NCBI RefSeq assembly: GCF_020026455.1 | Contig: NZ_JAHHQJ010000014.1 | Span: forward strand, 6,153 to 70,152 | DNA from: Alistipes sp. | Lineage (GTDB): Bacteria > Bacteroidota > Bacteroidia > Bacteroidales > Rikenellaceae | Length of the DNA: 64,000 nt | Reading direction: 5' to 3' | In this document: positions 1-64,000 of the stretch, piece after piece | How the letters are laid out: the number at the start of each line of letters is the position of its first letter | Position numbering within the stretch: position 1 is the first letter of the stretch | Translations under genes and position numbers: made by a program | The notes under the pieces: generated by a model | The model's input: only the letters and a program-made list of their open reading frames with translations | Database searches by the model: none | Told to the model about the DNA's origin: nothing

Positions 1-283
1 CCAGCGTCATCTTTCGGCCGAGAGCGGCCTCTACTGCCGCATCCTGACCGAGGGCGTGTTCGGAATCCGCCCGACGGGAATGCGGTCGTTTGACCTGACC
101 CCGCGTCTGCCCGCGGCGTGGGACCACATGAATCTGCGCAACGTGCGGGCCTTCGGCTCGGAGTTCGACATCGAGGTGCGCCGTGCGGCCCGGGGGATGG
201 AGGTTTCCGTGACGCAGGGCGGGCGGGAGATCGTCCGCAAGAGGCTCCGCGCGGGTCAGAGTCTCGGGGTCAGGCTGCCGTAG
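1..283 (+). CDS. 3' end of a CDS, probably a six-hairpin glycosidase-like protein (partial, starts before the window)
   Basis: Frame 2 is open from base 2 (QRHLSAESGLYCRILTEGVFGIRPTG...) to TAG at 281-283; resembles the C-terminus of Bacteroidota glycoside hydrolases (from recall). Confidence 0.55.
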   Translation, partial: QRHLSAESGLYCRILTEGVFGIRPTGMRSFDLTPRLPAAWDHMNLRNVRAFGSEFDIEVRRAARGMEVSVTQGGREIVRKRLRAGQSLGVRLP

Positions 284-321
284 CCCGTAACAGCGAGGAG
301 GTTTTCGAAAACCTCCCTCGT

Positions 322-1086
322 TTATTTCCGTGCGATGTAGAACAGGTCGAAACAGCCGTCTCCCACCGGCTCGATGCGGTAGTCGTCCCTGCGGATCGAG
401 TTGGTCAGCCCGGTGTTTTCCCGGAGGAGCCTGCGGCGGTTCATGCGGTTGAGAATGTCGTAGGGGATCTGCAGCATCCAGCGCGGCAGACGGTGCTGGA
501 GATCGAGCGGATCGAAGCGCGTGATGCGCTCGACGCTGCGGCGGTTTTCGGCGTAGTAGTCCATCACCTTTTCGTTGCCGAAGACCCCGAGGGCCTCGAT
601 CTGCGAGAAACACCCGGCGAGCAGTTCGCGGAACTGTTCGGCCGTGTATTCGCGCACGTGCCACGGGTTGCGGGTGAGCGACATCGGGGCGTTGGGGGTT
701 GTCGCGATGAAGCGGCCTCCGGGGCGCAGTACCCGGTGTATCTCGCGCACGAATTCCGCATCGCGTTTGATGTGCTCGATCACCTGGAACGAGATCACGC
801 AGTCGAAACTCCCCTCGGGGAAGTCCAGCGGCGGGACCACCGCCTGCCGGAATTCGACGTTGGGCCTGTCGAGCAGTGCCGGGTCCGGGACGTGCTTGTC
901 GATGGTGACGAACCTCCGGGCCCGGGGTGCCACGACCTCGATGCCGTATCCGGCTCCGGTCCCGATTTCGAGTACATCGCCCCCGATGCGTGCCGCTGCG
1001 GCGTGGTAGGCCAGCAGCGAGCGCTGGAACACGAAATTGTCCGATGCTTCCGCCGAAACGCGCTCTGCGGTGTTAATCTTCGCCAT
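322..1086 (-). CDS. Class I SAM-dependent methyltransferase
   Basis: Motif I VLEIGTGAGYG; FDCVISFQVIEHI; RVLRPGG. Confidence 0.9.
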   Translation of the reverse strand: MAKINTAERVSAEASDNFVFQRSLLAYHAAAARIGGDVLEIGTGAGYGIEVVAPRARRFVTIDKHVPDPALLDRPNVEFRQAVVPPLDFPEGSFDCVISFQVIEHIKRDAEFVREIHRVLRPGGRFIATTPNAPMSLTRNPWHVREYTAEQFRELLAGCFSQIEALGVFGNEKVMDYYAENRRSVERITRFDPLDLQHRLPRWMLQIPYDILNRMNRRRLLRENTGLTNSIRRDDYRIEPVGDGCFDLFYIARK

Positions 1087-1921
1087 GGTTCCGGATTTTG
1101 ATGCCTTTTTCGCCGACTTCGACCGCGCCTCGCTTGAGGAGCACGCCCAGCGAGCGTTTGAAGACCTTTTTGCTTGTTCCCGTGAGACGCGTCACCTCTT
1201 CGGGAGCGCTGTCGTCGTTCAGGGGCAGGAACCCTCCGTTTTCCCGAACCAGCCGGAGCAGCACCTCCGCCGCATCCTTGACCTGGGCGAATCCCGTCAG
1301 CTGGAGACACACATCGATGCGGTTGTCTTCGGTGATGCGGCTGACGTATCCTTTCAGCCGGTCGCCGACGGCCACGGGACGGAAGATCTGGTTGTGGTAG
1401 ATCATGCCCCAGTGGCGGTTCTCGATGATCACGCGGAATCCGATTTCGCACTCCGAGGCCACCAGCAGGGCGACCTCCTGCCGGGGTTTCACCGAAATCA
1501 GGTCGTTGTTTATGAAACTCTTGAGTTTGGTCGTCGCCACGCAGCGTCCCGTGATGTTGTCTTCGTAGAGGTAGACGATGTAGCTGTGCCCGGCCAGAAT
1601 GCCGCCCTGCTGGTTGCGGTTGGGGAGGAACAGGTCCTTTCCGTGCAGACCCCAGTCGAGGAATGCGCCGTGGGCCGTCTTGTCCACCACGCGCAGATAG
1701 CCGGCTTCGCCTTCGCGCAGCAGCGGGGTTTCGGTTGTCGCCACGAGACGGTCCTCCGAGTCGTGGTAGAGGAATACCTCCTTCTGGTCGCCGACCTTGT
1801 CCGTCAGCGAAGTGTATCGGTTGGGGAGCAGCACTTCGTTCTGCTCCTCGTCGGCGAGGTATAGGCCGTATTCCGAGATGCGGCTTACGGTGAGGGTTTG
1901 TATGCGTCCTGCTTTCAACAT
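1073..1921 (-). CDS. cvfB: CvfB/YitL-type S1 RNA-binding domain protein
   Basis: Repeated S1-like segments (GLYL...EVLLP, GAFLDWGL..DLFLP) and C-terminal winged helix SKKVFKRSLGVL. Confidence 0.85.
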   Translation of the reverse strand: MLKAGRIQTLTVSRISEYGLYLADEEQNEVLLPNRYTSLTDKVGDQKEVFLYHDSEDRLVATTETPLLREGEAGYLRVVDKTAHGAFLDWGLHGKDLFLPNRNQQGGILAGHSYIVYLYEDNITGRCVATTKLKSFINNDLISVKPRQEVALLVASECEIGFRVIIENRHWGMIYHNQIFRPVAVGDRLKGYVSRITEDNRIDVCLQLTGFAQVKDAAEVLLRLVRENGGFLPLNDDSAPEEVTRLTGTSKKVFKRSLGVLLKRGAVEVGEKGIKIRNHGED

Positions 1922-2085
1922 GTCTTTTCGGTATCAGTGCTGCAAAAGTACGTTTATTTTCCGCCGAATCCAAACTTCGCGGCTCCCGCCGCCTGAAGAT
2001 GCTGCGTATTTCCCGGCTTGCGGGACGGACGTTTTGCGGATTGCCCGAAAAACCGTATCTTTACGAAACGCAAAAATCTCTCGAA

Positions 2086-3906
2086 ATGATGAAACTGCGC
2101 CGATTCCTGTTCCTGCTCTGGGCGGTGCTGCCGGTGGCGGGCTCCCTGTGCGCCCAGCCGGTCGACTCGCTCTACGACAAGGCTGAATACCGCATCGCCA
2201 TGCGCGACAGCGTTCACCTGCACACCACGGTCTTCACCCCCAAGGCTCCCGGCAAGGCCCCGATAATCATTTTCCGGACGCCTTACGGTACGGGTCCTTA
2301 CGGCGAGGGTCGGTTTCCCGACAACTTCGGGGCGGGTTACATGCGCAGCTACGTCGACCGCGGCTACATCATCGTCCGGCAGGATGTCCGGGGTCGCTAC
2401 ATGAGCGAGGGTGCGTTCATGCACGTGCGCCCGGCGGGCTTCGGCAGCGTGGACGAGACGACGGACAGCTACGACACGGTGGACTGGCTGGTGGAGAATA
2501 TCCCCGGCAACAACGGCCGTGTGGGTTTCGCGGGATGCTCCTACCCGGGCTTCTACGCCCTGATGGGCGGTCTGAGCGGACATCCGGCCGTGAAGGCCAT
2601 ATCGCCGCAGGCCCCCGTTACGGACTGGTATATGGGCGACGATCTCCACCACAACGGCGTGCTGATGCTGAGCGACGCCGTGCGGTTTCTCAATTCGATG
2701 AATGCTCCTGCCGGACATACCCCCACGGAGACCATGCCGCGGCGCCCGCTGACGGTGACCCCCGACGAGCGCACATTCTTCCTGGCGGAGCACCCTGCGC
2801 GGGCCGATCTGACGCAACTGCTGGCGCCCAATCCCTTTTGGGAGGAGTTGGCCGCTCACGCCGACTACGATGAGTGGTGGCGCATGCGCGATACGCGCCG
2901 GGTCTGCTACAACATCCGTCCCGCGATGCTGATCGTGGGTGGCACGTTCGATGCCGAGGACTGCTACGGAGCCTGGAACCTCTACAAATCGGTCCTGCGG
3001 CAGAGTGCCCGGACCCCGCTCCACCTGGTCGTCGGGCCGTGGGCCCACGGGGCGTGGCGCGGCGAGGGGCGCCGGCTGGGCGACTTCGATTTCGGGGCGG
3101 AGGCCTCCGGCGCCTACTATATGGAGCACTTCGAGGCCCCCTTTTTCGACTGCTACCTCTGGGCGCGCGACACCGTCGACCGCTTGCCGCCCGTGGCAGT
3201 TTTCACCTCGGGCGACGGCCGCTGGCACACGTTCGACCGCTGGACGCCCCCGCAGGTCCGCAGGCTGACCCTCTACCTGACCGAAGGCGGGCGCCTCGAC
3301 ACGCAGCGGCCCGAGGCCAAATCCTCGTCGACGAGCTATACCTCCGATCCGTCCGACCCCGTGCCGTATACCGAACACTCCGCTGCACGGCGTCTCCGGG
3401 AGTATATGATCGCCGACCAGCGCTTCCTCGGGGGGCGCGGGGACGTGCTGACGTTCGTGACCGAGCCGCTGACCGAGGATGTGACGCTTGCCGGACCGGT
3501 CGAGGCGACTCTGGAGGTGGCCCTTTCGACCACCGATGCCGATTTCGTCGTGAAGCTGATCGATGTTTTCCCCGACGGGGACGGGGGCGAACATGCGGGA
3601 ATGCAGATGCTCGTCCGCGGCGATGTCGTGCGCGGCCGCTACCGCGACGGTTTCGCCCACCCGAAAGCCTTCGTTCCGGGCAGTCCCGAGAGGGTGCCTT
3701 TCCGCACGACCGACATCGCGCACACCTTCCGCGCCGGACACCGGATCATGGTGCAGGTGCAGAGTTCGTGGTTCCCGCTCCTGGAGCGCAACCCCCAGCA
3801 GTTCGTCGACCTGTGGCATTGTGCGGCGTCGGACTTCGTGCCCTGCCGGGTGACTCTTTTCCACCAGCGCGACCGCGCTTCGTTACTTACCGTCTACCGA
3901 CTCTGA
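2086..3906 (+). CDS. CocE/NonD family serine hydrolase (secreted)
   Basis: Signal peptide; IAMRDSVHL, RTPYG, QDVRGRYMSEG, nucleophile motif GCSYPG, GPWAHG; ATG at 2086 chosen over the upstream near-cognate start. Confidence 0.9.
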   Translation: MMKLRRFLFLLWAVLPVAGSLCAQPVDSLYDKAEYRIAMRDSVHLHTTVFTPKAPGKAPIIIFRTPYGTGPYGEGRFPDNFGAGYMRSYVDRGYIIVRQDVRGRYMSEGAFMHVRPAGFGSVDETTDSYDTVDWLVENIPGNNGRVGFAGCSYPGFYALMGGLSGHPAVKAISPQAPVTDWYMGDDLHHNGVLMLSDAVRFLNSMNAPAGHTPTETMPRRPLTVTPDERTFFLAEHPARADLTQLLAPNPFWEELAAHADYDEWWRMRDTRRVCYNIRPAMLIVGGTFDAEDCYGAWNLYKSVLRQSARTPLHLVVGPWAHGAWRGEGRRLGDFDFGAEASGAYYMEHFEAPFFDCYLWARDTVDRLPPVAVFTSGDGRWHTFDRWTPPQVRRLTLYLTEGGRLDTQRPEAKSSSTSYTSDPSDPVPYTEHSAARRLREYMIADQRFLGGRGDVLTFVTEPLTEDVTLAGPVEATLEVALSTTDADFVVKLIDVFPDGDGGEHAGMQMLVRGDVVRGRYRDGFAHPKAFVPGSPERVPFRTTDIAHTFRAGHRIMVQVQSSWFPLLERNPQQFVDLWHCAASDFVPCRVTLFHQRDRASLLTVYRL

Positions 3907-3911
3907 TTTTC

Positions 3912-4673
3912 ATGAAACTCCGCATCGCCCTCTGCCAGTGCGACATCGCCTGGGAACAACCCGCGCGGAACCTCGCGCGGCTCGAACCGCTGGTCACTGC
4001 GGCCGCTGCGGATCTTGTGGTGCTGCCCGAAATGTTCGCCACGGGCTTCACGACCGATCCCGCCGGAGTGGCCGATCGGACCGACGGGGCTGTCGTCACG
4101 ACCCTGCGGCGCTGGGCCTCCCGATACGGCAAGGCGGTCGCGGGCAGCGTTGCCGTTGCCGAAAACGGACGTTTCTACAACCGCATGTATTTCGTGAAAC
4201 CTTCGGGCGAATCTGCCGGCTATGATAAGCGCCACCTGTTCGCACCCGGCGGCGAGACGCGCCACTACACGCCCGGCCGGAGCCGCCTGCGGATCGAATA
4301 CGGCGGTCTTCGGTTTCTGCTGCTTGTCTGCTACGACCTGCGTTTTCCGGTCTGGAGCCGCTGCCGGGGCGACTACGACGCCATCCTGTGCTGCGCCTCG
4401 TGGCCTGCGCCTCGGCGGGAGGCGTGGCGGACGCTGCTGCGTGCCCGTGCCATCGAGAACCAGTGCTACGTCGCGGAGGTGAACCGCGTGGGCGAGGACC
4501 CCTCGTCGCGTTATGCCGGGGATTCGGCCCTGGTCGACTTCATGGGCCGCACGATGGCCGAAGCCGGCAGCGGGGAAGAGCTGCTGACGGAGACCTTCGA
4601 CTCCGATGCGCTGGCGGCGTTCCGCGAAAAATTCCCCGTGTGGCGGGATGCCGACGATTTCACCCTGAAATAG
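3912..4673 (+). CDS. Carbon-nitrogen hydrolase (omega-amidase YafV-like)
   Basis: Catalytic triad motifs LPEMF, YDKRHLF, VCYDLRFP; starts 5 nt after the CocE stop. Confidence 0.9.
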   Translation: MKLRIALCQCDIAWEQPARNLARLEPLVTAAAADLVVLPEMFATGFTTDPAGVADRTDGAVVTTLRRWASRYGKAVAGSVAVAENGRFYNRMYFVKPSGESAGYDKRHLFAPGGETRHYTPGRSRLRIEYGGLRFLLLVCYDLRFPVWSRCRGDYDAILCCASWPAPRREAWRTLLRARAIENQCYVAEVNRVGEDPSSRYAGDSALVDFMGRTMAEAGSGEELLTETFDSDALAAFREKFPVWRDADDFTLK

Positions 4674-4781
4674 AGCCTGCCGAAGCCTCCGTGCCGATCG
4701 CCCCGGCCTGCCGACCCTTCCCCTTGGGGCGAAAGCCCGACCGCAACAACGGCGGCGAAGAGAATGTATCGAAAAAAAACG

Positions 4782-4789
4782 TATCTTTG
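4782..4789 (+). promoter_or_regulatory. Bacteroidota sigma-A -7 element (TATCTTTG) upstream of uvrA
   Basis: Matches TAnnTTTG about 60 nt before the ATG. Confidence 0.6.
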
Positions 4790-4848
4790 CACGATGCTGA
4801 TTTGCGATCCAATAAACCGGACGTTCCGCACGTTCATATACCATTGAA

Positions 4849-7665
4849 ATGGAAGATACGATCAAAATACTGGGCGCCCGGGTTCACAACCTCAAGAACG
4901 TGGACCTCGAAATTCCGCGCCGCAAACTGGTAGTCGTCACCGGCCTGTCGGGGTCGGGCAAATCGTCGCTAGCCTTCGACACGATCTATGCCGAGGGGCA
5001 GCGCCGCTACATGGAGACGCTGTCGACCTATGCACGGCAGTTCGTGGGGACGATGGAGCGTCCCGATGTGGACAAGATCACGGGATTGAGCCCCGTAGTG
5101 GCCATCGAGCAGAAGACGACCAACAAGAACCCCCGCTCGACGGTGGGCACCGTGACCGAGATCAACGACTTCCTGCGCCTGCTCTATGCGCGGGCGTCGC
5201 GGGCCTATTCGCCCGTGACGGGCGAAGAGATGGTCCACTATACCGACGACCAGATCACCGAACTGATCCTCTCGGGCTTCTCCGGGCGCAGGATTGCCCT
5301 GATGGCCCCCATCGTCAAGGGCCGCAAGGGCCACTACCGCGAGCTGTTCGAGTCGCTGGCCAAGAAGGGCTACATCTACGCACGCATCGACGGCGAGATC
5401 CGCGAAATATCCTCCGGCATGCGCCTCGACCGCTACAAGGTCCACACCGTCGATCTGGTGGTCGACCGCCTCGCGGTCAGCGAGGAGTCCCGCGATCGGC
5501 TGGCGACCTCCCTGAAGGAGTCGATGCGCCAGGGCAAGGGCACGATGGCCGTCTACGACTACGGAACCGAGCAGCTGCGTTTCTACTCGCGCCACCTGAT
5601 GTGCCCCTCGACGGGCGTGGCCTTCGAAGACCCTGCACCGCATACCTTCTCGTTCAACTCGCCGAAGGGCGCCTGCCCGCATTGCAACGGACTGGGCGAG
5701 GAGGCGGTCTTCGATGTGGCTAAGATCATTCCCGATGCGGGTCTTTCGCTGCGCGAAGGGGCCGTCGGGCCTCTGGGCAAGTACCGCAACAACATGCTTT
5801 TCGCCATTCTGGAGATGCTGGGGCGCCGTTACGATTTCACGCTCGACGACCCTGTCGAAAGTTTCTCCGAGGAGGCGCTGAATGCCGTGCTGTACGGCGA
5901 TTCCGAGCCGCTGACGGTCGACCTGCGGGAGTTCTCGTCCTCGGGCGGCCGCCAGTTCCTCTCGTGGGAGGGCGTGGCCGAATATATCGGCCGCACCGAG
6001 GACGACGATTCGAAACACGGGCAGAAGTGGCGTGACCAGTTCCTTGTCTACCGCAAATGTTCGGTCTGCGGCGGTTCGCGCCTGCGGAAGGAGTCGTTGC
6101 AGTTCCGCGTCGCCGGCAAGAACATCGCCGAGGTGTCGGCCATGTCTATTTCCGAATTCTCGGAGTGGGTCCCCACCCTCGAAAAGCAACTGTCGGATAA
6201 GGAGTGGAAGATTGCCCGGGAGATCGTCAAGGAGATCCGCGAACGCCTTCGGTTCCTGATGGATGTGGGCTTGGGCTACCTCTCGCTGACGCGTTCGTCG
6301 CGGTCGCTGTCGGGCGGCGAGAGCCAGCGCATCCGCCTCGCCACGCAGATCGGCTCGAAGCTCGTGAATGTGCTCTATATCCTCGACGAGCCGTCGATCG
6401 GCCTTCACCAGCGCGATAACCTGCGGCTGATCCACAGCCTCGAAGAGCTGCGCGACGCGGGCAACTCGGTGATCGTCGTCGAGCACGACGAGGACATGAT
6501 GCGTGCGGCCGACTTCATCGTCGACGTCGGCCCCCGCGCCGGACGCAAGGGCGGCAACATCGTGGCTGCCGGGACGTTCGACGACATCCTCCGCTCCGAC
6601 ACCATCACCGCCGATTACCTCACGGGGCGGCGGCGGATCGAGATTCCCGAAACCTTGCGCCCGGGAACGGGCGAGAGCATCGTGATCCGCGGAGCGCGGG
6701 GCAACAACCTCAAGCATGTCACGGCCGAATTTCCGCTGGGCAAATTCATCTGCGTGACGGGAGTCAGCGGCTCGGGCAAGTCGACGCTCATCAACGAGAC
6801 CCTGCGTCCGATCCTCTCCCGGGAGCTTTACCGCTCCTTCGACCAGCCGCTGGAGTACGACGCGGCGGAGGGTATCGGGCACATCGACAAACTGGTCGTC
6901 GTCGACCAGTCGCCCATCGGGCGCACTCCGCGGTCGAATCCCGCGACCTATTCGAACGTCTTTTCCGACATCCGCAAGCTGTTCGAGATGACGCCCGACG
7001 CCCAGATCCGCGGCTTCAAGGCCGGGCGTTTCTCGTTCAACGTCAAGGGCGGCCGGTGCGAGGAGTGCCGCGGCGCGGGCGTGCAGACCATCGAGATGAA
7101 CTTTCTGCCCGACGTCTACGTGCGTTGCAAGGCGTGCGGCGGGCACCGCTACAACCGCGAGACGCTCGAAGTGAAGTACAAGGGCAAAAATATCGACGAC
7201 GTACTGAACATGACGGTCAACATGGCCGTGGAGTTCTTCGAGAACATACCTAACATCTACCAGAAGCTCCGTGCCATCCAGGAGGTGGGCCTGGGTTACC
7301 TCACGCTCGGCCAGCCCTGCACGACGCTGTCGGGCGGCGAGAGCCAGCGCATCAAGCTCTCGACCGAGCTTTCGAAACGCGACACGGGCCGCACGCTCTA
7401 CATCCTCGACGAACCCACGACGGGCCTCCATTTCGAGGATATCCGTCTGCTGCTGGAGGTGTTGAACAAGCTCGTCGACCGCGGCAATACGGTCATCGTC
7501 ATCGAACACAACCTCGACGTCATCAAGGTCGCCGACCACATTATAGATATAGGTCCCGAGGGTGGGGCGGCCGGCGGTGAGATCGTCGTTGCGGGCACAC
7601 CGCACGAGGTGGCGCAGTGCGAGGGCAGCTATACGGGTCAGTTCCTCAAAAAGATCGGCTTGTAA
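4849..7665 (+). CDS. uvrA: Excinuclease ABC subunit A
   Basis: Two Walker A motifs ([18 protein letters not shown]), two LSGGE signatures, zinc-finger CxxC pairs, 938 aa. Confidence 0.98.
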
Positions 7666-8102
7666 ATTGCTCGGTTCGAAAACATTTACAGAGCGAACGA
7701 AAGGCGGGACGCAGATTTATGGCCCGGAGTCAAACGGATTTCAAGCAACGATTACGGTAAGGGGCGGGAATCCGACCGTTCAAATTTACGTTTGCAGGGG
7801 AAAAAGAACCGTTTGCAGTTAAACGAACTGCTTCTGGCGATGGAAGTGCTTCGGCATCCCATACGATCGATTTCTGAGCTGTCACAGATGAAATCCGTCC
7901 ATTTTGCCGCGGGAGTATGGTAAATCCATGCTCTCGTGGTGTTAAGTCCCCCTCCGGGGAGGGGATTTAGGGGAGGGGCGGACCTGCAAACACGGCCAAA
8001 GGCCGTGAAGAACGGCCTTCGACAGCACGAGACACCCTCCCTCGACATTCAGAGTGTTCGGCACACATTTTGCTTTCATAGCCGTAACAAACCTTATGTG
8101 CC

Positions 8103-8645
8103 ATGAAAAAAACAGTCATTATCGTTGTGGGGCTGCTGCTCTGTGCGGCTGCCGTAACCGTGATCGGACAGAAAAAAGTGCTGTCGCCCAAGGAAGAACG
8201 CCGCGAGATCCGCGAGAAACGCCGTGCGGAACGTATCGCCAACTACGAGAAATTCATGGATTCGCTCGTCTTGTCGCGCAACTTCCAGTTCAATCCGTCG
8301 ACCTTCCAGCGCCAGCCTGCGGGTCCGATGCGGCAGATCATGAATCCCGCGTTCAACGTCGGCCTGTGGGACGGGACGGCGGACATCACGCTTCCCTATA
8401 TCAAGGGTTATGTGCCGCCTTACTATGTGACGATCATCAACTACACGGTTTCCGATTTGCAGGGCTATATCACCGAGCAGACGCACGAAGGCTGGATGGT
8501 GACCTTCTCGACCTCGCTGTTTTCGGCCTCGACCTATACCTTCACCTTCGAAATCTTCTCCCGCACGGGCGGGGCTACGCTGACGATCACCAATCCGTGG
8601 TATAATCCCGTGCAGTATACGGGTTCCATTTCGCAGCTCTATTGA
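8103..8645 (+). CDS. Secreted protein, DUF4251-like
   Basis: Signal peptide, charged helix (KEERREIREKRRAER), then beta-rich domain with DSLVLSRNFQF and LPYIKG. Confidence 0.65.
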   Translation: MKKTVIIVVGLLLCAAAVTVIGQKKVLSPKEERREIREKRRAERIANYEKFMDSLVLSRNFQFNPSTFQRQPAGPMRQIMNPAFNVGLWDGTADITLPYIKGYVPPYYVTIINYTVSDLQGYITEQTHEGWMVTFSTSLFSASTYTFTFEIFSRTGGATLTITNPWYNPVQYTGSISQLY

Positions 8646-8684
8646 CGTAACTCCATTTTGCCGGCCCCATCCCGGACGGCCACA

Positions 8685-8765
8685 CCTGCCGTGCCTGCCG
8701 TGCCTGCCGTGCCTGCCGTGCCCGCTGCATCCGCCGTGCCTGCTGCACCTGCCGTGTCTGCCGTG
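8685..8765. repeat. 9-bp tandem repeat (CCTGCCGTG), 9 units
   Basis: 4 perfect units 8685-8720 followed by 5 units, one perfect and four degenerate. Confidence 0.9.
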
Positions 8766-8795
8766 CTGTCCGTTTGCCGCTCCGGCGAAGTTTTC

Positions 8796-8821
8796 AAACC
8801 CCCGCTTCGGCGGGGGCTTTT
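8796..8821 (+). terminator. Intrinsic terminator
   Basis: Stem CCCCCGC/GCGGGGG with UUCG loop followed by CTTTT. Confidence 0.75.
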
Positions 8822-8847
8822 GTCCCGTTCAATCCGATATCCGACCT

Positions 8848-9498
8848 ATGAAACGTTTTGCCCTTGTCACTTGCGGCGCACTCTCTTTCATTGCCTGTGC
8901 CGCCGTCGCGCAATCTCCGCAGTATACGCTCGAAACCTCGGCCGTGGACAGTGTGCCGCAGACGACGATCGTCCCCGTGCAGCAGGCTCCGGTGCAGGTT
9001 GTGGAGCATACGACCGTCTACGAAGAACCCGTGTCGGGGATGGACCGCGCCCGGCGCAGGGCCTATAAGGCCCGGGTCTACGCCGCGAGGATCGACTCGC
9101 TGGTGCAGTCGCGCGACTACATGTTCTTCCCCAACTCGATGCAGCAGCTGCCCGGCGGGATGATCCGTTCGATCTATGCCGATTACTTCTTTTTCGGGGT
9201 GTTTGTCGACCATGTCGAGGTGCACCTGCCCACCGAGCGGGGCATCACCCAGTATGTCGAGATGCTGAATTTCGATTCGATGACGGTCCGTGACTATCGG
9301 GCCTCCCGCGTGCAGTGGGGGTGGTCGGTCTCCTTCGATATTTCGGACGGCAATGCCCTCTACCACGCCGATTTCGCCGCCTCTACGGCCACGGGCGAAA
9401 CGGTGCTGACGCTTCTGACGCCCGACGTCACGATGCGTTATGTCGGCTGGCTGTGGAACAAGCGGGTGAACGACCCGCGGTATCGCAGGATGGATTGA
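8848..9498 (+). CDS. Secreted protein, DUF4251-like (paralog of 8103-8645)
   Basis: Signal peptide; RARRRAYKAR helix then DSLVQSRDYMFFP..HLP, parallel to the upstream gene. Confidence 0.6.
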   Translation: MKRFALVTCGALSFIACAAVAQSPQYTLETSAVDSVPQTTIVPVQQAPVQVVEHTTVYEEPVSGMDRARRRAYKARVYAARIDSLVQSRDYMFFPNSMQQLPGGMIRSIYADYFFFGVFVDHVEVHLPTERGITQYVEMLNFDSMTVRDYRASRVQWGWSVSFDISDGNALYHADFAASTATGETVLTLLTPDVTMRYVGWLWNKRVNDPRYRRMD

Positions 9499-9555
9499 CC
9501 CTGTGCGGATGCCGTCGTGCTCCCGCAGACCCGGTTTGGAGGTCCGGCCCCGGGA

Positions 9556-10047
9556 CTATTTTCCGTCCGCAGGCCGGAAGATCAACGCCACGGCAGAGAC
9601 AGAGATGCCCTCCTCGCGCCCTTCGAAACCCAGATGCTCCGTGGTTGTGGCCTTGACCGAGACCCTGTCGACGGCTATGCCCATCGCACCGGCCATCGCC
9701 GTGCGCATGGCGTCGATGTGCGGCCGCAGTTTGGGTTGCTGGGCGCGGATCGTGCAGTCCACGTTTCCGATTTCGTAGCCCTTTTCGCGCAGCAGTTCCG
9801 CCACGCGGCGCAGCAGGATCTTCGAGTCGATGCCGGCGAAATCGGCCGACGTGTCGGGGAAGTGCAGCCCGATGTCGCCCAGTGCCGCGGCACCCAGCAG
9901 GGCGTCGCACAGGGCGTGGATCGCCACGTCTCCGTCCGAGTGGGCGACACTCCCTTTTCTGTGGGCGATCTCCACGCCTCCCAGAACCAGCGGCAGGCCG
10001 TCGGCCAGGGCGTGTACGTCGTATCCGTGTCCTATTCTGAAATCCAT
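9556..10047 (-). CDS. ispF: 2-C-methyl-D-erythritol 2,4-cyclodiphosphate synthase
   Basis: [34 protein letters not shown] motifs; start at MDFRIG. Confidence 0.97.
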
Positions 10048-10114
10048 TTGTTTCCCTGTTTTATTATTGCCAAAGTTACGGATTTTTCCTAACTTTGCAA
10101 AAAAGCAAAAATTT

Positions 10115-11566
10115 ATGTCGGAAATAACCTCTTTGGAACCGCGTCTTGTCTGGGAACAGTTCGACGCCATCACGCGAGTGCCGCGTCCTTCGAAGAAGGA
10201 GGGCAAAATCATCGATTTTCTGATCGATTTCGCCAAAAAGCACCATATCGAATACAAAAGGGACGCCATCGGCAACGTCGTGATGCGCAAGCCCGCCACT
10301 CCGGGCATGGAGGAGCATCCTGCCGTGATCCTCCAGTCGCATATGGACATGGTCTGCGAAAAGAACTCGGATGTGGAGTTCGACTTCGACAACGATCCCA
10401 TCCGCACGCGTATCGACGGCGACTGGGTCCGGGCCGAAGGCACGACGCTGGGAGCCGACTGCGGTATCGGCATGGCCGCCGCACTGGCCGTGATGCTCGA
10501 CGAGACGGTGGAGCACGGCCCTGTCGAGGCGCTGTTCACCGTCGACGAGGAGACGGGCCTCACGGGAGCCTTCGAACTGGGTGAGGGGATGCTCTCGGGC
10601 AAATACCTCGTCAACCTCGATTCGGAGGACGAGGGCGAAATCTTCATCGGCTGTGCGGGCGGCATCGACACCATCGCCACGTTCCACTATACGATGGAGC
10701 CTTCGCCGAAGAACTACACGTTCTTCCGTGTCGACGTGTCGGACCTCCAGGGCGGACACTCGGGCGACGACATCGACAAGGGGAGGGTCAATTCGAACAA
10801 GACCGTGGCGCGTCTTCTGTGGGACGGCATGCAGTCGTTCGAACTCAGACTCTCTTACTTCAACGGCGGCAACCTCCGCAACGCCATTCCGCGCGAGGCC
10901 TACGCCATCTTCGGCGTCCCGACCCGCTTCAAGGAGGAGTTCGTCAAACGTTACAACCTCTTCGCCGCGGATCTCGAAGCCGAATTCCGCTTCCGCGAGC
11001 CCAATTTCAAAATCACGCTCAACGAGATGCCCCAGGTCAACGAGGTGCTCGACAGCCGGACGCAGTCGGCGCTGGTCTACTCGTTGGTAGGTGTTCCCAA
11101 TGGGGTCGTCTCCATGTCGTTCGCCGTTCCGGGACTGGTCGAGACCTCGACAAACCTTGCTTCGGTGAAGTTCGCGGAGGGCAACCGCATCGTTGTCACC
11201 TCGTCGCAACGCTCGTCGGTCGAGAGTGCCAAGACCTACGTGATGCAGATGGTCGAGTCGGTCTTCGCGCTGGCGGGCGCCGATGTGGCCCATTCCGACG
11301 GCTATCCGGGCTGGACGCCCGATCCGCAGTCGAAACTGCTGGAGGTCACCGTCGAAGCCTACAAACGGCTTTTCGGCACCGAACCCAAGGTCCGCGCCAT
11401 CCACGCCGGACTGGAGTGCGGCCTGTTCCTCGAGAAGTATCCCGATCTGGAGATGGTCTCCTTCGGCCCGACGCTCCGCGGCGTGCATTCGCCCGACGAA
11501 CGGCTCGAAATCGCCACGGTCCCCAAGTTCTGGAACCTGCTGACTGAAGTGCTGAAAACAATCTGA
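10115..11566 (+). CDS. pepD: Aminoacyl-histidine dipeptidase (M20C)
   Basis: [43 protein letters not shown]; TAACTTTG promoter element at 10090-10097. Confidence 0.95.
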
Positions 11567-11597
11567 TTCCGATTCCGGCATCCCCACGGCGGGGGTG

Positions 11598-11915
11598 CCG
11601 GAATTTGTTTCCTCTCCCGGGCCGGAGTTTGTTCCCTCTCCCGGGCCGGAATTTGTGGTCTTTCCTCTGCCTGATTTTGTTTTCTCTCCCGGGCCGCTCC
11701 CTCCCTCCTTCCCTCCCGGCCGGAGCTCCGCCTGCCGCTCGGAATTTGTTGTCTCTACGGCGGTGTCGGAACTCTTCATCATCACGAGGCTGGAATTTGT
11801 TTCCTCTCCCGGGCAGGAGTTTGTTTCCTCTTCCGGGCCGGAATCTGTTCCCTCTCCCCGGCCGCTCCCTCCTTCCCTCCCGGCCGGAGCTCCGCCTGTC
11901 CGCCCGGAGTTTGTT
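11598..11915. repeat. Degenerate 24-bp minisatellite (CCGGAATTTGTTTCCTCTCCCGGG) with higher-order duplication
   Basis: About 14 units; a block of units recurs twice. Confidence 0.85.
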
Positions 11916-12060
11916 GCCCCCCCCCATTCCCGTCGGATAGGGCCTAAGCCGAGTTGTGACGATATTTCCGGTTCCCGGATCATTTGGCCGCGCTGCATGC
12001 ACGCCGATTTTGAATTGTCGGACTTTTTGCTATCTTTGTGTTCTGTAAAGTTGCGATGAT

Positions 12061-14437
12061 ATGCTGAAAAGCCGTTGTGCCCTGTTGTTTCTCCTGCTTC
12101 CGTGTGTGGCGGCGGCCCAGTATCCCGACGACGAATACTATCCCTATGCCGAACGTGAGGAGCGGCGCGAACTGCTCACGACCGATTCGGCGATCTTCTA
12201 CCGCGCCGTGCAATCCCCTTCGGACCTTTACGGTCTTCGCTCCGATTTCAACCTGCCGCAGGTCGCCCTCCGGCGCCGCGGACTGGATTACTCCCGGGAA
12301 CGCACCTCGCTCATGGGCGTTGCGGTTTCCTACCGTTACCTTCCGGTGCTGCGCCTGCTCGGGGCCGACGAATAGCGCTATGCGGGACTTGCCGCGGTTC
12401 CCGGAGGGGGAGCCTCTGCAACCTTTCCTGGCCTCGGCAGGCTTTGCCGACCGCAATTACCTCGTGAGGGCAAAGGCCGCCGCCTCGGTGTCTCCGGGCA
12501 ATGGCTGGCTCGTCTCGGCGGCGCTCGACGCCCGCACCGGCCGCGACCGACACGTCGAAGGGGTCTTCACCAATGCCCTGACCGCCGGACTGCGCCTCGC
12601 CAAACGTTTCGGCGAGGGACACGAACTCTCCGTACTGTGTGTCGTGACACCCTCGGTGCGGGGCACGCGCCTCTCCTCTTCGGAAGAGGCCTTCAGGCTC
12701 ACGGGCGACCGCCTCTACAACCCGGCGTGGGGCTGGCAGGACGGCCGGGTGCGCAACTCCCGCGTGCGGCGCGAGACGGTTCCGCTGACCCTGGTGGCCT
12801 ATTCCGTGCCGCTGTCGGCTTCGACCTCGCTCGCCGCCACGCTTGCCGCCGAGACGGGTGTCGCGAAGTACAGCATGCTCGACTGGTACGACGCCCGCAC
12901 GCCGATGCCCGACAATTACCGCTACCTGCCGAGCCATACGGGCGACGGGGCGACCGAACAGGCTTGGCTCTCGGGCGATCCGCGCCATACGCAGATCGAC
13001 TGGGACGAACTGATCCGACAGAACCGCATGGCGGGCGGACATGCGGTCTATGCGTTGGAGGACCGCGTCGAACGGCTCTGCAACCTGGCCTTCGACGCGT
13101 CGCTGGCCACCGATCTCGACTCCCGGCTGACGCTTCGCTACGGGGTTTCGCTCCGCCGCGAAAACAACCGTTTCTACAAACAGATGCGCGACCTGCTGGG
13201 CGCCGGATATGTCGTGGACATCGACCGCTTCCTGATCGACGACGACACGTACAGCAACAGGCTCCAGAACGATCTGCGGCATCCCGGACGGAGGGTCGGC
13301 GAAAGCGACCGCTTTGGCTACGATTATGCGCTGACGCTGCGCGGGGCGGTGCTCCGCCTGCAGGCCGACTACCGCTCCGACCGTTTCCGGGCCGATCTTC
13401 CGGTCGAGCTGGGGAGCGATGCCGTCCGCCGCCGGGGCTACTATGAGAAGGAACTTTTTCCCGGCCCACGGTCCTTCGGTCCTTCGCGGACCCTGCGGTT
13501 CACGCCCTACGCGCTCAAGGCCGTTGCGGGCTGGGTCTTCTCCCCGCGGCGCTATATCGAAATCGCCGCTGCGGCCGCCGCCCGCACACCTCGGGCCGAG
13601 GATCTTTTCTTTCAGCCGCTCTATAACAACCGTGCGGTCGACAACCCCGTTCCCGAACGCCTCTACGCCGCCGAACTCAACTGCCGCCTGACGGGCCCCG
13701 TCCTCGATTTCCAGGCATCGTTCTTCGCCGTCATGACGCTCGACGGCATCGAGACACGGGCCTATTACGACGATATGGCCTCGGTCTACTGCGACATGGC
13801 CGTGACGGGCGTCGGGCGCATGTCGTGCGGCGTGGAGGCGGCCGCCGACCTCCGGCTGTCCTACCGCTGGCGGCTGTCGCTGGCGGCTTCGGCCGGGCGC
13901 TACAAATACATCCGCGATCCGCGTGTCACGGTGCTCTCCGACGTGGATAACTCGGCCGTCGACATGCAGGCCGTCAGCCGCATGGGCTGCTGTGCTATGG
14001 GCGGCTCCCCGCAGCTGACGGCTCTGGCTGAAATCTCCTGGTTCGGTCCGCAGGGGTGGGGATGCCGCGCTTCGGCCGGATATGCCGGATGGCGCCATGT
14101 CGAGCCGATGCCCCTGCGGCGCACCGACCGCCTTGCGGGTCAGGGCGGCATCACGCGGGAGTTCTTCGATGCCTTCACCCGTCAGGAGCGGCTTCCGGAC
14201 GCCTTCACGCTCGATGCCTCGCTGTTCAAGACGTTCCGCTTCGAACGTTCGCGGCTCACCGCCTCGCTTATGCTGCGCAACCTGACGGGCGAAACCGATA
14301 CGATCCATGACGGCTATGAGTCGCTGCGCGTGCGCCGCATCCGCCCGGGCGACGACGTGCTCTATGCACCCCACGCCTCGCGCTATACCTATGCGTGGCC
14401 CCGTTCGTTCTATCTCACAGTCTCTTACCGATTCTGA
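12061..14437 (+). pseudogene. TonB-dependent receptor-like outer-membrane protein, disrupted
   Basis: Signal peptide ORF 12061-12375 ends at TAG; the barrel continues in another frame from about 12400 (EGEPLQP...YNPAWG...) to a C-terminal Phe (LTVSYRF); TATCTTTG at 12031-12038. Confidence 0.75.
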
Positions 14438-14527
14438 CCCGCACCGGAAAAAACGACCGCATTTTTTTGGATTTCCGCGTTAAATTCGTATTTTGGAGGG
14501 GTAAAAACCTTAAAAACGTTCAGATCC

Positions 14528-15634
14528 ATGATTGTCGGTATTCCAAAAGAGATCAAGAACAACGAGAATCGCGTTGCTCTTACCCCCGCAGGAGCCCGGG
14601 AGCTTGTCAAACGGGGCCACAAAGTTTATGTGCAGGCTACGGCCGGTGTGAACAGCGGATTTGCCGATGATGCCTACACGGCCGCCGGGGCGGAGCTGCT
14701 TCCCTCGATCGAGGAGGTCTACGCCCGGGCGGAGATGATCGTCAAGGTCAAGGAACCGGTGGCTCCCGAGTATCGGCTCGTGCGCAGGGACCAGCTTGTT
14801 TTCACCTTCTTCCATTTTGCCAGCAGCGAACCCCTCACCCGGGCGATGGTCGACAGCGGGGCGGTTTGCTGTGCCTATGAGACCGTCGAGTGCGCCGACC
14901 GTTCGCTGCCGCTGCTGATCCCGATGTCGGAGGTCGCGGGGCGCATGGCCGCTCAGGAGGGGCGCTATTTCCTCGAAAAGCCGCGCGGCGGCAAGGGGGT
15001 GCTTCTGGGCGGAGTCCCGGGTGTGAAGCCGGCCCGGGTTTTCATCATCGGTGCGGGCGTTGTCGGCACGGCTGCGGCGCGTACGGCTGCCGGAACGGGT
15101 GCCGACGTGACGATCTGCGACATTTCGCTGCAGCGGCTGACCTACCTGGCCGACGTGATGCCCCGCAACGTCAAGACGCTGATGTCGTCCGAATACAACA
15201 TCCGCGAGGAGCTGAAGCACGCCGACCTAGTGGTCGGCTCGGTGCTGATTCCGGGAGCCAAGGCCCCGAAACTCGTCACGCGCGACATGCTCCGGGAGAT
15301 GGAGCCGGGTACGGTGATGGTCGACGTGGCCATCGACCAAGGCGGCTGTTTCGAGACTTCGCGCCCCACCACGCACGAGAATCCGGTCTATTATGTCGAC
15401 AACATCCTGCACTACTGCGTAGCCAACATTCCGGGAGCCGTGCCCCGCACCTCGACCCTTGCACTCACCAACGCGACGCTTCCCTACGTCATCCAGCTTG
15501 CCGACAAGGGCTGGCGCCGCGCCGCGCAGGAGAATCCCGAACTGGCGCTGGGACTGAACATCGTCGGCGGCAGGGTGGTCTGCCAACCCGTGGCCGAAGC
15601 CTGGGGCCTGCCCTATGAACCGTTGGAGCTCTAA
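14528..15634 (+). CDS. ald: Alanine dehydrogenase
   Basis: GIPKEIKNNENRVAL, VKVKEP, MSEVAGR, DVAIDQGG, HYCVANIPGAVP. Confidence 0.97.
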   Translation: MIVGIPKEIKNNENRVALTPAGARELVKRGHKVYVQATAGVNSGFADDAYTAAGAELLPSIEEVYARAEMIVKVKEPVAPEYRLVRRDQLVFTFFHFASSEPLTRAMVDSGAVCCAYETVECADRSLPLLIPMSEVAGRMAAQEGRYFLEKPRGGKGVLLGGVPGVKPARVFIIGAGVVGTAAARTAAGTGADVTICDISLQRLTYLADVMPRNVKTLMSSEYNIREELKHADLVVGSVLIPGAKAPKLVTRDMLREMEPGTVMVDVAIDQGGCFETSRPTTHENPVYYVDNILHYCVANIPGAVPRTSTLALTNATLPYVIQLADKGWRRAAQENPELALGLNIVGGRVVCQPVAEAWGLPYEPLEL

Positions 15635-15862
15635 GCGGCCGGGGCGTCTGATCGGCAGACGATGCGGCCTGTCGTCCTGTTTTGCGGCGGCCTTCCTGTC
15701 CATCCGGGGCGGGGAGGCCGCCGGTGTGTATCCATCCGCCTTTTCGGACGATTTGTTTTTGAAATTATTGAATAATTCATATATTTGCAAGAGCATAAAC
15801 AGGTTACATAATTCATTTTGATTCCATTCCGACCGGAAATCACCGTCGGAAGCGTCGGATTT

Positions 15863-16831
15863 TCAAGCCCTGCTGTTGTTGGAGGACCTGCACGTCAGCC
15901 GCATCGAGATTGCCTCGGCCCGGGTCTCGCAGGGCGAAGAGCAGGCCGTGCGCGCCATTGCCGAGTGGGCTGCGGCCAAGGGCTATGCCGACCGTGTGGA
16001 GGCGCTGGGCTTCATCGACGGCGGGGTCTCGCTCGACTGGCTCGGAGCTGCCGGATGCCGCGTGGTCAACCTGCTGGCCAAAGGATCGCGGAAGCATTGC
16101 GAGGAGCAGCTGGGCTACGCACCCGAACGCCATCTGGCTGATGTGCGCGCCGAGACCCTTGCGTCTGTCGACCGCGGGATGGCTTTGAGGACTGGTCCAA
16201 CGGCATGCGCCATTCGCCCGACTATGTCTACGCGATGCTCGACGGATTGGCCGACGCTCCCGTCAGCCGATTTATGTGCCCCGATACGCTGGGAGTTCTC
16301 GACCCCTACGATACCGAACGTTTCTGCCGCGACCTTGTGACGCGCTATCCGTCGCTGCGTTTCGATTTCCACGCCCACAACAACTACGACCTGGCCGTGG
16401 CCAACACCGCCGCCGCCGTGCGGGCGGGCTTTCAGGGGGTCCACGTCACCGTGAACGGGCTGGGTGAGCGGGCCGGCAACGCGCCGCTGTCGAGCACGGT
16501 GGCCGAGCTGCACGACTGTCTGGGCCGTACGACGGGGGTCGACGAGACGAAGATCAACCGCGTCAGCCGCACGGTCGAGGGCTATACGGGCATCCGCATC
16601 CCTGCCAACCGCCCGATCGTCGGTGCGAGCGTCTTCACACAGTGTGCGGGCATCCATGCCGACGGCGACAGCAAGAACAACCTCTACTGCAACGAACTGC
16701 TCCCCGAGCGTTTCGGGCGTGTCCGCGAATATGCCCTGGGCAAAACCTCGGGCAAGGCCAATATCCTGAAAAATCTCGAAGCGCTCCGCACGATCACCGG
16801 GGTGAGGGACTGCGCCGTTTCGCCGATTTGA
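15863..16831 (+). pseudogene. cimA: (R)-citramalate synthase / isopropylmalate-synthase family relic
   Basis: LLLEDL..IEIASARVS, EDWSNGM, PDTLG, HAHNNYDLA, NGLGERAGNA, REYALGKTSG; the DTTLRDGEQ N-terminus and the C-terminal regulatory domain are absent; frameshift near 16180-16190. Confidence 0.8.
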
Positions 16832-17024
16832 CCCCGTAATTCCGTCTTGCCGACCGACCGTTTTTTCGCGGTCTGCTTTTTTTGTACTATCTTTGTTGCC
16901 CCGTTCGGGCTGTATAGCGGCAAAGTCCTTCCTCGCACGGAAGGGCTCTGGGGGCGTGGGGCCGACTTGTGGCCGACGCCGACGGCGGCACGGGCGATTG
17001 ACAGCACCAAAACGAAGGACAAAT

Positions 17025-18038
17025 ATGGCAGGATCCAATTTTGTAGATTACGTAAAGATATTCGCCCGTTCGGGGCACGGCGGCGGCGGCTCGACGCATT
17101 TTCGCCGCGAGAAATTCGTAGCCTTCGGCGGTCCCGACGGCGGTGACGGCGGCAAGGGCGGCAGCATCGTCCTGCAGGGCGACAGGCAGTACTGGACGCT
17201 CATCCACCTCAAATACCAGCGCCACCAGTTTGCCGAGGACGGCGAACACGGCTCCGGGGCGCGTTCCTCGGGCAAGGATGCCCGCGACATCGTGATCCCG
17301 GTTCCGCTGGGCACGGTCGCCAAGCGTGTCATCGAGAACGAGGACGGAACCACGACCACCGAAACGGTGGGCGAGGTGACTGCCGACGGCGAGCGGCTCG
17401 TGCTGCTCCGTGGCGGCCGTGGCGGTCTGGGCAACTGGCATTTCAAGAGCGCCACCAACCAGACGCCGCGCTATGCCCAGCCGGGCGAGGATGGTGAGGA
17501 AGGGACGTTCATCCTCGAACTGAAGGTACTGGCCGACGTGGGGCTGGTGGGCTTCCCCAATGCGGGCAAGTCTACGCTGCTCTCGGTGGTTTCGGCCGCG
17601 AAGCCCAAGATCGCCGACTATGCCTTCACGACGCTGGAGCCGAACCTCGGTATCGTCGAGGTCCGCGACCACAAGTCGTTCGTCATGGCCGACATCCCGG
17701 GCATCATCGAGGGGGCGCACGAGGGGCGCGGTCTGGGAACCCGTTTTCTGCGCCATATCGAGCGCAATTCGGTGCTGTTGTTCATGATCCCTGCCGACAG
17801 CGACGACATCCGCCGCGACTACGACGTCCTGCTGGGCGAACTGACGCAATATAATCCCGAACTGCTGGACAAGGAGCGCCTGCTGGCCGTCACCAAGTGC
17901 GACATGCTCGACGAGGATCTGATTGTCGAGATGCGGAGCCACCTGCCCGAAGGCGTTCCTTCGGTCTTCATCTCGTCGGTTTCGGGTCTGAACATCCCGC
18001 GGCTCAAGGATATGCTGTGGGAGGCGTTGCAGCGCTGA
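17025..18038 (+). CDS. obgE: GTPase ObgE/CgtA
   Basis: [50 protein letters not shown]; TATCTTTG at 16888-16895. Confidence 0.97.
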
Positions 18039-18089
18039 TTCCCGGCCTTTCCGGTGGCGGAGATCTGGCCGGCGGGGGACGATGCCCTC

Positions 18090-18902
18090 TCAATGCCCTG
18101 CCTCGCTGCGAAACTCCGCTTCGCGGTTGGTGACGCGCAGGGTGTATTTTCCGGCGAAATAGTCGATGATTCCATACAAGGAGCCTGTGCCCTGCGGCAG
18201 AGGCTCCTTTGCGTAGACGCAGGTCGCGGCGGTCCGCACGGTGAAGGTCCGGCCCCGCGTGTCGACGATCTCACGCTCGGTGGCGACGATACGGCCCGTC
18301 TCCGGGTCGGTGTCGCACCAGCTTTTCCCGGCATCGACAAAACGCACGTCGTCGAAACGCACGCGTGTGTCGATGTGCCGGGCCGAGACGGCGTCGAACG
18401 TCAGGAGCTATGCGGCGGGCGTCTCGCCTCCGGAGGGTTCGGTGCGGATGTAGCGCGCGAGTTCTTCGCGCGGAATGCACCCTGCGCCGTTGTCGCCGGG
18501 AGTCGTCCCCAGACGGATTTTTCCGCCGTAGTCGCATAGCGTCAGCCCGTTGCAGCGGACATTCGCCACGATCCCGAACGGAAAGAGATCCGCCAGCGGA
18601 GCTCCTTCCGCGGCGATCGCAATGCCGCCCGAGGTATCTTCGACAACGATTGTTCTGTAAAATTCGCCGTAGAGGTCGTTGGCCGTGACAAATCCGCGAA
18701 TGGTGATCTCCTGCGTTATTGCAACGCTGCTTTTCCCGTCGCAGAGCGATTTGAGATAGGCTACCGAATGCTGCGACTCCGGGGGACAGACCGTGAATTG
18801 GGGTTCTGTGGCCCGGTCGCATCCGGCCGATAGCGCCAGCAGTACCGACAGTACCAGCCGTGCCGGCCGTGTCGGCGGACTAATGCGTGCAGTCGTTTTC
18901 AT
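18090..18902 (-). pseudogene. DUF5689-like OB-fold lipoprotein interrupted by an in-frame TAG
   Basis: Lipobox LSAGC; VTANDLYGEFYRTIVVEDTSGGI; TAG at 18408-18410, then the same frame continues (LLTFDAVSARHIDTRVRFDDVRF...GIIDYFAGKYTLR) to TGA at 18090. Confidence 0.7.
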
Positions 18903-19656
18903 CGCGCAGTTTGAGGATGTAACGCCCGTCGCCTGCGGCGTCGTACTGGAGGATTCCCGTCAGCGAGACCGTGCCGACAGGCACTTCGGCGTCGGCGAAA
19001 CGGGCATATCGGCGGACATAGGTATAGACGGTGTTGCCGTCGGCATCGGTGAAGCGCTTGTAGCCGGCCCATGTCGGTTCCGAAAGGTCTTCGGGCGTAT
19101 AGCGCACCTCGTCGATGCGGACGAGCGTGCCGCAGCGGCTTTCCGAGAGTGCCGGAATGGCAAGCGGGGCGGGGAAGGGCGCTGCCAGAGTTTCGCCGCA
19201 GCGTACCAGCACGGCGCCGAGTGCCGCCCGGGAGCCGATGTAGTCCGTTGCATAGCCGCTTCCGGCGGCGGGCGGACGTTCCGCCTGCAACACTCCGCGA
19301 CTTTGGGCGATGGTGAGTCCCCGAAGCGACAGCGTCACGCGGCTCCCCAGGGGGAAGTCGTTGTGCAGATGGTCGATACCCGCCATCACTTCAACCCCCG
19401 CTTCAGCATCGCAGATGCAGAGCGTACGGTAGAAATTCTCCGCGCGGTCGCAACTCGCAACCCGCCCCGTGACGACAATGTCGCCCGTGACGGTGAAGGG
19501 CGTGCCCGCATAGCGGTCGCGCAGTGCGGCGATGGTCTCCGTTGCGGGTTTTTCGTGGTCCTGATCGTCCGGTTTGCCGAATGAGGAGTCGTAACACCCG
19601 GCCAGCAGAAGCGAGGCGATGGCGCCGAAGAGAGGTATGGAACGGATGTGAAGCAT
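18880..19656 (-). CDS. DUF5689-like OB-fold lipoprotein
   Basis: Lipobox LLLAGC; GRVASCDRAENFYRTLCICDAEAGV; GTVSLTGIL..YILKLRDEND. Confidence 0.75.
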   Translation of the reverse strand: MLHIRSIPLFGAIASLLLAGCYDSSFGKPDDQDHEKPATETIAALRDRYAGTPFTVTGDIVVTGRVASCDRAENFYRTLCICDAEAGVEVMAGIDHLHNDFPLGSRVTLSLRGLTIAQSRGVLQAERPPAAGSGYATDYIGSRAALGAVLVRCGETLAAPFPAPLAIPALSESRCGTLVRIDEVRYTPEDLSEPTWAGYKRFTDADGNTVYTYVRRYARFADAEVPVGTVSLTGILQYDAAGDGRYILKLRDENDCTH

Positions 19657-19720
19657 ATTTTTACGCAATGGAGGTGAGGTTTGCAGGGGCCCCGGCCGGT
19701 CCGCTCGCGGGGACCCTTTC

Positions 19721-19830
19721 CGGGTTGCTGTCCGACCGATGTCCGGCCCGGTCTTCGGGTTGCTGTCCGGCCCGGCCTCCTAGTCTCCGGTTTGCTGTCC
19801 GACCGATGCCCGGCCCGGCCTCCCGGCCCG
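19721..19830. repeat. Three degenerate copies of GGTTGCTGTCCGACCGATG(T/C)CCGGCCCGG
   Basis: Copies at about 19721, 19756 (shortened) and 19787. Confidence 0.75.
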
Positions 19831-19912
19831 ATGAACGATGCCGGCGGAGGCGGTAGCGATCGGCCGTATCCCGCGGCGGCCGATCGTGCGGGATTGCATC
19901 CGGCAACGCTTG

Positions 19913-21133
19913 TTATTCGATGCGCGAATCCTTCAGTCCCAGGAAGTAGAGGATTCCGTCCAGCCCGATGGTCGAGATCGACTGCCGGGCCGTGGCCTTG
20001 ACCTTGGGTTTGGCGTGGAAGGCGATGCCCAGACCCGCGAGGTTGAGCATCGGCAGGTCGTTGGCTCCGTCGCCGACGGCCACCGACTGGGCGATGTTGA
20101 TCGACTCGAACTGACACAGCAGCCGCAGCAGTTCGGCCTTGCGGCGCCCGTCGACCACCTCGCCGACATAGCGTCCCGTGAGGCGTCCGTCCTCGATCTC
20201 CAGCTCGTTGGCATAGACATAGTCGAAGCCGTACTTCTGCCGGAGGTAGTTGCCGAAATAGGTGAATCCGCCGGAGAGGATCGCCGTTTTGTACCCTACG
20301 CGTTTGAGGATGGTCATCATGCGTTCCAGCCCCTCGGTGATCGGCAGGCTGCGGGCGATCTCCTCCATGACCGAGACGTCCAGTCCCTTGAGCAGCGCGA
20401 CCCTCTGTGAAAAACTCTCGCGGAAATCGATCTCGCCGCGCATGGCGCTGGCCGTGATTTCGCGCACCTTGTCGCCGACGCCCGCGCGCTCGGCCAATTC
20501 GTCGATCACCTCGGTCTCGATCAGCGTCGAGTCCATGTCGAAGCAGATCAGGCGGCGGCTGCGGCGGTAGATGTCGTCCTTCTGGAACGAGACGTCGAGT
20601 CCGATCTCCGAGAGGTTCATGAATCCCTCCTGCATCGTGCTGCGCTCCTGGTCGGTGAGCGATCCGCGCACCGAGAGCTCGATACACGACTTGGCCGCGC
20701 GGTCGTCCTTGCAGAGGGGCATGCGTCCCGTGAGGCGCTTGATGGCGTCGATGTTCAGTCCGTGCTCGGCCACGACCTTCGTCACCTGGGCGATGTGTCG
20801 GGCCGTGACGGTGCGTCCCAGCAGGGTGATGATGTACCGGTTTTTGCCCTGACGGCTCACCCAGTCGTCGTATCGCTCCTCGGAGATGGGTGCGAAACGG
20901 ATCATCACGCCCAGTTCCGACGCCTTGAAGAGCAGCTCCTTCATGATGTTTCCCGACTTGTCGGCCGTGGTCTTTATCAGGATGCCGAGCGTCAGCGACT
21001 GGTGGATGTTGGCCTGTCCGATGTCGAGGATGAAGGCGTCGTAGCGCGCGAGAATCTCGGTGAGCGACGAGGTCATGCCCGGTTTGTCTTCTCCCGAAAT
21101 GTTTATCTGGATAATTTCAACGTTGTTCTGCAT
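19913..21133 (-). CDS. serB: Phosphoserine phosphatase with ACT domains
   Basis: GEDKPG ACT motif; FDMDSTLI; SGGFTYF; GDGANDLPM. Confidence 0.96.
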   Translation of the reverse strand: MQNNVEIIQINISGEDKPGMTSSLTEILARYDAFILDIGQANIHQSLTLGILIKTTADKSGNIMKELLFKASELGVMIRFAPISEERYDDWVSRQGKNRYIITLLGRTVTARHIAQVTKVVAEHGLNIDAIKRLTGRMPLCKDDRAAKSCIELSVRGSLTDQERSTMQEGFMNLSEIGLDVSFQKDDIYRRSRRLICFDMDSTLIETEVIDELAERAGVGDKVREITASAMRGEIDFRESFSQRVALLKGLDVSVMEEIARSLPITEGLERMMTILKRVGYKTAILSGGFTYFGNYLRQKYGFDYVYANELEIEDGRLTGRYVGEVVDGRRKAELLRLLCQFESINIAQSVAVGDGANDLPMLNLAGLGIAFHAKPKVKATARQSISTIGLDGILYFLGLKDSRIE

Positions 21134-21249
21134 CGTCTGTCGTATAATGAATGGTGTTTTTCTTTCTCTTTCTGTAAAAAGCGCAGACAAAGTTAATAAA
21201 GTTCTCTTTTTTTTGGCTATTTTTGCCTCATAAACTTAAACACGGAGTT

Positions 21250-22161
21250 ATGCGGATATTTTTAGCGGTCGGAGATCCGGGTCCCCTGATGGTTCCCGAC
21301 AGCGTGCAGAAAGCCCATTTTGCGGAGACGGTCGAGAAACTTGCCAACATCGATTTGTATGCCCTGTTGCAGAAGATGCTCTCCGAGTCGATCTGGATTA
21401 TCATTAAAATCGCCATTGCCCTGGCGATCTACTTCGTCGGGCGGTGGATCGTGCATCGTCTGCTGAAGCTGATCGACGTGGCCATGCAGCACCGCAATGT
21501 CGACATCTCGCTGCGTTCGTTCACGCGTAATACCGTCAGTGCGTTCTTCACGCTGCTGCTCATCCTGATCGTCGTCTCGACGCTGGGCGTCAACGTGACA
21601 TCGCTCATTGCCGTTGCGTCGGCCGCCACGCTGGCCATCGGTATGGCATTGAGCGGCACGGCCCAGAACTTTGCCGGCGGGGTGATGATCCTGCTGATGA
21701 AACCCTATCGTATCGGCGACTACATCTCGGCGCAGGGCCAGTCGGGAACCGTGCGCGACATCAAGCTCTTCTCGACGGTGATCACCACGGTCGACAACCA
21801 GACGATCTACATCCCCAACAACACGATCGCAACAGCCATCATCGACAACTATTCCACCTCCGAGACGCGCCGTGTCGATTGGTCGGTGGGCATCTCCTAC
21901 GGCGACGACGTGGATGTGGCTCGCAAGGCGATTCTTTCGATGCTGGCGGCCGATGCGCGCATTCTGACCGATCCCGCCCCGGTGGTGTGGGTCACGGCGC
22001 TAGCCGACAGTTCGGTGAACCTCACGGTCCGCGCATGGGTGAAGAACCCCGACTACTGGAACACCTTTTTCGAGCATAACGAACAATTCTACAAGGAGCT
22101 GCCCAAGGTGGGCATCAACTTCCCGTTCCCGCAGATGGACGTGCACCTGACCAAGGAGTAG
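21250..22161 (+). CDS. mscS: Small-conductance mechanosensitive channel
   Basis: TM helices, IGMALSGTAQNFAGG, PYRIGDYI, NFPFPQMDVH; start codon uncertain. Confidence 0.9.
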   Translation: MRIFLAVGDPGPLMVPDSVQKAHFAETVEKLANIDLYALLQKMLSESIWIIIKIAIALAIYFVGRWIVHRLLKLIDVAMQHRNVDISLRSFTRNTVSAFFTLLLILIVVSTLGVNVTSLIAVASAATLAIGMALSGTAQNFAGGVMILLMKPYRIGDYISAQGQSGTVRDIKLFSTVITTVDNQTIYIPNNTIATAIIDNYSTSETRRVDWSVGISYGDDVDVARKAILSMLAADARILTDPAPVVWVTALADSSVNLTVRAWVKNPDYWNTFFEHNEQFYKELPKVGINFPFPQMDVHLTKE

Positions 22162-22164
22162 GCT

Positions 22165-22617
22165 ATGAACACGCGACTCTTCACCGTTCTTGCGGCCGTG
22201 AGCCTTGCGGCCTGCAATCCGAACCGGGGTCCCGAGTATACGACCCCGGCGGAGTTCGGCGAGGTGACCGTGCAGCCGCAGACCATCGACTCCGATTCGG
22301 AGGTCCGGGTGAAGGTCTCCGTTTCGTGCCCCTACGGGCTGCGCAACGTCTGCATCCTCTATATGCTCGACGACGACGAATCCGACGTGAGGACCGTTGC
22401 GAAGACCGAGCCGCCTGCCGGTGTTACCTCGTTCGATTACGAGGGTATCATTCCGCGGCAGAAGGCCGGCCGGAAAGTTACTTTCCGGATCCGCGCCATC
22501 ACGGCATACAACGTAGCCTCCTATACGCAGCTTCAGGAATACAGGGTCCCTGATGGCGTGGGAGGACAAATTCGAACAACCCATTTAAACAAAGAGATAG
22601 CAATTTTATGGAACTGA
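22165..22617 (+). CDS. Hypothetical lipoprotein with Ig/fibronectin-like beta domain
   Basis: Lipobox SLAAC; beta-rich sequence (YEGIIPRQKAGRKVTFRIRA). Confidence 0.65.
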   Translation: MNTRLFTVLAAVSLAACNPNRGPEYTTPAEFGEVTVQPQTIDSDSEVRVKVSVSCPYGLRNVCILYMLDDDESDVRTVAKTEPPAGVTSFDYEGIIPRQKAGRKVTFRIRAITAYNVASYTQLQEYRVPDGVGGQIRTTHLNKEIAILWN

Positions 22618-23012
22618 AAGAGATTCTGGCCATTTCGGGCCAGCCCGGACTTTATAAATTCGTGGCGCAGTCCGTGCGCGGAGTGATCGTCGAGTCGCTG
22701 CTCGACGGGCGACGCATGAATGCCTCGGCGAACGCCAAGGTGAGCGCCCTTTCGGAGATTTCGATGTTCACCGAAGGCGACGACATTGCGCTGGCCGACG
22801 TTTTCACCCGGATCTACGCCCATACGGGCGGCAAAGAGGCGATCAGCCCCAAGGAGTCGCCCGAGCAGCTGAAGGCCGCATTTGCCGAGGTGCTTCCCGA
22901 GTACGACCGCGACCGGGTGCATGTTTCGGACATCAAGAAGTGCTTCGCGTGGTACAACACGCTGGTCGGAGCGGGATTCACGGAATTCAAACTCCCGGAA
23001 GGAAACGAATAG
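22608..23012 (+). CDS. Conserved Bacteroidota protein (DUF5606-like)
   Basis: MELKEILAISGQPGLYK...VSALSEISMFT...RVHVSDIKK..WYN pattern. Confidence 0.8.
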   Translation: MELKEILAISGQPGLYKFVAQSVRGVIVESLLDGRRMNASANAKVSALSEISMFTEGDDIALADVFTRIYAHTGGKEAISPKESPEQLKAAFAEVLPEYDRDRVHVSDIKKCFAWYNTLVGAGFTEFKLPEGNE

Positions 23013-23085
23013 CGAGCAGCATCCCGGCCCGTGCCGGGGTGTGACGAACCGAAAGCCGCTGCGGCTTTCATAAAGACCTGTCGTT

Positions 23086-23574
23086 ATGGAGAAGAAAACG
23101 AAAGTGCTGGCACTGGTTGCCCACGACAACATGAAACGCGACCTGGCAGAGTGGGTCGACTGGAACAGCCGCAAGTTGAGCCGTCACCACTTGGTGTGTA
23201 CGGGTACGACCGGCAAGATGGTCGAGAAGACCCTGCGCGACCACCGGGAGGAGCATGAGGAGTATGCCGGGGAACAGCCCGAGCTGAAAATCACGCTGCT
23301 CAAGTCGGGCCCGCTGGGCGGCGACCAGCAGCTGGGGTCGCTCATCGCCGACGGAAAGATCAATGCGCTGATTTTCTTTTGGGACCCGATGTCGGCCCAG
23401 CCGCACGATGTCGATGTGAAGGCGCTGCTGCGCCTGGCGACGCTTTACAACGTTCCGACGGCCATCAACCGATCGTCGGCCGATTTCCTGATCTCCTCGC
23501 CGCTGTTCGAGGACGACAGCTACAAACCCGTCGTGAAGGATTACAAGGCCTATGTCGAGCGGGTGCTGAAATAG
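23086..23574 (+). CDS. mgsA: Methylglyoxal synthase
   Basis: ALVAHD, TGTTG, SGPLGGDQQ, DP..QPHDVDVKALLR. Confidence 0.97.
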   Translation: MEKKTKVLALVAHDNMKRDLAEWVDWNSRKLSRHHLVCTGTTGKMVEKTLRDHREEHEEYAGEQPELKITLLKSGPLGGDQQLGSLIADGKINALIFFWDPMSAQPHDVDVKALLRLATLYNVPTAINRSSADFLISSPLFEDDSYKPVVKDYKAYVERVLK

Positions 23575-23586
23575 ACGATGAATTGC

Positions 23587-23624
23587 AAAAGGGCCCGGGT
23601 GTGACGTTTACACCCGGGCCTTTT
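23587..23624 (+). terminator. Intrinsic terminator after mgsA
   Basis: GGCCCGGGTGT/ACACCCGGGCC stem flanked by AAAA and TTTT. Confidence 0.8.
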
Positions 23625-23702
23625 GTGTTCTTGAAGTGCTCCCGGGAAACCGGGCTTCTTGCGGCGCGCTTGCCTCCTCCCGGCTCGCTTGTCCGGTTTT
23701 TT

Positions 23703-23816
23703 CGTGACATTCCGCCTCGGACGGGAGACCCCACCTTGAATGTAACATTCCGGCTCGGACGCAACACCCCGCTTCAAACGTAACATTCCGCCTCGGGCGT
23801 AAACCCTCGGCTTCTC
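23703..23816. repeat. Three 38-bp degenerate tandem units (core GT(A/G)ACATTCCG(C/G)CTCGG)
   Basis: Units start at 23703, 23741 and 23779. Confidence 0.8.
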
Positions 23817-24015
23817 CGTAGGCCCCCTCCGCAGAACCTTTCCGGCAAAGGCCGCCTCTGGGAGGTTCGCCGGGCCGAATCCGCCGATAGGGTAGTGTCC
23901 CCCGGACCGATGGGCGAGGTCCGAATTTGCATGCTCTGCGCCGCTGCGGACAGGTCGCCGCGCTGCGATTCCGATGGGGGAATGCGGCCCTGCACGCTCC
24001 CTGCTTCCCCGTTTT

Positions 24016-25038
24016 TTACAGGTTGTGCGACAGCGGTGCGGGAACCGCTCCGCTCAGATCGTAGTCGCCCCAGCGGCAGGCGATCTCGTCGAGTGTGGCG
24101 AACAGCTCGGCGGTGTCGAGCGACGTCACGAGTTTCAGCCGCGTGGCCTTGAAGTCGGGCAGCCCCTTGAAATAGTTGGTCATGTGACGCCTCATTTCGA
24201 GGATTCCGACATGGTCGCCCTTGATTTCGAGTGACTTCTGCAAATGTTCCTTCGCGATGGCCACGCGCTCGACGACCGACGGCTGCGGCAGTTCTTCGCC
24301 CGTGGTGAGGAAGTGCTTCACTTCGCGGAAGATCCACGGACGTCCGTAGGTGGCGCGGCCGATCATTATGCCGTCCACACCGTAGCGGTCGAACATCTCC
24401 CGGGCCCTGGGCCCCGAGTCGACGTCGCCGTTGCCGATGATCGGAATGTGGATCTGCGGATTGTTCTTCACCTTGCCGATCAGCGTCCAGTCGGCTTCGC
24501 CGCGGTACATCTGGGCCCGCGTGCGGCCGTGAATGGTCAGCGCGGCGATTCCCACATCCTGCAGGCGCAGGGCTATTTCCTCGATGTTTTTCGACTCCTC
24601 GTCCCATCCGAGGCGGGTTTTCACCGTCACGGGTTTCTTCACGGCCTCGACGATCCGGCGGGTCATCTCGACCATCAGCGGCACGTCGCGCATCATCCCC
24701 GATCCGGCTCCGCGTCCGGCGATCTTCTTCACCGGGCAGCCGAAATTGATGTCGATCACATCGGGATCGGCCGCCTCGGCCATGCGTGCCGCCTCGACCA
24801 TCGGGTCGATCAGGTGGCCGTAGAGCTGAATGCCCACGGGACGTTCGGCCTCGCCGATTTCGAGTTTCTTGAGCGATTTCGCCGCGTCGCGGATCAGTCC
24901 GTCCGACGAGATGAACTCGGTGTAGACCATGTCGGCACCGAAGCGTTTGCACATGTAGCGGAACGACGGATCGGTGACATCCTCCATCGGAGCGAGCAGC
25001 AGGGCCTGTTCGCCCAGTTCTATGTTTGCGATTTTCAT
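24016..25038 (-). CDS. dusB: tRNA-dihydrouridine synthase B
   Basis: LAPMEDVTD, DINFGCP, VTVKTRLGW, IHGRTRAQ, GNGDV, MIGRA. Confidence 0.95.
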   Translation of the reverse strand: MKIANIELGEQALLLAPMEDVTDPSFRYMCKRFGADMVYTEFISSDGLIRDAAKSLKKLEIGEAERPVGIQLYGHLIDPMVEAARMAEAADPDVIDINFGCPVKKIAGRGAGSGMMRDVPLMVEMTRRIVEAVKKPVTVKTRLGWDEESKNIEEIALRLQDVGIAALTIHGRTRAQMYRGEADWTLIGKVKNNPQIHIPIIGNGDVDSGPRAREMFDRYGVDGIMIGRATYGRPWIFREVKHFLTTGEELPQPSVVERVAIAKEHLQKSLEIKGDHVGILEMRRHMTNYFKGLPDFKATRLKLVTSLDTAELFATLDEIACRWGDYDLSGAVPAPLSHNL

Positions 25039-26306
25039 GACTGTTGTTTCTGGTTGACGAGGATTTTGTCGATGCGCGCTCCGTCCATGTCCGCGATTTC
25101 GAGCGTGAGACCGTTCCATTCCAGTTTCTCGCCCGTGGCGGGAATGTGGCCCAGCTGGTCGAGGATCAGCCCGCTGACGGTGTTGTAGGTGTTGCAGGGT
25201 AGGGAGTTCTCCAGCCCGAAGCAGTCGAGGAAGTCGTAGAAAGGACATTGGCCGTCGACCAGACAGCTGCCGTCCTCGCGCCGGACGATGTCCGGTTCCT
25301 CGCGCGGATCGGGCAGCTCGCCGACCAGGGCTTCGAAAATGTCGCGCAGGGTGATGATGCCGCGCGTCACGCCGAATTCGTCGCAGATGATGCCGTAGTC
25401 CAGCTGTTCGGTGCGCAGCTGCTCGAGGGCGTTGTAAACCTCAAACCCTTCGTGGAAGAATTTCGCCGGACCGATCAGCCCGTGCAGGTCGAATTCCTCG
25501 TCGCCCAGGTGCAGAAACAGGTCCTTGAGATAGACCACGCCCAGCAGTTTGTCGAGATTGCCCAGACCGACGGGATAGCAGTTGTGGGGAGCGCGGGCCA
25601 CCGTTTCGCGGATCTGCTCCGCGGACGCCGCCGCATCGATCCATGCCAGTTCGCTGCGGTGGGTCATGATCGACTCCACCGTGCGGTCGCCCAGCGAGAA
25701 GACGCGGTCCATGATCTGGCGTTCGACCGCCTGCACCTCGCCGTCCTCGGCCCCTTCCTGAATGATCGAGCGTATTTCCGCCTCGGTGACCTTGCTTTCG
25801 GCCTGTTGCAGCCCCAGCAGTCGGGTGATGCCCGCCGTGCTTCTGGAGAGCAGCCACACGAAGGGCGACGTCATGATTGAGAGCAGCCGCATGGGCTGTG
25901 CGACGATTTTTGCGGCCCGCTCGGCGGCGTTCATGCCGATGCGCTTGGGGACCAGTTCGCCGAAGATGATCGTGAGGTAGGTGACCACGATGACGATCGA
26001 GATCTGCGCCGTGACGGTCGCCGTGCGCAGCGGAATGCCCAGACGGGCCAGCTCCCCGCCGAATTTTGCGGCCAGCGTGTCGCCGGAGTAAATACCCGTG
26101 AGAATGCCGATCAGGGTGATGCCGATCTGCACGGTTGATAGAAACCGGTCGGGGTCTTTGGCCAGTTTCAGGGCCTGTCGGGCGCCCGCACTGCCTTGTC
26201 GGGCCTGCAGCTCCAGATTCGAGCGCCGGGCCGAAATGAGTGCGATCTCCGACATGGCAAACAGCCCGTTGAGCAGGATCAGCAGCAGAATGACGAGAAT
26301 TTCCAT
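25035..26306 (-). CDS. Hemolysin/CNNM-family (DUF21-CBS-CorC) membrane protein
   Basis: NGLFAMSEIALIS, GELVPKRIG, IMTHR, DEFGVTRGIITLRD, DMDGARIDK. Confidence 0.9.
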   Translation of the reverse strand: MEILVILLLILLNGLFAMSEIALISARRSNLELQARQGSAGARQALKLAKDPDRFLSTVQIGITLIGILTGIYSGDTLAAKFGGELARLGIPLRTATVTAQISIVIVVTYLTIIFGELVPKRIGMNAAERAAKIVAQPMRLLSIMTSPFVWLLSRSTAGITRLLGLQQAESKVTEAEIRSIIQEGAEDGEVQAVERQIMDRVFSLGDRTVESIMTHRSELAWIDAAASAEQIRETVARAPHNCYPVGLGNLDKLLGVVYLKDLFLHLGDEEFDLHGLIGPAKFFHEGFEVYNALEQLRTEQLDYGIICDEFGVTRGIITLRDIFEALVGELPDPREEPDIVRREDGSCLVDGQCPFYDFLDCFGLENSLPCNTYNTVSGLILDQLGHIPATGEKLEWNGLTLEIADMDGARIDKILVNQKQQS

Positions 26307-26429
26307 GGAGTGTCTTGTCGGTTTGTGTCGCAAAGATAATGGATGTCGGGCTAAAACCAAAGAATATGGTCCCGATGGAATTGCTTATTCGCCGAAAAAC
26401 GTTAAATTTGCGGGCAAAATCTATTGTAT

Positions 26430-28211
26430 ATGAATATCGAAACCTTTATTTCGGATGCGGTCCGCCGGTCGGTGGAGGCGCTTTACGGTGAGCTTGGCGA
26501 CGAGCAGTTGCAGATTCAGAAGACCCGCAGGGAGTTCGAGGGCGACTATACCCTCGTAACCTTTCCGTTGCTCCGGCGAAGCCGCAAGTCTCCCGAAGCC
26601 ACCGCGACCGAAATCGGCGAATACATGGCGGCCAACGTCCCCGAGATCGCGTCGTTCAACGTGATCAAAGGTTTCCTCAACCTTTCGCTCGACAATGCGT
26701 TTTGGGCGGCCCGCTTCGCCGAAGTCGCTGCCGACGAACATTTCGGACATGCTCCTGCGACGGGCCGCACCGTGATGGTCGAATACTCGTCGCCCAACAC
26801 CAACAAGCCACTCCATCTGGGACACATCCGCAACAACCTGCTGGGTTACTCCGTGGCTCAGATTCTCAAGGCCAACGGCCATACGGTCATCAAGGCCAAT
26901 CTGGTGAACGACCGCGGCATCCACATCTGCAAGTCGATGCTGGCGTGGCAGCTCTACGGAAACGGGGCTACTCCGGCTTCGTCGGGTCTGAAGGGCGATC
27001 ACCTCGTGGGCGATTACTACGTGGAGTTCGACAAACATTACAAGGAGCAGATCAAGGAGCTGGTTGCGCAGGGACAGTCGGAGGAGGAGGCCAAGAAAAA
27101 CGCCCCGATCATGCTCCAGGCCCAGGAGATGCTGCGCAAGTGGGAGGCCCGGGATCCCGAGGTCTACTCGCTCTGGGAGAAGATGAACGGCTGGGTTTAC
27201 GAGGGCTTCGACGTGACCTACAAGGCGCTGGGCGTCGACTTCGACAAGGTCTATTACGAGTCGCAGACCTACCTGCTGGGCAAGTCGCTCGTCGAGGAGG
27301 GGCTCGACAAGGGGGTCTTCTACCGCCGTCCCGACAATTCGGTGTGGATCGACCTCACGGCGGACGGACTGGACGAAAAACTGCTGCTGCGCGGCGACGG
27401 CACGTCGGTCTACATGACGCAGGACCTCGGCACGGCTTTCCGCCGCTTCGAGGACAATCGGCTCGATGACATGATCTACGTCGTGGGCAACGAACAGAAC
27501 TACCACTTTCAGGTGCTGAAACTGGTGCTCCGGAAACTGGGCTATGCCGACTGGAGCGACCACATCACCCACCTCTCCTACGGCATGGTGGAGCTTCCCG
27601 AGGGCAAGATGAAGTCGCGCGAGGGTACGGTGGTCGACGCCGACGACCTGATCGAGGGCATGGTCTCGACGGCGCGCGAGATGTCGGCCGAGCTGGGCAA
27701 GCTCGATGGATGCTCGGAGGAGGAGGCCGAAGCGGTCTCGACGATGGTCGGGCTGGGAGCGCTCAAGTACTTCATCCTCAAGGTCGATCCCAAGAAAACG
27801 ATGCTGTTCGATCCCCGCGAGTCGATCGACTTCAACGGCAATACGGGACCTTTCATCCAGTACACCCACGCGCGTATCCGCTCGGTGCTGCGCAAGGCCG
27901 CCGAGGCTGGCATCGACTTCAGAGGGACTGCGGCGGCGGATTACCTGCGCGAGGAGGTCGACCTGGTCAAGGCGCTGACGGAGTATCCGTCGGTGGTGAA
28001 GGCTGCGGGCGATAACTTTGCGCCGTCGATCGTCGGGGCCTATGTCTACGAGCTGGCCAAGCAGTTCAATGGCTATTACCACGACCATTCGATCCTCAAG
28101 GAGGAGAACACTGAGGTGCGCAAGATGCGTCTCCAGCTGGCGCAGCAGGTCGCCCGCGTCCTGAAGGAGGGCATGAAACTGCTGGGCATCGACGTTCCCG
28201 AACGCATGTAA
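26430..28211 (+). CDS. argS: Arginine--tRNA ligase
   Basis: EYSSPNTNKPLHLGHIRN (HIGH-like), KMKSREG, GNTGPFIQYTHAR; TAAATTTG at 26403-26410. Confidence 0.98.
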   Translation: MNIETFISDAVRRSVEALYGELGDEQLQIQKTRREFEGDYTLVTFPLLRRSRKSPEATATEIGEYMAANVPEIASFNVIKGFLNLSLDNAFWAARFAEVAADEHFGHAPATGRTVMVEYSSPNTNKPLHLGHIRNNLLGYSVAQILKANGHTVIKANLVNDRGIHICKSMLAWQLYGNGATPASSGLKGDHLVGDYYVEFDKHYKEQIKELVAQGQSEEEAKKNAPIMLQAQEMLRKWEARDPEVYSLWEKMNGWVYEGFDVTYKALGVDFDKVYYESQTYLLGKSLVEEGLDKGVFYRRPDNSVWIDLTADGLDEKLLLRGDGTSVYMTQDLGTAFRRFEDNRLDDMIYVVGNEQNYHFQVLKLVLRKLGYADWSDHITHLSYGMVELPEGKMKSREGTVVDADDLIEGMVSTAREMSAELGKLDGCSEEEAEAVSTMVGLGALKYFILKVDPKKTMLFDPRESIDFNGNTGPFIQYTHARIRSVLRKAAEAGIDFRGTAAADYLREEVDLVKALTEYPSVVKAAGDNFAPSIVGAYVYELAKQFNGYYHDHSILKEENTEVRKMRLQLAQQVARVLKEGMKLLGIDVPERM

Positions 28212-28229
28212 TTTTGAAGGGTATATCTG

Positions 28230-28259
28230 AAAAGAGGCTGCTTTTAAGCAGCCTCTTTT
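28230..28259. terminator. Bidirectional terminator between argS and the nuclease gene
   Basis: Perfect inverted repeat AAAAGAGGCTGCTT-TT-AAGCAGCCTCTTTT. Confidence 0.85.
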
Positions 28260-29112
28260 ATTTGGTTTCTTCCAGCGATTTCAGAATGCATCCGTCTTTC
28301 GTTTTCCATTCTGACAGGCCATTGGCACTACGCCCCATGACGATACTGGCGGCTGTGGAAGGACTGGAAAATAACAGGTCCTTGGTCAGTACGAGTCCCT
28401 CCGGGTCTTGAACGATCGTTTTGTTGCTAAGCAATTTATCTCGTAAGTGCAGGTAATTGTCTGGGAAAGAGCGGGTGACGGAATCCGCGATTCGGGAATT
28501 TTTCAATACGACGAATCCCTCTGTGGTGCTAATCCCCTGGGCGTTCGCTCCTCGGGCAGCCTGAATATACAAGATGCGGTTCGGCGTTGTGTTTTGCGAT
28601 GAAATCAATGGTTCGAAGATTTTGAACCCCAACGTGCCGATCAGCAGCTTGATATTGGCGATGAATTCCTCCATTTCGGCCTCGTCCGGTTCGGAGATGG
28701 TCGATCGGGTAGGGGTGTTGGAGTTTTCCAGCTTGTAACGGCCGACTTCGTCGGCTGCTTCGTACAATCTGTTCTCTATGTATTTGATGTGAGCCTTGTT
28801 CAGGTTGTTGTCTTTGCTGACGAACACGATGGCGTCATTCCAGAAATCTTTTTGCGAAAGATGCTGTGTCAACCGTTTCAGAATGCCGTCGGCTTCGCCG
28901 ATATATGCCAGACCTTCTTTGTCCGTATTGTCGGATTTGCCGAACAGGATGTAAACGCCGGCATTGTCCATATCCTTTCGGTCCATGCATTGGCGGATGC
29001 AAGATCTCGGGATACGGTATGCTTTTCCATTCCAGTTGGACAATTCGCAGCTGATACGCCCTTCCGCGGAGCCATCCATCAGAAACAGTGTTATTTTCTT
29101 GCCGTACGCCAT
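28258..29112 (-). CDS. GIY-YIG nuclease family protein with C-terminal DUF4357-like domain
   Basis: GVYIL..AYIGEAD..LKRL.QH; LNKAHIKYIE; C-terminal FSSPSTAASIVMGRSANGLSEWK. Confidence 0.85.
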   Translation of the reverse strand: MAYGKKITLFLMDGSAEGRISCELSNWNGKAYRIPRSCIRQCMDRKDMDNAGVYILFGKSDNTDKEGLAYIGEADGILKRLTQHLSQKDFWNDAIVFVSKDNNLNKAHIKYIENRLYEAADEVGRYKLENSNTPTRSTISEPDEAEMEEFIANIKLLIGTLGFKIFEPLISSQNTTPNRILYIQAARGANAQGISTTEGFVVLKNSRIADSVTRSFPDNYLHLRDKLLSNKTIVQDPEGLVLTKDLLFSSPSTAASIVMGRSANGLSEWKTKDGCILKSLEETK

Positions 29113-29244
29113 CTTGAACGAATTATTTTTGCAAAGATACGGATATTTATTGAAATGCGGTTGTGGGGCGATTGAAAAAAGGGCCGTTTGAAACCGTGGT
29201 ATGAATCTTGCGAGAGACGAAGCGTTAACTAACACAATTTTAGC

Positions 29245-30246
29245 GTGAAAACATTTACATCAACTTTCGCTCTTTCTCTCGCGTTGTGTGCCGCTGCCGG
29301 AGCGACGGCCCAAACCAGGAGTGCGGTTCCGGCCCCTGCGGCTGATACCGTATTGCTGTCGGAGACTACCGACGGCGACTACATCGTGCGCAGGTTCATC
29401 GTCCAAAGCCGCGACGATGCCGACTATTCGATTCGCTACCAGATCAATCTGGCGACGCTCAACACCGGGCTCAACGGCAATCCGCAGGAGCTGGACGGGC
29501 TCAATGCCTTTGTGGACGACCTCGTGAAGGACACGCTCCGTCGGGTCTGCGCCGTGACGATCACGGGCTATGCTTCTCCCGACGGTCCGCTGAAGTTCAA
29601 CGAAGCGTTGGCCGCCAAGCGGGCCTCAGACTTCAAGGCCTATGTCGACCGGAAATACGATTTTTCGAACAAGTACAAGGTGACGGTGCATTCCGTTGCC
29701 GAGAACTGGGAGGCGTGCCGCGCGCTGGTCGCCCAGTCGTCGATGCCCGACCGGCAGTCCGTGCTGAACATCATCGACGGCAAGCAGTCGCCCTGCCAGA
29801 AGGAGGCAGCGCTCAAGAAGATGCCTGCTGCGTGGAACTGCCTGAAAAATAACGTTCTGCCGAAGATGCGGCGGGTCGAGCTGACGATCGGCTACGGAGC
29901 TGGCAACATCGTCGAGCAACGCACCATGATTCCCCGGCCGGCTCCGCAGCCGCAGCCCGCACAACCGGCCGAACCCTATGTCGTTGTCGACGAGCAGGTG
30001 AACGGACTCATCGTCGAGATGCCCGGCGAACACGAGTACGGGAAGGAGATGCGTGAGGAATCCCGGGAGATGAAGAAGGAGGCGAAGGCCGCCGAGAGAC
30101 GCGCCCGAAAGGAGGCCCGCGAAGCGCAGAAGATCGTCCGTCAGCAGGAGAGGACCGCCCAAAAGATTGCCCGGAAGGAGGCCAAGGCTGCCAAGAAAGC
30201 CGAGAAGGCCGCCCGGAAGACCTACGAGGAACTCGAAAAAATGTAA
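29245..30246 (+). CDS. Secreted protein with OmpA-like domain and Lys/Ala/Glu/Arg-rich C-terminal helix
   Basis: Signal peptide (GTG start); ITGYASPDG..NEALAAKRA; AENWE; MRRVEL; charged tail. Confidence 0.7.
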   Translation: MKTFTSTFALSLALCAAAGATAQTRSAVPAPAADTVLLSETTDGDYIVRRFIVQSRDDADYSIRYQINLATLNTGLNGNPQELDGLNAFVDDLVKDTLRRVCAVTITGYASPDGPLKFNEALAAKRASDFKAYVDRKYDFSNKYKVTVHSVAENWEACRALVAQSSMPDRQSVLNIIDGKQSPCQKEAALKKMPAAWNCLKNNVLPKMRRVELTIGYGAGNIVEQRTMIPRPAPQPQPAQPAEPYVVVDEQVNGLIVEMPGEHEYGKEMREESREMKKEAKAAERRARKEAREAQKIVRQQERTAQKIARKEAKAAKKAEKAARKTYEELEKM

Positions 30247-30391
30247 TGCGAAAACGATCCCGGCCTTCCGGGATCTTTTTTGTCCGCCATCCGTCCGGGA
30301 AATAATTCCCGGGGACGCAGTCCGAAAATATTTGATAATCCGAAACGTTTTATTACCTTTGCCAGAGCAAAAATTTTAAAATCGACTGAAT

Positions 30392-30679
30392 ATGGCAAAT
30401 TTACGAGACCTGAAGAAGGAGATTGACTACCGCCTTGAGGAGGTTGTTTTCGACTGCGATATGGCTATCTGTTTCCAGCCTTCGAAGGAGAAGGAGATTT
30501 TCGAACTGATGCAGGAGGCTGTCGGCGTTCGCAACATGCTCTTCTCCAAAGCGATGAATCCCGCCGAGCCGCACAATCCGTCGCTCGTCCGCAAGCACTA
30601 TGCTGCCCTGCGTGTCGAGATCGAGGAGGTTTTCGGCCAACTCTTCGACAAGTTGAGCAAGATCAACGGACATAAGTAG
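30392..30679 (+). CDS. Conserved hypothetical helical protein
   Basis: ATG in A-rich context, host-like codons, TACCTTTG at 30354-30361, terminator downstream. Confidence 0.75.
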   Translation: MANLRDLKKEIDYRLEEVVFDCDMAICFQPSKEKEIFELMQEAVGVRNMLFSKAMNPAEPHNPSLVRKHYAALRVEIEEVFGQLFDKLSKINGHK

Positions 30680-30711
30680 TAGGGTAGAGACAGGGTAGTC
30701 CCTTTCGATGC

Positions 30712-30752
30712 AAAACAGCGGAGCGCCTCATGCGGGGCGCTCCGTTCGTTTT
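30712..30752. terminator. Bidirectional terminator
   Basis: CGGAGCGCC/GGCGCTCCG stem flanked by A and T tracts between convergent genes. Confidence 0.7.
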
Positions 30753-31521
30753 ATTCGTGGTCACGGCAGCAGTCGCCGGGGTGGTGTTCCAGCACGGTGT
30801 GGGGGATGTGTCCGTGCGACAGCAGTTGAATCGGACAGTCGTAGTTGCGCAACTGTTCCTCGGTCAGGATGTTCGAACGGTGGCGATGTACCTGCCGGTT
30901 GACGCAGACGATCTCTTTCACGACGCTGGTTATCGTGCCGATGTCGTGCGACACCATGACGATCGCCATGCGGTCGTTCAGGTCGTGCAGCGTGCGGTAG
31001 AGCTCCTTCTCGAATTTGTTGTCCACGAAATTTGCGGGTTCGTCCAGAATCAGCAGCTTCGGCTCAGAGATCACGGCCCGGGCCAGCAGTGCCCGCTGCA
31101 TCTGCCCGCCCGACACCTCGCCGACGGGGCAGCGGGCTGTCTCGGCAATTCCTGACGCGTCAAGCAGTTCCATGGCCCGTGTACGGTCCTCCTTCGTGTA
31201 TCGGGAGCAGAATCCGCGCCGGCCCTGCAATCCCGACAGGACCACCTCGAGGATCGAGATCGGGAATGCGCGGTCGAAGTCCGAAATCTGCGGCATGTAG
31301 CCGATCAGCCGTTCCTTTCCGCGGAACAGCTCCGGAGCGAGCGTCAGCTCTCCCGTGTGGGGGACGGTTCCCAAAATGGCCTTCACGAGTGTGGTTTTTC
31401 CGCCTCCGTTGGGCCCTATGACCCCCAGGAAATCGTGGTCGCCAATCTCCAGGTCGACGTGGCGCAGGGCCTCGTAGCCGTCGTATGCGACACTTACGTC
31501 GCGCAGAGTTACCAGATTCAT
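30751..31521 (-). CDS. znuC: Zn/Mn ABC transporter ATP-binding protein
   Basis: GPNGGGKTTL, VSGGQMQR, LILDEP, VSHD; His-rich end; ATGA overlap with the upstream gene. Confidence 0.85.
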   Translation of the reverse strand: MNLVTLRDVSVAYDGYEALRHVDLEIGDHDFLGVIGPNGGGKTTLVKAILGTVPHTGELTLAPELFRGKERLIGYMPQISDFDRAFPISILEVVLSGLQGRRGFCSRYTKEDRTRAMELLDASGIAETARCPVGEVSGGQMQRALLARAVISEPKLLILDEPANFVDNKFEKELYRTLHDLNDRMAIVMVSHDIGTITSVVKEIVCVNRQVHRHRSNILTEEQLRNYDCPIQLLSHGHIPHTVLEHHPGDCCRDHE

Positions 31522-32375
31522 TTTGTCGTGATTAAATCGGTCATTGCGTCGATGGCTCCGATGGTGTCTTCGTCCAGCGGGTCGATCTCCACACACTCGG
31601 CGTCGATGTCGCGGGCAATGGTCTCCACGGTCGATGCCGGGAACTGGTTCTGGTAGAAAATCCGCCGCACTCCCTCCTCGCGAGCCTGCCGGATAATCGC
31701 CGTCAGCTGCTTGGCCGAAGGATCCTTGCCGTCGGCCTCGATGGCTACCTGCCGCAATCCGTAATCGCGGGCGTAGTAGGTAAGTGCGGGGTGGTAGACG
31801 ATGAAACTCTTCACACCGCTCCGGGCTATCTTCTCCGCCGTGCGTGTGTCCAGCTCCTGCAGTGTCTTCTGCAGCCGGTTGTATCCGGCCTCGTATTGCA
31901 CCGAATCGGGATAGGCGCTGCGGATCGCCTTATAGGCATTTGCGGCCATCGTTTGCAGGGCCTTGGGCGAGGTCCAGACGTGGGGATCCACACCGCGAGC
32001 ATGCTCCTGACCGGCGCCGTGGTGGGCGTGCGAGCAGGAACCTGCGATCAGCTCGATTCCGCGGCTCAGGTCTACGACTTTCGCCTGATCGCCGACCTTG
32101 CCCAGCAGTGAGGTTTCGAAGTCGATCAATCCCACATTGAAGATGAGCTGCGCCCTGTTCAGCGCCACAAACTGCCGGGGCGTCGGTTCGAACGTCTCGG
32201 GACTTGCTCCGGGCGGCACGAGCACCTCGATTTTGAAATCGTTGCCGACAATCCCTTCCACGATGCTGCGCAGCGGAGGTATCGAGACGTAAAGCGTATT
32301 TTCCCCGGCGGGCTGTTTCGGCGTGCATGCCGCGAGCAGCAGGGCCGCGAGTAGGTATGTTGCTAATTTATACAT
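31518..32375 (-). CDS. znuA: Zn/Mn ABC transporter substrate-binding lipoprotein
   Basis: Lipobox LLAAC; VPPGASPETFEPTP; DPHVWTSP; YHPALTY. Confidence 0.85.
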   Translation of the reverse strand: MYKLATYLLAALLLAACTPKQPAGENTLYVSIPPLRSIVEGIVGNDFKIEVLVPPGASPETFEPTPRQFVALNRAQLIFNVGLIDFETSLLGKVGDQAKVVDLSRGIELIAGSCSHAHHGAGQEHARGVDPHVWTSPKALQTMAANAYKAIRSAYPDSVQYEAGYNRLQKTLQELDTRTAEKIARSGVKSFIVYHPALTYYARDYGLRQVAIEADGKDPSAKQLTAIIRQAREEGVRRIFYQNQFPASTVETIARDIDAECVEIDPLDEDTIGAIDAMTDLITTK

Positions 32376-32532
32376 GGCTGATAATCATCTGTTTGTCGTT
32401 GTTGTTTCGGGAGCCTGTGTCCCGAATTACAGGTGCAAAGGTAGTGTTTTTTGCGGAAAAACAGATGGACCCCACAAAAGAGCTCCCTGCAAACCGTCCG
32501 TTTGCAGGGAGCTCTGCGGCGGAATGGGGCTG

Positions 32533-34776
32533 CTATTCGTAGCGGAACGTCGCCGGACGGGCATCATCGTCCGAACTCTGGGCGATCCACAGGCGGAATT
32601 CGCCCGCCTCGGGCCGCCGTACGAAGTCGGCATTCAGGAAAGCGATCTCCGGCTCGCCGATCTCAAACCTTACGGTCTGCACCTCACCTTTTCGGAGGGC
32701 GATTTTCCGAAATCCTTTCAGTTCTTTGACCGGACGCGTTACGCTGGCCGCCACATCGCGTATGTAGAGTTGGACGACTACCTCGCCGTCGCGCCCGCCC
32801 GTGTTGCGCACTTGGGCCGAGGCCGTGATCCGGCCTCCTTTCGAAAACGTGTCGCGGTCGAGTACGGGTTCCGAAATTTCGAATGTCGTGTAACTCAGCC
32901 CGTGTCCGAAGGCGTAGAGCGGCTCATTCACGATATCGAGGTAATTCGAACGATAGCATCGCCCGGTCTGTCCGGCAGCTGCGGGGCGTCCCGTGTTCTT
33001 GTGGTTGTAGTAGACCGGAATCTGCCCCACGCTGCGCGGGAAGCTCATCGTCAGCTTGCCCGAAGGATTGTAGTCGCCCGACAGCACGTCGGCAATGGCG
33101 TCGCCCGCTGTCGTCCCCGGATACCACGCTTCGATAATTGCCTCGAGGTGTGCATCCTCCCAACTCAAATCTAACGGCCTGCCGCTCAGCACCACGAGGA
33201 TCACCGGCTTGCCTGTGGCCTCCAGGGCCCGGAGCAGGTCGCGTTGTGCACCCGGCAGGGTGATGTCGCTGCGCGATGCCGTTTCGCCCGACCAGTTGTA
33301 GTGTTCGCCCATGGCCGCCACTACGATGTCGGCCTGCCGCGCGGCCGCTACGGCCTCGGCAAACCCGCTCCTGTCGTCGGTCTCCAGGTCGCATCCCGCG
33401 GCCGTGATAAAACGTATGCCGGTCCCAACGTAACGTTTCGTCACTCCTTCCAACAGCGTCACACTCTCCTCGCGCACGCCGCTTCCGGCCCATGCGCCGT
33501 TCAGACTGGTGCGTTCGCGCACCATCGGCCCCACCAGCGCCACGGTCATCCGACTGTCGGGCTCAAGCGGCAACACGCCGGCGTCGTTCTTGAGCAGCAC
33601 GATCGACCGTGCGGCAATCTCCCGGGCCTTGGCGCGAAATTCGGGCTTGCCGAGGGTTTGGCGTTCCCGCAGACTGTCCAGATAGCGATAGGGATCGTCG
33701 AACAGCCCCAGCAGAAATTTCTGGCGCAGGATGCGGCGTACGGCGTTGTCGATTTGCCGGAGGCTCACGCTTCCTTCGTCGAGCGAACGCCGGAGGTTTT
33801 TCAGATAGACGGCCCCCGTCATGTCCATATCGATCCCGGCATTCAGAGCCTTCTCTCCGGCCTCCTTTTCATCCGCGGCAATTCCGTGCGGAATCAGTTC
33901 GTTGATGCCCGTGTAGTCCGATACGAGAATCCCTCCGAACCCCCATTCACCGCGCAGGATGTCGGTCATCAGATGACGGTTCGCCGTTGCCGGAATGCCT
34001 CCGAGCTCGTTGAACGCAGCCATGAACGATCCGACGCCGGCTTCGACCGTCGCCCGGAACGGCGGCAGGTAGATTTCGCGCAGCGTATGCTCCGACAGAT
34101 CCGTGGTGTTGTAGTCGCGGCCCGCCTCTGCGGCTCCGTATGCGGCGAAATGCTTCGTGCAGGCCAGCACGGTTTTGGGACTGGCCAGGTCGTCGCCCTG
34201 AAATCCTTCGACACGTGCCCGGGCGATCAGCGACCCCAGATAGGGATCCTCCCCGGCACCCTCCATTACGCGGCCCCAGCGGGGATCGCGCGTGATGTCC
34301 ACCATCGGTGCAAACGTCCAGTTGATGCCTCCGGCGGCAGCCTCTTCGGCTGCGATGGCTGCGCTCTGGCGCATCAGTTCGAGGTCCCATGTACAACTTT
34401 CGCCGAGCGGAATCGGGAAGATCGTGCGGTAGCCGTGCACAACGTCGTAGCCGAACAAGAGCGGTATTTTCAGCCGCGAATGCTCGAGCGCTTCGCTTTG
34501 CAGCGGGCGGAGTCCCGCCACGGTGTAGCCGTTCAGGATCGAACCGACCATGCCTTTGCGGAGGTATTCCCGATAATCGTCGGGCATGATGGCCCCCGTA
34601 ACGTCCCAGTTGCAGGAGAACTGCGACATCTGGCCGATCTTTTCGTCGAGTGTCATTTGCTTCAGGAGCGAATCCACTTTGCGGTCGGTGTCGTCATATC
34701 GGGCCGGAGCGGTACATCCGCCCCATGCCATGACAGCCAGCAGGGCGGTAAGGCGCCATAGTCTTGCCGCCTTCAT
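32533..34776 (-). CDS. GH3 beta-glucosidase (BglX-like), lipoprotein
   Basis: YDVVHG, RDPRWGR, KHFAAYG, LVSDY nucleophile, SIVLLKN, C-terminal Fn3 RPVKELKGF. Confidence 0.93.
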   Translation of the reverse strand: MKAARLWRLTALLAVMAWGGCTAPARYDDTDRKVDSLLKQMTLDEKIGQMSQFSCNWDVTGAIMPDDYREYLRKGMVGSILNGYTVAGLRPLQSEALEHSRLKIPLLFGYDVVHGYRTIFPIPLGESCTWDLELMRQSAAIAAEEAAAGGINWTFAPMVDITRDPRWGRVMEGAGEDPYLGSLIARARVEGFQGDDLASPKTVLACTKHFAAYGAAEAGRDYNTTDLSEHTLREIYLPPFRATVEAGVGSFMAAFNELGGIPATANRHLMTDILRGEWGFGGILVSDYTGINELIPHGIAADEKEAGEKALNAGIDMDMTGAVYLKNLRRSLDEGSVSLRQIDNAVRRILRQKFLLGLFDDPYRYLDSLRERQTLGKPEFRAKAREIAARSIVLLKNDAGVLPLEPDSRMTVALVGPMVRERTSLNGAWAGSGVREESVTLLEGVTKRYVGTGIRFITAAGCDLETDDRSGFAEAVAAARQADIVVAAMGEHYNWSGETASRSDITLPGAQRDLLRALEATGKPVILVVLSGRPLDLSWEDAHLEAIIEAWYPGTTAGDAIADVLSGDYNPSGKLTMSFPRSVGQIPVYYNHKNTGRPAAAGQTGRCYRSNYLDIVNEPLYAFGHGLSYTTFEISEPVLDRDTFSKGGRITASAQVRNTGGRDGEVVVQLYIRDVAASVTRPVKELKGFRKIALRKGEVQTVRFEIGEPEIAFLNADFVRRPEAGEFRLWIAQSSDDDARPATFRYE

Positions 34777-36776
34777 CGCATCGGGGTGATTTTGGCTGCA
34801 AATCCTCCGCCCGGAGCCATTCGGACGCTGATTTTCCGGTCGGCCGGAACCGTCTCCTCATGCTTCCGGTAGTCGCGGGCCGCACGGTCGGCATTTGGCC
34901 CGTCGGTGTAACATTCCGCCTTGAAATCGCCTTCGCCCAGGAATGTGAGGTCCAGAGTCAGTTCGCGGGCATTCCAGTCGGTCATTGCTCCCACATACCA
35001 GGTTTCTCCGCTGCGGCGTGCCGTGGCGATGTATTCGCCGATGTGGCCCGTGAGGATGCGGGTTTCGTCCCAGACGGTGGGAATCCCGGTCATGAATGCG
35101 AGGCATTCCTGCTCGCTGCGGTAGTTCGAGGGACTGTCGCAGAGCATGTTGAGCGGCGATTCGAAAACCACGTACTGCGCCAGCTGGCGGCAACGCGTTC
35201 CCTGGCTCATCGGCTCGGAGTAGACGGCACGGTAGGTCGATTTCGAAGCGTTGCGCATGGCTCCCTGCGTGTAGTCCATGGGGCCTGCTACCTGGCGGAT
35301 GAAGGGGAGCTGTACTTCGTAGGTCACCTGGTCGATCTCGTTGGCCCACTTGAGTTGCTCCAGCCCGTCCACGGCCTCGAAGTTGATGACGTTGGGGAAT
35401 GTGCGCTGCAATCCTGCGGGTTTGTAAGTTCCGTGGAAGTCGAGCATCAGCCCGTAGCGGGCGGCGATCTGTGCGGCTTGGTGGTGGAAGTCCACCATCT
35501 GCTGGTCGTCTCGGTTCATGAAGTCGACCTTGAATCCTTTGACACCCATTGCGGCGTAGTGCTTGCACACGCCTTCGATGTCGCGATTCAGGGCGTTGTA
35601 TCCGGCCCAGAGGATGATGCCGACATTTTTCGATGCGGCATAGTCCACGAGCATCGGCATGTCGATCTCGGGAACGACCTGCATCAGGTCCGCCGTGTAG
35701 AGTTTCGTCCAGCCTTCGTCGAGGATGACATATTCGATGCCGTGTTCGGCGGCGAAGTCGATGTAATATTTATAGGTATCGTTGTTTACGCCGGTCTTGA
35801 AATCGACGCCGTATAGGTTCCAGTCGTTCCACCAGTCCCAGGCCACTTTGCCGGGCTTCACCCACGAAAAGTCGCCTTCTGCGGGTGTGGCGAGTGCGTA
35901 TACCAGGTCGTTGTCGGCCAGTTCGGCATCCTCGGCGGCCACGATGACCACGCGCCACGGGAGGCGCGCCGGACCATCGAATCGGGCGATGTACGACTCG
36001 CGCTCCTCGACGATTTCTTCCAGCCCATTGTGTCCTCCCGGGACGATTTTGGCGGGATAGGGTGCGAATACGCCCCGAAGCGACGTGCCCGGACTTTCGG
36101 GTGCGAGGTACATGCCGGGATAGTCGAGCAGGTCGGCCTCCGTGATGCAGAGTTTTTTGCCGCCTTCACCTTCGACCAGTATGGGCAGAAAGGCCAGCAC
36201 GCCGTCGCGCCAGGACGACAACTCCGAATACACGTATTTGTTTTCGAACGAGTTCCAGAACTGAATTTCGGTAGTCGCTGTGCCGCGCTCGCCCCGTACA
36301 TAGGGGATGTAGGCCTTGGGGTCGGTCGGGAACCGGAAAGTGGCCCGTTCGCTGACCACGGTGAAGGGTTTGCGTCCGGTCGTTTCGAACCGATAGGCCA
36401 TGCCCGCGTCGTAGGCACGGAAAATGACGTTGTATCCTTTGAACCGGAGAGTCAGTTCGTTGTACTTGTCCTCGATCGACTGTTTGCGGTAAATGGGCGT
36501 GGCGATTTTTTCATCGGTGCTGTGCCGCGACGTGCCTGAAAGACGGTCTCCGGCGCCCAGCACACGGCCGTCGCCGAGGGTCAGCGACAGCGGCGAGTCG
36601 CCGAGCATCAGGTCGTCCCCGTGGTAGAGGCGGTAGGTTAGGCTGTCCGCAGCCGCCACCTCGACGCGAAGTGTTCCGGAGGGAGACTGAAGGGTGAATT
36701 TTCGGGGTGCAGCCTCTGTGCTCAAGGTCGTCAGAAGACACAGGGCCAAGGTCACCAGGTGTTTTGTCGGTTTCAT
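34773..36776 (-). CDS. GH97 glycoside hydrolase
   Basis: PWRVVI, KPGKVAWDWW, YIDFAA..ILDEGW, GFKVDF, TRCRQLA. Confidence 0.93.
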   Translation of the reverse strand: MKPTKHLVTLALCLLTTLSTEAAPRKFTLQSPSGTLRVEVAAADSLTYRLYHGDDLMLGDSPLSLTLGDGRVLGAGDRLSGTSRHSTDEKIATPIYRKQSIEDKYNELTLRFKGYNVIFRAYDAGMAYRFETTGRKPFTVVSERATFRFPTDPKAYIPYVRGERGTATTEIQFWNSFENKYVYSELSSWRDGVLAFLPILVEGEGGKKLCITEADLLDYPGMYLAPESPGTSLRGVFAPYPAKIVPGGHNGLEEIVEERESYIARFDGPARLPWRVVIVAAEDAELADNDLVYALATPAEGDFSWVKPGKVAWDWWNDWNLYGVDFKTGVNNDTYKYYIDFAAEHGIEYVILDEGWTKLYTADLMQVVPEIDMPMLVDYAASKNVGIILWAGYNALNRDIEGVCKHYAAMGVKGFKVDFMNRDDQQMVDFHHQAAQIAARYGLMLDFHGTYKPAGLQRTFPNVINFEAVDGLEQLKWANEIDQVTYEVQLPFIRQVAGPMDYTQGAMRNASKSTYRAVYSEPMSQGTRCRQLAQYVVFESPLNMLCDSPSNYRSEQECLAFMTGIPTVWDETRILTGHIGEYIATARRSGETWYVGAMTDWNARELTLDLTFLGEGDFKAECYTDGPNADRAARDYRKHEETVPADRKISVRMAPGGGFAAKITPMR

Positions 36777-36844
36777 GGATTAAGAATTTTGGGTGGTTGA
36801 AAAACGGCCCGTGGGTGTTGCCTCACAGGCCGTAGAAATAGGTG

Positions 36845-37861
36845 TCAGAAGCCGTATTTTGCCGTGATTGCATCATATTGTTCGTCGGTGATGCGGACCA
36901 TCACGCCGTGGCGGGCGTTCGGGATGCCGATGACATACTGGCTCCATGTCGGCGATTCGATGTCCGGGGCTTCGAATCGGACGTATTCGGTCGGGTAGCG
37001 CTCCGCGAAGATGTACCATCCTTTTCCGTCGGGCTGCTCGACGATCGTCGGCGCTTCGTGCCAGTTGTTGGTTTTCCCGGCTTCGGTTTTCGGGGTCACG
37101 ACGCTGATCGGCTCGCTGTAAGGCCCCGTCAGGGTCGCCGACTTGCTGATCAGCACGGTTTTACCTGTGGGAGCGATGTCGTTCGAACGCTCGTCCTTGA
37201 AAACGGCGTAGTACGAGTCTCCGATCTTGCGGATGATGGCATCGATCGTCGCCGCATCCTTGAACTCCTCACTTTTGAAGTCGAACAGCCGTGCGGGTTT
37301 GCTGTATGTCTTGAAATCGGCCGTTGTCATGTAGAACGTGCGCATCTCGCTCCACCACCGATCCGAACCCTCGGCCACTTCGTTGCGCGAAGCGTGCCAC
37401 GTGATCAGGTATTTGTCCGAATCCGTGTCGTAGAAGAGTTTCGGGGCGCTGTACCAGCCGTCGGGATGGTATCCCGGAGTGTCCATGATGGCCGCATCGG
37501 GAATCGCGCCTTCGGTCTGCCATGTCACCAGATCCGAGGAAACCCACAGTACGAGCGATTTGGGTAGCGTGCGCGTCACGCCGATCATGCGATAGCGTCC
37601 GTCGGCACCCTTGATGATGTCGGGATGGCCGCTGTAACGGGGTTCGATCGTCTTGTCGTCGTTCAGGACAGTCCATTGCCGGGCGTCCTTGCTGATGTAG
37701 TAGTAGATCCCTCCGTAGTCCGAATCTTTCATGTGTGCGAAGAGGTATCCTCCCTCGGTCTGCGTGCCGGGGATGGGTGCATTTTCCGATTCACTGTCGC
37801 ATCCGCAGCATCCGACCAGGTTGAGCAACAGTACTGTAGCGATATATATTATGTTTTTCAT
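36845..37861 (-). CDS. GH43-like five-bladed beta-propeller lipoprotein
   Basis: Lipoprotein-type signal (LVGCC); YLFAH..ISKD..W..LN; TIDAII; VFKDER; HEAPTIV. Confidence 0.7.
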   Translation of the reverse strand: MKNIIYIATVLLLNLVGCCGCDSESENAPIPGTQTEGGYLFAHMKDSDYGGIYYYISKDARQWTVLNDDKTIEPRYSGHPDIIKGADGRYRMIGVTRTLPKSLVLWVSSDLVTWQTEGAIPDAAIMDTPGYHPDGWYSAPKLFYDTDSDKYLITWHASRNEVAEGSDRWWSEMRTFYMTTADFKTYSKPARLFDFKSEEFKDAATIDAIIRKIGDSYYAVFKDERSNDIAPTGKTVLISKSATLTGPYSEPISVVTPKTEAGKTNNWHEAPTIVEQPDGKGWYIFAERYPTEYVRFEAPDIESPTWSQYVIGIPNARHGVMVRITDEQYDAITAKYGF

Positions 37862-37890
37862 TGCTTTGTTTTCGGTTTGGGGTTTTGAAT

Positions 37891-39558
37891 TTATCTTGCG
37901 GCGCCGAGGTCTGCCTCCCAGCCCGGACGGGAGTAGGTCTGTTCGAGCGTCTTGCCGTAGTTCTTGGCCTGTTCGACGATGTAGTTCGGCAGGGGGATGT
38001 ATTGGTGCGTGGGCTTGAGCTTCTTGGTCTTGTAGCACTCCTGCGCATACCTGTTGAAGCGAATCAGATCGATCTTGCGCATGCCTTCGTAGAGGAACTC
38101 CTTGCCGCGTTCTTCGAGTATGGCATCGAGGAACGCATCTTTCGATGCGGTCTGCTCGGCACTCAGTCCGTCCAGTCCGGCGCGGCTGCGCACGTCGTTC
38201 ACCGCCTGCACGGCAGCTGCCGAAGGCGCTACGTTGCTCTGACGCACGTCCGCTTCGGCCATCATCAGCAGGACGTCGGCCCAGCGGGCCAGCGGCACGT
38301 CGTTGGCCTGGAATCCGTTGGGATTCTCGATCGGGAATTTGTTGATGATGTATCCGTCCCACGAAATCCCGAGATCCTCTTTTCCGCGTTTTTGGGTAGG
38401 AGTTCCGCTGTCGCTCGGATCGGCCTTGATCCAGTATTCAGTGACGATTACCTCCCGGCGCAGGTCTTTTTCGTCGTAGCTGTCATAGAGCCTGGGAGCG
38501 ACATTGAACGGAGTTCGCATCCAGCCGCCGCCCTGATTGGCGAAGGGACTGGGCGATCCGTCGCCGTTCTTTTTCGACGCATCACTCGGCGTTGCGAGCA
38601 TCATGAGCGGGAAGAAGTTGCCGTTCTGGTTGCTGCCGTCGGCTCCCGGAGCGCAGCTCAGCGCCATGATAATCTCGCACGAGAAGTCGTTTTTGGCATA
38701 GAACATCTCTTTGAATGGATTTGTCCCCTGCCTGAAAAGGTCGTATTTGCCCGTATTGAGTTCGTCGTACATCTCCAGGGCGCGCTTGTAGTAATCCGGC
38801 ATGTGCGAACCTTCGTTCAGACAGTGCTTCATCAGGCAAAAACGCGCATAGTCGGCCGTGTAGCGTCCCTGCTCCGAGACGGTCTCGGGCAGTTTTTGGA
38901 TCGCCTCCTCAAAGTCCGCGGTGATCCATCCGCACATTTCGTCGAGTGTCGGGCGCACGAGGTTCTCCAGAGCCGCGTCGTTGATCACGTCGTCGGGATT
39001 CAGCACGACCGGAACCGGACCGTAGATGTGGAGCAGATAGTACATCATCAGGCCGCGGCAGATGTGTACTTCGCCGAGCAGTTGCTTGCGCTTGCTCTCC
39101 GACAGAATCTCGGCGCTGGCCTTCTCCAGCTGGCTGATGATCTCGGTGAAGCGTGTGATCTGCGAGAGTTTGCCGATGTGGCAGGGGTTGTTCTCACCCA
39201 CCCAGCCGCGCTGGTAGTAGTAGGTGTTGTTGAAGTTGGCCTTCGAGAGCTCGGCCCACTCGCCGAATCCGCCGACCTGCCAAGGCACCATGGCGTCCGA
39301 CGGCGAGTCGAACATGCGGATGATGCCGCCTTCGGGGATGTAGAAACTGTGCTGCGTGCCGCTGTCACCGATATAATAGGTCCAGGTGTTGGTAAACGGC
39401 AGGTAGCAGGTCATGGCGTAGCTTTCGTACTCGGCCTCCGTCGACGGAAAGTTCCCCGGAAAGAGGCTTCCGTAGATTTCGGGATCGAAATTGCCTTCGC
39501 AGCCGCTCAGTGTGATGAGCGCCGCAGCCGCCCAGGCGCATATTTTCAGACGTTTCAT
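37891..39558 (-). CDS. susD: RagB/SusD family glycan-binding lipoprotein
   Basis: Lipobox LSGC; RGLMMYYL..YGPVP; RWADVLLMMAEA; ERGKEFLYEGMRKIDLIRF. Confidence 0.93.
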   Translation of the reverse strand: MKRLKICAWAAAALITLSGCEGNFDPEIYGSLFPGNFPSTEAEYESYAMTCYLPFTNTWTYYIGDSGTQHSFYIPEGGIIRMFDSPSDAMVPWQVGGFGEWAELSKANFNNTYYYQRGWVGENNPCHIGKLSQITRFTEIISQLEKASAEILSESKRKQLLGEVHICRGLMMYYLLHIYGPVPVVLNPDDVINDAALENLVRPTLDEMCGWITADFEEAIQKLPETVSEQGRYTADYARFCLMKHCLNEGSHMPDYYKRALEMYDELNTGKYDLFRQGTNPFKEMFYAKNDFSCEIIMALSCAPGADGSNQNGNFFPLMMLATPSDASKKNGDGSPSPFANQGGGWMRTPFNVAPRLYDSYDEKDLRREVIVTEYWIKADPSDSGTPTQKRGKEDLGISWDGYIINKFPIENPNGFQANDVPLARWADVLLMMAEADVRQSNVAPSAAAVQAVNDVRSRAGLDGLSAEQTASKDAFLDAILEERGKEFLYEGMRKIDLIRFNRYAQECYKTKKLKPTHQYIPLPNYIVEQAKNYGKTLEQTYSRPGWEADLGAAR

Positions 39559-39584
39559 TTTTGATGTGTCGTTTTAGGGTGTGT

Positions 39585-42500
39585 TTAGAAGTTGATTTTA
39601 GCGCCGAGCGAGAACGAGCGCACCTGCGGGAACTGTCCGCGGGCTTCGTTGTGCCCCGTGTATATTTCGGGGTCGAAACCCGTGTACTTGGTGATTACGA
39701 ATGGGTTCTGCACGTCGAAATAGACGCGGATGCTCTTGATGTACTTCTGGACCGGGCCGAACACTTTGCCCTGGATGGTGTAGCCGAGCGTGATGTTGCG
39801 GATGCGCATGAACGAGGCGCTCTCCATGTCGGCATTCACGCCGCAGCCGCCGGGGAGTGCTCCCATCTTGCTGTAGGCGATACCCGGACGGGTTCCGTTG
39901 GGGTTGATCTGCGAGTTCCAGAGCCGGTAAGCGTACTTGTTGGTATTGGGCGCGGGGGTATTGGCCAGGGGTCCGGCCTGTGCTGCGCTCAGCGCCATGT
40001 TGTACTTGTAGGCGCCGAACTGTCCGTACATGAAGATGTCGAGGTCGAAATTCTTGTATATGAATGTGTTTCCGAATCCCATGTAGAGGTCGGGCGCGGT
40101 GTTGCGCATGTGGATGTCGTTGATGTCGATGATGCCGTCTCCGTTTTTGTCGTCGATGATGGGGCATCCGGGCATCTGGGCTGCGGCCTGAAGCGATTTC
40201 TGCGATTCGGGCATGTTGCTGCGGTCCATGTTGATGTAGCCGTCTATCTTGTAGTAGTACATGGCGGACAAGGGTTCGTTGTCGCGCTGCTGATAGGCCT
40301 GATAGTCGAAGTTGGGCATTCGTTTTTTCCAGAATTGCTGCACGCGCGAGAGGGTCAGGTTGGTTCTCCACTCGAATTTTCCCCTGAGGTTGACCGAGTT
40401 GAGTGCGATCTCCCAGCCGCGGCGGTAGAAATGCGCACCGTTGATCGGACGCGACGAGAAGATGGCCAGCGGCGATGTCGAAGCGTTGCCCAGCAGGTCT
40501 GTCACGTCGTTGCGGTAGAGGTCGAAACTACCCGACAGACGGTCGTCGAAGAGGTAGAAATCGACACCGATGTTCTTCATCGTGGTTTTCTGCCAGCTTA
40601 CGTCGGGATAGTTGGCGCTTATCAGCTGGTAGGGGATGTAGAAGGTGGAGTTGCCGTCGAATGTCACCTTGAAATCGCTGGGCCTGTAGACTCCGTAAAG
40701 CGAACTTCCGAGGTTGTCCTGTCCGGATTTGCCCCAACTGGCGCGGATTTTCAGCAGACTTATCCATTCGACGTCGCGCAGGAACGATTCGTTGGATATT
40801 TTCCAGGCTGCCGATACCGAGGGAAACAACGCATATTTCTTGTCGGGGAAAAACTTGTCGGCTCCGTCCCGGCGGAGCGTTGCGGCAACCACGTAGCGGT
40901 CGAGGACATCGACGCTCAACTTGGCGAACTGCGAACGTTTCTGGTTCTTGCCCGTGTAGGAGGCCGGGGTTATTTTTCCGGCGGCCGATGAGATATTGTG
41001 TTCGTTGATTAGGTCGTTGGTGTCCTCGTACGAGACCGAATATCCTTCGTAGTCTTCGAGATACTTACCCATTCCGACCAGGGCGTCGACCTGGACGATG
41101 TCGGCGAATTTCTTCGAGAACTGGAGCATGATCTCCATTGTCTGGTTGCGTCGACGTTCGGATGCGATGTTTCCGCGCGCTTTGTACATGCGGTCGAAGA
41201 AGATCGACGACGGCACATAGGTCGCACGGCGCATGTTCTCCTGGTTGATGCCGTACACGCCCTTCAGGGTGATGTATTTTTTCCAGATATTCAGGTCGGC
41301 CGTGAAGTTGAGCATGTAGTCGTTCTGTTTGGTCTTGTCCTGAATATCGTCGTACGATGCGGGGTTGGGGACGCTGTTGAAAATGGAATACGAACCGTCC
41401 TCCTGCCGGATCGGGAGGTAGGAAGGGTAGAGAAGAGCCGAGCTGAGCGAACCTCCGGCCGTGTTGCCGCGGTTGCCGACGTCGTCGCCCACCATGCCGT
41501 TTGTATAATGGTTCTGGTTGGCGTTGAAGGCCGACGATAGTTTCAGGAACGGAAACAGCTGCACCCCTAAGTTGCCGCGGAACGTGTATTTGGTCATTCC
41601 CGAATTCGATACGGTTCCTTTTTGGTCGAAGTAGCTGCCGCCCATGTAGTAGGTGATGTGCTTCGTGCCGCCGCTCACCGTCAGGTTATGATTGGTCGAG
41701 TATCCGCTGCGCAGCACATAGTCGATCCAGTCGGTCGTCGTGGCCCCGGCGATCTCTTCGGGCGAGAATACGGGGGTCCAGCGTCCGTCGTAGGCCAGGC
41801 CGCCGTAGGGATACTGTTTGTTGTTGTAGAGGTAATTCTCTTTGCTGTAGACGTTTGCGATATTCATGTACTCCTGGGCGTTGAGCACGTCGAGGTACTT
41901 GTAGTTGCGCGTGAAGGTATAGCTGCCTTCGTAGCTGATCCTGGGAGCACCTTCGGAGCCTTTTTTCGTCGTGATGAGGATCACGCCGTCGGCGGCCCCG
42001 ATGCCGTAGATTGCGGCCGAAGCATCTTTCAGCACTTCGACCGACTCGATGTCCGCGGGGTTGAGTCCCGCCAGACCGGCGCGGTTGACGTTGCTCGGGA
42101 GTCCTGTTGCGCTTCCCAGCCCGATGGTGTTCGACGGCATGACGATGCCGTCGACGATGTAGATCGGGTTGCCCGCACCGCGGATCGAGATGTTCACCTT
42201 ACCGTCGGGCTGCGAACTGTTTACCGTGGCCTGGAGACCTGCGGCGCGTCCCAGCAGCATCTGCGAGATGTTGCTGTTCGCCGCTTTCGGCACTTCATCG
42301 GGCTTCACCTGTGCGATGGCTGTGGTCAGATTGCGGCGCGACACCGTGCCGTAGCCCACGACAACCACTTCGTCGACCAGTTTGACATCTTCGGTCAGAT
42401 ATACCTCGATCTCTGTCCCCGCCTCGGCGTGTACGCTCTGTGGCGTGTAGCCGATGTAGGAGATGCCGAGGACGAGGCTTTTGCTTCCTTCGATCCGGAA

Positions 42501-42941
42501 GCGGCCCTGCGAATCGGTCGTGGTTCCCCTGGAGGTTCCTTCGACGATCACCGTTGCCCCGACGATGGGATCCTTGGTCTTCCGGTCCAGCACACGACCC
42601 TGTACACCGTCATCCTGCCGGCTCTCTTTTGCGGCAGCTTTGCGCCTGGTCAGCACGATCTGCTGTCCCTTGACCGTGTAGGCGATGTCGGTTCCGGAGA
42701 AAAGTTGCTCCAGCGCATCGGCCAGCGGGGCCTTCGTGACGTTGAGCGAGGCCGTTCTGTCGACCCCGACCACCTGCTTGTTGTAGAGGAACAGATATCC
42801 GCTTTGGGTCTCTATTGCATCCAGTATGTCCGTCAGCGGCACGTTCGATTTATTCATCGTGACGGTTTTGCTTTGGGCGTGTGCGGAACAGACCCAGAGC
42901 AGACACATGCACGTGAAGCACGTAAATAGGATGTGTTTCAT
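39585..42941 (-). CDS. susC: SusC/RagA TonB-dependent transporter with N-terminal STN signalling domain
   Basis: STN domain (PLTDILDAIETQSGYLFLY), EVVVVGYG, LKDASAAIYG..GVILITTK, C-terminal RSFSLGAKINF. Confidence 0.96.
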   Translation of the reverse strand: MKHILFTCFTCMCLLWVCSAHAQSKTVTMNKSNVPLTDILDAIETQSGYLFLYNKQVVGVDRTASLNVTKAPLADALEQLFSGTDIAYTVKGQQIVLTRRKAAAKESRQDDGVQGRVLDRKTKDPIVGATVIVEGTSRGTTTDSQGRFRIEGSKSLVLGISYIGYTPQSVHAEAGTEIEVYLTEDVKLVDEVVVVGYGTVSRRNLTTAIAQVKPDEVPKAANSNISQMLLGRAAGLQATVNSSQPDGKVNISIRGAGNPIYIVDGIVMPSNTIGLGSATGLPSNVNRAGLAGLNPADIESVEVLKDASAAIYGIGAADGVILITTKKGSEGAPRISYEGSYTFTRNYKYLDVLNAQEYMNIANVYSKENYLYNNKQYPYGGLAYDGRWTPVFSPEEIAGATTTDWIDYVLRSGYSTNHNLTVSGGTKHITYYMGGSYFDQKGTVSNSGMTKYTFRGNLGVQLFPFLKLSSAFNANQNHYTNGMVGDDVGNRGNTAGGSLSSALLYPSYLPIRQEDGSYSIFNSVPNPASYDDIQDKTKQNDYMLNFTADLNIWKKYITLKGVYGINQENMRRATYVPSSIFFDRMYKARGNIASERRRNQTMEIMLQFSKKFADIVQVDALVGMGKYLEDYEGYSVSYEDTNDLINEHNISSAAGKITPASYTGKNQKRSQFAKLSVDVLDRYVVAATLRRDGADKFFPDKKYALFPSVSAAWKISNESFLRDVEWISLLKIRASWGKSGQDNLGSSLYGVYRPSDFKVTFDGNSTFYIPYQLISANYPDVSWQKTTMKNIGVDFYLFDDRLSGSFDLYRNDVTDLLGNASTSPLAIFSSRPINGAHFYRRGWEIALNSVNLRGKFEWRTNLTLSRVQQFWKKRMPNFDYQAYQQRDNEPLSAMYYYKIDGYINMDRSNMPESQKSLQAAAQMPGCPIIDDKNGDGIIDINDIHMRNTAPDLYMGFGNTFIYKNFDLDIFMYGQFGAYKYNMALSAAQAGPLANTPAPNTNKYAYRLWNSQINPNGTRPGIAYSKMGALPGGCGVNADMESASFMRIRNITLGYTIQGKVFGPVQKYIKSIRVYFDVQNPFVITKYTGFDPEIYTGHNEARGQFPQVRSFSLGAKINF

Positions 42942-43022
42942 GGTTGATGTTGTAGTTTTGTTTCGATTGATTCGGTTTTTTGGGTGGATGGATGAGGTAA
43001 AAGGTTTTCTGCAATAACAAAT

Positions 43023-43047
43023 GGTTTGGTTTGGTTTGGTTTGGTTT
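43023..43047. repeat. (GGTTT)5 microsatellite in the susC leader
   Basis: Five perfect pentamers. Confidence 0.85.
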
Positions 43048-43075
43048 TTTCGCGGTTCCAGGACCGCTGCTATGA

Positions 43076-43105
43076 ATAAGACGAACCACGTGCAAAACCC
43101 CACAT
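43076..43105 (-). promoter_or_regulatory. Putative ECF-sigma promoter for susC (ATGTGG-N16-CGTCTTAT)
   Basis: Same motif and spacing occur at 44266-44295 (-) and 44970-44999 (+). Confidence 0.7.
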
Positions 43106-43151
43106 CTTTTTTCGCATTCTGTCCGGATCGGGGGAGCCATGCCGTCGAAAG

Positions 43152-43183
43152 AAAACGGGCCAACCGGTCGATTGGCCCGTTTT
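43152..43183 (-). terminator. Intrinsic terminator after fecR
   Basis: AAAACGGGCCAA/TTGGCCCGTTTT inverted repeat. Confidence 0.8.
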
Positions 43184-43199
43184 CATTGGTTTTAAACGG

Positions 43200-44228
43200 T
43201 CATTGATTTTTGTATACGCGGATGATTTTTTTCGAGAATCCGCTGTCCGATTCCTGAACCTGGGGTTGTTCCTCGAAACGAATCGGCGCGCTGATTTCCA
43301 GCAGGCGCAGGATCTGGTCGAAGGTCTCGCCCCGGAAGGTTGCGCGGTAGACGTAGTCGCCCAGTTCCGGGTCCATGAGTTCGAATTGCACCCGGTATAT
43401 CTGGCCCAGCCGGTTGAAAACCTCGTTCAGACTGTCGTCGCGGAAGGCGAGAATGCCGTCTTTCCACGAAATCTTCCGGAACGAGTCCGTATCGGTTATC
43501 CGCATCGTGCCATCGGTACGATAACTCAGCTGCTGTTCGGGCAGAAGTCGGTTTTCCTTGCCGCCTGCCGCAACGTCCACCTTGCCGCTGACCAGCGTCA
43601 CGACGATCTCACGGAGCATGTCGTAGGCGTTGATATTGAAAGCCGTGCCTTTGGCCGTGACGCTCAGGCCGCCGACTTCGACGATAAACGGTCGCTTTTC
43701 ATCGGCGTGAACTTCGAAATAGGCCTCTCCGGTCATCCGCACCGTGCGTTGCTCGCCGGGGCGGAAACTGGAGGGGTATTCGAGTGAACTTCCCGTGTTG
43801 ATCCATGCGCGCGAGCTGTCGGGCAGCACGATGCTTGTCATGGTTCCGTAGGGAGCCGTCACTTCGTGGACGGCAATAGCCTCTCCGCTGTGATCCGCCG
43901 CCTTCCACGCGAAGAACAGCGAGGCGGCCAGCAGCGGGAGGAACAGCACGGCGGCAATGCGGCGGAACCGGTCGGCGAATGTCGTCCGGGGCACAATCTG
44001 CCGCGGCGTTTGCGTGCGTTTTGCCAGCACTTTGCGCAGTGCTGCGTCGGTGTCGATCCGCTGGGGGTCGAAAGCCGGACGGGTCGCTTCCCACAGGTTT
44101 TTCAGCCGGAGGAATTCTTCGCGCAGCGTTTCCGACCGGTCCAGTTCGGCTCGGAGCTTTTCGCGTTCCTGTTCCGTGGCATCTCCTGCGAGGTATCTGG
44201 CTATTAGTATGTTTTGTTGTTCGTCCAT
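43200..44228 (-). CDS. fecR: FecR-family anti-sigma factor
   Basis: One TM helix; LPDSSRAWINTGSSLEYP; MTGEAYFEV; WKDGILAF. Confidence 0.93.
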   Translation of the reverse strand: MDEQQNILIARYLAGDATEQEREKLRAELDRSETLREEFLRLKNLWEATRPAFDPQRIDTDAALRKVLAKRTQTPRQIVPRTTFADRFRRIAAVLFLPLLAASLFFAWKAADHSGEAIAVHEVTAPYGTMTSIVLPDSSRAWINTGSSLEYPSSFRPGEQRTVRMTGEAYFEVHADEKRPFIVEVGGLSVTAKGTAFNINAYDMLREIVVTLVSGKVDVAAGGKENRLLPEQQLSYRTDGTMRITDTDSFRKISWKDGILAFRDDSLNEVFNRLGQIYRVQFELMDPELGDYVYRATFRGETFDQILRLLEISAPIRFEEQPQVQESDSGFSKKIIRVYKNQ

Positions 44229-44265
44229 GCGTCCTTGTGGTCTTGAAAATATACTCTGGTCTTAT

Positions 44266-44295
44266 ATATGACGGTTTGGCGGGGTTTTACCACAT
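44266..44295 (-). promoter_or_regulatory. Putative ECF-sigma promoter for fecR (ATGTGG-N16-CGTCATAT)
   Basis: Overlaps the last codons of the sigma gene; identical spacing to the other two copies. Confidence 0.6.
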
Positions 44296-44871
44296 GCCCG
44301 GGAGCAAAATAATGTATATTGCGAAATAGAATTCGCCCAGATAGATTCTGAGCAGATTCAGAGCATCGCCGATGCGCACTTCGACGGTCCGCACCGAGAC
44401 ATTCTGCCGTTCGGCTATTTCCCGGTACCTGAGGTTCTGAAAGCGGTTCATTTCGAAGCATTCTCTCATCTTTCGGGGCAGTTTCTCCAGTGCTTGCTGC
44501 AAATGGTCGTTCAGATCGGAGTAGAGGATATAGCGGGACGTATCGTGGTCGCCTAATACGCTTCTGCGGAGGGTTTCCTGCTGGTGTGCCGAGACGATTT
44601 TCCGGTGGCGGATCTCCTCGATGCAGCTGTTGCGCACGGCGCTCAGGAGGTAGGATTTCAGCGAAGTCTCGATCCGTATCCGGCTGCGATTGTCCCACAA
44701 CCTGAGAAAGATGGTCTGCACGATGTCCTCGCACACCTCCTGTTCGTGGAGGATCGTTCCTGCGAACAACACCAGGTCCTTGTAGTATTTCCGGAACAGA
44801 GTGGCAAACGCCTCGTCGCTGTCGGTGCCCATGTTGCACAACAACACACCGTCCTCGTTGATATCCGCCAT
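44287..44871 (-). CDS. ECF sigma-70 factor (Bacteroides expansion family type)
   Basis: EDIVQTIFLRLW, LKSYLLSAVRN, ALEKLP..RECF..LRYREIAE..NVSVRTVE. Confidence 0.94.
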   Translation of the reverse strand: MADINEDGVLLCNMGTDSDEAFATLFRKYYKDLVLFAGTILHEQEVCEDIVQTIFLRLWDNRSRIRIETSLKSYLLSAVRNSCIEEIRHRKIVSAHQQETLRRSVLGDHDTSRYILYSDLNDHLQQALEKLPRKMRECFEMNRFQNLRYREIAERQNVSVRTVEVRIGDALNLLRIYLGEFYFAIYIILLPGMW

Positions 44872-44969
44872 TTTGTGAGTTTGTTTCGTGTCTGCGCGTG
44901 GGCCGTATTGTCTGTCGGCCGCTCCGATTTGAATACAATATTACGCAAATTTTGCGAAAATAAAAATTT

Positions 44970-44999
44970 ATGTGGGTTTTTGCCGCCGGTTCGTCTTAT
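44970..44999 (+). promoter_or_regulatory. Putative ECF-sigma promoter for the rightward PUL arm (ATGTGG-N16-CGTCTTAT)
   Basis: Near-identical to the susC copy; 61 nt before the ATG at 45061. Confidence 0.7.
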
Positions 45000-45060
45000 A
45001 TGTGGATGGAGTTTTAAAAGGTTTTGAAAAACCGTTTAATTTTTAACTATTGACTGAATT

Positions 45061-46467
45061 ATGAAACGAAAACTGAGGAATATATGCAGGGTGTTTCCCC
45101 TTGTGCTCGTGGCGTTTTGCACCCTGATTTCCTGTAAGGACGAGGATGTTCCCGATGTGATGTGGCCCGAGTGGCCGGTCGTATCGGCTCCGGAGGTCGT
45201 CACGGCGACGCTCAAGCCCGCCGCCGGTTCCGGAGCGGAGGTTGTGGCCGGAAGCAGCGTGTGTTTTCGGGCGCACATCACCGATTCCGACAACGAAGTG
45301 CGCCGTGCGACGCTGACCGTGACGGTGGGCGGCAACGAGATTGTCTCCGAACAGTTCCGCCTGACGGGAAGCGCAGCCGATGTCGAACATACGTTCACGG
45401 TTCCGTTTGTCTCGGGTATGGACGGAGACGTTTATCCCGCGGTGAAGCTCGATGTGATCAATTCCCTCCACAAAACCGCTTCAGTGACGCTTCCCGAAGC
45501 GCAGAACGTACTGGTCAAACGTCCTGTCCTGGGCGACAAGGTCTACCTTGTGACCGGGGACGGCGATGTCTACGAACTGCCCCGCAGTGCCGGCAACCTC
45601 TATTCGAAGGAGGTCAAGGCGCCTTATTTCGAAACCTACAAGATCGCCGCAAAACTCACCGCCGACCGTAAGATCGACTACTCTTCGCCTGTCTGGGGCT
45701 TCGTCGACGGTCGGGTGGCGGTCGTCTCCGACGCTTCGGCGGCGGGGATTCCTTCCGGGATCCATCCGGCGGCGGTCATCAAGAAGATGAATTTCGATGC
45801 CGTCGGCTTCCGCACGGTGCTCGACCTGGCCGTGGTCTTCGGCGACACCGAGTTGCAACCCTCCTCCTGTAACGGCTACCAGGAGGCAACGCTTCCGCTC
45901 GCCTCCGGACAGACTTATACCGTCACGGGCATCGGCGATATCGCTACGGCGATCGATCCCAATTTCTTCGAGCCGGTTTCCGAATCGGAGGTGAAATTCC
46001 TGGGTCTCGACGGGGAGTATACGCTTTACTATAACCTTGCCCAATCGCGCCTTTATGTCGAGCAGCGGGGTGCGACCTATCCCGCAGCGCTGTGGATCTC
46101 GGGCATGGGTCTCGGTTTCCCGCAGCCGCCCTATTCGCTCGATATCGACTGGTCGGGCAACGGCTGGAACTGGTCGGTCGACGTTCACCAGCGTTCGTTC
46201 TGCAGGAAGACCGGCGACGGAGAGTTTGAAGCCCTGCTCTACCTTTCGTCCAACATCAACCTCAAGATTTTCCAGCAGTGCGGCTGGGGCGGTGAATTCC
46301 AGTCCTATAACTTCACCAAGTCTCCCGAAAATATCCTTGTCGACGGCATCGAGCCGAGCGACGGCCACAAGACGGGCGACTTTGCGACGGGGCCGGCCTT
46401 CACCGAAGGCGTCTATCTGCTCCGCCTGAATTTCAACCGGATGACGATCGAGATTATCCGCCGATAA
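45061..46467 (+). CDS. SusE/F-like surface lipoprotein (DUF5125-like)
   Basis: Lipobox LISC; Ig-like N-terminal part; ALWISGMG..P; NLKIFQQ.GWG; EGVYLLRLN. Confidence 0.7.
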   Translation: MKRKLRNICRVFPLVLVAFCTLISCKDEDVPDVMWPEWPVVSAPEVVTATLKPAAGSGAEVVAGSSVCFRAHITDSDNEVRRATLTVTVGGNEIVSEQFRLTGSAADVEHTFTVPFVSGMDGDVYPAVKLDVINSLHKTASVTLPEAQNVLVKRPVLGDKVYLVTGDGDVYELPRSAGNLYSKEVKAPYFETYKIAAKLTADRKIDYSSPVWGFVDGRVAVVSDASAAGIPSGIHPAAVIKKMNFDAVGFRTVLDLAVVFGDTELQPSSCNGYQEATLPLASGQTYTVTGIGDIATAIDPNFFEPVSESEVKFLGLDGEYTLYYNLAQSRLYVEQRGATYPAALWISGMGLGFPQPPYSLDIDWSGNGWNWSVDVHQRSFCRKTGDGEFEALLYLSSNINLKIFQQCGWGGEFQSYNFTKSPENILVDGIEPSDGHKTGDFATGPAFTEGVYLLRLNFNRMTIEIIRR

Positions 46468-46538
46468 CCGGCTTTTTTCTGAAACAGTCACGCGCAGGGC
46501 GGTTCTCGGTAGGACCGCCCTGTTTTAAGACCCAACCT

Positions 46539-49805
<3,267 letters not shown>

Positions 49806-50019
49806 AATACGCTGCTTGTGAGCTGCTCGAATGCAAGGCCGATTCTACCGGGGGCCATGTCGCGCAACGGATCATTCCCCGGCTTCATCCTTTGGGATCT
49901 GCTGCCTGAGCAAAGCAGCCTGCTCTACCAACCGGGGAAATAGCCGGAGGAGCCGATGATCGAACAATGCTTTCCGAAAATCGGTGCCGGACAGCTCTTT
50001 TGCACTCCTCATACCTCTA

Positions 50020-50038
50020 TTATTTAACATAATGAATA
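50020..50038 (+). repeat. Left arm of 19-bp inverted repeat (contains ATTTAACATAA)
   Basis: TTATTTAACATAATGAATA matches the reverse complement of 51587-51605 at 18/19. Confidence 0.7.
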
Positions 50039-50092
50039 TATTAATTCAATTACCTTTGTACTGTATTGATGTTGTATTGAGGCTAAAATCCT

Positions 50093-51497
50093 TTACAACT
50101 GTAACTGATCACAGTTAACTGGTCTATACGGATCTATTTTGTGGATCATCTAATCCAACAGATCATCACTCGGTATTATGAATGATCTATACAGATCGTT
50201 ACCCGCATGCACCCGCTTGTCGTCATGACCAAACTACTGGCCGCCCATCCCAAGCAAACCACGGCGTTCCGGTTCGGACGATGAAGATTTAAGCTCGACA
50301 TGCCGCTGTTTTGCCATAGGCAACGCACCGGCTTCAGACCCAACAAGCGACAATGCACCGGATTTCAACTTTTACCGCTCCCTCGGCTTTGCCTCGTGAC
50401 CTTCCTGCAATTGGAACCGGAGCACCCCGATTGAACCGAAGCATCCCGAGTCAAGGATGCTTTTCTGAAGGATGCTTTAAGTTCGCTTGTGGTGCCAGAC
50501 AAATGGATTACCGGATCTTCCCGTGCGTGCCATATTCACAAAAATATTTCGGACGATAGCTTTTAGCGCTTTGTCGGCGTGAAACTCTCGAAGGTGAGGT
50601 CGTCGTACAATATTACGATCCGCCGGATGGCGACATCTGTCCGTGTGCCGGGAAATGGAACCGTTGCCTGCGGAGTGGAATTTTCGGTCGCGGCTGCAGC
50701 CGGCTCCTGATGCGGTGGATTGATCCCTGTATTCCGCTCGGGACCGAACAGCCCTTCGGAGATCGATGCGCCGGATGCAAGGGTCGGTGCGGATTGTTCG
50801 GGCTTGCTGTCGCGATACATCTTGTCGGAGTCGAGCAGCAGCCAGTCGGGATTAATCCGCGGGAACCTCCGGAGAATCTTCTGGAGCAAATCGAATCCCG
50901 GTTTGTTTCGTCCGGCGAGAATATGGGAAATTCCCGCAGGATTGATTCCGAGCAGTTCCGCGAGCTGGCTCGGCTTCAATCCTTCGTTTTTCATCAGATC
51001 GAGCAATTTTTCCCTCATCAGCGCAATTTTTTACAAATATAAATGCTTTTCTTTTGTAAAACAAGAAAAATCTACATTTGTAAAATGTTAATAAGTGTCG
51101 ATAAAGTTTACAAGTGTAAATCAATTAATATGGTTAAATTTCTTCGATAGCTATTATATAAACTATTTATTTATATAAAATAGATTAAAATCCTTGTTTA
51201 TATGTAATTATAGTGTGTAATATCCTATGTATGCCCCTGCTGTCGACTATTACGTGTTTTGACCTCGTATTATTTAACTGATGCTTTATATGATTTATGT
51301 AAATAGCTGGTTATTAATACTTCTTTTTGATGTTATTCAATGGTTTGATCCTTGCGGGCTTGCCTCTGATCTGACATTTCCGCTCCTTGAGGTAGTTTGT
51401 TACAAGTGTAACTATTAACAGAGGCTACAAACAAATGTTTTTTACAAAAGTAATTACAGATGGAAATAAAACTCTTTTTGAGTGTTTACAAATGTAA
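50093..51497. promoter_or_regulatory. Array of TTACA-N2-TGTAA palindromes around the HTH gene
   Basis: Perfect at 50093, 51108, 51400, 51486; one mismatch at 51031, 51072, 51442, 51454. Confidence 0.75.
50563..51018 (-). CDS. XRE-family helix-turn-helix protein
   Basis: LKPSQLAELLGINPAGISHILAGRNKPGFDLLQKI..NPDWLL; low-complexity linker; C-terminal IRRIVILYDDLTFESF. Confidence 0.9.
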   Translation of the reverse strand: MREKLLDLMKNEGLKPSQLAELLGINPAGISHILAGRNKPGFDLLQKILRRFPRINPDWLLLDSDKMYRDSKPEQSAPTLASGASISEGLFGPERNTGINPPHQEPAAAATENSTPQATVPFPGTRTDVAIRRIVILYDDLTFESFTPTKR

Positions 51498-51586
51498 ATA
51501 CACTCCCCTATTTTATGCCTCCGGATGTATTTTCAAGCTATTTTCGAACCCTTTACCAGCTGTTTTGTTTACTTTTGCTGATTCCG

Positions 51587-51605
51587 TATTTATTATGTTA
51601 AATAA
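51587..51605 (+). repeat. Right arm of 19-bp inverted repeat (contains TTATGTTAAAT)
   Basis: TATTTATTATGTTAAATAA. Confidence 0.7.
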
Positions 51606-51676
51606 AAAGGCCGAATAGTGTTAATAACCCACTATCCGGCTTAAATACAGTTTGTTGTATAGTTGTGAACAGTCTT

Positions 51677-52063
51677 CTATTTCGAGAGTTTATCGGCGAT
51701 TTCGTGGAACTCTTCCGGCGTTAATTTGAGCTTTTCGCGGTGGAAATCCACGTCGTTTTCGCTCTGAATCGGGATCAGATGGATGTGTGCATGGGGTACT
51801 TCAAGGCCTAAAACGACAATTGCCACCCTTGCGCACGCTATTTCCCGTTTGATTTTGGCGGCGACCTCTTTGGCGAAAAGCATCATACCGGCCAGTGTTG
51901 TGTCGTCGAGATCGAAGATGTAATCCACCTCCTTTTTTGGGACGACCAGCGTATGGCCTTTTGTCAGTGGATTGATGTCGAGGAATGCGTAGTAGTCATC
52001 GTTTTCGGCTACTTTGTACGAGGGAATCTCCCCCGCAATGATACGTGAAAAAATGGTTGCCAT
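51677..52063 (-). CDS. HIT family nucleotide hydrolase
   Basis: TIFSRIIAGEIP, FLDINP..GHTLVVPK, VPHAHIHLIP histidine triad. Confidence 0.95.
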   Translation of the reverse strand: MATIFSRIIAGEIPSYKVAENDDYYAFLDINPLTKGHTLVVPKKEVDYIFDLDDTTLAGMMLFAKEVAAKIKREIACARVAIVVLGLEVPHAHIHLIPIQSENDVDFHREKLKLTPEEFHEIADKLSK

Positions 52064-52259
52064 ATCTTTTGTATTTAGGTTTTTCTTATCCTGCAATCCG
52101 ACGCCAGGGCCGTTTTCCTAATTTTCGCCGGCTTTTTCTGCCGCGATTCGTTTTGCGGATCGGTTTTCCGGTCCTCTGCGGCCCTGCGTTGCTGCGATCG
52201 GCTGCTGCTTCTGCTTTGGCCTGTCCGCTTCCGCAAGAAGCCCCTAAATCGCAAGCTCG

Positions 52260-52800
52260 GCCTGTACCGTGTGTTGTGCTACCGTGTCGCTGTGCGCCGT
52301 GTCGCTATGCTACCGTGCTTCCATACCTACCGTATGCCGTGCTGTCGTGCCGCCTGCGGGCCGTGTCGCTATGTTGCTGTGCTTCCTACCGCTATGCTAC
52401 CGAACTACCGTTCTATCAAGCTACCGTGCTGTCGTGCCGCCTGCCAGCATGCTACCCTGTTCGGGAGATGATGTTGCTGTATAACAGGTTGATTTACTGT
52501 CAGATACTTGCGTCTATTGCACATCCCGAGCCAGATTATTGGTATTTCAGCCAGCATTTCGCCTTGTCCGGATTCTGGGCGCCTGTCCAGCCAACCTGTC
52601 TGCCTGCTTGTTTATCGCGATCGGCCTGCCTGCTGGTGTCAGCCGACTTGCCCATCTACCAACCTGACAACCAGCTTGCTTGCCTTGTCGTCAGCCTGCC
52701 TGTTTATCGGCCTGTTTACCTGCCTGTTTGTCAGTCGGTTGCCAGTTGACCGCCCTCCATCCTATCTGTCGGCCTATCCCCCTGTCAGCCTCCTACCAAC
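52260..52800. repeat. Intergenic low-complexity degenerate repeat tract
   Basis: Recurrent CTACCGTG, GCTGTCGTGCCGCCTGC and CCTGTTT units. Confidence 0.65.
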
Positions 52801-52919
52801 CTCTTGCTGGCCTCCTGCCGGCCTGATCCCTTGGGGCTCATGCCCGCAGTAAAGGAGTTTCCCGAACTGGGGAACTGGAGTTTTAAGGGCCCTTGCTGGC
52901 CCCCCCCCCGGACTTGGTT

Positions 52920-53408
52920 TTAAAGATGCTCCCCGAACTTGGGTTTCAGAATTTCCGAGTAGATAATCGCCTGCCGGAGGTTGAATTCTTCGGCCTGGAA
53001 TGCCGTTGCCGTCTCCTGCTCGTTGTTTGTGAGGGAATGCGCGGCGATTTCGTCATTTCCGCCGTCATCCATGGCGCTGTTGATGCTCTGATGGCGCAGA
53101 AACCCTGTATGCCCAGAATGTCCCGTATGCCCCGTTCCGACGGCTTTCGGCATTGCCTGCTCCGGCATGTATTCCTCGGCGGGAATCTCCTCCAGACTCT
53201 GGCATTCGTCCGGAAAAACGGGCGCAACGGGCCTGAGCACAGGGGGCGGAGCCGCTTCGGATGCCGGATGTTCCTGTGCGGGCCATGCTTCTTCGTGTCC
53301 GGGAGTTCGGGCGCCTTTTCCGCGGGCCTTGCGCGATTGCGCCACGACGTTGAATATCATCGCTCCGACGATGATCACGGTCCATATTACCGATGCAAAA
53401 TCATCCAT
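52920..53408 (-). CDS. Hypothetical protein with N-terminal membrane anchor
   Basis: Hydrophobic N-terminus; C-terminal FNLRQAIIYSEILKPKF; starts 4 nt after the relA stop. Confidence 0.75.
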   Translation of the reverse strand: MDDFASVIWTVIIVGAMIFNVVAQSRKARGKGARTPGHEEAWPAQEHPASEAAPPPVLRPVAPVFPDECQSLEEIPAEEYMPEQAMPKAVGTGHTGHSGHTGFLRHQSINSAMDDGGNDEIAAHSLTNNEQETATAFQAEEFNLRQAIIYSEILKPKFGEHL

Positions 53409-53412
53409 GTCT

Positions 53413-55632
53413 TTAACTCAATCTTCGTTTGACACTCTCTATACCCTTTATCTTGCGCATCTTGTCCATCACAGCGCGGAGGCTTTCGGCATCCTTCACA
53501 TAGAGGCTGACGTTGCCTTCGACGATGCCGTCGTGGCTGTGGATGTTCACCTCCCGGAAATTGATGTTGAAATCGGCGCTCACGACCTTCGCCAGATCGA
53601 GCAGCAGCCCCTGCCGATCGATGCCGCGCAACTCCGTGGTCACCAGATAGGACATGGCCTTGTGCTGCGACCATTTGATCTCCTCTTTGACGATGTTGCG
53701 GCCGAACTGCGACGCGAGCCGGTTCAACTCGTCGCACGTGGCTTTGTGCACGATGATTTTCCCCGTAGCGGGGTCTCGATACCCTACCACCTTGTCGCCC
53801 GGAATCGGCTTGCAGCACTCCGCAATTTCGAACTGCGGTTCCGGGGTCGTAGCCTCCTCTGCCGGCGCTATTTCGCCCGGAATCGGGGTGTCGTCCGCCT
53901 CATCCTCCTTCTTCTTGGGGATGAAGAGGGTCCAGAATTTGAGTATCTTGCTCTTGGCGTTGACCTTGAGGGCTTTGTCCAGGTTGTCGAGCGAGACGAT
54001 TCCCGCCCCGATCTTGCTGTATAGCTCCTCCTTGTTGTTGCTGTCGTAAATGGGTGTTATCTTGCGCAATACGCGTCCGCTCAACTTGATGTTCAGCGAC
54101 TTCATCTTTTCGTCGAGCAGCTGCATGCCCCGCTCGATGTTGTTCTGCCGTTCGCGCTTGAGGAAACTCTTGATCGCCTGTTTGGCCTTGGCCGTGGTGA
54201 CCGTTTCGAGCCATTCGGGCTTGGGACGGGCGTTGTCGGCCGTGATGATCTCGATCTGATCACCGCTGTTGATCTGCGTGGTGATCGGTTCGAGCTTGTG
54301 GTTGATCTTGGCGCTGATGGCGCTGTTTCCGATCTTCGAGTGGATGTCGTAGGCGAAGTCGAGGGCCGTGGCTCCGAACGGCATTTTTCGGGCTTCACCC
54401 TTGGGTGTAAATACCACTATCTCCGATGTATACAGCGATAACTTAAAGTTGTCCAGGAAGTCCACGGCATTTTCCGTCGGACTGTTCAGCGCCGCTCGGA
54501 TCTGTTTCAGCCACTTGTCGAATTCGTCCTCGTCCTGCGAAATGGTCGCATGCTTGTATTTCCAGTGAGCGGCGAATCCGCGTTCGGCGATGTCCTCCAT
54601 GCGCTGCGTGCGGATCTGCACCTCGACCCACACACCGTCGGGTCCCATCACCGTCGAGTGCAGCGCCTCGTATCCGTTGGCCTTGGGCATCGAAATCCAG
54701 TCCCTTAGCCGGTCGGGCTTGGGGGTGTAGATGTCGGTGATCGTGGAGTAAATCTGCCAGCACTGTGTCTTTTCCGAGGGGAACGGCAGGGGTTTGAAGA
54801 CGATGCGGATGGCAAACAGGTCGTAAATCTCCTCGAACGAGATCTGCTTGCGCTGCATCTTGCTCCAGATCGAGTAGACGCTCTTCACGCGTCCCGAGAT
54901 CTCGTAGTTGATGTTGTCGCGGTTGAGCGAGGCGATGATCGGGGCGTTGAACTTGTTGATGAATTCCCGGCGCGAAGCCTCGCTTTCCTGCAGTTTCTGC
55001 GTGATTTCGGCATACTGCTGCGGGAATCGGTACTTCATGCAGAGATCCTCCAGCTCGCTCTTGATCGAGAAGAGCCCCAGCCGATAGGCCAGCGGAGCGA
55101 AGAGGTAGATCGTCTCGCCGGTGATCTTGATCTGCTTGTTCATCGGCATGGCACCCAGCGTGCGCATGTTGTGCAGCCGGTCGGCGATCTTTATCAGAAT
55201 TACCCGTACATCGTCCGAGAGGGTGAGGAGTACCTTGCGAAAATATTCGGCCTGTTCGGAGGTGTCGGCGTTGAACACGCCGGACATCTTCGTCAGTCCG
55301 TCGACCATCGAGGCGATTTTCGGTCCGAAGATGCGTTCCATGTCCTCCACGGTGTATTCCGTGTCCTCCACGACGTCGTGCAGCAGGGCCGCGACGACCG
55401 ATTTCACCCCCAGCCCGATCTCCTTGATGACGATCATGGCTACTGCAATAGGATGCAGGAGGTACGGCTCGCCGGAGCGGCGCCTTACCCCCTCGTGTGC
55501 CTCCTTGGCCAGGAAAAAAGCACGTTTGATGAAGTTCCAGTCCTCGTCGTTCTTGCAGATTTTGGTGCACGCGAGGAGCAGGTCATCCCATTTCTCCTTT
55601 ATAAGGGTTTCATCCTCAGCAGTATATCCCAT
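53413..55632 (-). CDS. relA: RelA/SpoT (p)ppGpp synthetase/hydrolase
   Basis: RRSGEPYLLHP, LLHDVVEDT (HD), KIADRLHNMRT, GRVKS..IYDLFAIR, TGS domain DFAYDIHSKIG. Confidence 0.96.
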   Translation of the reverse strand: MGYTAEDETLIKEKWDDLLLACTKICKNDEDWNFIKRAFFLAKEAHEGVRRRSGEPYLLHPIAVAMIVIKEIGLGVKSVVAALLHDVVEDTEYTVEDMERIFGPKIASMVDGLTKMSGVFNADTSEQAEYFRKVLLTLSDDVRVILIKIADRLHNMRTLGAMPMNKQIKITGETIYLFAPLAYRLGLFSIKSELEDLCMKYRFPQQYAEITQKLQESEASRREFINKFNAPIIASLNRDNINYEISGRVKSVYSIWSKMQRKQISFEEIYDLFAIRIVFKPLPFPSEKTQCWQIYSTITDIYTPKPDRLRDWISMPKANGYEALHSTVMGPDGVWVEVQIRTQRMEDIAERGFAAHWKYKHATISQDEDEFDKWLKQIRAALNSPTENAVDFLDNFKLSLYTSEIVVFTPKGEARKMPFGATALDFAYDIHSKIGNSAISAKINHKLEPITTQINSGDQIEIITADNARPKPEWLETVTTAKAKQAIKSFLKRERQNNIERGMQLLDEKMKSLNIKLSGRVLRKITPIYDSNNKEELYSKIGAGIVSLDNLDKALKVNAKSKILKFWTLFIPKKKEDEADDTPIPGEIAPAEEATTPEPQFEIAECCKPIPGDKVVGYRDPATGKIIVHKATCDELNRLASQFGRNIVKEEIKWSQHKAMSYLVTTELRGIDRQGLLLDLAKVVSADFNINFREVNIHSHDGIVEGNVSLYVKDAESLRAVMDKMRKIKGIESVKRRLS

Positions 55633-55635
55633 AGA

Positions 55636-56652
55636 CTACTCCTGTTTTGCGGTCTTCATGGCTTCGCGGACCTTGGTTTCGATTTCGTTACGCAGCTCTT
55701 CGTCGTTTTTCAGCAGTTCCTTGACGGCGTCGCGTCCCTGTCCGATCTTGCGGTCGCCGTAGGAGAACCACGATCCGGCCTTCTTGATCACGCCGTAATC
55801 GACGCCGATGTCGATGATCTCGCCGATCTTCGAGATACCTTCGCCGAACATGATGTCGAACTCCGCGCGTTTGAACGGGGGTGCCACCTTGTTCTTCACG
55901 ACCTTGACCTTCGTGCGGGTTCCCAGCTGGTCCTCGCCGTCCTTGATGACCGACATGCGGCGGATGTCGATACGCACCGAAGCGTAGAATTTCAGCGCAT
56001 TGCCGCCCGTGGTGGTCTCGGGGTTGCCGTATACGACGCCGATCTTGTCGCGCAGCTGGTTGATGAAGATGCAGACGGTCTTGGTCTTCGAGATACTCGA
56101 CGTGAGTTTGCGCAGCGCCTGCGACATGAGGCGGGCCTGGAGTCCCATCTTCGAGTCGCCCATCTCGCCCTCGATCTCGGCTTTGGGCGTCAGAGCCGCC
56201 ACGGAGTCGATGACGATGATGTCGATGGCGCTCGAGCGGATCAGCGAGTCGGCGATTTCAAGAGCCTGCTCGCCGTTGTCGGGCTGCGAAATGAGCAGGT
56301 TGTCGACATCCACACCCAGTTTCTGGGCATAGAAACTGTCGAATGCGTGCTCGGCGTCGATGAATGCCGCGATGCCTCCGGCCTTCTGGGCCTCGGCGAT
56401 GGCGTGAATCGCCAGCGTGGTCTTACCCGACGACTCGGGTCCGTAAATCTCCACGACACGCCCCTTGGGATAGCCGCCTACGCCGAGCGCCATGTCGAGT
56501 GTGATCGAACCCGTCGGGATAACCGGAATGTCGTTCACTTCGGTGCTGTTCATGCGCATGATCGAGCCTTTGCCGAAGTCCTTTTCTATTTTCTGCATCA
56601 CTGCGTCCAGCACCTTGAGCTTGTCCGCGTTTACCTGTACTTTTTCTGCCAT
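55636..56652 (-). CDS. recA: Recombinase A
   Basis: [51 protein letters not shown]. Confidence 0.99.
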
Positions 56653-56860
56653 TATTGTCTTGTTTTTTATTGTTCACACTGTTTTGCTTCGCCGCCGTTC
56701 GCCCTCGGGCCGGCGGCGGGAGCCTTTGGTTTGCCGCCTCTGCGGCAGCAACACCCCGCCTCGGGCGGGGATTGAGGTGCTGCGGACCAGGACACGACGC
56801 CGGCGGCGGCGAATACGGTGGTCGCATACACCCCTGCACGTTGGAGATCCTGCCTGACCC

Positions 56861-57322
56861 CTACTTGTAGGAGTCGATGATCTGCCGGTAGTGGTTCTTG
56901 GTGTCCACCTTGGTGAAAATCTTCTCGATGCGCCCCTCTGCGTCGATCACGAACGTCGTGCGCAGCACCCCCATGTACTTGCGGCCGTACATCGACTTCT
57001 CGGCCCACACGCCGTAGGCTTCGCACATCGAGTGGTCGGAGTCGGAGAGCAGCGTGAAATTCAGGGCGTGCTTGTCGCAGAAATTGCGGTGCGACTTTTC
57101 GCTGTCGGGGCTTACACCGATGATTCGGAAATCCATCCGTTCCAGCTCGGCCTTGCCGTCGCGCAGGCTTTGGGCTTCGAGCGTACAACCCGAGGTGTTG
57201 TCCTTGGGGTAGAAATAGAGTATCGTGCGCTGTCCCTTCAGGTCGGCAAGCGTCAGAGGCTCACCGTCTTGAGTCGTGGACTTGAAATCGGGGGCCATCT
57301 CCCCCACCTGCAACTGTGTCAT
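56861..57322 (-). CDS. bcp: Thioredoxin-dependent peroxiredoxin BCP
   Basis: LYFYPKDNTSGCTLEA, IGVSPDS, RTTFVID. Confidence 0.95.
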   Translation of the reverse strand: MTQLQVGEMAPDFKSTTQDGEPLTLADLKGQRTILYFYPKDNTSGCTLEAQSLRDGKAELERMDFRIIGVSPDSEKSHRNFCDKHALNFTLLSDSDHSMCEAYGVWAEKSMYGRKYMGVLRTTFVIDAEGRIEKIFTKVDTKNHYRQIIDSYK

Positions 57323-57406
57323 AGCGTTTCCCGATAAAGAGATTATTTTCTCAAAGGTATGAATTTTCCGGCGATTTTCATGCTTTGCGAGCGACTTTTT
57401 TGCGCT

Positions 57407-57619
57407 CTAATCCCATTGGTAGGTCACTTCGATCTGCTCGTTGAACTCCTCCTGCGTGGTGTTGAGCCGGTGCAGACAGGCCGGGCACCGGATGGCCGTT
57501 TCGGTCTCGACATACTCGCCGCACCCGACGCACATCGGCAGCAGGCCGTAGCCCGGCTGCATGGAGTGCTCGAACTGCGCTCCGCAGTGCTTGCACCTGA
57601 TTTTGTAAGCTGTTCCCAT
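57407..57619 (-). CDS. 70-aa protein with three CxxC pairs (putative zinc ribbon)
   Basis: CKHC, CVGC, CPAC; ATG in A-rich context; host-like codons. Confidence 0.75.
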   Translation of the reverse strand: MGTAYKIRCKHCGAQFEHSMQPGYGLLPMCVGCGEYVETETAIRCPACLHRLNTTQEEFNEQIEVTYQWD

Positions 57620-57663
57620 TGTCGTTTTGTTTTTGGTTCACGCTGCAAAGGAACAGCCTGCGA

Positions 57664-57680
57664 GTGACAGGTTGTGACAC
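57664..57680. promoter_or_regulatory. Putative WYL-regulator operator (GTGACA-GGTTG-TGACAC)
   Basis: One mismatch to the palindrome at 58844-58860; 10 nt from a -7-like element (TTCCTTTG on the - strand, 57646-57653). Confidence 0.55.
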
Positions 57681-57713
57681 ATGGGTAAAAAAATGGCAAA
57701 GGTCGTGCAAAAC

Positions 57714-58616
57714 TCACATGTTCGGAGTGTTTGCCGCAATATATTCGCGGATATAGCCCGTCAGTTCGGGTGAGTCGACGATGCGGATGTCGTCCAGCAG
57801 CCCCACGACGAAGCGTCCCACCCCGGCCATTCCGGCCACCTGCGTGTCGAGCGACCAGCGTCCGCGGCCCAGCGGTTTCACGTCGCGTTCGGCCAGCGGA
57901 TACTCCTCGCACAGCAGGTTGTAGGCCAGCATTCCCAGCTCCAGCCGCACGCGGTGACGCACTCCGCCGTGCATGCGGAAGGCGTCGATGAATCCCTCGC
58001 GGTGGGCTTCCCGGTGCTCCCATGCCGCTTCGGAGAGTTCGACGGATCCGATGCGCGCGGTTTTGAAGAGTTTGTTCGTGTGGCTTTCGAGGTCGTAGCA
58101 CCACACCTGCACATAGTTGGTCGTGAAGGCGAAAGGTTCTACCCTGCGGTCGCGCACTTCGCCGCCGTGGGCCGACTGGTAGCCGTGCAGCACGGCCTGT
58201 TGCTCCTGCTCGATGGCCTCGATCAACCGCCGGATGTTCGGGGCGTTCTTGCCCCGCACGACGCTGTCGGCCAGCGTCTTGTTGTCGTATACGGAGTAGA
58301 GCTTGCGCTTGAGGTTCTGCTTCAGCAGGTTGGTGTCGTCGATATTCTCGATGGCGTTTTTCAGGATCACGGCCTCCTCCTCGGTGAAGTGCACCAGCTG
58401 CGAGATGTCGCGGAAGTGCGGCGACTCCTTGTCGAGACGGATGCAGTCTCTCGATTTCTTGATCACAAATCCTGCCTCGCGGAAGGTGTCGATATAGCGG
58501 TAGATCGTGCGGCGCGACATCTGGAGCCGTTCGGCCAGCTGGTCGACGTTGTAGGTGGTGTTTGCCGTCAGCAGCTTCATGAGCCGCAGCAGGCGTTCGA
58601 GTTTGGGTTGGTCCAT
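57714..58616 (-). CDS. HTH-WYL-WCX transcriptional regulator (PafC/DriD/YafY-like)
   Basis: HTH LAERLQMSRRTIYRYIDTFREAGF; WYL RRVEPFAF..VWCYD..LFKTARI. Confidence 0.9.
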   Translation of the reverse strand: MDQPKLERLLRLMKLLTANTTYNVDQLAERLQMSRRTIYRYIDTFREAGFVIKKSRDCIRLDKESPHFRDISQLVHFTEEEAVILKNAIENIDDTNLLKQNLKRKLYSVYDNKTLADSVVRGKNAPNIRRLIEAIEQEQQAVLHGYQSAHGGEVRDRRVEPFAFTTNYVQVWCYDLESHTNKLFKTARIGSVELSEAAWEHREAHREGFIDAFRMHGGVRHRVRLELGMLAYNLLCEEYPLAERDVKPLGRGRWSLDTQVAGMAGVGRFVVGLLDDIRIVDSPELTGYIREYIAANTPNM

Positions 58617-58837
58617 GATTTATTCGGAGACAGACGGCTGTTCGCCGTGCAGGGGTCGTAAATTAGTCATAACGGAAGTGCGGAGATCGTTCTTGCCTGC
58701 GATTCGAAAAAGAGGTTTTTCGGATTCCGGAGCGGAGGTATCCGGAACCATTGCACGGCAGTTTGCGCTTCCTGCAAACGAAGCAATCGATAGAATGACG
58801 AACGATTTCATGCTGTTTTTTTGCAAAGATAGAAAAA

Positions 58838-58866
58838 AAAGTCGTGACAGACCATGTCACGACTTT
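58838..58866. promoter_or_regulatory. 12-bp-arm palindrome AAAGTCGTGACA-N5-TGTCACGACTTT: putative WYL operator and/or dnaA terminator
   Basis: Perfect inverted repeat; T-run follows on the - strand; TATCTTTG -7 element at 58824-58831 on the - strand. Confidence 0.65.
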
Positions 58867-58893
58867 CTGTTTGTATCGCCCCCCCCCTCCGCA

Positions 58894-60306
58894 CTATTGG
58901 GCGAGGACCTTTTTCTCAATCTCCTCGACCTGACGGCGGAACGCCTTGTCGGTCTCGATGAGGTTCGTCACGGCCTTGCACGAGTGGAGGACCGTGGCGT
59001 GGTTGCGGCCTCCGATGGCTGCCCCGATCGTTGTCAGCGGCGCCTTGGTGTGCTGCTTGGCCAGATACATGGCGATCTGCCGGGCCTGGGCTATTTCGCG
59101 TGTGCGCTCCGTGGAGTTGAAGCGCGCGAAGTCCAGATTGAGGTATTCGCACACGACCTCGATGATGTGGTCGATGGTGATTTCCTTCTGATAGAGCTTC
59201 ACGTAGACCTTCAGGATCTCCTTGGCCAGCGACGTGGTGATCTTGCGCCCGAGGAACGAGGCGTTGGCCACCAGCGACGACAGGGCGCCTTCGATTTCCC
59301 GCACGTTGGCCGAGATGTTGTCCGCCAGATAGGTCACCACATCGTCCGTGATCTGCGCCCCGAGCTTCTGCGCCTTGGCGCGTATGATCTTGAGCTTGGT
59401 GTCGTAGTCCGGCGTGTTGAGCTGTGCCGACAATCCCCATTTGAAGCGGGTCAGCAGTCGCTGTTCGATGTCCTTGAGTTCCACGGGCGGCTTGTCCGAC
59501 GTGAGGATCAGCTGCTTGCCCGCCAGCTGCAGGTGGTTGAATATGTTGAAGAACGCGTTCTGCGTACCGGTCTTTCCCGTCAGCTCCTGGATGTCGTCGA
59601 TGATCAGCACGTCGATCATCTGGTAGAAGTGGATGAAGTCGGGAATCTCGCCGTTCTTGTAGGCTGTCTGGAACTGCGCCTGGAACTTGTTCATCGAGAC
59701 GTAGAGCACCTGCAACTCCGGGTGTCGCTGACGCACCTCGTGGCCGATCGACTGCACGATGTGGGTCTTCCCCAGTCCCGAGTCTCCATAGATATAGAGG
59801 GGGTTGAAGGGGTTGTTTCCCGGGTTCACGGCCACGGACATGCCCGCCGAGCGGGCCAGTCGGTTGCATTCACCCTCGATGAAGGTCGCAAACGTGAGGT
59901 TTGGATTCAGCTGCGGGTCGATGATTATTTTCTTGAGTCCGGGAATTACGAACGGATTCTTTATATTTGCGGTGTTGGTCTGCGTGTTGAAGCGCGAGAT
60001 GGCCGTCGTGTCGGAATCCGCCGCCACGGGGACGGCCTGTGCGCTCGTTCGGGGCACGGCGTAGTGGAGCCGGGTCTGCTGGCCGTAGAGCTGCGAGATG
60101 ATCGGTTTGAGGAACGGGATGTAGTTCTTCTCGATCTGACGGACGTAGCTTTCGTTGGGGACCCTCAAACGAAGCGTCGTTCCGTCGAATTCGAGCGGAA
60201 CGATGGGCTGAAACCACTTTTCGAACTCCTCCGCGGAGGTTCGGGCCTTGATCTGGTCCAAGCAGTTTTGCCATATATCGCTATATGTCCGAGAGTTGTT
60301 TAGCAT
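58894..60306 (-). CDS. dnaA: Chromosomal replication initiator protein
   Basis: NPLYIYGDSGLGKTH, IDDIQ, RLLTRFKWGL, NVREIEGAL, domain IV GGRNHATVLHS. Confidence 0.98.
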   Translation of the reverse strand: MLNNSRTYSDIWQNCLDQIKARTSAEEFEKWFQPIVPLEFDGTTLRLRVPNESYVRQIEKNYIPFLKPIISQLYGQQTRLHYAVPRTSAQAVPVAADSDTTAISRFNTQTNTANIKNPFVIPGLKKIIIDPQLNPNLTFATFIEGECNRLARSAGMSVAVNPGNNPFNPLYIYGDSGLGKTHIVQSIGHEVRQRHPELQVLYVSMNKFQAQFQTAYKNGEIPDFIHFYQMIDVLIIDDIQELTGKTGTQNAFFNIFNHLQLAGKQLILTSDKPPVELKDIEQRLLTRFKWGLSAQLNTPDYDTKLKIIRAKAQKLGAQITDDVVTYLADNISANVREIEGALSSLVANASFLGRKITTSLAKEILKVYVKLYQKEITIDHIIEVVCEYLNLDFARFNSTERTREIAQARQIAMYLAKQHTKAPLTTIGAAIGGRNHATVLHSCKAVTNLIETDKAFRRQVEEIEKKVLAQ

Positions 60307-60343
60307 GACAGAGGGTTGTACTGTTTTTTTGACGTGACAAAGT

Positions 60344-60352
60344 TGTGAATAA
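60344..60352 (+). promoter_or_regulatory. DnaA box (TGTGAATAA) in the dnaA promoter region
   Basis: Reverse complement TTATTCACA fits TTWTNCACA; 38 nt upstream of the dnaA start. Confidence 0.65.
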
Positions 60353-60534
60353 TTTTGCAAAAAGATTTTCGTTTTCGTGTTGCAGATCTCCTTTTTTTGT
60401 ATATAGAAAAACAACGGTTTCCGGTGCCCGAATTTTAACTCCCTGATAGTGAATTATCGAATTTTATTTATTATATTTGCATATAATTTTTTTGGGACAT
60501 CCGAAGTTAAACTATAAATAAAACTAATGAACTT

Positions 60535-62277
60535 ATGGCAAACGAATTGGAACAATTGGTTCTGAACAAGGCCCAGAGCTGGCTCGACGGCCACTATGAC
60601 GAGGCGACGAAGAAACAGGTCAAATGCCTGATGGATAATGATATGACCGAACTTGTCGAGAGTTTCTACAAGGATCTTGAATTTGGCACGGGCGGCCTGC
60701 GGGGCATCATGGGCGTGGGCTCCAACCGCATGAATGTCTATACGGTGGGAGCCGCCACGCAGGGTCTTTCGAACTACCTGAAGAAGAACTTCGCGGGCGA
60801 GCAGGTTCGTGTGGCCGTAGCCCACGACAGCCGCAACAATTCGCGCATGTTCGCCGAGCGTGTGGCCGATATTTTCGCCTCGAACGGGTTCCGGGTCTTT
60901 CTGTTCGACGCGCTCCGTCCGACGCCGGAATTGAGCTTCGCCATCCGCGAACTGAAGTGCCATTCGGGCGTGGTCGTCACGGCTTCGCACAACCCCAAGG
61001 AGTACAACGGCTACAAGGCCTACTGGACCGACGGGGCGCAGGTCACCGAGCCGCACGACAAGAACATCATCGCCGAGGTTGCCAAGATCACCGACGTGGA
61101 TATGATCGAGATGGGCAAAAATCCCGAAAATATCACCATCCTCGACGAGCAGTTCGATGAAATCTATCTGAACAAGGTGCACGAACTCTCGCTGTCGCCC
61201 GAAAGCGTCCGGAAGCACCACGACATGAAGATCGTCTATTCGCCGATGCACGGTGCGGGAGTGCGGCTGGTTCCGGCGTCGCTGAAGAAATTCGGCTTCA
61301 CGAACGTGATTCTGGTGAAGGAGCAGTCGGTCATCGACGGCGACTTCCCCACCGTCGAGTCCCCCAACCCCGAGGAGCGCAAGACGATGTCCATGGCCAT
61401 TGACCTGGCGGCGAAGGAGGGTGCCGACCTGGTTCTGGCCACCGACCCCGATTCGGACCGCATCGGCGTGGCGCTGCGCAACAAGAAGGGCGAATACGTG
61501 TTGCTGAACGGCAACCAGACCCTCGTGCTGCTGCTGAGCTACCAGCTGACCCGCTGGGCCGAGCGCGGCGAGCTGGACGGCAGCCAGTATGTCGTCAAGA
61601 CCATCGTCACCTCGCAGATGGCCAACGCCGTGGCCGACTATTTCAAGGTGAAGTGCTACGACTGCCTCACGGGCTTCAAGTATATCGCCAAGATCATCCG
61701 CGAGAACGAAGGCAAGGCCAAGTATATCGGTGGCGGCGAGGAGTCGTTCGGTTACCTGGCGGGCGACTACGTGCGTGACAAGGACGCCGTTTCGGCCTGC
61801 TCGCTGGCTGCTGAGGCCGCCGCATGGGCGATGGATACGATGGGCCTGACGCTCTACGAGTGGCTGCAGGAGCTCTACGTGAAATATGGCTTCTACCGCG
61901 AGGGCCTCGTTTCGGTGGTCCGCAAGGGCAAGGAGGGCGCCGAGCTGATCCAGAAGATGATGGTCGACTTCCGGGCCGAACCGCCCAAGGCGATCCTCGG
62001 CTCGCCGGTGGTGAAGATCAACGATTTCCTGTCGCTCGAAACGCTCGACGTCGAGACGGGTGCCAAGACCCCTATCGAGCAGGACCGGAGTAACGTGCTG
62101 CAGTGGTTCACGGCCGACGGCACGACCGTTTCGGTGCGTCCCTCGGGCACGGAGCCCAAAATCAAGTTCTACTTCGGGGTGAAGGCGCCGCTGGCTTCGG
62201 TCGCCGATTTCGACACGACGCTGGCTGAGCTCGATGCCAAGATCGAAGGCATCAAGCGAGACCTCAAACTGGAGTAA
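60535..62277 (+). CDS. pgm: Alpha-D-phosphohexomutase (phosphoglucomutase/phosphomannomutase)
   Basis: FGTGGLRG, TASHNP, ATDPDSDR, GEESFG, RPSGTEPKIK; TATATTTG at 60472-60479. Confidence 0.92.
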   Translation: MANELEQLVLNKAQSWLDGHYDEATKKQVKCLMDNDMTELVESFYKDLEFGTGGLRGIMGVGSNRMNVYTVGAATQGLSNYLKKNFAGEQVRVAVAHDSRNNSRMFAERVADIFASNGFRVFLFDALRPTPELSFAIRELKCHSGVVVTASHNPKEYNGYKAYWTDGAQVTEPHDKNIIAEVAKITDVDMIEMGKNPENITILDEQFDEIYLNKVHELSLSPESVRKHHDMKIVYSPMHGAGVRLVPASLKKFGFTNVILVKEQSVIDGDFPTVESPNPEERKTMSMAIDLAAKEGADLVLATDPDSDRIGVALRNKKGEYVLLNGNQTLVLLLSYQLTRWAERGELDGSQYVVKTIVTSQMANAVADYFKVKCYDCLTGFKYIAKIIRENEGKAKYIGGGEESFGYLAGDYVRDKDAVSACSLAAEAAAWAMDTMGLTLYEWLQELYVKYGFYREGLVSVVRKGKEGAELIQKMMVDFRAEPPKAILGSPVVKINDFLSLETLDVETGAKTPIEQDRSNVLQWFTADGTTVSVRPSGTEPKIKFYFGVKAPLASVADFDTTLAELDAKIEGIKRDLKLE

Positions 62278-62526
62278 TCCCCTGCTTTCGGGGCGGTTGC
62301 GTCCGTCCCGCCGATACCTCCGGACGATTCCCGTTCGGAGGTATTTTTTGTTCGTCCGTTTCCGCGGGGTGTTTTCGGGGTGCTCCCGGGCTTTTCCGGA
62401 GTGGTGCGTTTTCGGGATGTTTTCCCGTATTGTCGGACCTTTCGGGTTGTTGCTGGGTGGATTATTCCGGGTTTTCCGGGGTGCTCCCGGGCCTTTCCGG
62501 AGTGGTGCTTTTTCGGGGGTGGTGCT

Positions 62527-62589
62527 CCGGGCTTTCCTCTGGGCGTTCCGGGCTTTCCTCTGGGCGTTCCGGGCTTTCCTCTGGGCGTT
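62527..62589. repeat. Three perfect 21-bp tandem repeats (CCGGGCTTTCCTCTGGGCGTT) inside a longer degenerate tract (about 62340-62600)
   Basis: Read directly. Confidence 0.9.
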
Positions 62590-62708
62590 CCGGATCATTC
62601 CGGGTTGTGTACGCTCGGCTGCAGGAGGTGTGCGACTGCCGGGCCGGCTGCAGTGTGCCGGCAAACCGTAACGGCCGCTAATGATTCCGTGCCGCGGTCG
62701 GCAGTGTC

Positions 62709-63029
62709 TTATAACTTGGGGTTGTCGCGGTGCCGGTCCCTGTCGCGGGCGGTCTTCTTGGCGAAGTTGGCCTCGACGGCCGCCGTGAGGTCCACACCCG
62801 TCTGGTTGGCCAGGCAGACCAGCACCCACAGCACGTCGGCCATCTCGTCGGCGAGGTTCTCCTTTTCACCCGCCTTGAACGACTGGTCGCCGTATCGGCG
62901 GGCCATCACGCGGGCCAACTCCCCCACCTCCTCGGTCAGGCAGGCCATATTGGTGAGCTCCGAGAAATAGCGCACGCCGTATTCCCGGATCCAGGCGTCT
63001 ACGCGCTCCTGCAATTCCTTGATTTCCAT
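62709..63029 (-). CDS. MazG-like nucleotide pyrophosphohydrolase (YpjD-like)
   Basis: LTEEVGELAR, LADEMADVLWVL..LAN. Confidence 0.9.
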   Translation of the reverse strand: MEIKELQERVDAWIREYGVRYFSELTNMACLTEEVGELARVMARRYGDQSFKAGEKENLADEMADVLWVLVCLANQTGVDLTAAVEANFAKKTARDRDRHRDNPKL

Positions 63030-63030
63030 C

Positions 63031-63678
63031 TTATTTTATTCTTATCAGATTCAGTCCGTCGCGCAGCGGGACAATGACGTTCTCCACGCGCGGATCTTCG
63101 ACGACCATGCGGTTGAACTCCAGAAGAGCCTGCGTGTGACGGTCGTTGTGCGCCACGGGCTGCACGACCTTCCCCGACCAGAGGATGTTGTCGGCGATCA
63201 GCACCGATCCGCTGTGGACAAGCACCTTGCTGCCGTCGTCACCCAGCAGCATCCGGTAGTAATCGGGGTATTCGCGTTTGTCTCCGTCGATGAACACGAG
63301 GTCGAACTCCCCGCCCAGCTTCGGGGCGATGTCGAGAGCCGAGCCGATGTGGAGCGAGATCTTTCGGCCGTGGGGGCTGCGGTCGAAATACGAGCGGATG
63401 AACTCCTCCTGTTCGTCGTCGACCTCCACGGTGTGCAGTTCGGCCCCTTCCTCCAGCCCTGCGGCCATCGAGAGCGCCGAATATCCCGTGAATGTCCCGA
63501 TTTCGAGCACCCTCCGGGGGCGCAGCATGCGCACGATCATCTCCAGCAGACGTCCCTGAATGTGTCCCGAGATCATCCGCGGAGCTATGGCCCGCAGGTT
63601 GGTCTCGCGGTCGAGTTCGTGCAGCAACTCCCCTTCGGGTTCCGAAAAGTCGTGGATGTATTTTTCGAGAGCGTCCAT
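63031..63678 (-). CDS. O-methyltransferase (caffeoyl-CoA OMT-like)
   Basis: MISGHIQGRLL, VLEIGTFTGYSAL, FIDGDKREY, ADNILWSG, PLRDGL. Confidence 0.92.
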   Translation of the reverse strand: MDALEKYIHDFSEPEGELLHELDRETNLRAIAPRMISGHIQGRLLEMIVRMLRPRRVLEIGTFTGYSALSMAAGLEEGAELHTVEVDDEQEEFIRSYFDRSPHGRKISLHIGSALDIAPKLGGEFDLVFIDGDKREYPDYYRMLLGDDGSKVLVHSGSVLIADNILWSGKVVQPVAHNDRHTQALLEFNRMVVEDPRVENVIVPLRDGLNLIRIK

Positions 63679-63709
63679 CTATGGTAATACAAACAATACG
63701 GTTTTCATG

Positions 63710-64000
63710 CTATTGGTAGATTAGTCGCGACAGATTCGCAAAAACCTCCTCGGCCACCTCCGTGAGCTGCCGGGCCGTCAGGGCGCGGACCTTGGCGTAG
63801 ACCTGTTCCATGGTGTCGATGTCGTTGTGAGTCAGCAGGCTCTTACCCGCTCCGAGCATGTAGCTTTCGTTGCTCTCGCTCGATATGGCCAGCTGGGCGA
63901 TGAACTGTTTCTTGGCCATCGACAGCTGGCGCGCCGTCAGCGGTACGGTGCGCAGCTTGCGCAGCTGCCCTTCGATCAGGTCGATGCACTGCCCCGCATT
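63710..64000 (-). CDS. 3' end of an M16 (pitrilysin/MPP-like) peptidase (partial)
   Basis: ...QLSMAKKQFIAQLAISSE..GKSLL..VRALTARQL C-terminal M16 pattern; the frame runs off the window. Confidence 0.75.
   Translation of the reverse strand, partial: NAGQCIDLIEGQLRKLRTVPLTARQLSMAKKQFIAQLAISSESNESYMLGAGKSLLTHNDIDTMEQVYAKVRALTARQLTEVAEEVFANLSRLIYQ

Follow-up and report, generated by a model that had tools for sequence, protein, structure and literature searches.

Positions 50,020 to 51,605 of the window (the whole 64,000-nt stretch of Alistipes sp. DNA that was analyzed) contain an inverted pair of short sites. The left copy (site L) was interpreted as the chromosomal dif and the right copy (site R) as a stand-alone XerD half-site. 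The probability of this reading, which is based on sequence comparison, was put at about 70%. Under it the pair would not be a mobile cassette, an inversion switch, or an origin boundary. For Alistipes, a genus abundant in the human gut, it supplies a concrete candidate dif and proposes RGGGKAG as the word that orients FtsK. A 2011 paper describes chromosome dimer resolution as unstudied in Bacteroidetes (PMC3091885).

Anatomy and conservation of the two sites

The initial annotation described the pair as an inverted repeat bracketing a 1.55-kb AT-rich/HTH module. The repeat was confirmed, with 18/19 positions complementary and 1548 nt between the arms, and the 11-mer TTATGTTAAAT is present in both. 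A chance test allowing at most one mismatch gave two matches in the window compared to 0.13 expected. Across all 2,622,501 bp of the genome, the exact 11-mer and the 12-mer ATTATGTTAAAT occur nowhere else. Exactly two copies of ATTATGTTAAAT were found in each of the complete related genomes G011 and G004, both at the same locus. The pair is conserved in Alistipes and other Rikenellaceae, the right copy at 39 loci and the left copy at 36. The excess over expectation, the genome-wide uniqueness, and the conservation in relatives go far past what chance would give. The conserved part is shorter than the repeat as first delimited: a core of 12 bp plus a few spacer bases is conserved, and the remainder of the 19 bp is specific to this genome.

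Judged by their sequences, L and R are not equivalent, L being a full dif-type site and R a XerD arm alone. L is made up of two 11-bp arms with partial inverted symmetry around a 6-bp spacer, which is the architecture of dif. When 12-bp arms were compared, ATTTGAATTAAT and ATTTAACATAAT agreed at 9/12 positions. E. coli dif is GGTGCGCATAA-TGTATA-TTATGTTAAAT. The XerD arm of L is identical to that of E. coli at 11/11 positions, whereas the XerC-side arm TTGAATTAATA shares little with its E. coli counterpart. This dissimilarity had been pointed out before and stands, but the arm is not arbitrary, as it is conserved genus-wide. The class consensus from 36 genomes is tTTGaAnTAAT-ATTnnT-ATTATGTTAAAT. 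With the weight matrix L scored 48.9 bits, the only such score in the genome; the second-ranked match reached 21.5 bits. In G004 and G011 the matrix gave one match each, in the terminus regions, and no other dif candidate was found by it in 400 kb around either terminus. In the outgroup genome G042 the sole copy of ATTATGTTAAAT is part of TTCTAACACAA-TTTATA-TTATGTTAAAT at 1,047,767. L is like the XerC/XerD-dif sites of E. coli and B. subtilis in its 11-6-11 layout, single copy, and terminus-side location.

At R only TAT-ATTATGTTAAAT-AAAAA is conserved across the 39 loci. No XerC-side arm is conserved there, the inner 11 nt being random across the same loci, and R did not score as a full site. 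This pattern indicates that the 12-mer of R is under purifying selection while its flanks have been randomized. One copy of R was found per genome, with at most two in some relatives. Both XerD arms point outward, that of L away from the HTH gene and that of R toward HIT, relA, and dnaA.

L is flipped relative to R in 4/36 genomes, and in distant Rikenellaceae R and the full site are on separate contigs, so a strict partnership of the two is not universal. The distance between them ranges from 0.1 to 2.7 kb. At locus L031 two inverted sites are separated by 75 bp. A scan of public genomes for AATAT-N4-ATTATGTTAAAT returned matches from many phyla, a set too heterogeneous to be informative. The features of the locus are listed in Table 1.

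Table 1. Features of the locus (window positions) and RGGGKAG switch intervals in this and related genomes (word counts on the two strands to the left and right of the site)
Feature	Position	Strand	Details
Left repeat arm	50020-50038		TTATTTAACATAATGAATA
Right repeat arm	51587-51605		TATTTATTATGTTAAATAA
Site L, dif-type, 28 bp	50022-50049	-	TTGAATTAATA-TATTCA-TTATGTTAAAT
L, XerD arm	50022-50032	-	TTATGTTAAAT
L, spacer	50033-50038	-	6 bp
L, XerC-side arm	50039-50049	-	TTGAATTAATA
Variable stretch	50070-50515		446 bp, between HTH stop and XerC-side arm of L; lineage-specific
XRE/Cro-type HTH gene	50563-51018	-	151 aa; Pfam HTH_3, E = 5e-9
AT-rich non-coding region	51019-51586		R to HTH start; about 30-36% GC
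Site R, putative orphan XerD half-site	51587-51603	+	XerD arm TTATGTTAAAT at 51593-51603, preceded by spacer-like TATTTA
T-tract of HIT hairpin	51604-51608	-
HIT intrinsic-terminator hairpin	51609-51640	-	GCCGGATAGTG...CACTATTCGGCC then TTTTTATTT; read from sequence
HIT-family gene, outside R	51677-52096	-	Pfam HIT, E = 2e-20
dnaA	58909-60273	-	TIGR00362, 478.6 bits, above curated cut-off
RGGGKAG, further rightward words	starts 41424, 43130, 46817	+
RGGGKAG, last two rightward words before L	48901-48912	+	starts 48901, 48906
RGGGKAG, first leftward word	51503-51509	-	AGGGGAG, in AT-rich region
RGGGKAG, further leftward words	starts 52028, 52452	-
Switch, this genome	48,906-51,503		left +/- 15/1, right 3/7; Fisher p 1e-3
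Switch, G004	2,453,100-2,455,230		left +/- 38/4, right 10/66; Fisher p 3e-17
Switch, G011	11,052-13,131		left +/- 44/11, right 2/26; Fisher p 9e-11
Switch, G042	1,046,696-1,049,515		left +/- 30/11, right 8/32; Fisher p 2e-6

Chromosomal position and polar words

The contigs of this genome are too fragmented for GC skew to place the locus. In G011 the skew is negative from 1 to 1.8 Mb and positive from 1.9 to 3.8 Mb; its minimum, at 1.728 Mb, is sharp. The minimum in G004 is at about 1.10-1.16 Mb, and the skew is positive up to and past the locus. Transcription of all five rRNA operons runs away from the skew minima and toward the locus. In G042 the cumulative skew peaks at 1.050-1.055 Mb, and the dif-type site of that genome is 3-7 kb away. 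By these markers the locus falls on the terminus side, as does R, 1.5 kb from L. The offset of L from the skew maximum or switch, about 180 kb in G011 and about 280-340 kb in G004, is unusual for a dif. A further difference from the E. coli and B. subtilis system is that dnaA is close by, about 8 kb from the pair in this genome and 7-10 kb away in G011, G004, G007, and G024. Gene-strand bias around L gave no signal in any genome.

G-rich polar words converging on L resemble KOPS (GGGNAGGG). The best plus-to-minus switch interval of RGGGKAG contains L or the corresponding dif-type site in 4/4 genomes tested and spans at most 3 kb; the word was first chosen in G004 and G011 by taking L for the boundary, so the evidence from these two is partly circular, and the test in G042 is not independent of skew because GC skew flips at the same place. 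The word opposes the local GC skew for 276 kb in G004 and 182 kb in G011. The first leftward word, about 85 bp from R, is conserved in relatives as AGGGTAG. A boundary-free scan returned the same G-rich word family near L, at a resolution of 10-50 kb only. Ranking of 7-mers by z-sum at shifted boundaries had no discriminating power, since words that are frequent and codon-like reach similar maxima wherever the boundary is set. The criteria used instead were the polarity fraction, the position of the switch, and disagreement with the local skew. RGGGKAG is put forward as a candidate FtsK-orienting word on the basis of its polarity. GTTGAGG was also considered and was rejected. It has a strong genome-wide skew but no switch at L, and it is inconsistent between G004 and G011.

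A lineage-specific dif/terminus arrangement was one of three explanations offered in the initial annotation. It is the one supported here, as L is complete, single-copy, genus-conserved, and terminus-side, with polar words converging on it.

Recombination machinery and proposed mechanism

As in the XerCD-dif/FtsK system, the components are encoded elsewhere in the Alistipes genome. A XerD equivalog, at C21:85718-86563, scored 332.5 bits (cut-off 329.6). A XerC-like recombinase, at C22:25653-26531, scored 297.8 bits, below the curated cut-off of 335. The FtsK gamma domain scored 78.2 bits. Several tyrosine recombinases are present in the genome, including a third Xer-like one.

We infer that the host XerC-like protein and XerD would bind L. 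FtsK, steered by RGGGKAG words converging from both chromosome arms, would then activate recombination at L, and chromosome dimers would be resolved by it at division. Selection has preserved R where the AT-rich region upstream of the XRE-HTH gene has its far end, and R most likely binds a XerD monomer without recombining. Its role may be architectural or that of a roadblock, at the edge of the dif region that faces dnaA; R could, for example, carry the first XerD met by FtsK arriving from the dnaA-side arm.

A precedent for R is found in the XDS of B. subtilis, described in the passages of PMC10945525 and PMC11894783 that cite Karaboja et al. 2021 as XerD-specific sites that unload SMC-ScpAB near the terminus. 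R is likewise a lone XerD arm lacking a partner, is terminus-side, has been maintained by selection, and presumably acts as a XerD-binding site that does not recombine. It differs from the XDS in being one copy, right next to dif and in inverted orientation. Three family searches failed to detect SMC-ScpAB in Alistipes. The best SMC_prok_B score was 24.9 bits, SMC_hinge gave nothing in 5 genomes, and ScpB gave nothing in 4. The control B. thetaiotaomicron was likewise silent for hinge and ScpB; the hinge control also missed Caulobacter, so sensitivity was imperfect. The role of the Bacillus XDS is therefore not directly transferable to R, and SMC unloading is an unlikely function for it. A conserved orphan XerD arm in a lineage where SMC-ScpAB went undetected suggests that XerD half-sites can have roles beyond SMC unloading.

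Alternative roles of the half-site

The best surviving alternative, though unlikely, is that R is not functionally a Xer site. It would be bound by another factor, such as the XRE-HTH protein or a terminus protein, or would be an element of transcription located where the HIT terminator and the AT-rich region end, and its identity to the XerD arm would be that of a decayed dif duplicate. This would fit its constant spacing of about 582 bp from the XRE-HTH start, on the upstream side, in 39 genomes, where it is the first fully conserved block, or island, of the phase-conserved AT-rich alignment. R also accompanies the HTH gene in those distant Rikenellaceae that have the full site elsewhere, and its last arm position has changed in at least eight genomes where that of L has not. 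The conserved block, however, consists of the XerD arm and spacer-proximal bases and is not a TTACA-N2-TGTAA box, and apart from R the 12-mer is found solely at dif in each genome. In genome G048 the half-site is 100 bp from dif and is missing at -582, so there it tracks dif and not the region upstream of HTH.

The T-tract of the HIT hairpin directly adjoins R, and a comparable hairpin was seen next to R in most relatives. A promoter and terminator consensus scan was uninformative and did not list the HIT hairpin, probably because of its 9-nt loop. Nothing meaningful was returned by an Rfam scan of 48-54 kb.

A more elaborate version of the dif reading is a dedicated terminus module in Rikenellaceae, where SMC-ScpAB is apparently lacking. 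In it the outward-facing XerD at R and L would stop FtsK arriving from either arm, which would insulate the phase-conserved HTH-protein/AT-rich nucleoprotein region or work jointly with it. With dnaA kept beside the module, dosage or expression of the initiator gene would be tied to termination and not to the origin. We consider this quite unlikely.

The enclosed module and mobile or invertible elements

The HTH protein has homologues across Bacteroidales at 31-85% identity and only weak matches in PDB, to Cro/C-type repressors. The AT-rich region was aligned over 21 Alistipes genomes and showed conserved islands and no large gaps. The islands are conserved in phase and include TTACA-N2-TGTAA boxes, and a direct repeat family, D3, is also present. 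HIT adjoins R in 44/44 loci, and the order relA-HIT-R-AT-rich-HTH is identical in all of them. Synteny breaks just beyond L in the same comparison. Between HTH and L there are tens of bp in some genomes and up to about 1.6 kb in others. The 446-bp stretch found here is absent from G011 and matched nothing else in this genome, nothing at other loci, and no phage record.

This variability recalls integrated Xer-exploiting elements (IMEX) such as CTXphi and the Bacteroidales microviruses, for which dif is a likely target. Dif-like sites have been proposed as targets of microvirus proviruses in Bacteroidales, some of which have extra inverted dif-like sequences (PMC3091885). The pair could be the scar of such an element, with R a degenerate second dif; the stretch between HTH and L, unique in this genome, and the two inverted sites at L031 would agree with this. 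Integration gives direct and not inverted repeats, however, and neither element genes nor direct repeats were found, nor phage similarity, nor a second full site that would bound the variable stretches. The enclosed HTH gene and its boxes form a core Bacteroidales locus that adjoins queA in other families. The synteny across 44 genomes and the purifying selection on the R 12-mer also argue against a scar, which is an improbable explanation.

Inversion of the 1.55-kb module by a tyrosine recombinase, with L and R as crossover sites of a phase-variable switch, was the second explanation offered and is very improbable. The inverted arms, the identical cores, and the several encoded tyrosine recombinases would allow it. 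R has no conserved second arm, though, and therefore cannot hold the recombinase dimer required for strand exchange. The spacers are also unlike (TATTCA at L, TATTTA at R), the site-to-site distance is not constant, and the flipped gene order was found in 0/44 genomes. Pdif modules of Acinetobacter plasmids are cassettes between inverted XerC/XerD sites. The Alistipes pair is similar in having two inverted Xer-type sites around a small gene module. The analogy drawn in the initial annotation fails beyond this: pdif modules have two complete sites and are mobile between plasmids, whereas here one of the two sites is complete and the HTH module is a fixed, syntenic chromosomal locus.

Location of the origin

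That L and R delimit a replication origin, the third explanation offered, is the least probable of all, even with an AT-rich, repeat-rich region so near dnaA and a dnaA linkage conserved in five genomes, since the skew minima are 1.4-1.9 Mb away, all rRNA operons would run head-on to replication, the polar word converges at the locus and does not diverge, and just 2 near-DnaA boxes and no DnaA-box cluster were found there. Because replication does not start in the AT-rich region near dnaA, the assumption that dnaA marks oriC is wrong for this group. The mismatch affects growth-rate estimates from metagenome coverage and genome start coordinates. A better origin candidate is an AT-rich gap, flanked by mrp and nadA, where the skew switches sharply; in this genome the gap corresponds to about 171 kb on contig C21.

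The inverted pair and its neighborhood

The inverted pair reported in the initial annotation was confirmed, both in its coordinates and in the 18 of 19 matching positions, with 1548 nt between the two 19-mers. As claimed, both 19-mers contain the 11-mer TTATGTTAAAT. This 11-mer has two matches at up to one mismatch in the window against 0.13 expected. In the 2,622,501 bp assembly (26 contigs, ~59% GC), exact matches to the 11-mer and the 12-mer ATTATGTTAAAT are confined to the left copy (L) and the right copy (R). The 12-mer is present exactly twice in each of the complete Alistipes relatives G004 and G011, always at the L/R locus. Every 11/12-mer copy was marked in 80 loci encoding the HTH protein, and two classes, R (39 loci) and L (36 loci), were defined. 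By its closest loci, the organism belongs to Alistipes (Rikenellaceae, Bacteroidales). The interpretation in the initial annotation is partly supported overall: of its readings, a lineage-specific dif/terminus arrangement is supported, while an invertible module and an origin boundary were not upheld.

Features of the L/R locus (window positions)
Feature	Position	Strand	Remarks
GH2 beta-galactosidase gene			Outside L
L, full dif-type site	50022-50049	-	TTGAATTAATA-TATTCA-TTATGTTAAAT
513-bp stretch			Downstream of HTH gene; enclosed by pair
446-bp stretch	50070-50515		Adjoins XerC-side arm of dif; unique to this genome
XRE/Cro-type HTH gene, 151 aa	50563-51018	-	Pfam HTH_3; enclosed by pair
AT-rich non-coding region, ~570 bp	51019-51586		Upstream of HTH gene; enclosed by pair
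R, XerD arm without partner arm	51587-51603
HIT-family gene			Outside R; its terminator hairpin abuts R
Imperfect tandem repeats	52285-52444, 52590-52735		73-nt units, 74% identity; 20-33-nt units
relA/spoT			Beyond HIT-family gene on R side
dnaA	58909-60273		Same window as pair
RGGGKAG starts	41424, 43130, 46817, 48901, 48906	+
RGGGKAG starts	51503, 52028, 52452	-

The tandem repeats lie within a 234-aa ORF between the HIT-family gene and relA. This ORF had no Pfam match.

Site L resembles a dif site

Class L follows the HTH gene, with spacings between tens of bp and ~1.6 kb. The consensus of the 36 loci, tTTGaAnTAAT-ATTnnT-ATTATGTTAAAT, spans the whole site. Read as 12-6-12, its arms ATTTGAATTAAT and ATTTAACATAAT match at 9 of 12 positions, which is how the core site of a tyrosine recombinase is built. 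A class-L weight matrix found exactly one site in the genome (48.9 bits, runner-up 21.5 bits) and one per 400-kb terminus region in G004 and G011. L probably adds a new site to the dif family.

Three Xer-type recombinases are encoded in the genome: a XerD equivalog scoring 332.5 bits against a cut-off of 329.6, a XerC-like protein scoring 297.8 bits with XerC as its best family, and a further Xer-like one. An FtsK with a gamma domain is encoded as well.

Similarity searches with the 446-bp stretch gave no match. Short GATC-rich repeats (GATCTATAC, TGTGGATCATC) were present in it around 50100-50200. The stretch may be the remnant of something inserted at dif.

The locus lies on the terminus side

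In five Alistipes genomes dnaA is 7-10 kb away from the locus, which invites a reading as origin, but GC skew, rRNA and DnaA-box data contradict it. Plus-strand skew in G011 (3.81 Mb) was negative at 1-1.8 Mb and positive at 1.9-3.8 Mb, with a sharp minimum at 1.725-1.730 Mb in AT-rich DNA separating an mrp-like gene from nadA. The minimum in G004 (3.27 Mb) was at ~1.10-1.16 Mb, followed by positive skew up to ~2.7 Mb. The rRNA operons of G011 (1.149 Mb, minus; 3.051 Mb, plus) and G004 (three between 1.46 and 2.08 Mb, all plus) are all transcribed away from the skew minima and towards the L/R locus, so an origin at the locus would place every one head-on to replication. No DnaA-box cluster was found in the region, which has two near-matches (10 window-wide against 6.2 expected). 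From these three lines of evidence, the L/R locus is on the terminus side of the chromosome and the origin-boundary reading is contradicted. Alistipes dnaA is far from the skew-defined origin, which maps to contig C21 of the genome at ~171.2-171.7 kb, outside the window.

The mrp/nadA gap of G011 (1,727,880-1,728,275) is rich in words of the TTGTCGACA/TTGTCAACA type and has a 90% identical block on C21.

A single ATTATGTTAAAT copy is present in the more distant relative G042 (complete chromosome, 2.75 Mb), used as an outgroup. Convergent genes lie on either side of the site it forms, TTCTAACACAA-TTTATA-TTATGTTAAAT at 1,047,767. Within the surrounding 320 kb, cumulative GC skew peaks at 1.050-1.055 Mb, and the site has a textbook position for dif. 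The HTH gene, at a distance of 219 kb, is not linked to this site, and dnaA (1.448 Mb) is not close. This dnaA lies 400 kb away from dif, and its distance to the skew minimum is ~1 Mb.

A polar word converges on L

L is ~180 kb from the skew maximum in G011 and ~280-340 kb in G004, on the same topological side in both, and this distance prompted a search for polar words. A screen with L as boundary gave GGGGTAG and AGGGTAG. A boundary-free scan gave the same G-rich family (GGGGTAG, GGGTAGT, AGGGGAG), with switches at -48 to +50 kb of L. The family was merged as RGGGKAG, which resembles the E. coli KOPS, GGGNAGGG. The best plus-to-minus switch was localized to at most 3 kb of sequence containing an L-type site in all four genomes examined, two of which had been used in discovery.

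Switch intervals of RGGGKAG
Genome	Interval	Left +/-	Right +/-	Fisher p	Remarks
G004	2,453,100-2,455,230	38/4	10/66	3e-17
G011	11,052-13,131	44/11	2/26	9e-11
G042	1,046,696-1,049,515	30/11	8/32	2e-6	GC skew flips at the same place
This genome	Window 48,906-51,503	15/1	3/7	1e-3

Polarity was strong on individual contigs of the genome (for example, C1, 66:16; C2, 18:1; C25, 4:24). Composition-matched permutations of the word were also polar, but more weakly. From L to the skew switch, the strand carrying this G-rich word is locally C-rich (G004, 10/66 over 276 kb, skew +0.025; G011, 31/11 over 182 kb, skew -0.026), which favors selection over mutational bias. Polarity changes at L rather than at R, and a conserved copy in the AT-rich region ~85 bp away from R is directed towards L. 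Convergence of the word on L strongly supports, though does not prove, a role of L as dif, and RGGGKAG is a candidate FtsK-orienting sequence of Rikenellaceae.

RGGGKAG was replichore-polar genome-wide with density increasing towards dif. AGGGKRG outscored it in the test genomes. The skew switch was shifted from dif towards the dnaA side (G004, 2.455-2.73 Mb; G011, 3.64 Mb to 12 kb), with only weak skew in the interval between. The strongly skewed word GTTGAGG switched near the skew switch in G004 but behaved irregularly in G011.

Site R, a probable orphan XerD arm

Class R has a near-invariant position ~582 bp upstream of the HTH start. It conserves only TAT-ATTATGTTAAAT-AAAAA, while the 11 nt at the would-be XerC arm carry no information. 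R has 13 invariant alignment columns, with variable sequence on either side, and is maintained by purifying selection as a XerD arm alone. In distant Rikenellaceae R remains with the HTH gene and the full dif-type site is on another contig. The half-site of one relative (locus L058, G048:C2:105611/105710) is absent from -582 and lies 100 bp from dif, with XerD arms outward. At locus L031 a second dif-like site, inverted, accompanies L at a distance of 75 bp (4866/4941). The XerD arms of L and R point outward in 32 of 36 genomes; L is flipped in four. In one clade the XerD arm is present in a third copy, also conserved and similarly flanked (..CTACGTAATCCAT-ATTATGTTAAAT; G045:C8:20693, G046:C56:1549).

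The closest known analogue of R is the XDS of Bacillus subtilis. There, XerD bound to isolated sites takes SMC-ScpAB off the chromosome close to the terminus, according to PMC10945525 and PMC11894783, which cite Karaboja 2021. R can be regarded as a variation on XDS, tightly linked to L and inverted, in a lineage with no detectable SMC-ScpAB. SMC (TIGR02168), SMC hinge and ScpB were not detected in this genome, G011, G004, G042 or a further relative, G024, making an SMC-unloading role of R unlikely. Hinge and ScpB searches were also silent in a Bacteroides thetaiotaomicron control genome, and Bacteroidales may lack canonical Smc-ScpAB. As a working model, R would hold a XerD monomer, without recombining, where the dif region ends on the dnaA side, and might be a stop or contact point for FtsK arriving from the dnaA-side arm.

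Gene order and the HTH locus

An invertible module is contradicted by the order and orientation of relA, HIT, R, AT-rich region and HTH gene, which were identical in 44 of 44 Rikenellaceae loci, by the missing second arm of R and by the variable L-R distance. In the 44 loci synteny holds towards R and is lost immediately past L, a pattern expected of a terminus or dif. A mobile pdif-like cassette or IMEX scar is unlikely, as the HTH gene and its TTACA-N2-TGTAA boxes are a core Bacteroidales locus, with queA as neighbor in other families, a second full site bounding variable DNA was looked for and not found, and the 446-bp stretch had no match.

Other Bacteroidales families have comparable boxes ahead of their HTH gene. 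The AT-rich region could be aligned without large gaps across 21 Alistipes genomes. Its conserved islands are in fixed phase and include several TTACA-N2-TGTAA boxes, TTTAACCATATT and AATAGGGTAG.

Follow-up and report, generated by a model that had tools for sequence, protein, structure and literature searches.

The palindromes of the form TTACA-N2-TGTAA that surround a small helix-turn-helix (HTH) gene of Alistipes (50563-51018, minus strand; 151 aa) are most likely the operators of the protein that this gene encodes, an assignment that we base on the co-conservation of gene and palindrome. The best explanation of the locus as a whole, to which we give a probability of roughly 0.7, is that a Cro/CI-type protein binds these operators and regulates its own gene through a DNA loop, at a locus that stands on the dif side of the chromosome and not at its origin, and that the resulting pool of repressor would silence microviruses integrating at dif.

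The motif under study is the 12-bp palindrome itself, and the window is the whole stretch of DNA analysed, 64,000 nt of a 2.62-Mb assembly. A re-scan of the window bore out every position and sequence of the eight copies that an earlier note had listed: the palindrome is perfect at 50093, 51108, 51400 and 51486 and has one mismatch at 51031, 51072, 51442 and 51454. Extended forms of 14 bp were found as well (TTTACAAGTGTAAA, GTTACAAGTGTAAC and TTTACAAATGTAAA). Dinucleotide-preserving shuffles give a chance expectation for the whole window of 0.03 perfect copies and 0.23 copies with at most one mismatch. Two details required correction: the 51031 copy lies 12 nt from the start codon and not 13, and the GC-rich remainder, in which no copy had been noticed, contains one with a single mismatch at 32427. 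The genome-wide scan that had been suggested as a check confirms the clustering, with four of the five perfect copies and 8 of the 35 copies with at most one mismatch located at the HTH locus. Nor is the motif equally frequent in other AT-rich DNA, defined here as 200-bp windows below 40% GC (53,047 bp genome-wide). This fraction holds 12 copies with at most one mismatch, eight of them within the 809 AT-rich bp of the locus, where 0.06 would be expected at the rate found elsewhere (Poisson P ~5e-15). A literature search for the motif string found no paper.

The link between motif and gene extends across the phylum, and the expectation that the palindromes would be conserved beside orthologues is upheld both in Rikenellaceae (80 loci) and in 68 of 80 other Bacteroidota loci. 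The Rikenellaceae loci, each of ~5.4 kb, contain 164 perfect copies, every one of them between -550 and -100 of the orthologous HTH gene, with the fixed offsets -480, -436, -392, -101 and -65. The 68 further loci, from Bacteroidales, Flavobacteriales and Marinilabiliales, also carry their perfect copies upstream, often as a near and a far group, and the motif is present in 27 of 30 loci. Orthologues of the gene were found in 36 of 41 relatives; four relatives scanned whole have 10 of their 13 perfect copies at the orthologous locus (4/4 in a 3.8-Mb genome, 1/1, 2/3 and 3/5). On the protein side, S31, H32, R37, N38, P40 and W59, which lie in the HTH or close to it, do not vary across the phylum; this matches the unchanged operator, and we count it as protein-operator co-conservation. 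The earlier description of copies on both sides of the gene is correct for this genome, where the 50093 copy is present 3' of the gene, but this copy is not conserved in the genus, and none of the 80 related loci has a perfect copy 3' of the orthologous gene. It is puzzling in itself that a phylum-wide, single-copy regulator should have its perfect sites almost wholly upstream of its own gene.

Alignment of 78 upstream regions reveals a promoter conserved at 80% or more, comprising a -7 box (TATATTTG, 51034-51041) and a -33 TTG element (51061-51064), both on the minus strand, which we take to fit the Bacteroides promoter consensus TTTG / TAnnTTTG. The -7 box lies within the one-mismatch palindrome at 51031-51042 (position -24), a copy that has its single mismatch in relatives without exception. 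Two proximal operators follow, E (51072-51083; one mismatch), kept at -65 in most Rikenellaceae loci, and D (51108-51119; perfect), conserved in alignment A1 and placed at -101 or -102 in 67 of 74 loci. Beyond an AT-rich spacer of 280 bp (51120-51399), whose length is conserved and whose sequence is poorly so, stand the distal operators: C (51400-51411; perfect, about -393), B (51442, within 51442-51465; -436, one mismatch and conserved), a weak one-mismatch copy abutting B (51454; -448), which a subset of relatives has as well, and A (51486-51497; -480, perfect). Operator A is the best-conserved site, invariant in all 14 genus members and conserved at 80% or more in 78 loci, and 59 of 71 loci have it 375-380 bp from D. 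This layout is best read as an operator array in two parts, through which a repressor would act on its own promoter and so regulate itself. The earlier note held that the sites are more than autoregulation needs; this stands insofar as two clusters kept at a constant 375-380 bp from each other go beyond a simple site of one to three operators, but the replication control that it drew from them is unsupported.

The conserved spacing suggests that the ~378 bp of DNA between the clusters is probably looped. Within the spacer are two related blocks of the form ATCAG-N2-3-TTTA...TATAAAG (~51165-51197 and ~51280-51311), which in our own reading resemble the IHF consensus WATCARNNNNTTR. Upstream of the array, a terminator-type hairpin (51610-51640, minus strand; recognised in the sequence itself and also kept in A1) separates it from a gene of the HIT family (51677-52096, minus strand; HIT domain E 2e-20). 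The HTH gene has a terminator-type hairpin as well (GCATCC...GGATGC, 50441-50460, minus strand), again evident in the sequence, which L002, L377 and L390 share; the gene is monocistronic, between two hairpins. An Rfam scan of 49000-53500 returned sub-threshold chance matches alone and no known RNA, and a generic sigma-70 and terminator scan, which is uninformative for Bacteroidota promoters, did not call the hairpins.

The predicted architecture of the HTH protein, obtained from Pfam, AlphaFold2 and Foldseek, is that of a compact Cro/CI-type regulator. Pfam matches HTH_3 (PF01381) at residues 8-60 with 36.5 bits, above the gathering cut-off of 23 (E 5e-9). The HTH_3 domain (residues 1-65) is followed by a disordered linker with the motif S-E-G-L-F-G at 87-92 and by a C-terminal beta-hairpin at 134-146 (RIVILYDDLTFESF). 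AlphaFold2 models both folded parts with a pLDDT of ~90 and the linker with less than 50, and places helices at 2-12, 16-23, 27-35, 42-51 and 57-62, corresponding to the five-helix Cro/CI fold. The best Foldseek matches of this model are 434 Cro/repressor, P22 c2, P2 C, DdrO and SinR (rmsd 1.5-2 Å over ~63 residues), and the repressor of phage Phi106 is also matched. The combination of an HTH with a short C-terminal beta motif, named in the earlier note as widespread in Bacteroidota, is a correct description of the family, for which the databases searched give no functional name. A self-cleaving repressor of the LexA or lambda CI kind, whose C-terminal S24 peptidase domain comes with a cleavage site at Ala-Gly, is ruled out: Pfam gives no Peptidase_S24 match and the C-terminus is a 13-residue hairpin.

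The closest parallels are the repressors lambda CI, 434 and P22 c2, which have the same type of HTH domain, short palindromic operators clustered over promoter elements, and autoregulation, which we infer here; a further parallel is that the palindromes of the HTH gene also occur in phage genomes. Like lambda OR/OL, the array consists of two operator clusters at a fixed distance, suggesting cooperative looping, although in lambda the clusters are much further apart (2.3 kb, vs 378 bp here). The HTH gene differs from these repressor genes in being a single-copy core gene of Bacteroidota chromosomes and not a prophage gene; it has no divergent cro-like partner, and its product has a hairpin after a disordered linker where lambda CI has its S24 peptidase, or self-cleavage, domain. 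The GalR-HU repressosome, LacI and DeoR likewise use two operator sets in helical phase. The AT-rich spacer of the array has the blocks described above, which resemble, by sequence, sites of a bending protein; it is longer than in those systems, however (290-380 bp vs 113 bp), and the regulator belongs to a different family.

On its 3' side the HTH gene adjoins a dif-like site, ATTTAACATAA-TGAATA-TATTAATTCAA (50022-50049, plus strand), with the XerC-type arm toward the gene and the XerD arm outward. We predict that it is the dimer-resolution site (dif) of the chromosome. It matches a 28-bp Rikenellaceae consensus derived from 84 copies 3' of orthologous genes, ATTTAACATAA-TRNNAA-TATTAYNTCAA (that is, ATTTAACATAA-N6-TATTANNTCAA), and has the organization of a dif site: two 11-bp arms about a 6-bp spacer, a conserved XerD arm, and a single copy, being the sole full consensus match in the 2.62-Mb assembly at up to three mismatches, bar one AT-rich match with three. 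Its XerD arm is presumably equal to that of E. coli dif. Xer-exploiting mobile elements (IMEX) flanked by dif-like repeats are found at the homologous site in relatives, and dif sites have been predicted in all 19 Bacteroidetes genomes analysed in one survey (PMC3025954). At the other end of the module, the XerD arm recurs in inverted orientation relative to dif as a putative XerD half-site (TTATGTTAAAT, 51593-51603, minus strand) with no conserved XerC arm. Its core, TTAACATAAT, is invariant in alignment A1. Of 80 loci, 73 have the half-site at about -585, and in 57 of 68 it keeps a distance of 103-104 bp to operator A; the two occurrences of the perfect XerD-arm 11-mer in the genome are both at the HTH locus. 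A conserved site of the XerD arm only, beside dif, recalls the XDS of B. subtilis, XerD-binding half-sites that reportedly stand next to dif. No recognisable XerD arm or adjacent dif was seen within 3 kb of the gene in 80 Bacteroidota loci outside Rikenellaceae, so that an ancestral role of the protein cannot be tied to dif.

The perfect palindrome at 50093-50104 (TTACAACTGTAA), separated from the XerC-type arm of dif by 43 bp, is specific to this lineage. It is present in the host flank of the provirus contig L390, which is 94% identical to 50019-50119 over 101 bp. Between this palindrome and the terminator of the HTH gene is a lineage-specific spacer (50105-50436), shorter in L390 and missing in the closest relative, L002, where the dif flank follows the terminator directly. 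The spacer includes a GATC-rich block (50105-50215), previously taken for an origin-like block, a view that does not fit its absence from L002 and the position of the neighbouring palindrome close to dif. A MITE or phage remnant at 50000-50480 is also unsupported: BLAST against phage records gave no match to this segment, and the spacer has no repeats elsewhere in the genome.

The adjacent dif-like site is also a point of phage insertion. The IMG/VR contigs L365, L377, L347 and L389 contain the whole HTH gene together with a ~6-kb element inserted at the adjacent dif-like site, and L390, L383 and L368 contain only a C-terminal fragment of the gene. The 6-kb element of L365 lies between two dif-like sites beside the gene, the elements of L390 and L352 likewise have a dif-like site at each end, and in L377 the junction adjoins the gene. 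L386 is a 6,001-bp microvirus with Rep, capsid F and pilot genes, and a search of this one complete microvirus genome with Pfam and PHROGs found no HTH, integrase or recognisable repressor. Its palindromes overlap TAnnTTTG boxes directly 5' of the first small ORFs. In all, ~105 kb of dif-integrating phage DNA contains 17 perfect palindromes vs ~0.2 expected from composition; 8 of 18 microvirus-sized dif-bearing contigs have none. Bacteroidales microvirus proviruses with dif-like flanks and without an integrase are known (PMC3091885), and dif-integrating gokushoviruses have been described in a paper from which the word 'repressor' is absent (PMC7062461); the silencing of lytic genes in integrase-less temperate microviruses is unaddressed in both reports. 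A related arrangement is that of RstR (CTXphi, IMEX), an XRE-type repressor of a small filamentous ssDNA phage that integrates at dif through host XerCD. RstR is phage-encoded, whereas the HTH repressor is encoded by the host beside dif and the L386 microvirus has no recognisable repressor of its own. The HTH protein matches the RstR family in NCBIfam at E 1e-4 with 22.5 bits, far below the family cut-off of 80 bits, and is thus not a member.

In the mechanism that we propose, the HTH protein would bind as a dimer at each 12-14-bp palindrome. Around the gene's own promoter lie the proximal pair (-101 and -65) and the weak site that overlaps the -7 box (-24); three to four distal sites (-393 to -480) stand 36 helical turns upstream. 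Dimers of both clusters could then join through the conserved C-terminal beta-hairpin, whose role as the oligomerising element is our guess, looping out the AT-rich spacer. Such looping would provide tight, cooperative autoregulation and hold the repressor at a set level. In Rikenellaceae the module would operate on the terminus side of the chromosome, flanked by dif and the inverted XerD-arm half-site. A constant pool of repressor there would probably serve to silence the small microviruses that integrate at dif via host Xer recombination and bear the same operators on promoter-like boxes; control of microviruses by the HTH protein is what we infer from these operators. A more specific version, which we offer tentatively as a possibility, is that this core chromosomal Cro/CI-type repressor serves as the lysogeny or immunity repressor of temperate microviruses (Alpavirinae-like, ~6 kb): its level would be set by its own looped array, beside dif in Rikenellaceae, and the phages would borrow both host XerCD and the repressor by placing operator copies over their promoters. 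If true, phage would depend on host in a new way, with the host encoding the repressor beside the site of integration. A link of repression to chromosome replication or segregation could then come from the conserved XerD half-site together with the linker motif, whose sequence is similar to a clamp-binding motif.

Other readings of the palindromes and of the gene have to be weighed against this mechanism. The palindromes might not be bound by the HTH protein at all and might instead be promoter-like -7 elements, or the sites of another factor, that have accumulated upstream of the gene. It is worth noting that the 51031 copy is a real -7 box, that sites with a TT or AA centre contain a Bacteroides-type -7 box (TACATTTG), and that 87 of the 164 perfect copies, those with such a centre, hold a perfect TAnnTTTG box on one strand, so that part of the signal could be promoter-like. 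We nevertheless consider this reading improbable: a -7 box would not require the conservation seen at both TTACA and TGTAA, many copies have a different central pair, the palindrome is nearly confined genome-wide to the region upstream of the gene though hundreds of -7 boxes would be expected, and the link between motif and gene holds from Alistipes to Flavobacteriales. The gene might also belong to a toxin-antitoxin, restriction-modification or defence module and encode its antitoxin or controller (C) protein, as weak matches to HigA antitoxins, R-M C proteins and PADLOC HTH models in Foldseek and sequence searches might suggest. The PADLOC matches, however, are to generic HTH models at E 3e-5 or weaker, the gene stands by itself between its hairpins with a HIT hydrolase that has its own terminator upstream and dif downstream, and no conserved partner gene exists in 80 loci; the lack of a partner leads us to reject the antitoxin, C-protein and defence-module identities, and such a function is most improbable.

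The place of the locus on the chromosome bears on two further readings. The protein could be an organiser of the terminus or dif, or a modulator of Xer recombination analogous to MatP/matS or to an Xer activation factor, with autoregulation being incidental; from a position between dif and the XerD half-site it would gate the recombination site or give it its shape. This would agree with the bracketing of the Rikenellaceae module by dif and the inverted XerD arm, with the fixed 103-104 bp between half-site and operator A, with the palindrome so near the XerC-type arm in this lineage, and with a conserved short linker motif that could recruit a partner. As in MatP/matS, a putatively sequence-specific protein and palindromes would be combined in a terminus-side region, but matS sites are spread across a macrodomain and MatP has a different fold; the present sites, confined to one promoter region, and the HTH_3 fold exclude membership of that system. 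With operators restricted to ~0.5 kb upstream of the gene and not spread across the terminus domain, a dif-proximal palindrome that is not conserved in the genus, and other Bacteroidota that keep gene and operators without a recognisable XerD arm within 3 kb, we regard the organiser role as rather unlikely. Far less likely still is the proposal of the earlier note, by which the protein would coat an origin of replication and govern initiation as CtrA, Spo0A or HP1021 do. The locus is indeed AT-rich, dnaA is 8.4 kb away (6-12 kb wherever both share a contig in the genus), and one DnaA-box-like sequence (TGTGGATCA) and six GATC lie near 50107-50197. Yet the GC-skew minimum is 1.35 Mb and ~1.7 Mb from the locus in two complete genus genomes (G004 and G011, respectively), a canonical scan found two one-mismatch DnaA boxes in 1.7 kb of the locus and no cluster, none is conserved in the 78 aligned upstream regions, and the GATC block is missing in L002. 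The place is instead marked by the dif-like site and integrated proviruses, Pfam finds no receiver domain in the protein, and nothing points to a role in replication control. In Bacteroidetes, moreover, dnaA is commonly far from oriC (PMC4755523).

The module is not at the replication origin, and, assuming the usual G-rich leading strand, the looped repressor locus that we favour lies on the terminus side of the chromosome. In G004 a distance of ~0.3 Mb separates it from the maximum of the cumulative skew, and it coincides with a step at which positive skew turns from strong to weak; no +/- skew switch at dif is visible within the window, and gene-strand bias gave no usable signal as a check of skew polarity (crude ORF caller, high-GC genome). 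The best oriC candidate of the genome is at 171.3-171.8 kb of contig C21, the window being on C6, and combines the top DnaA-box cluster with a DUE-like AT-rich block and a clean -/+ skew switch. These positions provide a practical map for Alistipes, with dif, a conserved XerD half-site, an oriC candidate far from dnaA, and dnaA itself on the terminus side.

The earlier note had described eight copies of a 12-bp palindrome, TTACA-NN-TGTAA, around a lone helix-turn-helix (HTH) gene, and we reproduced their positions exactly: four are perfect (50093, 51108, 51400 and 51486) and four carry one mismatch (51031, 51072, 51442 and 51454). By chance, a shuffled window would hold 0.03 perfect copies, or 0.23 with at most one mismatch. 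Across the 2.62-Mb assembly, four of the five perfect copies and 8 of the 35 with at most one mismatch lie at this locus. The earlier note would have been refuted by a motif equally frequent in other AT-rich DNA, which is not so: in DNA of less than 40% GC (53,047 bp genome-wide, 809 bp of it from the locus), 8 of 12 copies with at most one mismatch fall at the locus, where 0.06 would be expected, and base composition therefore does not explain the clustering. The sole perfect copy outside the locus, on another contig of the same genome (C24:24810-24821, TTACAAATGTAA), has divergent genes on either side, an 858-aa gene and a GH130-like and transporter pair; this intergenic copy may be a second target or may have arisen by chance.

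Gene and motif are conserved together. Orthologues of the HTH gene are present in 36 of 41 related genomes, and the conservation of the motif beside them, which the earlier note had offered as a check, is found in 27 of 30 fetched loci, each with a perfect palindrome, and again in other Bacteroidota (Bacteroidales, Flavobacteriales, Marinilabiliales), where 68 of 80 loci have perfect upstream copies, many of them grouped into one set close to the gene and another farther away. In four relatives scanned whole, the orthologous locus holds 4 of 4, 1 of 1, 2 of 3 and 3 of 5 perfect copies. Throughout 80 Rikenellaceae loci of ~5.4 kb each, all 164 perfect copies lie at -550 to -100 of the start codon, with none outside this interval. 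The sites keep an almost constant arrangement, with distal sites at -480, -436 and -392, to which further copies may be added at an abutting 12-bp step, and proximal sites at -101 and -65. Of 74 loci, 67 place the proximal site D at -101 or -102, and in 59 of 71 a distance of 375-380 bp, about 36 helical turns, separates it from the outermost distal site, A. A one-mismatch copy at -24 coincides with the -7 promoter box of the HTH gene (TATATTTG), which has a TTG at -33, 19 nt upstream, both elements being conserved. Promoter-like repeats are a rival reading of the palindromes; a regulator with its own putative operators would be expected to show this co-conservation of palindrome and gene. The spacer between the two operator clusters contains two related conserved blocks (~51165-51197 and ~51280-51311, 114 bp apart), whose sequence, ATCAG-N2-3-TTTA...TATAAAG, resembles the IHF consensus WATCARNNNNTTR.

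The HTH gene (50563-51018, minus strand) encodes a 151-aa protein with an HTH_3 domain (E 5e-9), and a domain search found neither a peptidase nor a receiver domain. In an AlphaFold2 model built from 28 sequences, a confident five-helix domain (residues 1-65) is connected through a disordered linker to a confident C-terminal beta-hairpin (residues 134-146, RIVILYDDLTFESF). Residues S31, H32, R37, N38, P40 and W59, in or around the HTH, are invariant phylum-wide, and relatives in public records are named nothing more specific than 'helix-turn-helix domain-containing protein'. Foldseek groups the N-terminal domain with 434 Cro/repressor, P22 c2, P2 C and the phage Phi106 repressor, and also with DdrO, SinR, HigA and R-M C proteins; an antitoxin or a C protein would be a rival identity. 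We predict that the protein is at its core an autoregulated Cro/CI-type repressor, that is, one of an already known kind. Within the otherwise unconserved linker, residues 87-92 (SEGLFG; ~50743-50760, minus strand) form a conserved [DSG]-L-F-[SGDA] motif, and orthologues from outside Rikenellaceae show an excess of Q three positions ahead of its L (16 of 55, vs a background of 6.7%); the resulting Q-x-[DS]-L-F resembles the beta-clamp-binding pentapeptide QL[SD]LF.

An alternative role as an origin regulator, put forward in the earlier note, was probably prompted by the closeness of dnaA, which lies 8.4 kb from the HTH gene in the window (~59425-59910, minus strand); on every Alistipes contig that carries both, dnaA is separated by 6-12 kb from the HTH gene with its adjacent dif-like site. 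GC skew places the locus elsewhere. In one complete genome of the genus (G004), the negative arm of the skew starts at 2.8 Mb, passes through 0 and ends at 1.02 Mb, and the positive arm spans 1.19 to about 2.76 Mb, with the HTH gene at 2.454 Mb and the cumulative maximum about 0.3 Mb from the locus; in another (G011), skew turns from negative to positive near 1.7 Mb, with the HTH gene at 0.01 Mb. If the leading strand is G-rich, as is usual (a gene-strand check of skew polarity was uninformative), 1.35-1.7 Mb separate the locus from the origin in these two genomes, and both the locus and dnaA fall on the terminus side, dnaA too being remote from the inferred origin. The origin, oriC, is commonly distant from dnaA in Bacteroidetes (PMC4755523, on Prevotella). 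No skew sign switch is visible inside the window. A clean negative-to-positive switch occurs at 171-172 kb of contig C21 of the same genome, where a very AT-rich intergenic run precedes the cluster in which TTATCNACA-type DnaA boxes reach their highest density genome-wide (6 in 500 bp); this region (C21:171,310-171,760) is the probable oriC. The HTH locus has two DnaA boxes, each with one mismatch and neither conserved among relatives, and the GATC-rich block (50105-50215) once regarded as origin-like lies within a ~330-bp stretch missing in the closest relative. Taken together, these data lead us to reject the locus as a replication origin. The stretch itself (50105-50436) is lineage-specific and is shorter in the host of the provirus L390. 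Within it are a DnaA-box-like TGTGGATCA and six GATC sites packed into 91 bp, and it matches nothing in phage records or elsewhere in the genome.

The module is bracketed by two inverted copies (50024 and 51594) of the 10-mer TTAACATAAT, of which the genome has three copies in all. On the downstream side, the copies are part of a longer, 28-bp consensus, ATTTAACATAA-TRNNAA-TATTAYNTCAA, organised 11-6-11 like a dif site and with a XerD arm identical to that of E. coli dif. The dif-like site of the window (50022-50049) is its sole full match in the genome; dif sites have been predicted in 19 of 19 Bacteroidetes genomes analysed (PMC3025954). On the upstream side, the copy does not vary within the genus; 73 of 80 loci have it at about -585, with no conserved second arm after it. 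This XerD-arm half-site (51593-51603), inverted relative to dif, keeps a distance of 103-104 bp to operator A (57 of 68 Rikenellaceae loci) and, by analogy, may be a XerD-binding site akin to the B. subtilis XDS. Because the half-site is so rigidly placed, the possibility that the HTH protein organises dif or the terminus retains some weight.

A pattern scan gave 49 viral contigs with a dif-like pattern, and the palindrome is carried by dif-bearing contigs of 5.6-10 kb and 43-50% GC, in several of which it is 40-55 bp from the dif-like site. About 105 kb of such phage DNA contains 17 perfect palindromes, vs about 0.2 expected from composition. Bacteroidales microvirus proviruses with flanking dif-like sites and without integrase are known (PMC3091885), and no repressor is named in that study or in a gokushovirus study (PMC7062461). 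Four of the palindrome-bearing contigs (L365, L377, L347 and L389) include the whole HTH gene and three more (L390, L383 and L368) a C-terminal fragment; L365 runs from the half-site through the operators, the HTH gene and dif to a 6-kb element and a second dif. The host flank of L390 is 94% identical to 50019-50119 of the window, from dif through the 50093 palindrome. In the same contig, a phage-type attachment-proximal segment (palindrome, GTCCTAAAGGAC hairpin and dif-like site) is found at both provirus ends (235-308 and 6303-6376), a doubling that points to a leftover of an older integration event at the left junction. The 6,001-bp microvirus L386 has Rep, capsid F and pilot genes, and neither Pfam nor PHROGs recognised an HTH or integrase in it. 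Just 5' of its first small ORFs, TAnnTTTG boxes are overlapped by perfect and near-perfect palindromes, and a second pair lies beyond the attachment region. We infer a functional link between the HTH protein and these microviruses.

We propose a mechanism in which dimers of the HTH protein would bind the palindromes and repress transcription of the HTH gene from its promoter through the proximal sites and the site at the -7 box. The distal cluster, about 36 turns away, would cooperate through looping, perhaps via the C-terminal hairpin and aided by the two IHF-like spacer blocks, and the resulting steady pool of repressor would silence incoming or integrated phages that bear the operator. The lineage-specific palindrome at 50093, 43 bp from dif, could extend this cooperativity to a prophage at dif or have no function. 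In the literature searched we found no description of such a repressor as a phylum-wide core gene, of a fixed two-cluster operator array, of its bracketing by dif and a XerD half-site, or of operators that it shares with dif-integrating microviruses, one of them without a recognisable repressor of its own. Larger phage contigs also contain palindrome arrays, with 14 copies in L262, five at a 21-bp period in L310 and four at an 18-bp period in L243, and those of L232 and L257 abut the phage's own, weakly related XRE gene; these arrays indicate that the operator type is in general use among Bacteroidota phages.

What the first reader, a model, noticed from the sequence alone, without database searches (positions are those of the whole stretch)
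57407..58866. HTH-WYL regulator and a 70-aa triple-CxxC protein share an operator, between dnaA and bcp-recA
Seen: the perfect palindrome GTCGTGACA-N5-TGTCACGAC (58841-58863) lies 12 nt (measured from its GTGACA core) upstream of a consensus -7 element heading the WYL unit. A near copy GTGACA-N5-TGACAC (57664-57680) lies 10 nt upstream of a non-consensus -7 element (TTCCTTTG) in front of the small Cys-rich gene. Known: HTH-WYL-WCX proteins (PafBC, DriD) sense ssDNA/nucleic acids and activate LexA-independent damage responses, while BrxR and CapW repress defence genes; Bacteroidota are generally reported to lack LexA. Inference: this is a two-gene damage- or phage-responsive module whose output is an uncharacterised zinc-ribbon protein. 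The degenerate -7 element suggests activator dependence. Its position directly upstream of, and co-oriented with, bcp-recA allows read-through induction.
Basis: partly seen in the sequence, partly recalled or inferred. Interest (0 to 1): 0.72.

Follow-up and report, generated by a model that had tools for sequence, protein, structure and literature searches.

The report
WYL damage-type switch beside Alistipes recA
In the gut bacterium Alistipes, a DNA-binding sensor protein of the WYL family has matching docking sites in its own promoter and in the promoter of a tiny zinc-binding protein that leads into the recA repair gene, so it is probably this LexA-less group's version of a known DNA-damage switch.

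Summary
The window lies in an Alistipes genome. On the minus strand the genes run dnaA, a 63-aa remnant ORF, HTH-WYL-WCX regulator, 70-aa zinc-ribbon gene (ZR), bcp, recA.

The ZR site is a box, TGWCA-N5-TGWCA. It occurs upstream of ZR in nearly all Alistipes loci examined. In 84 of 84 distinct sequences it ends exactly 15 nt before the TTTG of the -7 promoter element.

The palindrome upstream of WYL is the dnaA intrinsic terminator (dG -18.5 kcal/mol, T8). It is also a sequence-conserved box. In 22 of 80 related species the inner six base pairs never vary, the loop varies completely, and the outer stem pairs covary.

The box matches the published DriD box (CGACA-N5-TGTCG) and DdaA box (CGWCA-N5-TGWCG). 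The two arginines that read G and C in DriD (R37, R41) are invariant here (R36, R40).

No terminator separates ZR from bcp/recA in 96 of 98 loci, so read-through is plausible.

The same box also lies exactly 20 nt upstream of sigma54-type promoters of hsp20 and clpB, which is unexplained.

Verdict: a new member of the DriD/DdaA kind in Bacteroidales. Whether it activates or represses, what it senses, and what ZR does were not tested.

The parts
58894..60306 (-). dnaA (470 aa). This is the upstream gene whose transcript the palindrome terminates.
   Evidence: Pfam Bac_DnaA 1.2e-53, Bac_DnaA_C 1.3e-26, DnaA_N 2e-10.
58836..58868 (-). Hairpin of the dnaA intrinsic terminator (14 pairs, 5-nt loop), followed by a T8 run.
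   Evidence: Terminator scan. dG -18.5 kcal/mol, z -4.96. Outer stem pairs covary in 22 relatives.
58845..58859 (.). Box 1: TGACA-TGGTC-TGTCA, inside the terminator stem. It is the proposed autoregulatory WYL operator.
   Evidence: The inner six pairs are invariant while the loop is fully variable, in 22 of 80 species. The geometry matches the DriD and DdaA boxes.
58824..58831 (-). -7 promoter element TATCTTTG of the WYL transcription unit.
   Evidence: It matches the Bacteroidota consensus TAnnTTTG. It is conserved as part of the hairpin, T-run, TATCTTTG module. TTTG begins 17 nt after box 1.
58620..58811 (-). 63-aa ORF, the 5' remnant of a lipoprotein (alpha/beta-hydrolase-like) gene. Probably not functional.
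   Evidence: No family hits. The full-length gene is 316 aa in L040 and truncated to 152 aa in L031.
57714..58616 (-). wHTH-WYL-WCX regulator (300 aa). The recognition helix is SRRTIYRY, with R36 and R40.
   Evidence: R36 and R40 are invariant and align with DriD R37 and R41.
57665..57679 (.). Box 2: on the coding strand TGTCA-CAACC-TGTCA. This is the operator of the zinc-ribbon promoter.
   Evidence: Present in 28 of 30 loci of the first set and almost all of the second set. The 15-nt offset to TTTG holds in 84 of 84 distinct sequences.
57646..57653 (-). -7 promoter element TTCCTTTG of the zinc-ribbon gene.
   Evidence: Conserved as GTtccTTTGcA across the genus. More distant species have TTAC, TACC or TACT forms.
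57407..57619 (-). 70-aa zinc-ribbon protein. Invariant residues are C9, C12, C45 and C48. The middle CxxC lies in a variable loop.
   Evidence: Found only in Alistipes, with no family or fold assignment beyond a zinc ribbon.
57352..57359 (-). -7 element TACCTTTG, the separate promoter of bcp-recA.
   Evidence: A TAnnTTTG box is present in this spacer in 88 of 98 loci. A terminator is present in only 2 of 98.
56861..57322 (-). bcp (peroxiredoxin, 153 aa). Probable read-through target.
   Evidence: Pfam AhpC-TSA 1.2e-39. Order conserved in relatives.
55636..56652 (-). recA (338 aa). Probable read-through target.
   Evidence: ORF and its conservation in relatives.

Best explanation
The 300-aa protein is a homodimer-type wHTH-WYL-WCX regulator of the DriD/DdaA kind. 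Its recognition helix (SRRTIYRY, R36 and R40) reads the G and C of each TGWCA half-site of a TGWCA-N5-TGWCA box.

One box is fused at a fixed 15 nt to the -7 element of the promoter of a 70-aa zinc-ribbon gene. It occupies the place where a -33 element would be. Transcripts from that promoter probably run on into bcp and recA, which also have a promoter of their own.

In the window's subclade a second box forms the loop-proximal stem of the dnaA terminator. It lies 17 nt (15 nt in most relatives) before the TTTG of the promoter of the regulator's own unit. It therefore terminates dnaA transcripts and gives autoregulation.

By analogy with DriD, DdaA and PafBC, single-stranded DNA produced by damage would bind the WYL domain and switch the regulator on. 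That would raise the zinc-ribbon protein and add to bcp-recA expression.

Shown here: the family and fold of the regulator, conservation and geometry of the boxes, the match to published boxes and base-reading residues, and the absence of terminators.

Inferred: that this protein binds the boxes, that it activates rather than represses, that ssDNA is the signal, and what the zinc-ribbon protein does.
For: Regulator:
- Pfam HTH_11 7.8e-10; PADLOC WYL model 8.9e-22.
- A profile of 82 homologues matches PafBC at 9.5e-13 and PafC over its full length at 9e-9.
- Pfam WYL is found in 46 of 82 homologues and WCX in 30 of 82.
- The AlphaFold model has pLDDT 90.3, and its 30 best PDB matches are all PafBC, DriD, BrxR or CapW.

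Box at the zinc-ribbon gene:
- It is present once in 28 of 30 loci of the first set and in almost all loci of the second set.
- In 84 distinct sequences the offset to TTTG is 15 nt in 84 of 84.
- It stays with the zinc-ribbon gene when unrelated genes are inserted after WYL and when WYL is divergent (L028).

Box at WYL:
- 22 of 80 species plus the window have it. The inner pairs are invariant, the loop is fully variable, and outer pairs covary (CG 15, TA 6, GC 1).
- The module follows the WYL unit, not dnaA, where another gene lies between them (L057, L062, L064, L073).

Match to known systems:
- DdaA box is CGWCA-N5-TGWCG and DdaA activates recA (PMC12392091; PMC13010146).
- DriD box is CGACA-N5-TGTCG. 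DriD R37 and R41 read G2 and the G opposite C4; E40 touches C1 (PMC10853764).
- Here R36 and R40 are invariant and align with DriD R37 and R41. Y39 aligns with E40, where the box has T instead of C.
- DriD boxes also lie at a fixed distance from the core element in promoters without a good -35 (PMC13004042).

Read-through: a hairpin plus T-run of dG -10 or better lies between the zinc-ribbon gene and the next gene in only 2 of 98 loci.

Bacteroidales lack both non-canonical LexA groups.
Against: - No binding or expression data exist, and the public RNA runs could not be searched.
- Eight of 30 loci keep the box but have no WYL gene within 1.5 kb. Whether those genomes carry WYL elsewhere could not be checked.
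- 58 of 80 species have no box before WYL.
- bcp and recA have their own -7 box in 88 of 98 loci, so the box-dependent share of recA expression may be small.
- The same box lies at about -54 of sigma54-type promoters of hsp20 and clpB. A DriD-like activator is not expected to work there. This fits a repressor or another binder better.
- Spacing in the regulator's own promoter varies from 13 to 17 nt, which is unlike a strict activator geometry.
- Sequence identity to DriD is only 14-17%. Orthology with DdaA was not tested.
Confidence: 0.7

Rival explanations
1. Same binder, opposite sign. The WYL protein is a CapW/BrxR-type repressor. It sits on all boxes and falls off when its WYL domain binds ssDNA. 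This would derepress the zinc-ribbon gene, its own unit, hsp20 and clpB.
For: - One steric mechanism explains boxes in three different promoter contexts: -31 of a housekeeping-type promoter, variable spacing of 13-17 nt in its own consensus promoter, and -54 of sigma54 promoters.
- CapW is a wHTH-WYL-WCX repressor released from DNA by ssDNA (PMC11662680).
- BrxR and CapW are among the structural matches, and BrxR's WYL domain is the best sequence match to the C-terminal profile (1.7e-4).
Against: - The spacing is invariant: 15 nt in 84 of 84 at the zinc-ribbon promoter and 20 nt at all hsp20/clpB copies. That is more typical of a factor that must touch RNA polymerase.
- The zinc-ribbon promoter has no recognisable -33 element and a weak -7 box in most species.
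- The box and the base-reading residues are of the DriD/DdaA type, and both of those are activators.
- PafBC and DriD are the best structural matches.
Confidence: 0.3
2. The palindrome at 58841-58863 is only the dnaA terminator. Its likeness to the zinc-ribbon operator is chance or shared descent, so there is no autoregulation.
For: - It is a textbook intrinsic terminator: 14-pair stem, dG -18.5 kcal/mol, z -4.96, T8 tail, about 30 nt after the dnaA stop.
- Species without the box have unrelated hairpin terminators at the same place.
- 58 of 80 species lack the box.
- Outer stem pairs covary as expected for an RNA hairpin.
Against: - The inner TGACA/TGTCA plus the adjacent G:C pair are invariant in 22 species while the 5-nt loop is saturated with changes. 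Selection for pairing alone would allow swaps there as it does in the outer pairs.
- The only variant (L062) flips W in both arms and so still reads TGWCA.
- In L057, L062, L064 and L073 the module lies 795-1682 nt after dnaA, directly before WYL.
- L010, L075 and L087 carry a plain second copy of the zinc-ribbon-type box and promoter before the WYL unit.
- The modal spacing to TTTG is 15 nt, the same as at the zinc-ribbon promoter.
Confidence: 0.12
3. The box is bound by another factor, for example the 406-aa sigma54 enhancer-binding protein of this genome acting like FleQ. WYL and the zinc-ribbon gene would merely be targets of that factor.
For: - At hsp20 and clpB, 2-4 half-sites stand in 10-bp phase a fixed 20 nt upstream of sigma54-type promoters, which looks like an enhancer-binding-protein site array.
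- The genome has rpoN and enhancer-binding proteins with Fis-type HTH.
- Loci that lack a neighbouring WYL gene keep the box.
Against: - The box brackets the WYL gene, and it lies between WYL and the zinc-ribbon gene when they are divergent (L028).
- Half-site, spacing and base-reading arginines match DriD and DdaA.
- One covariation case: the only WYL with helix TSYRSIYRY goes with a box flanked TT..AA instead of tG..Ca.
- Other sigma54-like promoters of the genome have no box.
Confidence: 0.1
4. It is a phage-defence regulator (BrxR/CapW-like) and the zinc-ribbon protein is a defence effector.
For: - The PADLOC WYL model is CRISPR-associated.
- BrxR and CapW are structural relatives.
- An earlier AI note says relatives outside Alistipes lie in defence loci (unchecked).
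Against: - No defence gene is in the locus.
- The zinc-ribbon protein and the remnant ORF have no PADLOC hit.
- The context is chromosomal core (dnaA, bcp, recA) and stable across the genus.
- The other targets are chaperone genes.
Confidence: 0.04

Closest known systems
DriD of Caulobacter crescentus (wHTH-WYL-WCX activator of an SOS-independent damage response)
   Same: - Same three-domain fold class.
- The box has the same geometry: CGACA-N5-TGTCG versus TGWCA-N5-TGWCA.
- The two base-reading arginines are at equivalent positions (DriD R37/R41, here R36/R40).
- The box is at a fixed distance from the core promoter element in promoters without a good upstream element.
- There is a site in its own promoter, and targets include recA and a small protein (didA).
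   Different: - Only 14-17% identity.
- Position 1 of the half-site is T, not C, and the residue aligned with DriD E40 is Tyr.
- The promoters are of the Bacteroidota -7/-33 type.
- The small target is a soluble-looking zinc ribbon, not a membrane protein.
- The box also lies before sigma54-type chaperone promoters.
- Nothing has been tested experimentally.
DdaA of Acinetobacter/Moraxellaceae (WYL activator that replaced LexA)
   Same: - Box CGWCA-N5-TGWCG with the same tolerated central W.
- It controls recA and a small damage-induced protein (aciT).
- It is self-regulated in basal lineages only.
- It acts in a clade without LexA.
   Different: - The DdaA box lies about 50 bp upstream of the start site. 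Here it lies about -31 at the zinc-ribbon and WYL promoters and about -54 at hsp20/clpB.
- The regulon here is tiny (4 places in the genome) against up to 20 genes.
- Sequence relationship to DdaA was not tested.
PafBC of Actinobacteria
   Same: - It is the best sequence-profile and structure match.
- It gives LexA-independent control of recA from a promoter where the factor's site replaces the -35 element.
   Different: PafBC is a heterodimer or fusion, uses a half-site-like -26 element with 'sigma adaptation', and controls a large regulon.
CapW / BrxR (WYL repressors of defence operons)
   Same: - Same domain architecture.
- They sense ssDNA, bind a palindromic operator overlapping the promoter, and autoregulate.
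   Different: They repress defence systems encoded next to them. No defence genes are here.
Bacteroides fragilis recA operon (bcp-like gene co-transcribed with recA)
   Same: bcp lies directly upstream of recA and is co-oriented with it. In B. fragilis RT-PCR showed co-transcription with upstream oxygen-damage genes (PMC3025348).
   Different: No WYL gene, box or zinc-ribbon gene is described there. The zinc-ribbon gene was not found in 24 other families of the order.

Membership tests
wHTH-WYL-WCX transcription regulators | [quoted passage not shown] | tested here: met
   Pfam HTH_11 7.8e-10, residues 8-56. The model shows helices 4-17, 24-31 and 35-47 plus a beta hairpin at 52-61.
wHTH-WYL-WCX transcription regulators | Central WYL domain (Sm-like beta barrel) | tested here: met
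   The protein's own Pfam WYL hit is below cut-off (19.2 against 21.8 bits). However, the PADLOC WYL model scores 8.9e-22 and 46 of 82 homologues hit Pfam WYL. The profile matches the WYL domains of PafBC, PafC and BrxR. Foldseek gives E 1e-11 to 1e-6 to PafBC, DriD, BrxR and CapW.
wHTH-WYL-WCX transcription regulators | C-terminal WCX domain | tested here: met
   Thirty of 82 homologues hit Pfam WCX. The profile aligns to PafC through residue 298. The model is confident (pLDDT 94-98) over residues 200-300.
wHTH-WYL-WCX transcription regulators | Binds ssDNA or another nucleic-acid ligand in the WYL domain | not testable with these tools
   Family-invariant Y146, S148 and R188 align with the Y-x-S ... 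R-I pattern of BrxR, CapW and PafC. This says nothing about which ligand is bound.
DriD/DdaA-type homodimeric WYL activators | Two arginines one helical turn apart in the recognition helix that read G2 and the G opposite C4 | tested here: met
   R36 and R40 are invariant in 31 of 31 sequences. The profile alignment puts them on DriD R37 and R41 (residue roles from PMC10853764).
DriD/DdaA-type homodimeric WYL activators | Box xGWCA-N5-TGWCx next to the regulator gene and its targets | tested here: met
   TGWCA-N5-TGWCA lies on both sides of the WYL gene. It is conserved in relatives. Position 1 is T instead of C.
DriD/DdaA-type homodimeric WYL activators | Box at a fixed distance from the core promoter element, in promoters lacking a good upstream element | tested here: met
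   Offset of 15 nt to TTTG in 84 of 84 zinc-ribbon promoters. Modal 15 nt, range 13-17, at the WYL promoter.
DriD/DdaA-type homodimeric WYL activators | Activates transcription of DNA-damage genes (recA and others) after damage | not testable with these tools
   Only architecture is available: the box-promoter is followed by the zinc-ribbon gene, then (bcp) and recA, with no terminator in 96 of 98 loci.
DriD/DdaA-type homodimeric WYL activators | Phylogenetic placement within the DriD or DdaA clade | not tested
Identity to DriD chains is 14-17%.
Rho-independent (intrinsic) terminator, for the palindrome | Stable GC-containing hairpin followed by a T-run, just downstream of a stop codon on the same strand | tested here: met
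   Fourteen-pair stem, loop of 5, T8. dG -18.5 kcal/mol, z -4.96, 0 of 200 shuffles as stable. The stem begins 26 nt after the dnaA stop codon. Outer pairs covary.
LexA / non-canonical LexA SOS box | Motif CTGT-N8-ACAG, GGA-N5-TCC or CTAA-N5-TTAG under an S24-peptidase repressor | tested here: not met
   The box is TGWCA-N5-TGWCA. The published Bacteroidetes motifs differ, and both regulator groups are reported absent from Bacteroidales. One HTH_3 + Peptidase_S24 protein exists elsewhere in the genome, and its targets are unknown.
Sigma54-dependent promoter (hsp20, clpB sites outside the window) | GG and GC dinucleotides 10 nt apart (TGGCAC-N5-TTGCW) | tested here: inconclusive
   clpB has TGGCAGGGGTTTTGC, which is canonical. 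hsp20 has TGGCAyAGGATTTGA, with GA instead of GC. Both are conserved in relatives. rpoN is present. No transcript data were available.

The most novel reading that the evidence does not exclude
In LexA-less Bacteroidales, one ssDNA-sensing WYL protein couples DNA-damage and protein-damage defences. From a box fixed at -31 it would drive a zinc-ribbon checkpoint protein (a functional analogue of DidA/AciT) together with bcp-recA. From the same box fixed 20 nt upstream of sigma54 promoters it would gate the chaperone genes hsp20 and clpB. That would be the first WYL regulator acting on sigma54 promoters. Its operator also doubles as the transcription terminator of dnaA.
Probability: 0.22. Interest if true: 0.78.

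Novelty: new member of a known kind. Interest (0 to 1): 0.55.

Why it matters
How Bacteroidales, a dominant order of the human gut, sense DNA damage is an open question. They lack LexA and the non-canonical LexA proteins of other Bacteroidota (PMC8565304).

This locus offers a concrete and cheap hypothesis to test in culturable Alistipes. The candidate sensor is a DriD/DdaA-like WYL protein. Its box is defined to the base. The predicted regulon is only four promoters, one of which leads into recA.

recA level affects metronidazole tolerance in Bacteroides (PMC3025348), so the regulator may bear on drug tolerance and prophage induction in gut anaerobes.

The terminator-operator overlap and the boxes in front of sigma54 chaperone promoters are unusual architectures. 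They could extend what WYL regulators are known to do.

No paper in the searchable library links WYL proteins to Alistipes or to a Bacteroidales damage response.

Tried and rejected
- **Sigma54 promoter at the zinc-ribbon gene.** The window's copy has GG-N10-GC, but the GG is not conserved in relatives (sequences). Rejected.
- **The 63-aa ORF (58620-58811) as a third gene of the module.** It has no family hit. It is found only in the closest relatives. It is the 5' remnant of an alpha/beta-hydrolase-type lipoprotein gene that is 316 aa in L040 and 152 aa in L031. Rejected as a functional part.
- **A function for the zinc-ribbon protein.**
  - There are no Pfam, NCBIfam or PADLOC hits above cut-off.
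  - There is no PDB sequence match.
  - The AlphaFold model has only pLDDT 64, and Foldseek gives nothing below E 0.35, with generic zinc ribbons such as eS27 as the best matches.
  - One source's name, 'phage Mu Com', is unsupported.
- **Known RNA families.** None found in 55500-60600.
- **A larger regulon.** A weight-matrix scan of the genome finds only the zinc-ribbon, clpB and hsp20 sites above a clear gap.
- **Single-sequence PDB search with the regulator.** It found only generic HTH proteins. A profile was needed.
- **Literature on WYL in Alistipes or Bacteroidales.** Nothing found.
Full report
**1. What is in the window**

All relevant genes are on the minus strand.
- dnaA, 58894-60306.
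- A 33-nt hairpin, 58836-58868, followed by T8.
- A consensus Bacteroidota -7 box, TATCTTTG, 58824-58831.
- A 63-aa ORF, 58620-58811.
- A 300-aa HTH-WYL gene, 57714-58616.
- A 94-nt spacer holding the second site (core 57665-57679) and TTCCTTTG (57646-57653).
- A 70-aa Cys-rich gene, 57407-57619.
- A TACCTTTG box, 57352-57359.
- bcp, 56861-57322 (AhpC-TSA 1.2e-39).
- A 208-nt GC-rich spacer.
- recA, 55636-56652.

**2. Is it more than chance?**

The pattern alone is not enriched. TGWCA-N5-TGWCA occurs at 8 places in the 2.62-Mb genome, against about 6.4 expected. Position and conservation decide the matter.
- Two of the 8 places flank the WYL gene, each just upstream of a -7 box.
- Two more lie before hsp20 and clpB.
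- The stricter form TGWCAYAANNTGWCA occurs 3 times against about 0.14 expected.
- A weight matrix built from orthologous sites finds only the zinc-ribbon, clpB and hsp20 sites above a clear gap.

**3. The organism and the locus in relatives**

The genus is Alistipes.
- The zinc-ribbon gene was found in 33 of 37 genomes of the genus and in none of 24 other families of the order.
- In 80 species-level loci fetched with the WYL protein (70-94% identity), 71 carry the order dnaA, WYL, zinc-ribbon gene, with recA and usually bcp following where the contig extends.
- In many species unrelated genes lie between WYL and the zinc-ribbon promoter. Examples are a beta-carbonic anhydrase, a GNAT, a fumarase-like gene and a fucosidase. 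The box stays with the zinc-ribbon gene.
- In one genome (L028) WYL and a zinc-ribbon paralogue are divergent, with the box in the shared 118-nt spacer and no recA nearby.
- In 8 of 30 loci of the first set the box and zinc-ribbon gene lie before recA without a WYL gene within 1.5 kb.

**4. The zinc-ribbon operator-promoter**

- The box occurs exactly once in 28 of 30 loci of the first set. The other two have a TGACG variant.
- Over 84 distinct sequences the consensus is tG-TGTCAcAA..TG.CA-Ca.....gc.GTtccTTTGcA. The distance from box end to TTTG is 15 nt in 84 of 84.
- The central base of each half-site flips freely (T/T 44, T/A 34, A/T 5, A/A 1). This is why the window's copy looks like a direct repeat and others look palindromic.
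- The box covers the place of the -33 element, and no -33 TTTG is evident.
- The promoter is not of the sigma54 type, because the GG seen in the window is not conserved.

**5. The palindrome upstream of WYL**

It is a genuine intrinsic terminator of dnaA: 14 pairs, dG -18.5 kcal/mol, z -4.96, T8 tail. Species without the box have unrelated terminator hairpins there, and in one (L007) dnaA and WYL are 10 nt apart.

It is also more than a terminator.
- In 22 of 80 species plus the window, the module is sCCG-TGACA-N5-TGTCA-CGGs, then a T-run, then TATCTTTG.
- The five inner pairs and the adjacent G:C are invariant. The single exception flips W in both arms.
- The loop is different in almost every species.
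- Outer pairs covary (CG 15, TA 6, GC 1; GC 17, AT 3).
- Pairing selection alone would allow swaps in the inner stem, so the sequence itself is under selection.
- Where another gene lies between dnaA and WYL (L057, L062, L064, L073), the module stays directly before WYL.
- The modal spacing to TTTG is 15 nt, with a range of 13-17 through T-run length changes. The window has 17.

Other observations on this site:
- L010/L075 and L087 instead carry a plain second copy of the zinc-ribbon-type box-promoter before the WYL unit.
- 58 of 80 species have no box here, so autoregulation is a subclade trait.
- The first gene behind the module is variable cargo. The window's 63-aa ORF is a remnant of a lipoprotein gene.

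**6. The regulator**

- Pfam gives HTH_11 (7.8e-10) and a sub-threshold WYL hit. PADLOC's WYL model gives 8.9e-22.
- A whole-library search finds 1557 representative clusters at 1e-3 or better.
- A profile of 82 full-length homologues matches PafBC (9.5e-13), PafC over its full length (9e-9) and BrxR.
- Pfam WYL is found in 46 of 82 homologues and WCX in 30 of 82.
- The AlphaFold model has pLDDT 90.3. Its 30 best PDB matches are all PafBC, DriD, BrxR or CapW.

**7. Why this protein should bind this box**

Published boxes of two homodimeric WYL activators have the same geometry.
- DdaA: CGWCA-N5-TGWCG (PMC12392091).
- DriD: CGACA-N5-TGTCG within ATACGAC-N7-GTCGTAT (PMC10853764).

In the DriD-DNA structure, R37 and R41 read G2 and the G opposite C4, and E40 touches C1.

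Here R36 and R40 are invariant in the family. They align with DriD R37 and R41, and Y39 aligns with E40. The box keeps G2 and C4 invariant, tolerates W3, and has T instead of C at position 1. That is the position facing the changed residue.

DriD boxes also lie at one fixed distance from the core element in promoters without a good -35 (PMC13004042).

There is one case of covariation. The only orthologue with helix TSYRSIYRY (L028) goes with a box flanked TT..AA rather than tG..Ca. The loci without a neighbouring WYL gene have that same box type.

**8. Output**

*The zinc-ribbon protein.* Only C9, C12, C45 and C48 are invariant. The middle CxxC lies in a variable, low-confidence loop and is lost in divergent members. 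No family or fold beyond a generic zinc ribbon was found. Its function is unknown. A DidA/AciT-like checkpoint role is only an analogy.

*Downstream genes.* Only 2 of 98 loci have a hairpin plus T-run between the zinc-ribbon gene and bcp/recA. In 88 of 98 loci a TAnnTTTG box lies there. So recA probably has a constitutive promoter plus a box-controlled upstream one. In B. fragilis recA is co-transcribed with upstream oxygen-damage genes (PMC3025348).

*Small hydrophobic ORFs.* These lie inside the box-controlled unit in several species.

**9. The unexpected part**

The same box, with the same flanks and spacer, lies 20 nt upstream of sigma54-type promoters of hsp20 and clpB.
- One clpB copy in a relative, GAGTGACAGGTTGTGTCA, matches the window's zinc-ribbon operator, GAGTGACAGGTTGTGACA, except for the free central base of one half-site.
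- The 20-nt spacing holds in the window's genome and in every related lineage examined.
- In the clpB relatives the divergent neighbour is not dnaX, so the site goes with clpB.
- The genome has rpoN and enhancer-binding proteins. Other sigma54-like promoters in the genome lack the box.

How a DriD-like protein would act at about -54 of a sigma54 promoter is unexplained. This favours either a repressor mode or a different binder, and I list both as rivals.

**10. Context of the SOS question**

Both groups of non-canonical LexA are reported absent from Bacteroidales (PMC8565304). This genome nevertheless encodes one HTH_3 + Peptidase_S24 protein on another contig, and its role is unknown.

No paper in the library links WYL proteins with Alistipes or a Bacteroidales damage response.

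Earlier AI notes of this scan on other Alistipes genomes reached a similar reading. I read them after forming mine, and they are not independent evidence.

**11. Verdict**

This is a DriD/DdaA-like WYL regulator with a defined box. It controls a zinc-ribbon gene that leads into bcp-recA and, in this subclade, controls itself through a box that doubles as the dnaA terminator. The sign of regulation, the signal and the function of the zinc-ribbon protein are inferred, not shown.

Noticed in passing
own genome contig C3:49906-49920 (outside the window) and loci L111-L190: TGACA-N5-TGACA lies exactly 20 nt upstream of a sigma54-like promoter (TGGCAyAGGATTTGA) of an Hsp20 gene. It is conserved in three Alistipes lineages with 75-94% Hsp20 identity.
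   Followed up: partly
own genome contig C9:29761-29785 (outside the window) and loci L191-L194: Two to four TGWCA half-sites in 10-bp phase lie exactly 20 nt upstream of a canonical sigma54 promoter (TGGCAGGsGTTTTGC) of clpB. The arrangement is conserved in relatives whose divergent neighbour is not dnaX.
   Followed up: partly
window 58620-58811 (-): The 63-aa ORF coupled to the WYL start is the 5' remnant of an alpha/beta-hydrolase-type lipoprotein gene. That gene is 316 aa in L040 and 152 aa in L031. The gene slot between the box-promoter module and WYL holds different cargo in different species (TM proteins, lipoproteins, a Cys-rich protein).
   Followed up: partly
loci L013-L015, L017, L019, L020 (before the zinc-ribbon gene); L019, L022, L023 (between the zinc-ribbon gene and recA); L010 (before WYL): Small hydrophobic ORFs of about 25-50 aa (for example MLFAILAFIGIGADVICYILGQNSSLK) lie inside the box-controlled transcription units. 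They resemble damage-induced membrane peptides such as SidA, DidA or TisB in size only.
   Followed up: no
own genome contig C25:41291-41959 (+), outside the window: A 223-aa protein with HTH_3 (4.8e-13) and Peptidase_S24 (8.6e-13) domains has the architecture of CI-type or non-canonical LexA repressors. It occurs in an order reported to lack such SOS regulators. A TTCAAA/TTTGAA palindrome lies upstream.
   Followed up: partly
window 56653-56860 (-): The 208-nt spacer between bcp and recA is GC-rich and holds several hairpins (MFE -89.8 kcal/mol, z -2.5). It has no T-run and no Rfam match.
   Followed up: partly
loci L031-L110, between WYL and the zinc-ribbon promoter: This spacer is an insertion hot spot. 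Different species hold a beta-carbonic anhydrase-like gene, a 283-aa GNAT-like gene, a 406-aa phosphatase/sulfatase-like gene, a 477-aa fumarase/aspartase-like gene or a fucosidase-like gene there.
   Followed up: partly
own genome contig C7:64059 (+), outside the window: A 406-aa sigma54 enhancer-binding protein has an AAA+ core and a Fis-type HTH but no N-terminal sensor domain. It is a candidate activator of the hsp20/clpB sigma54 promoters.
   Followed up: no
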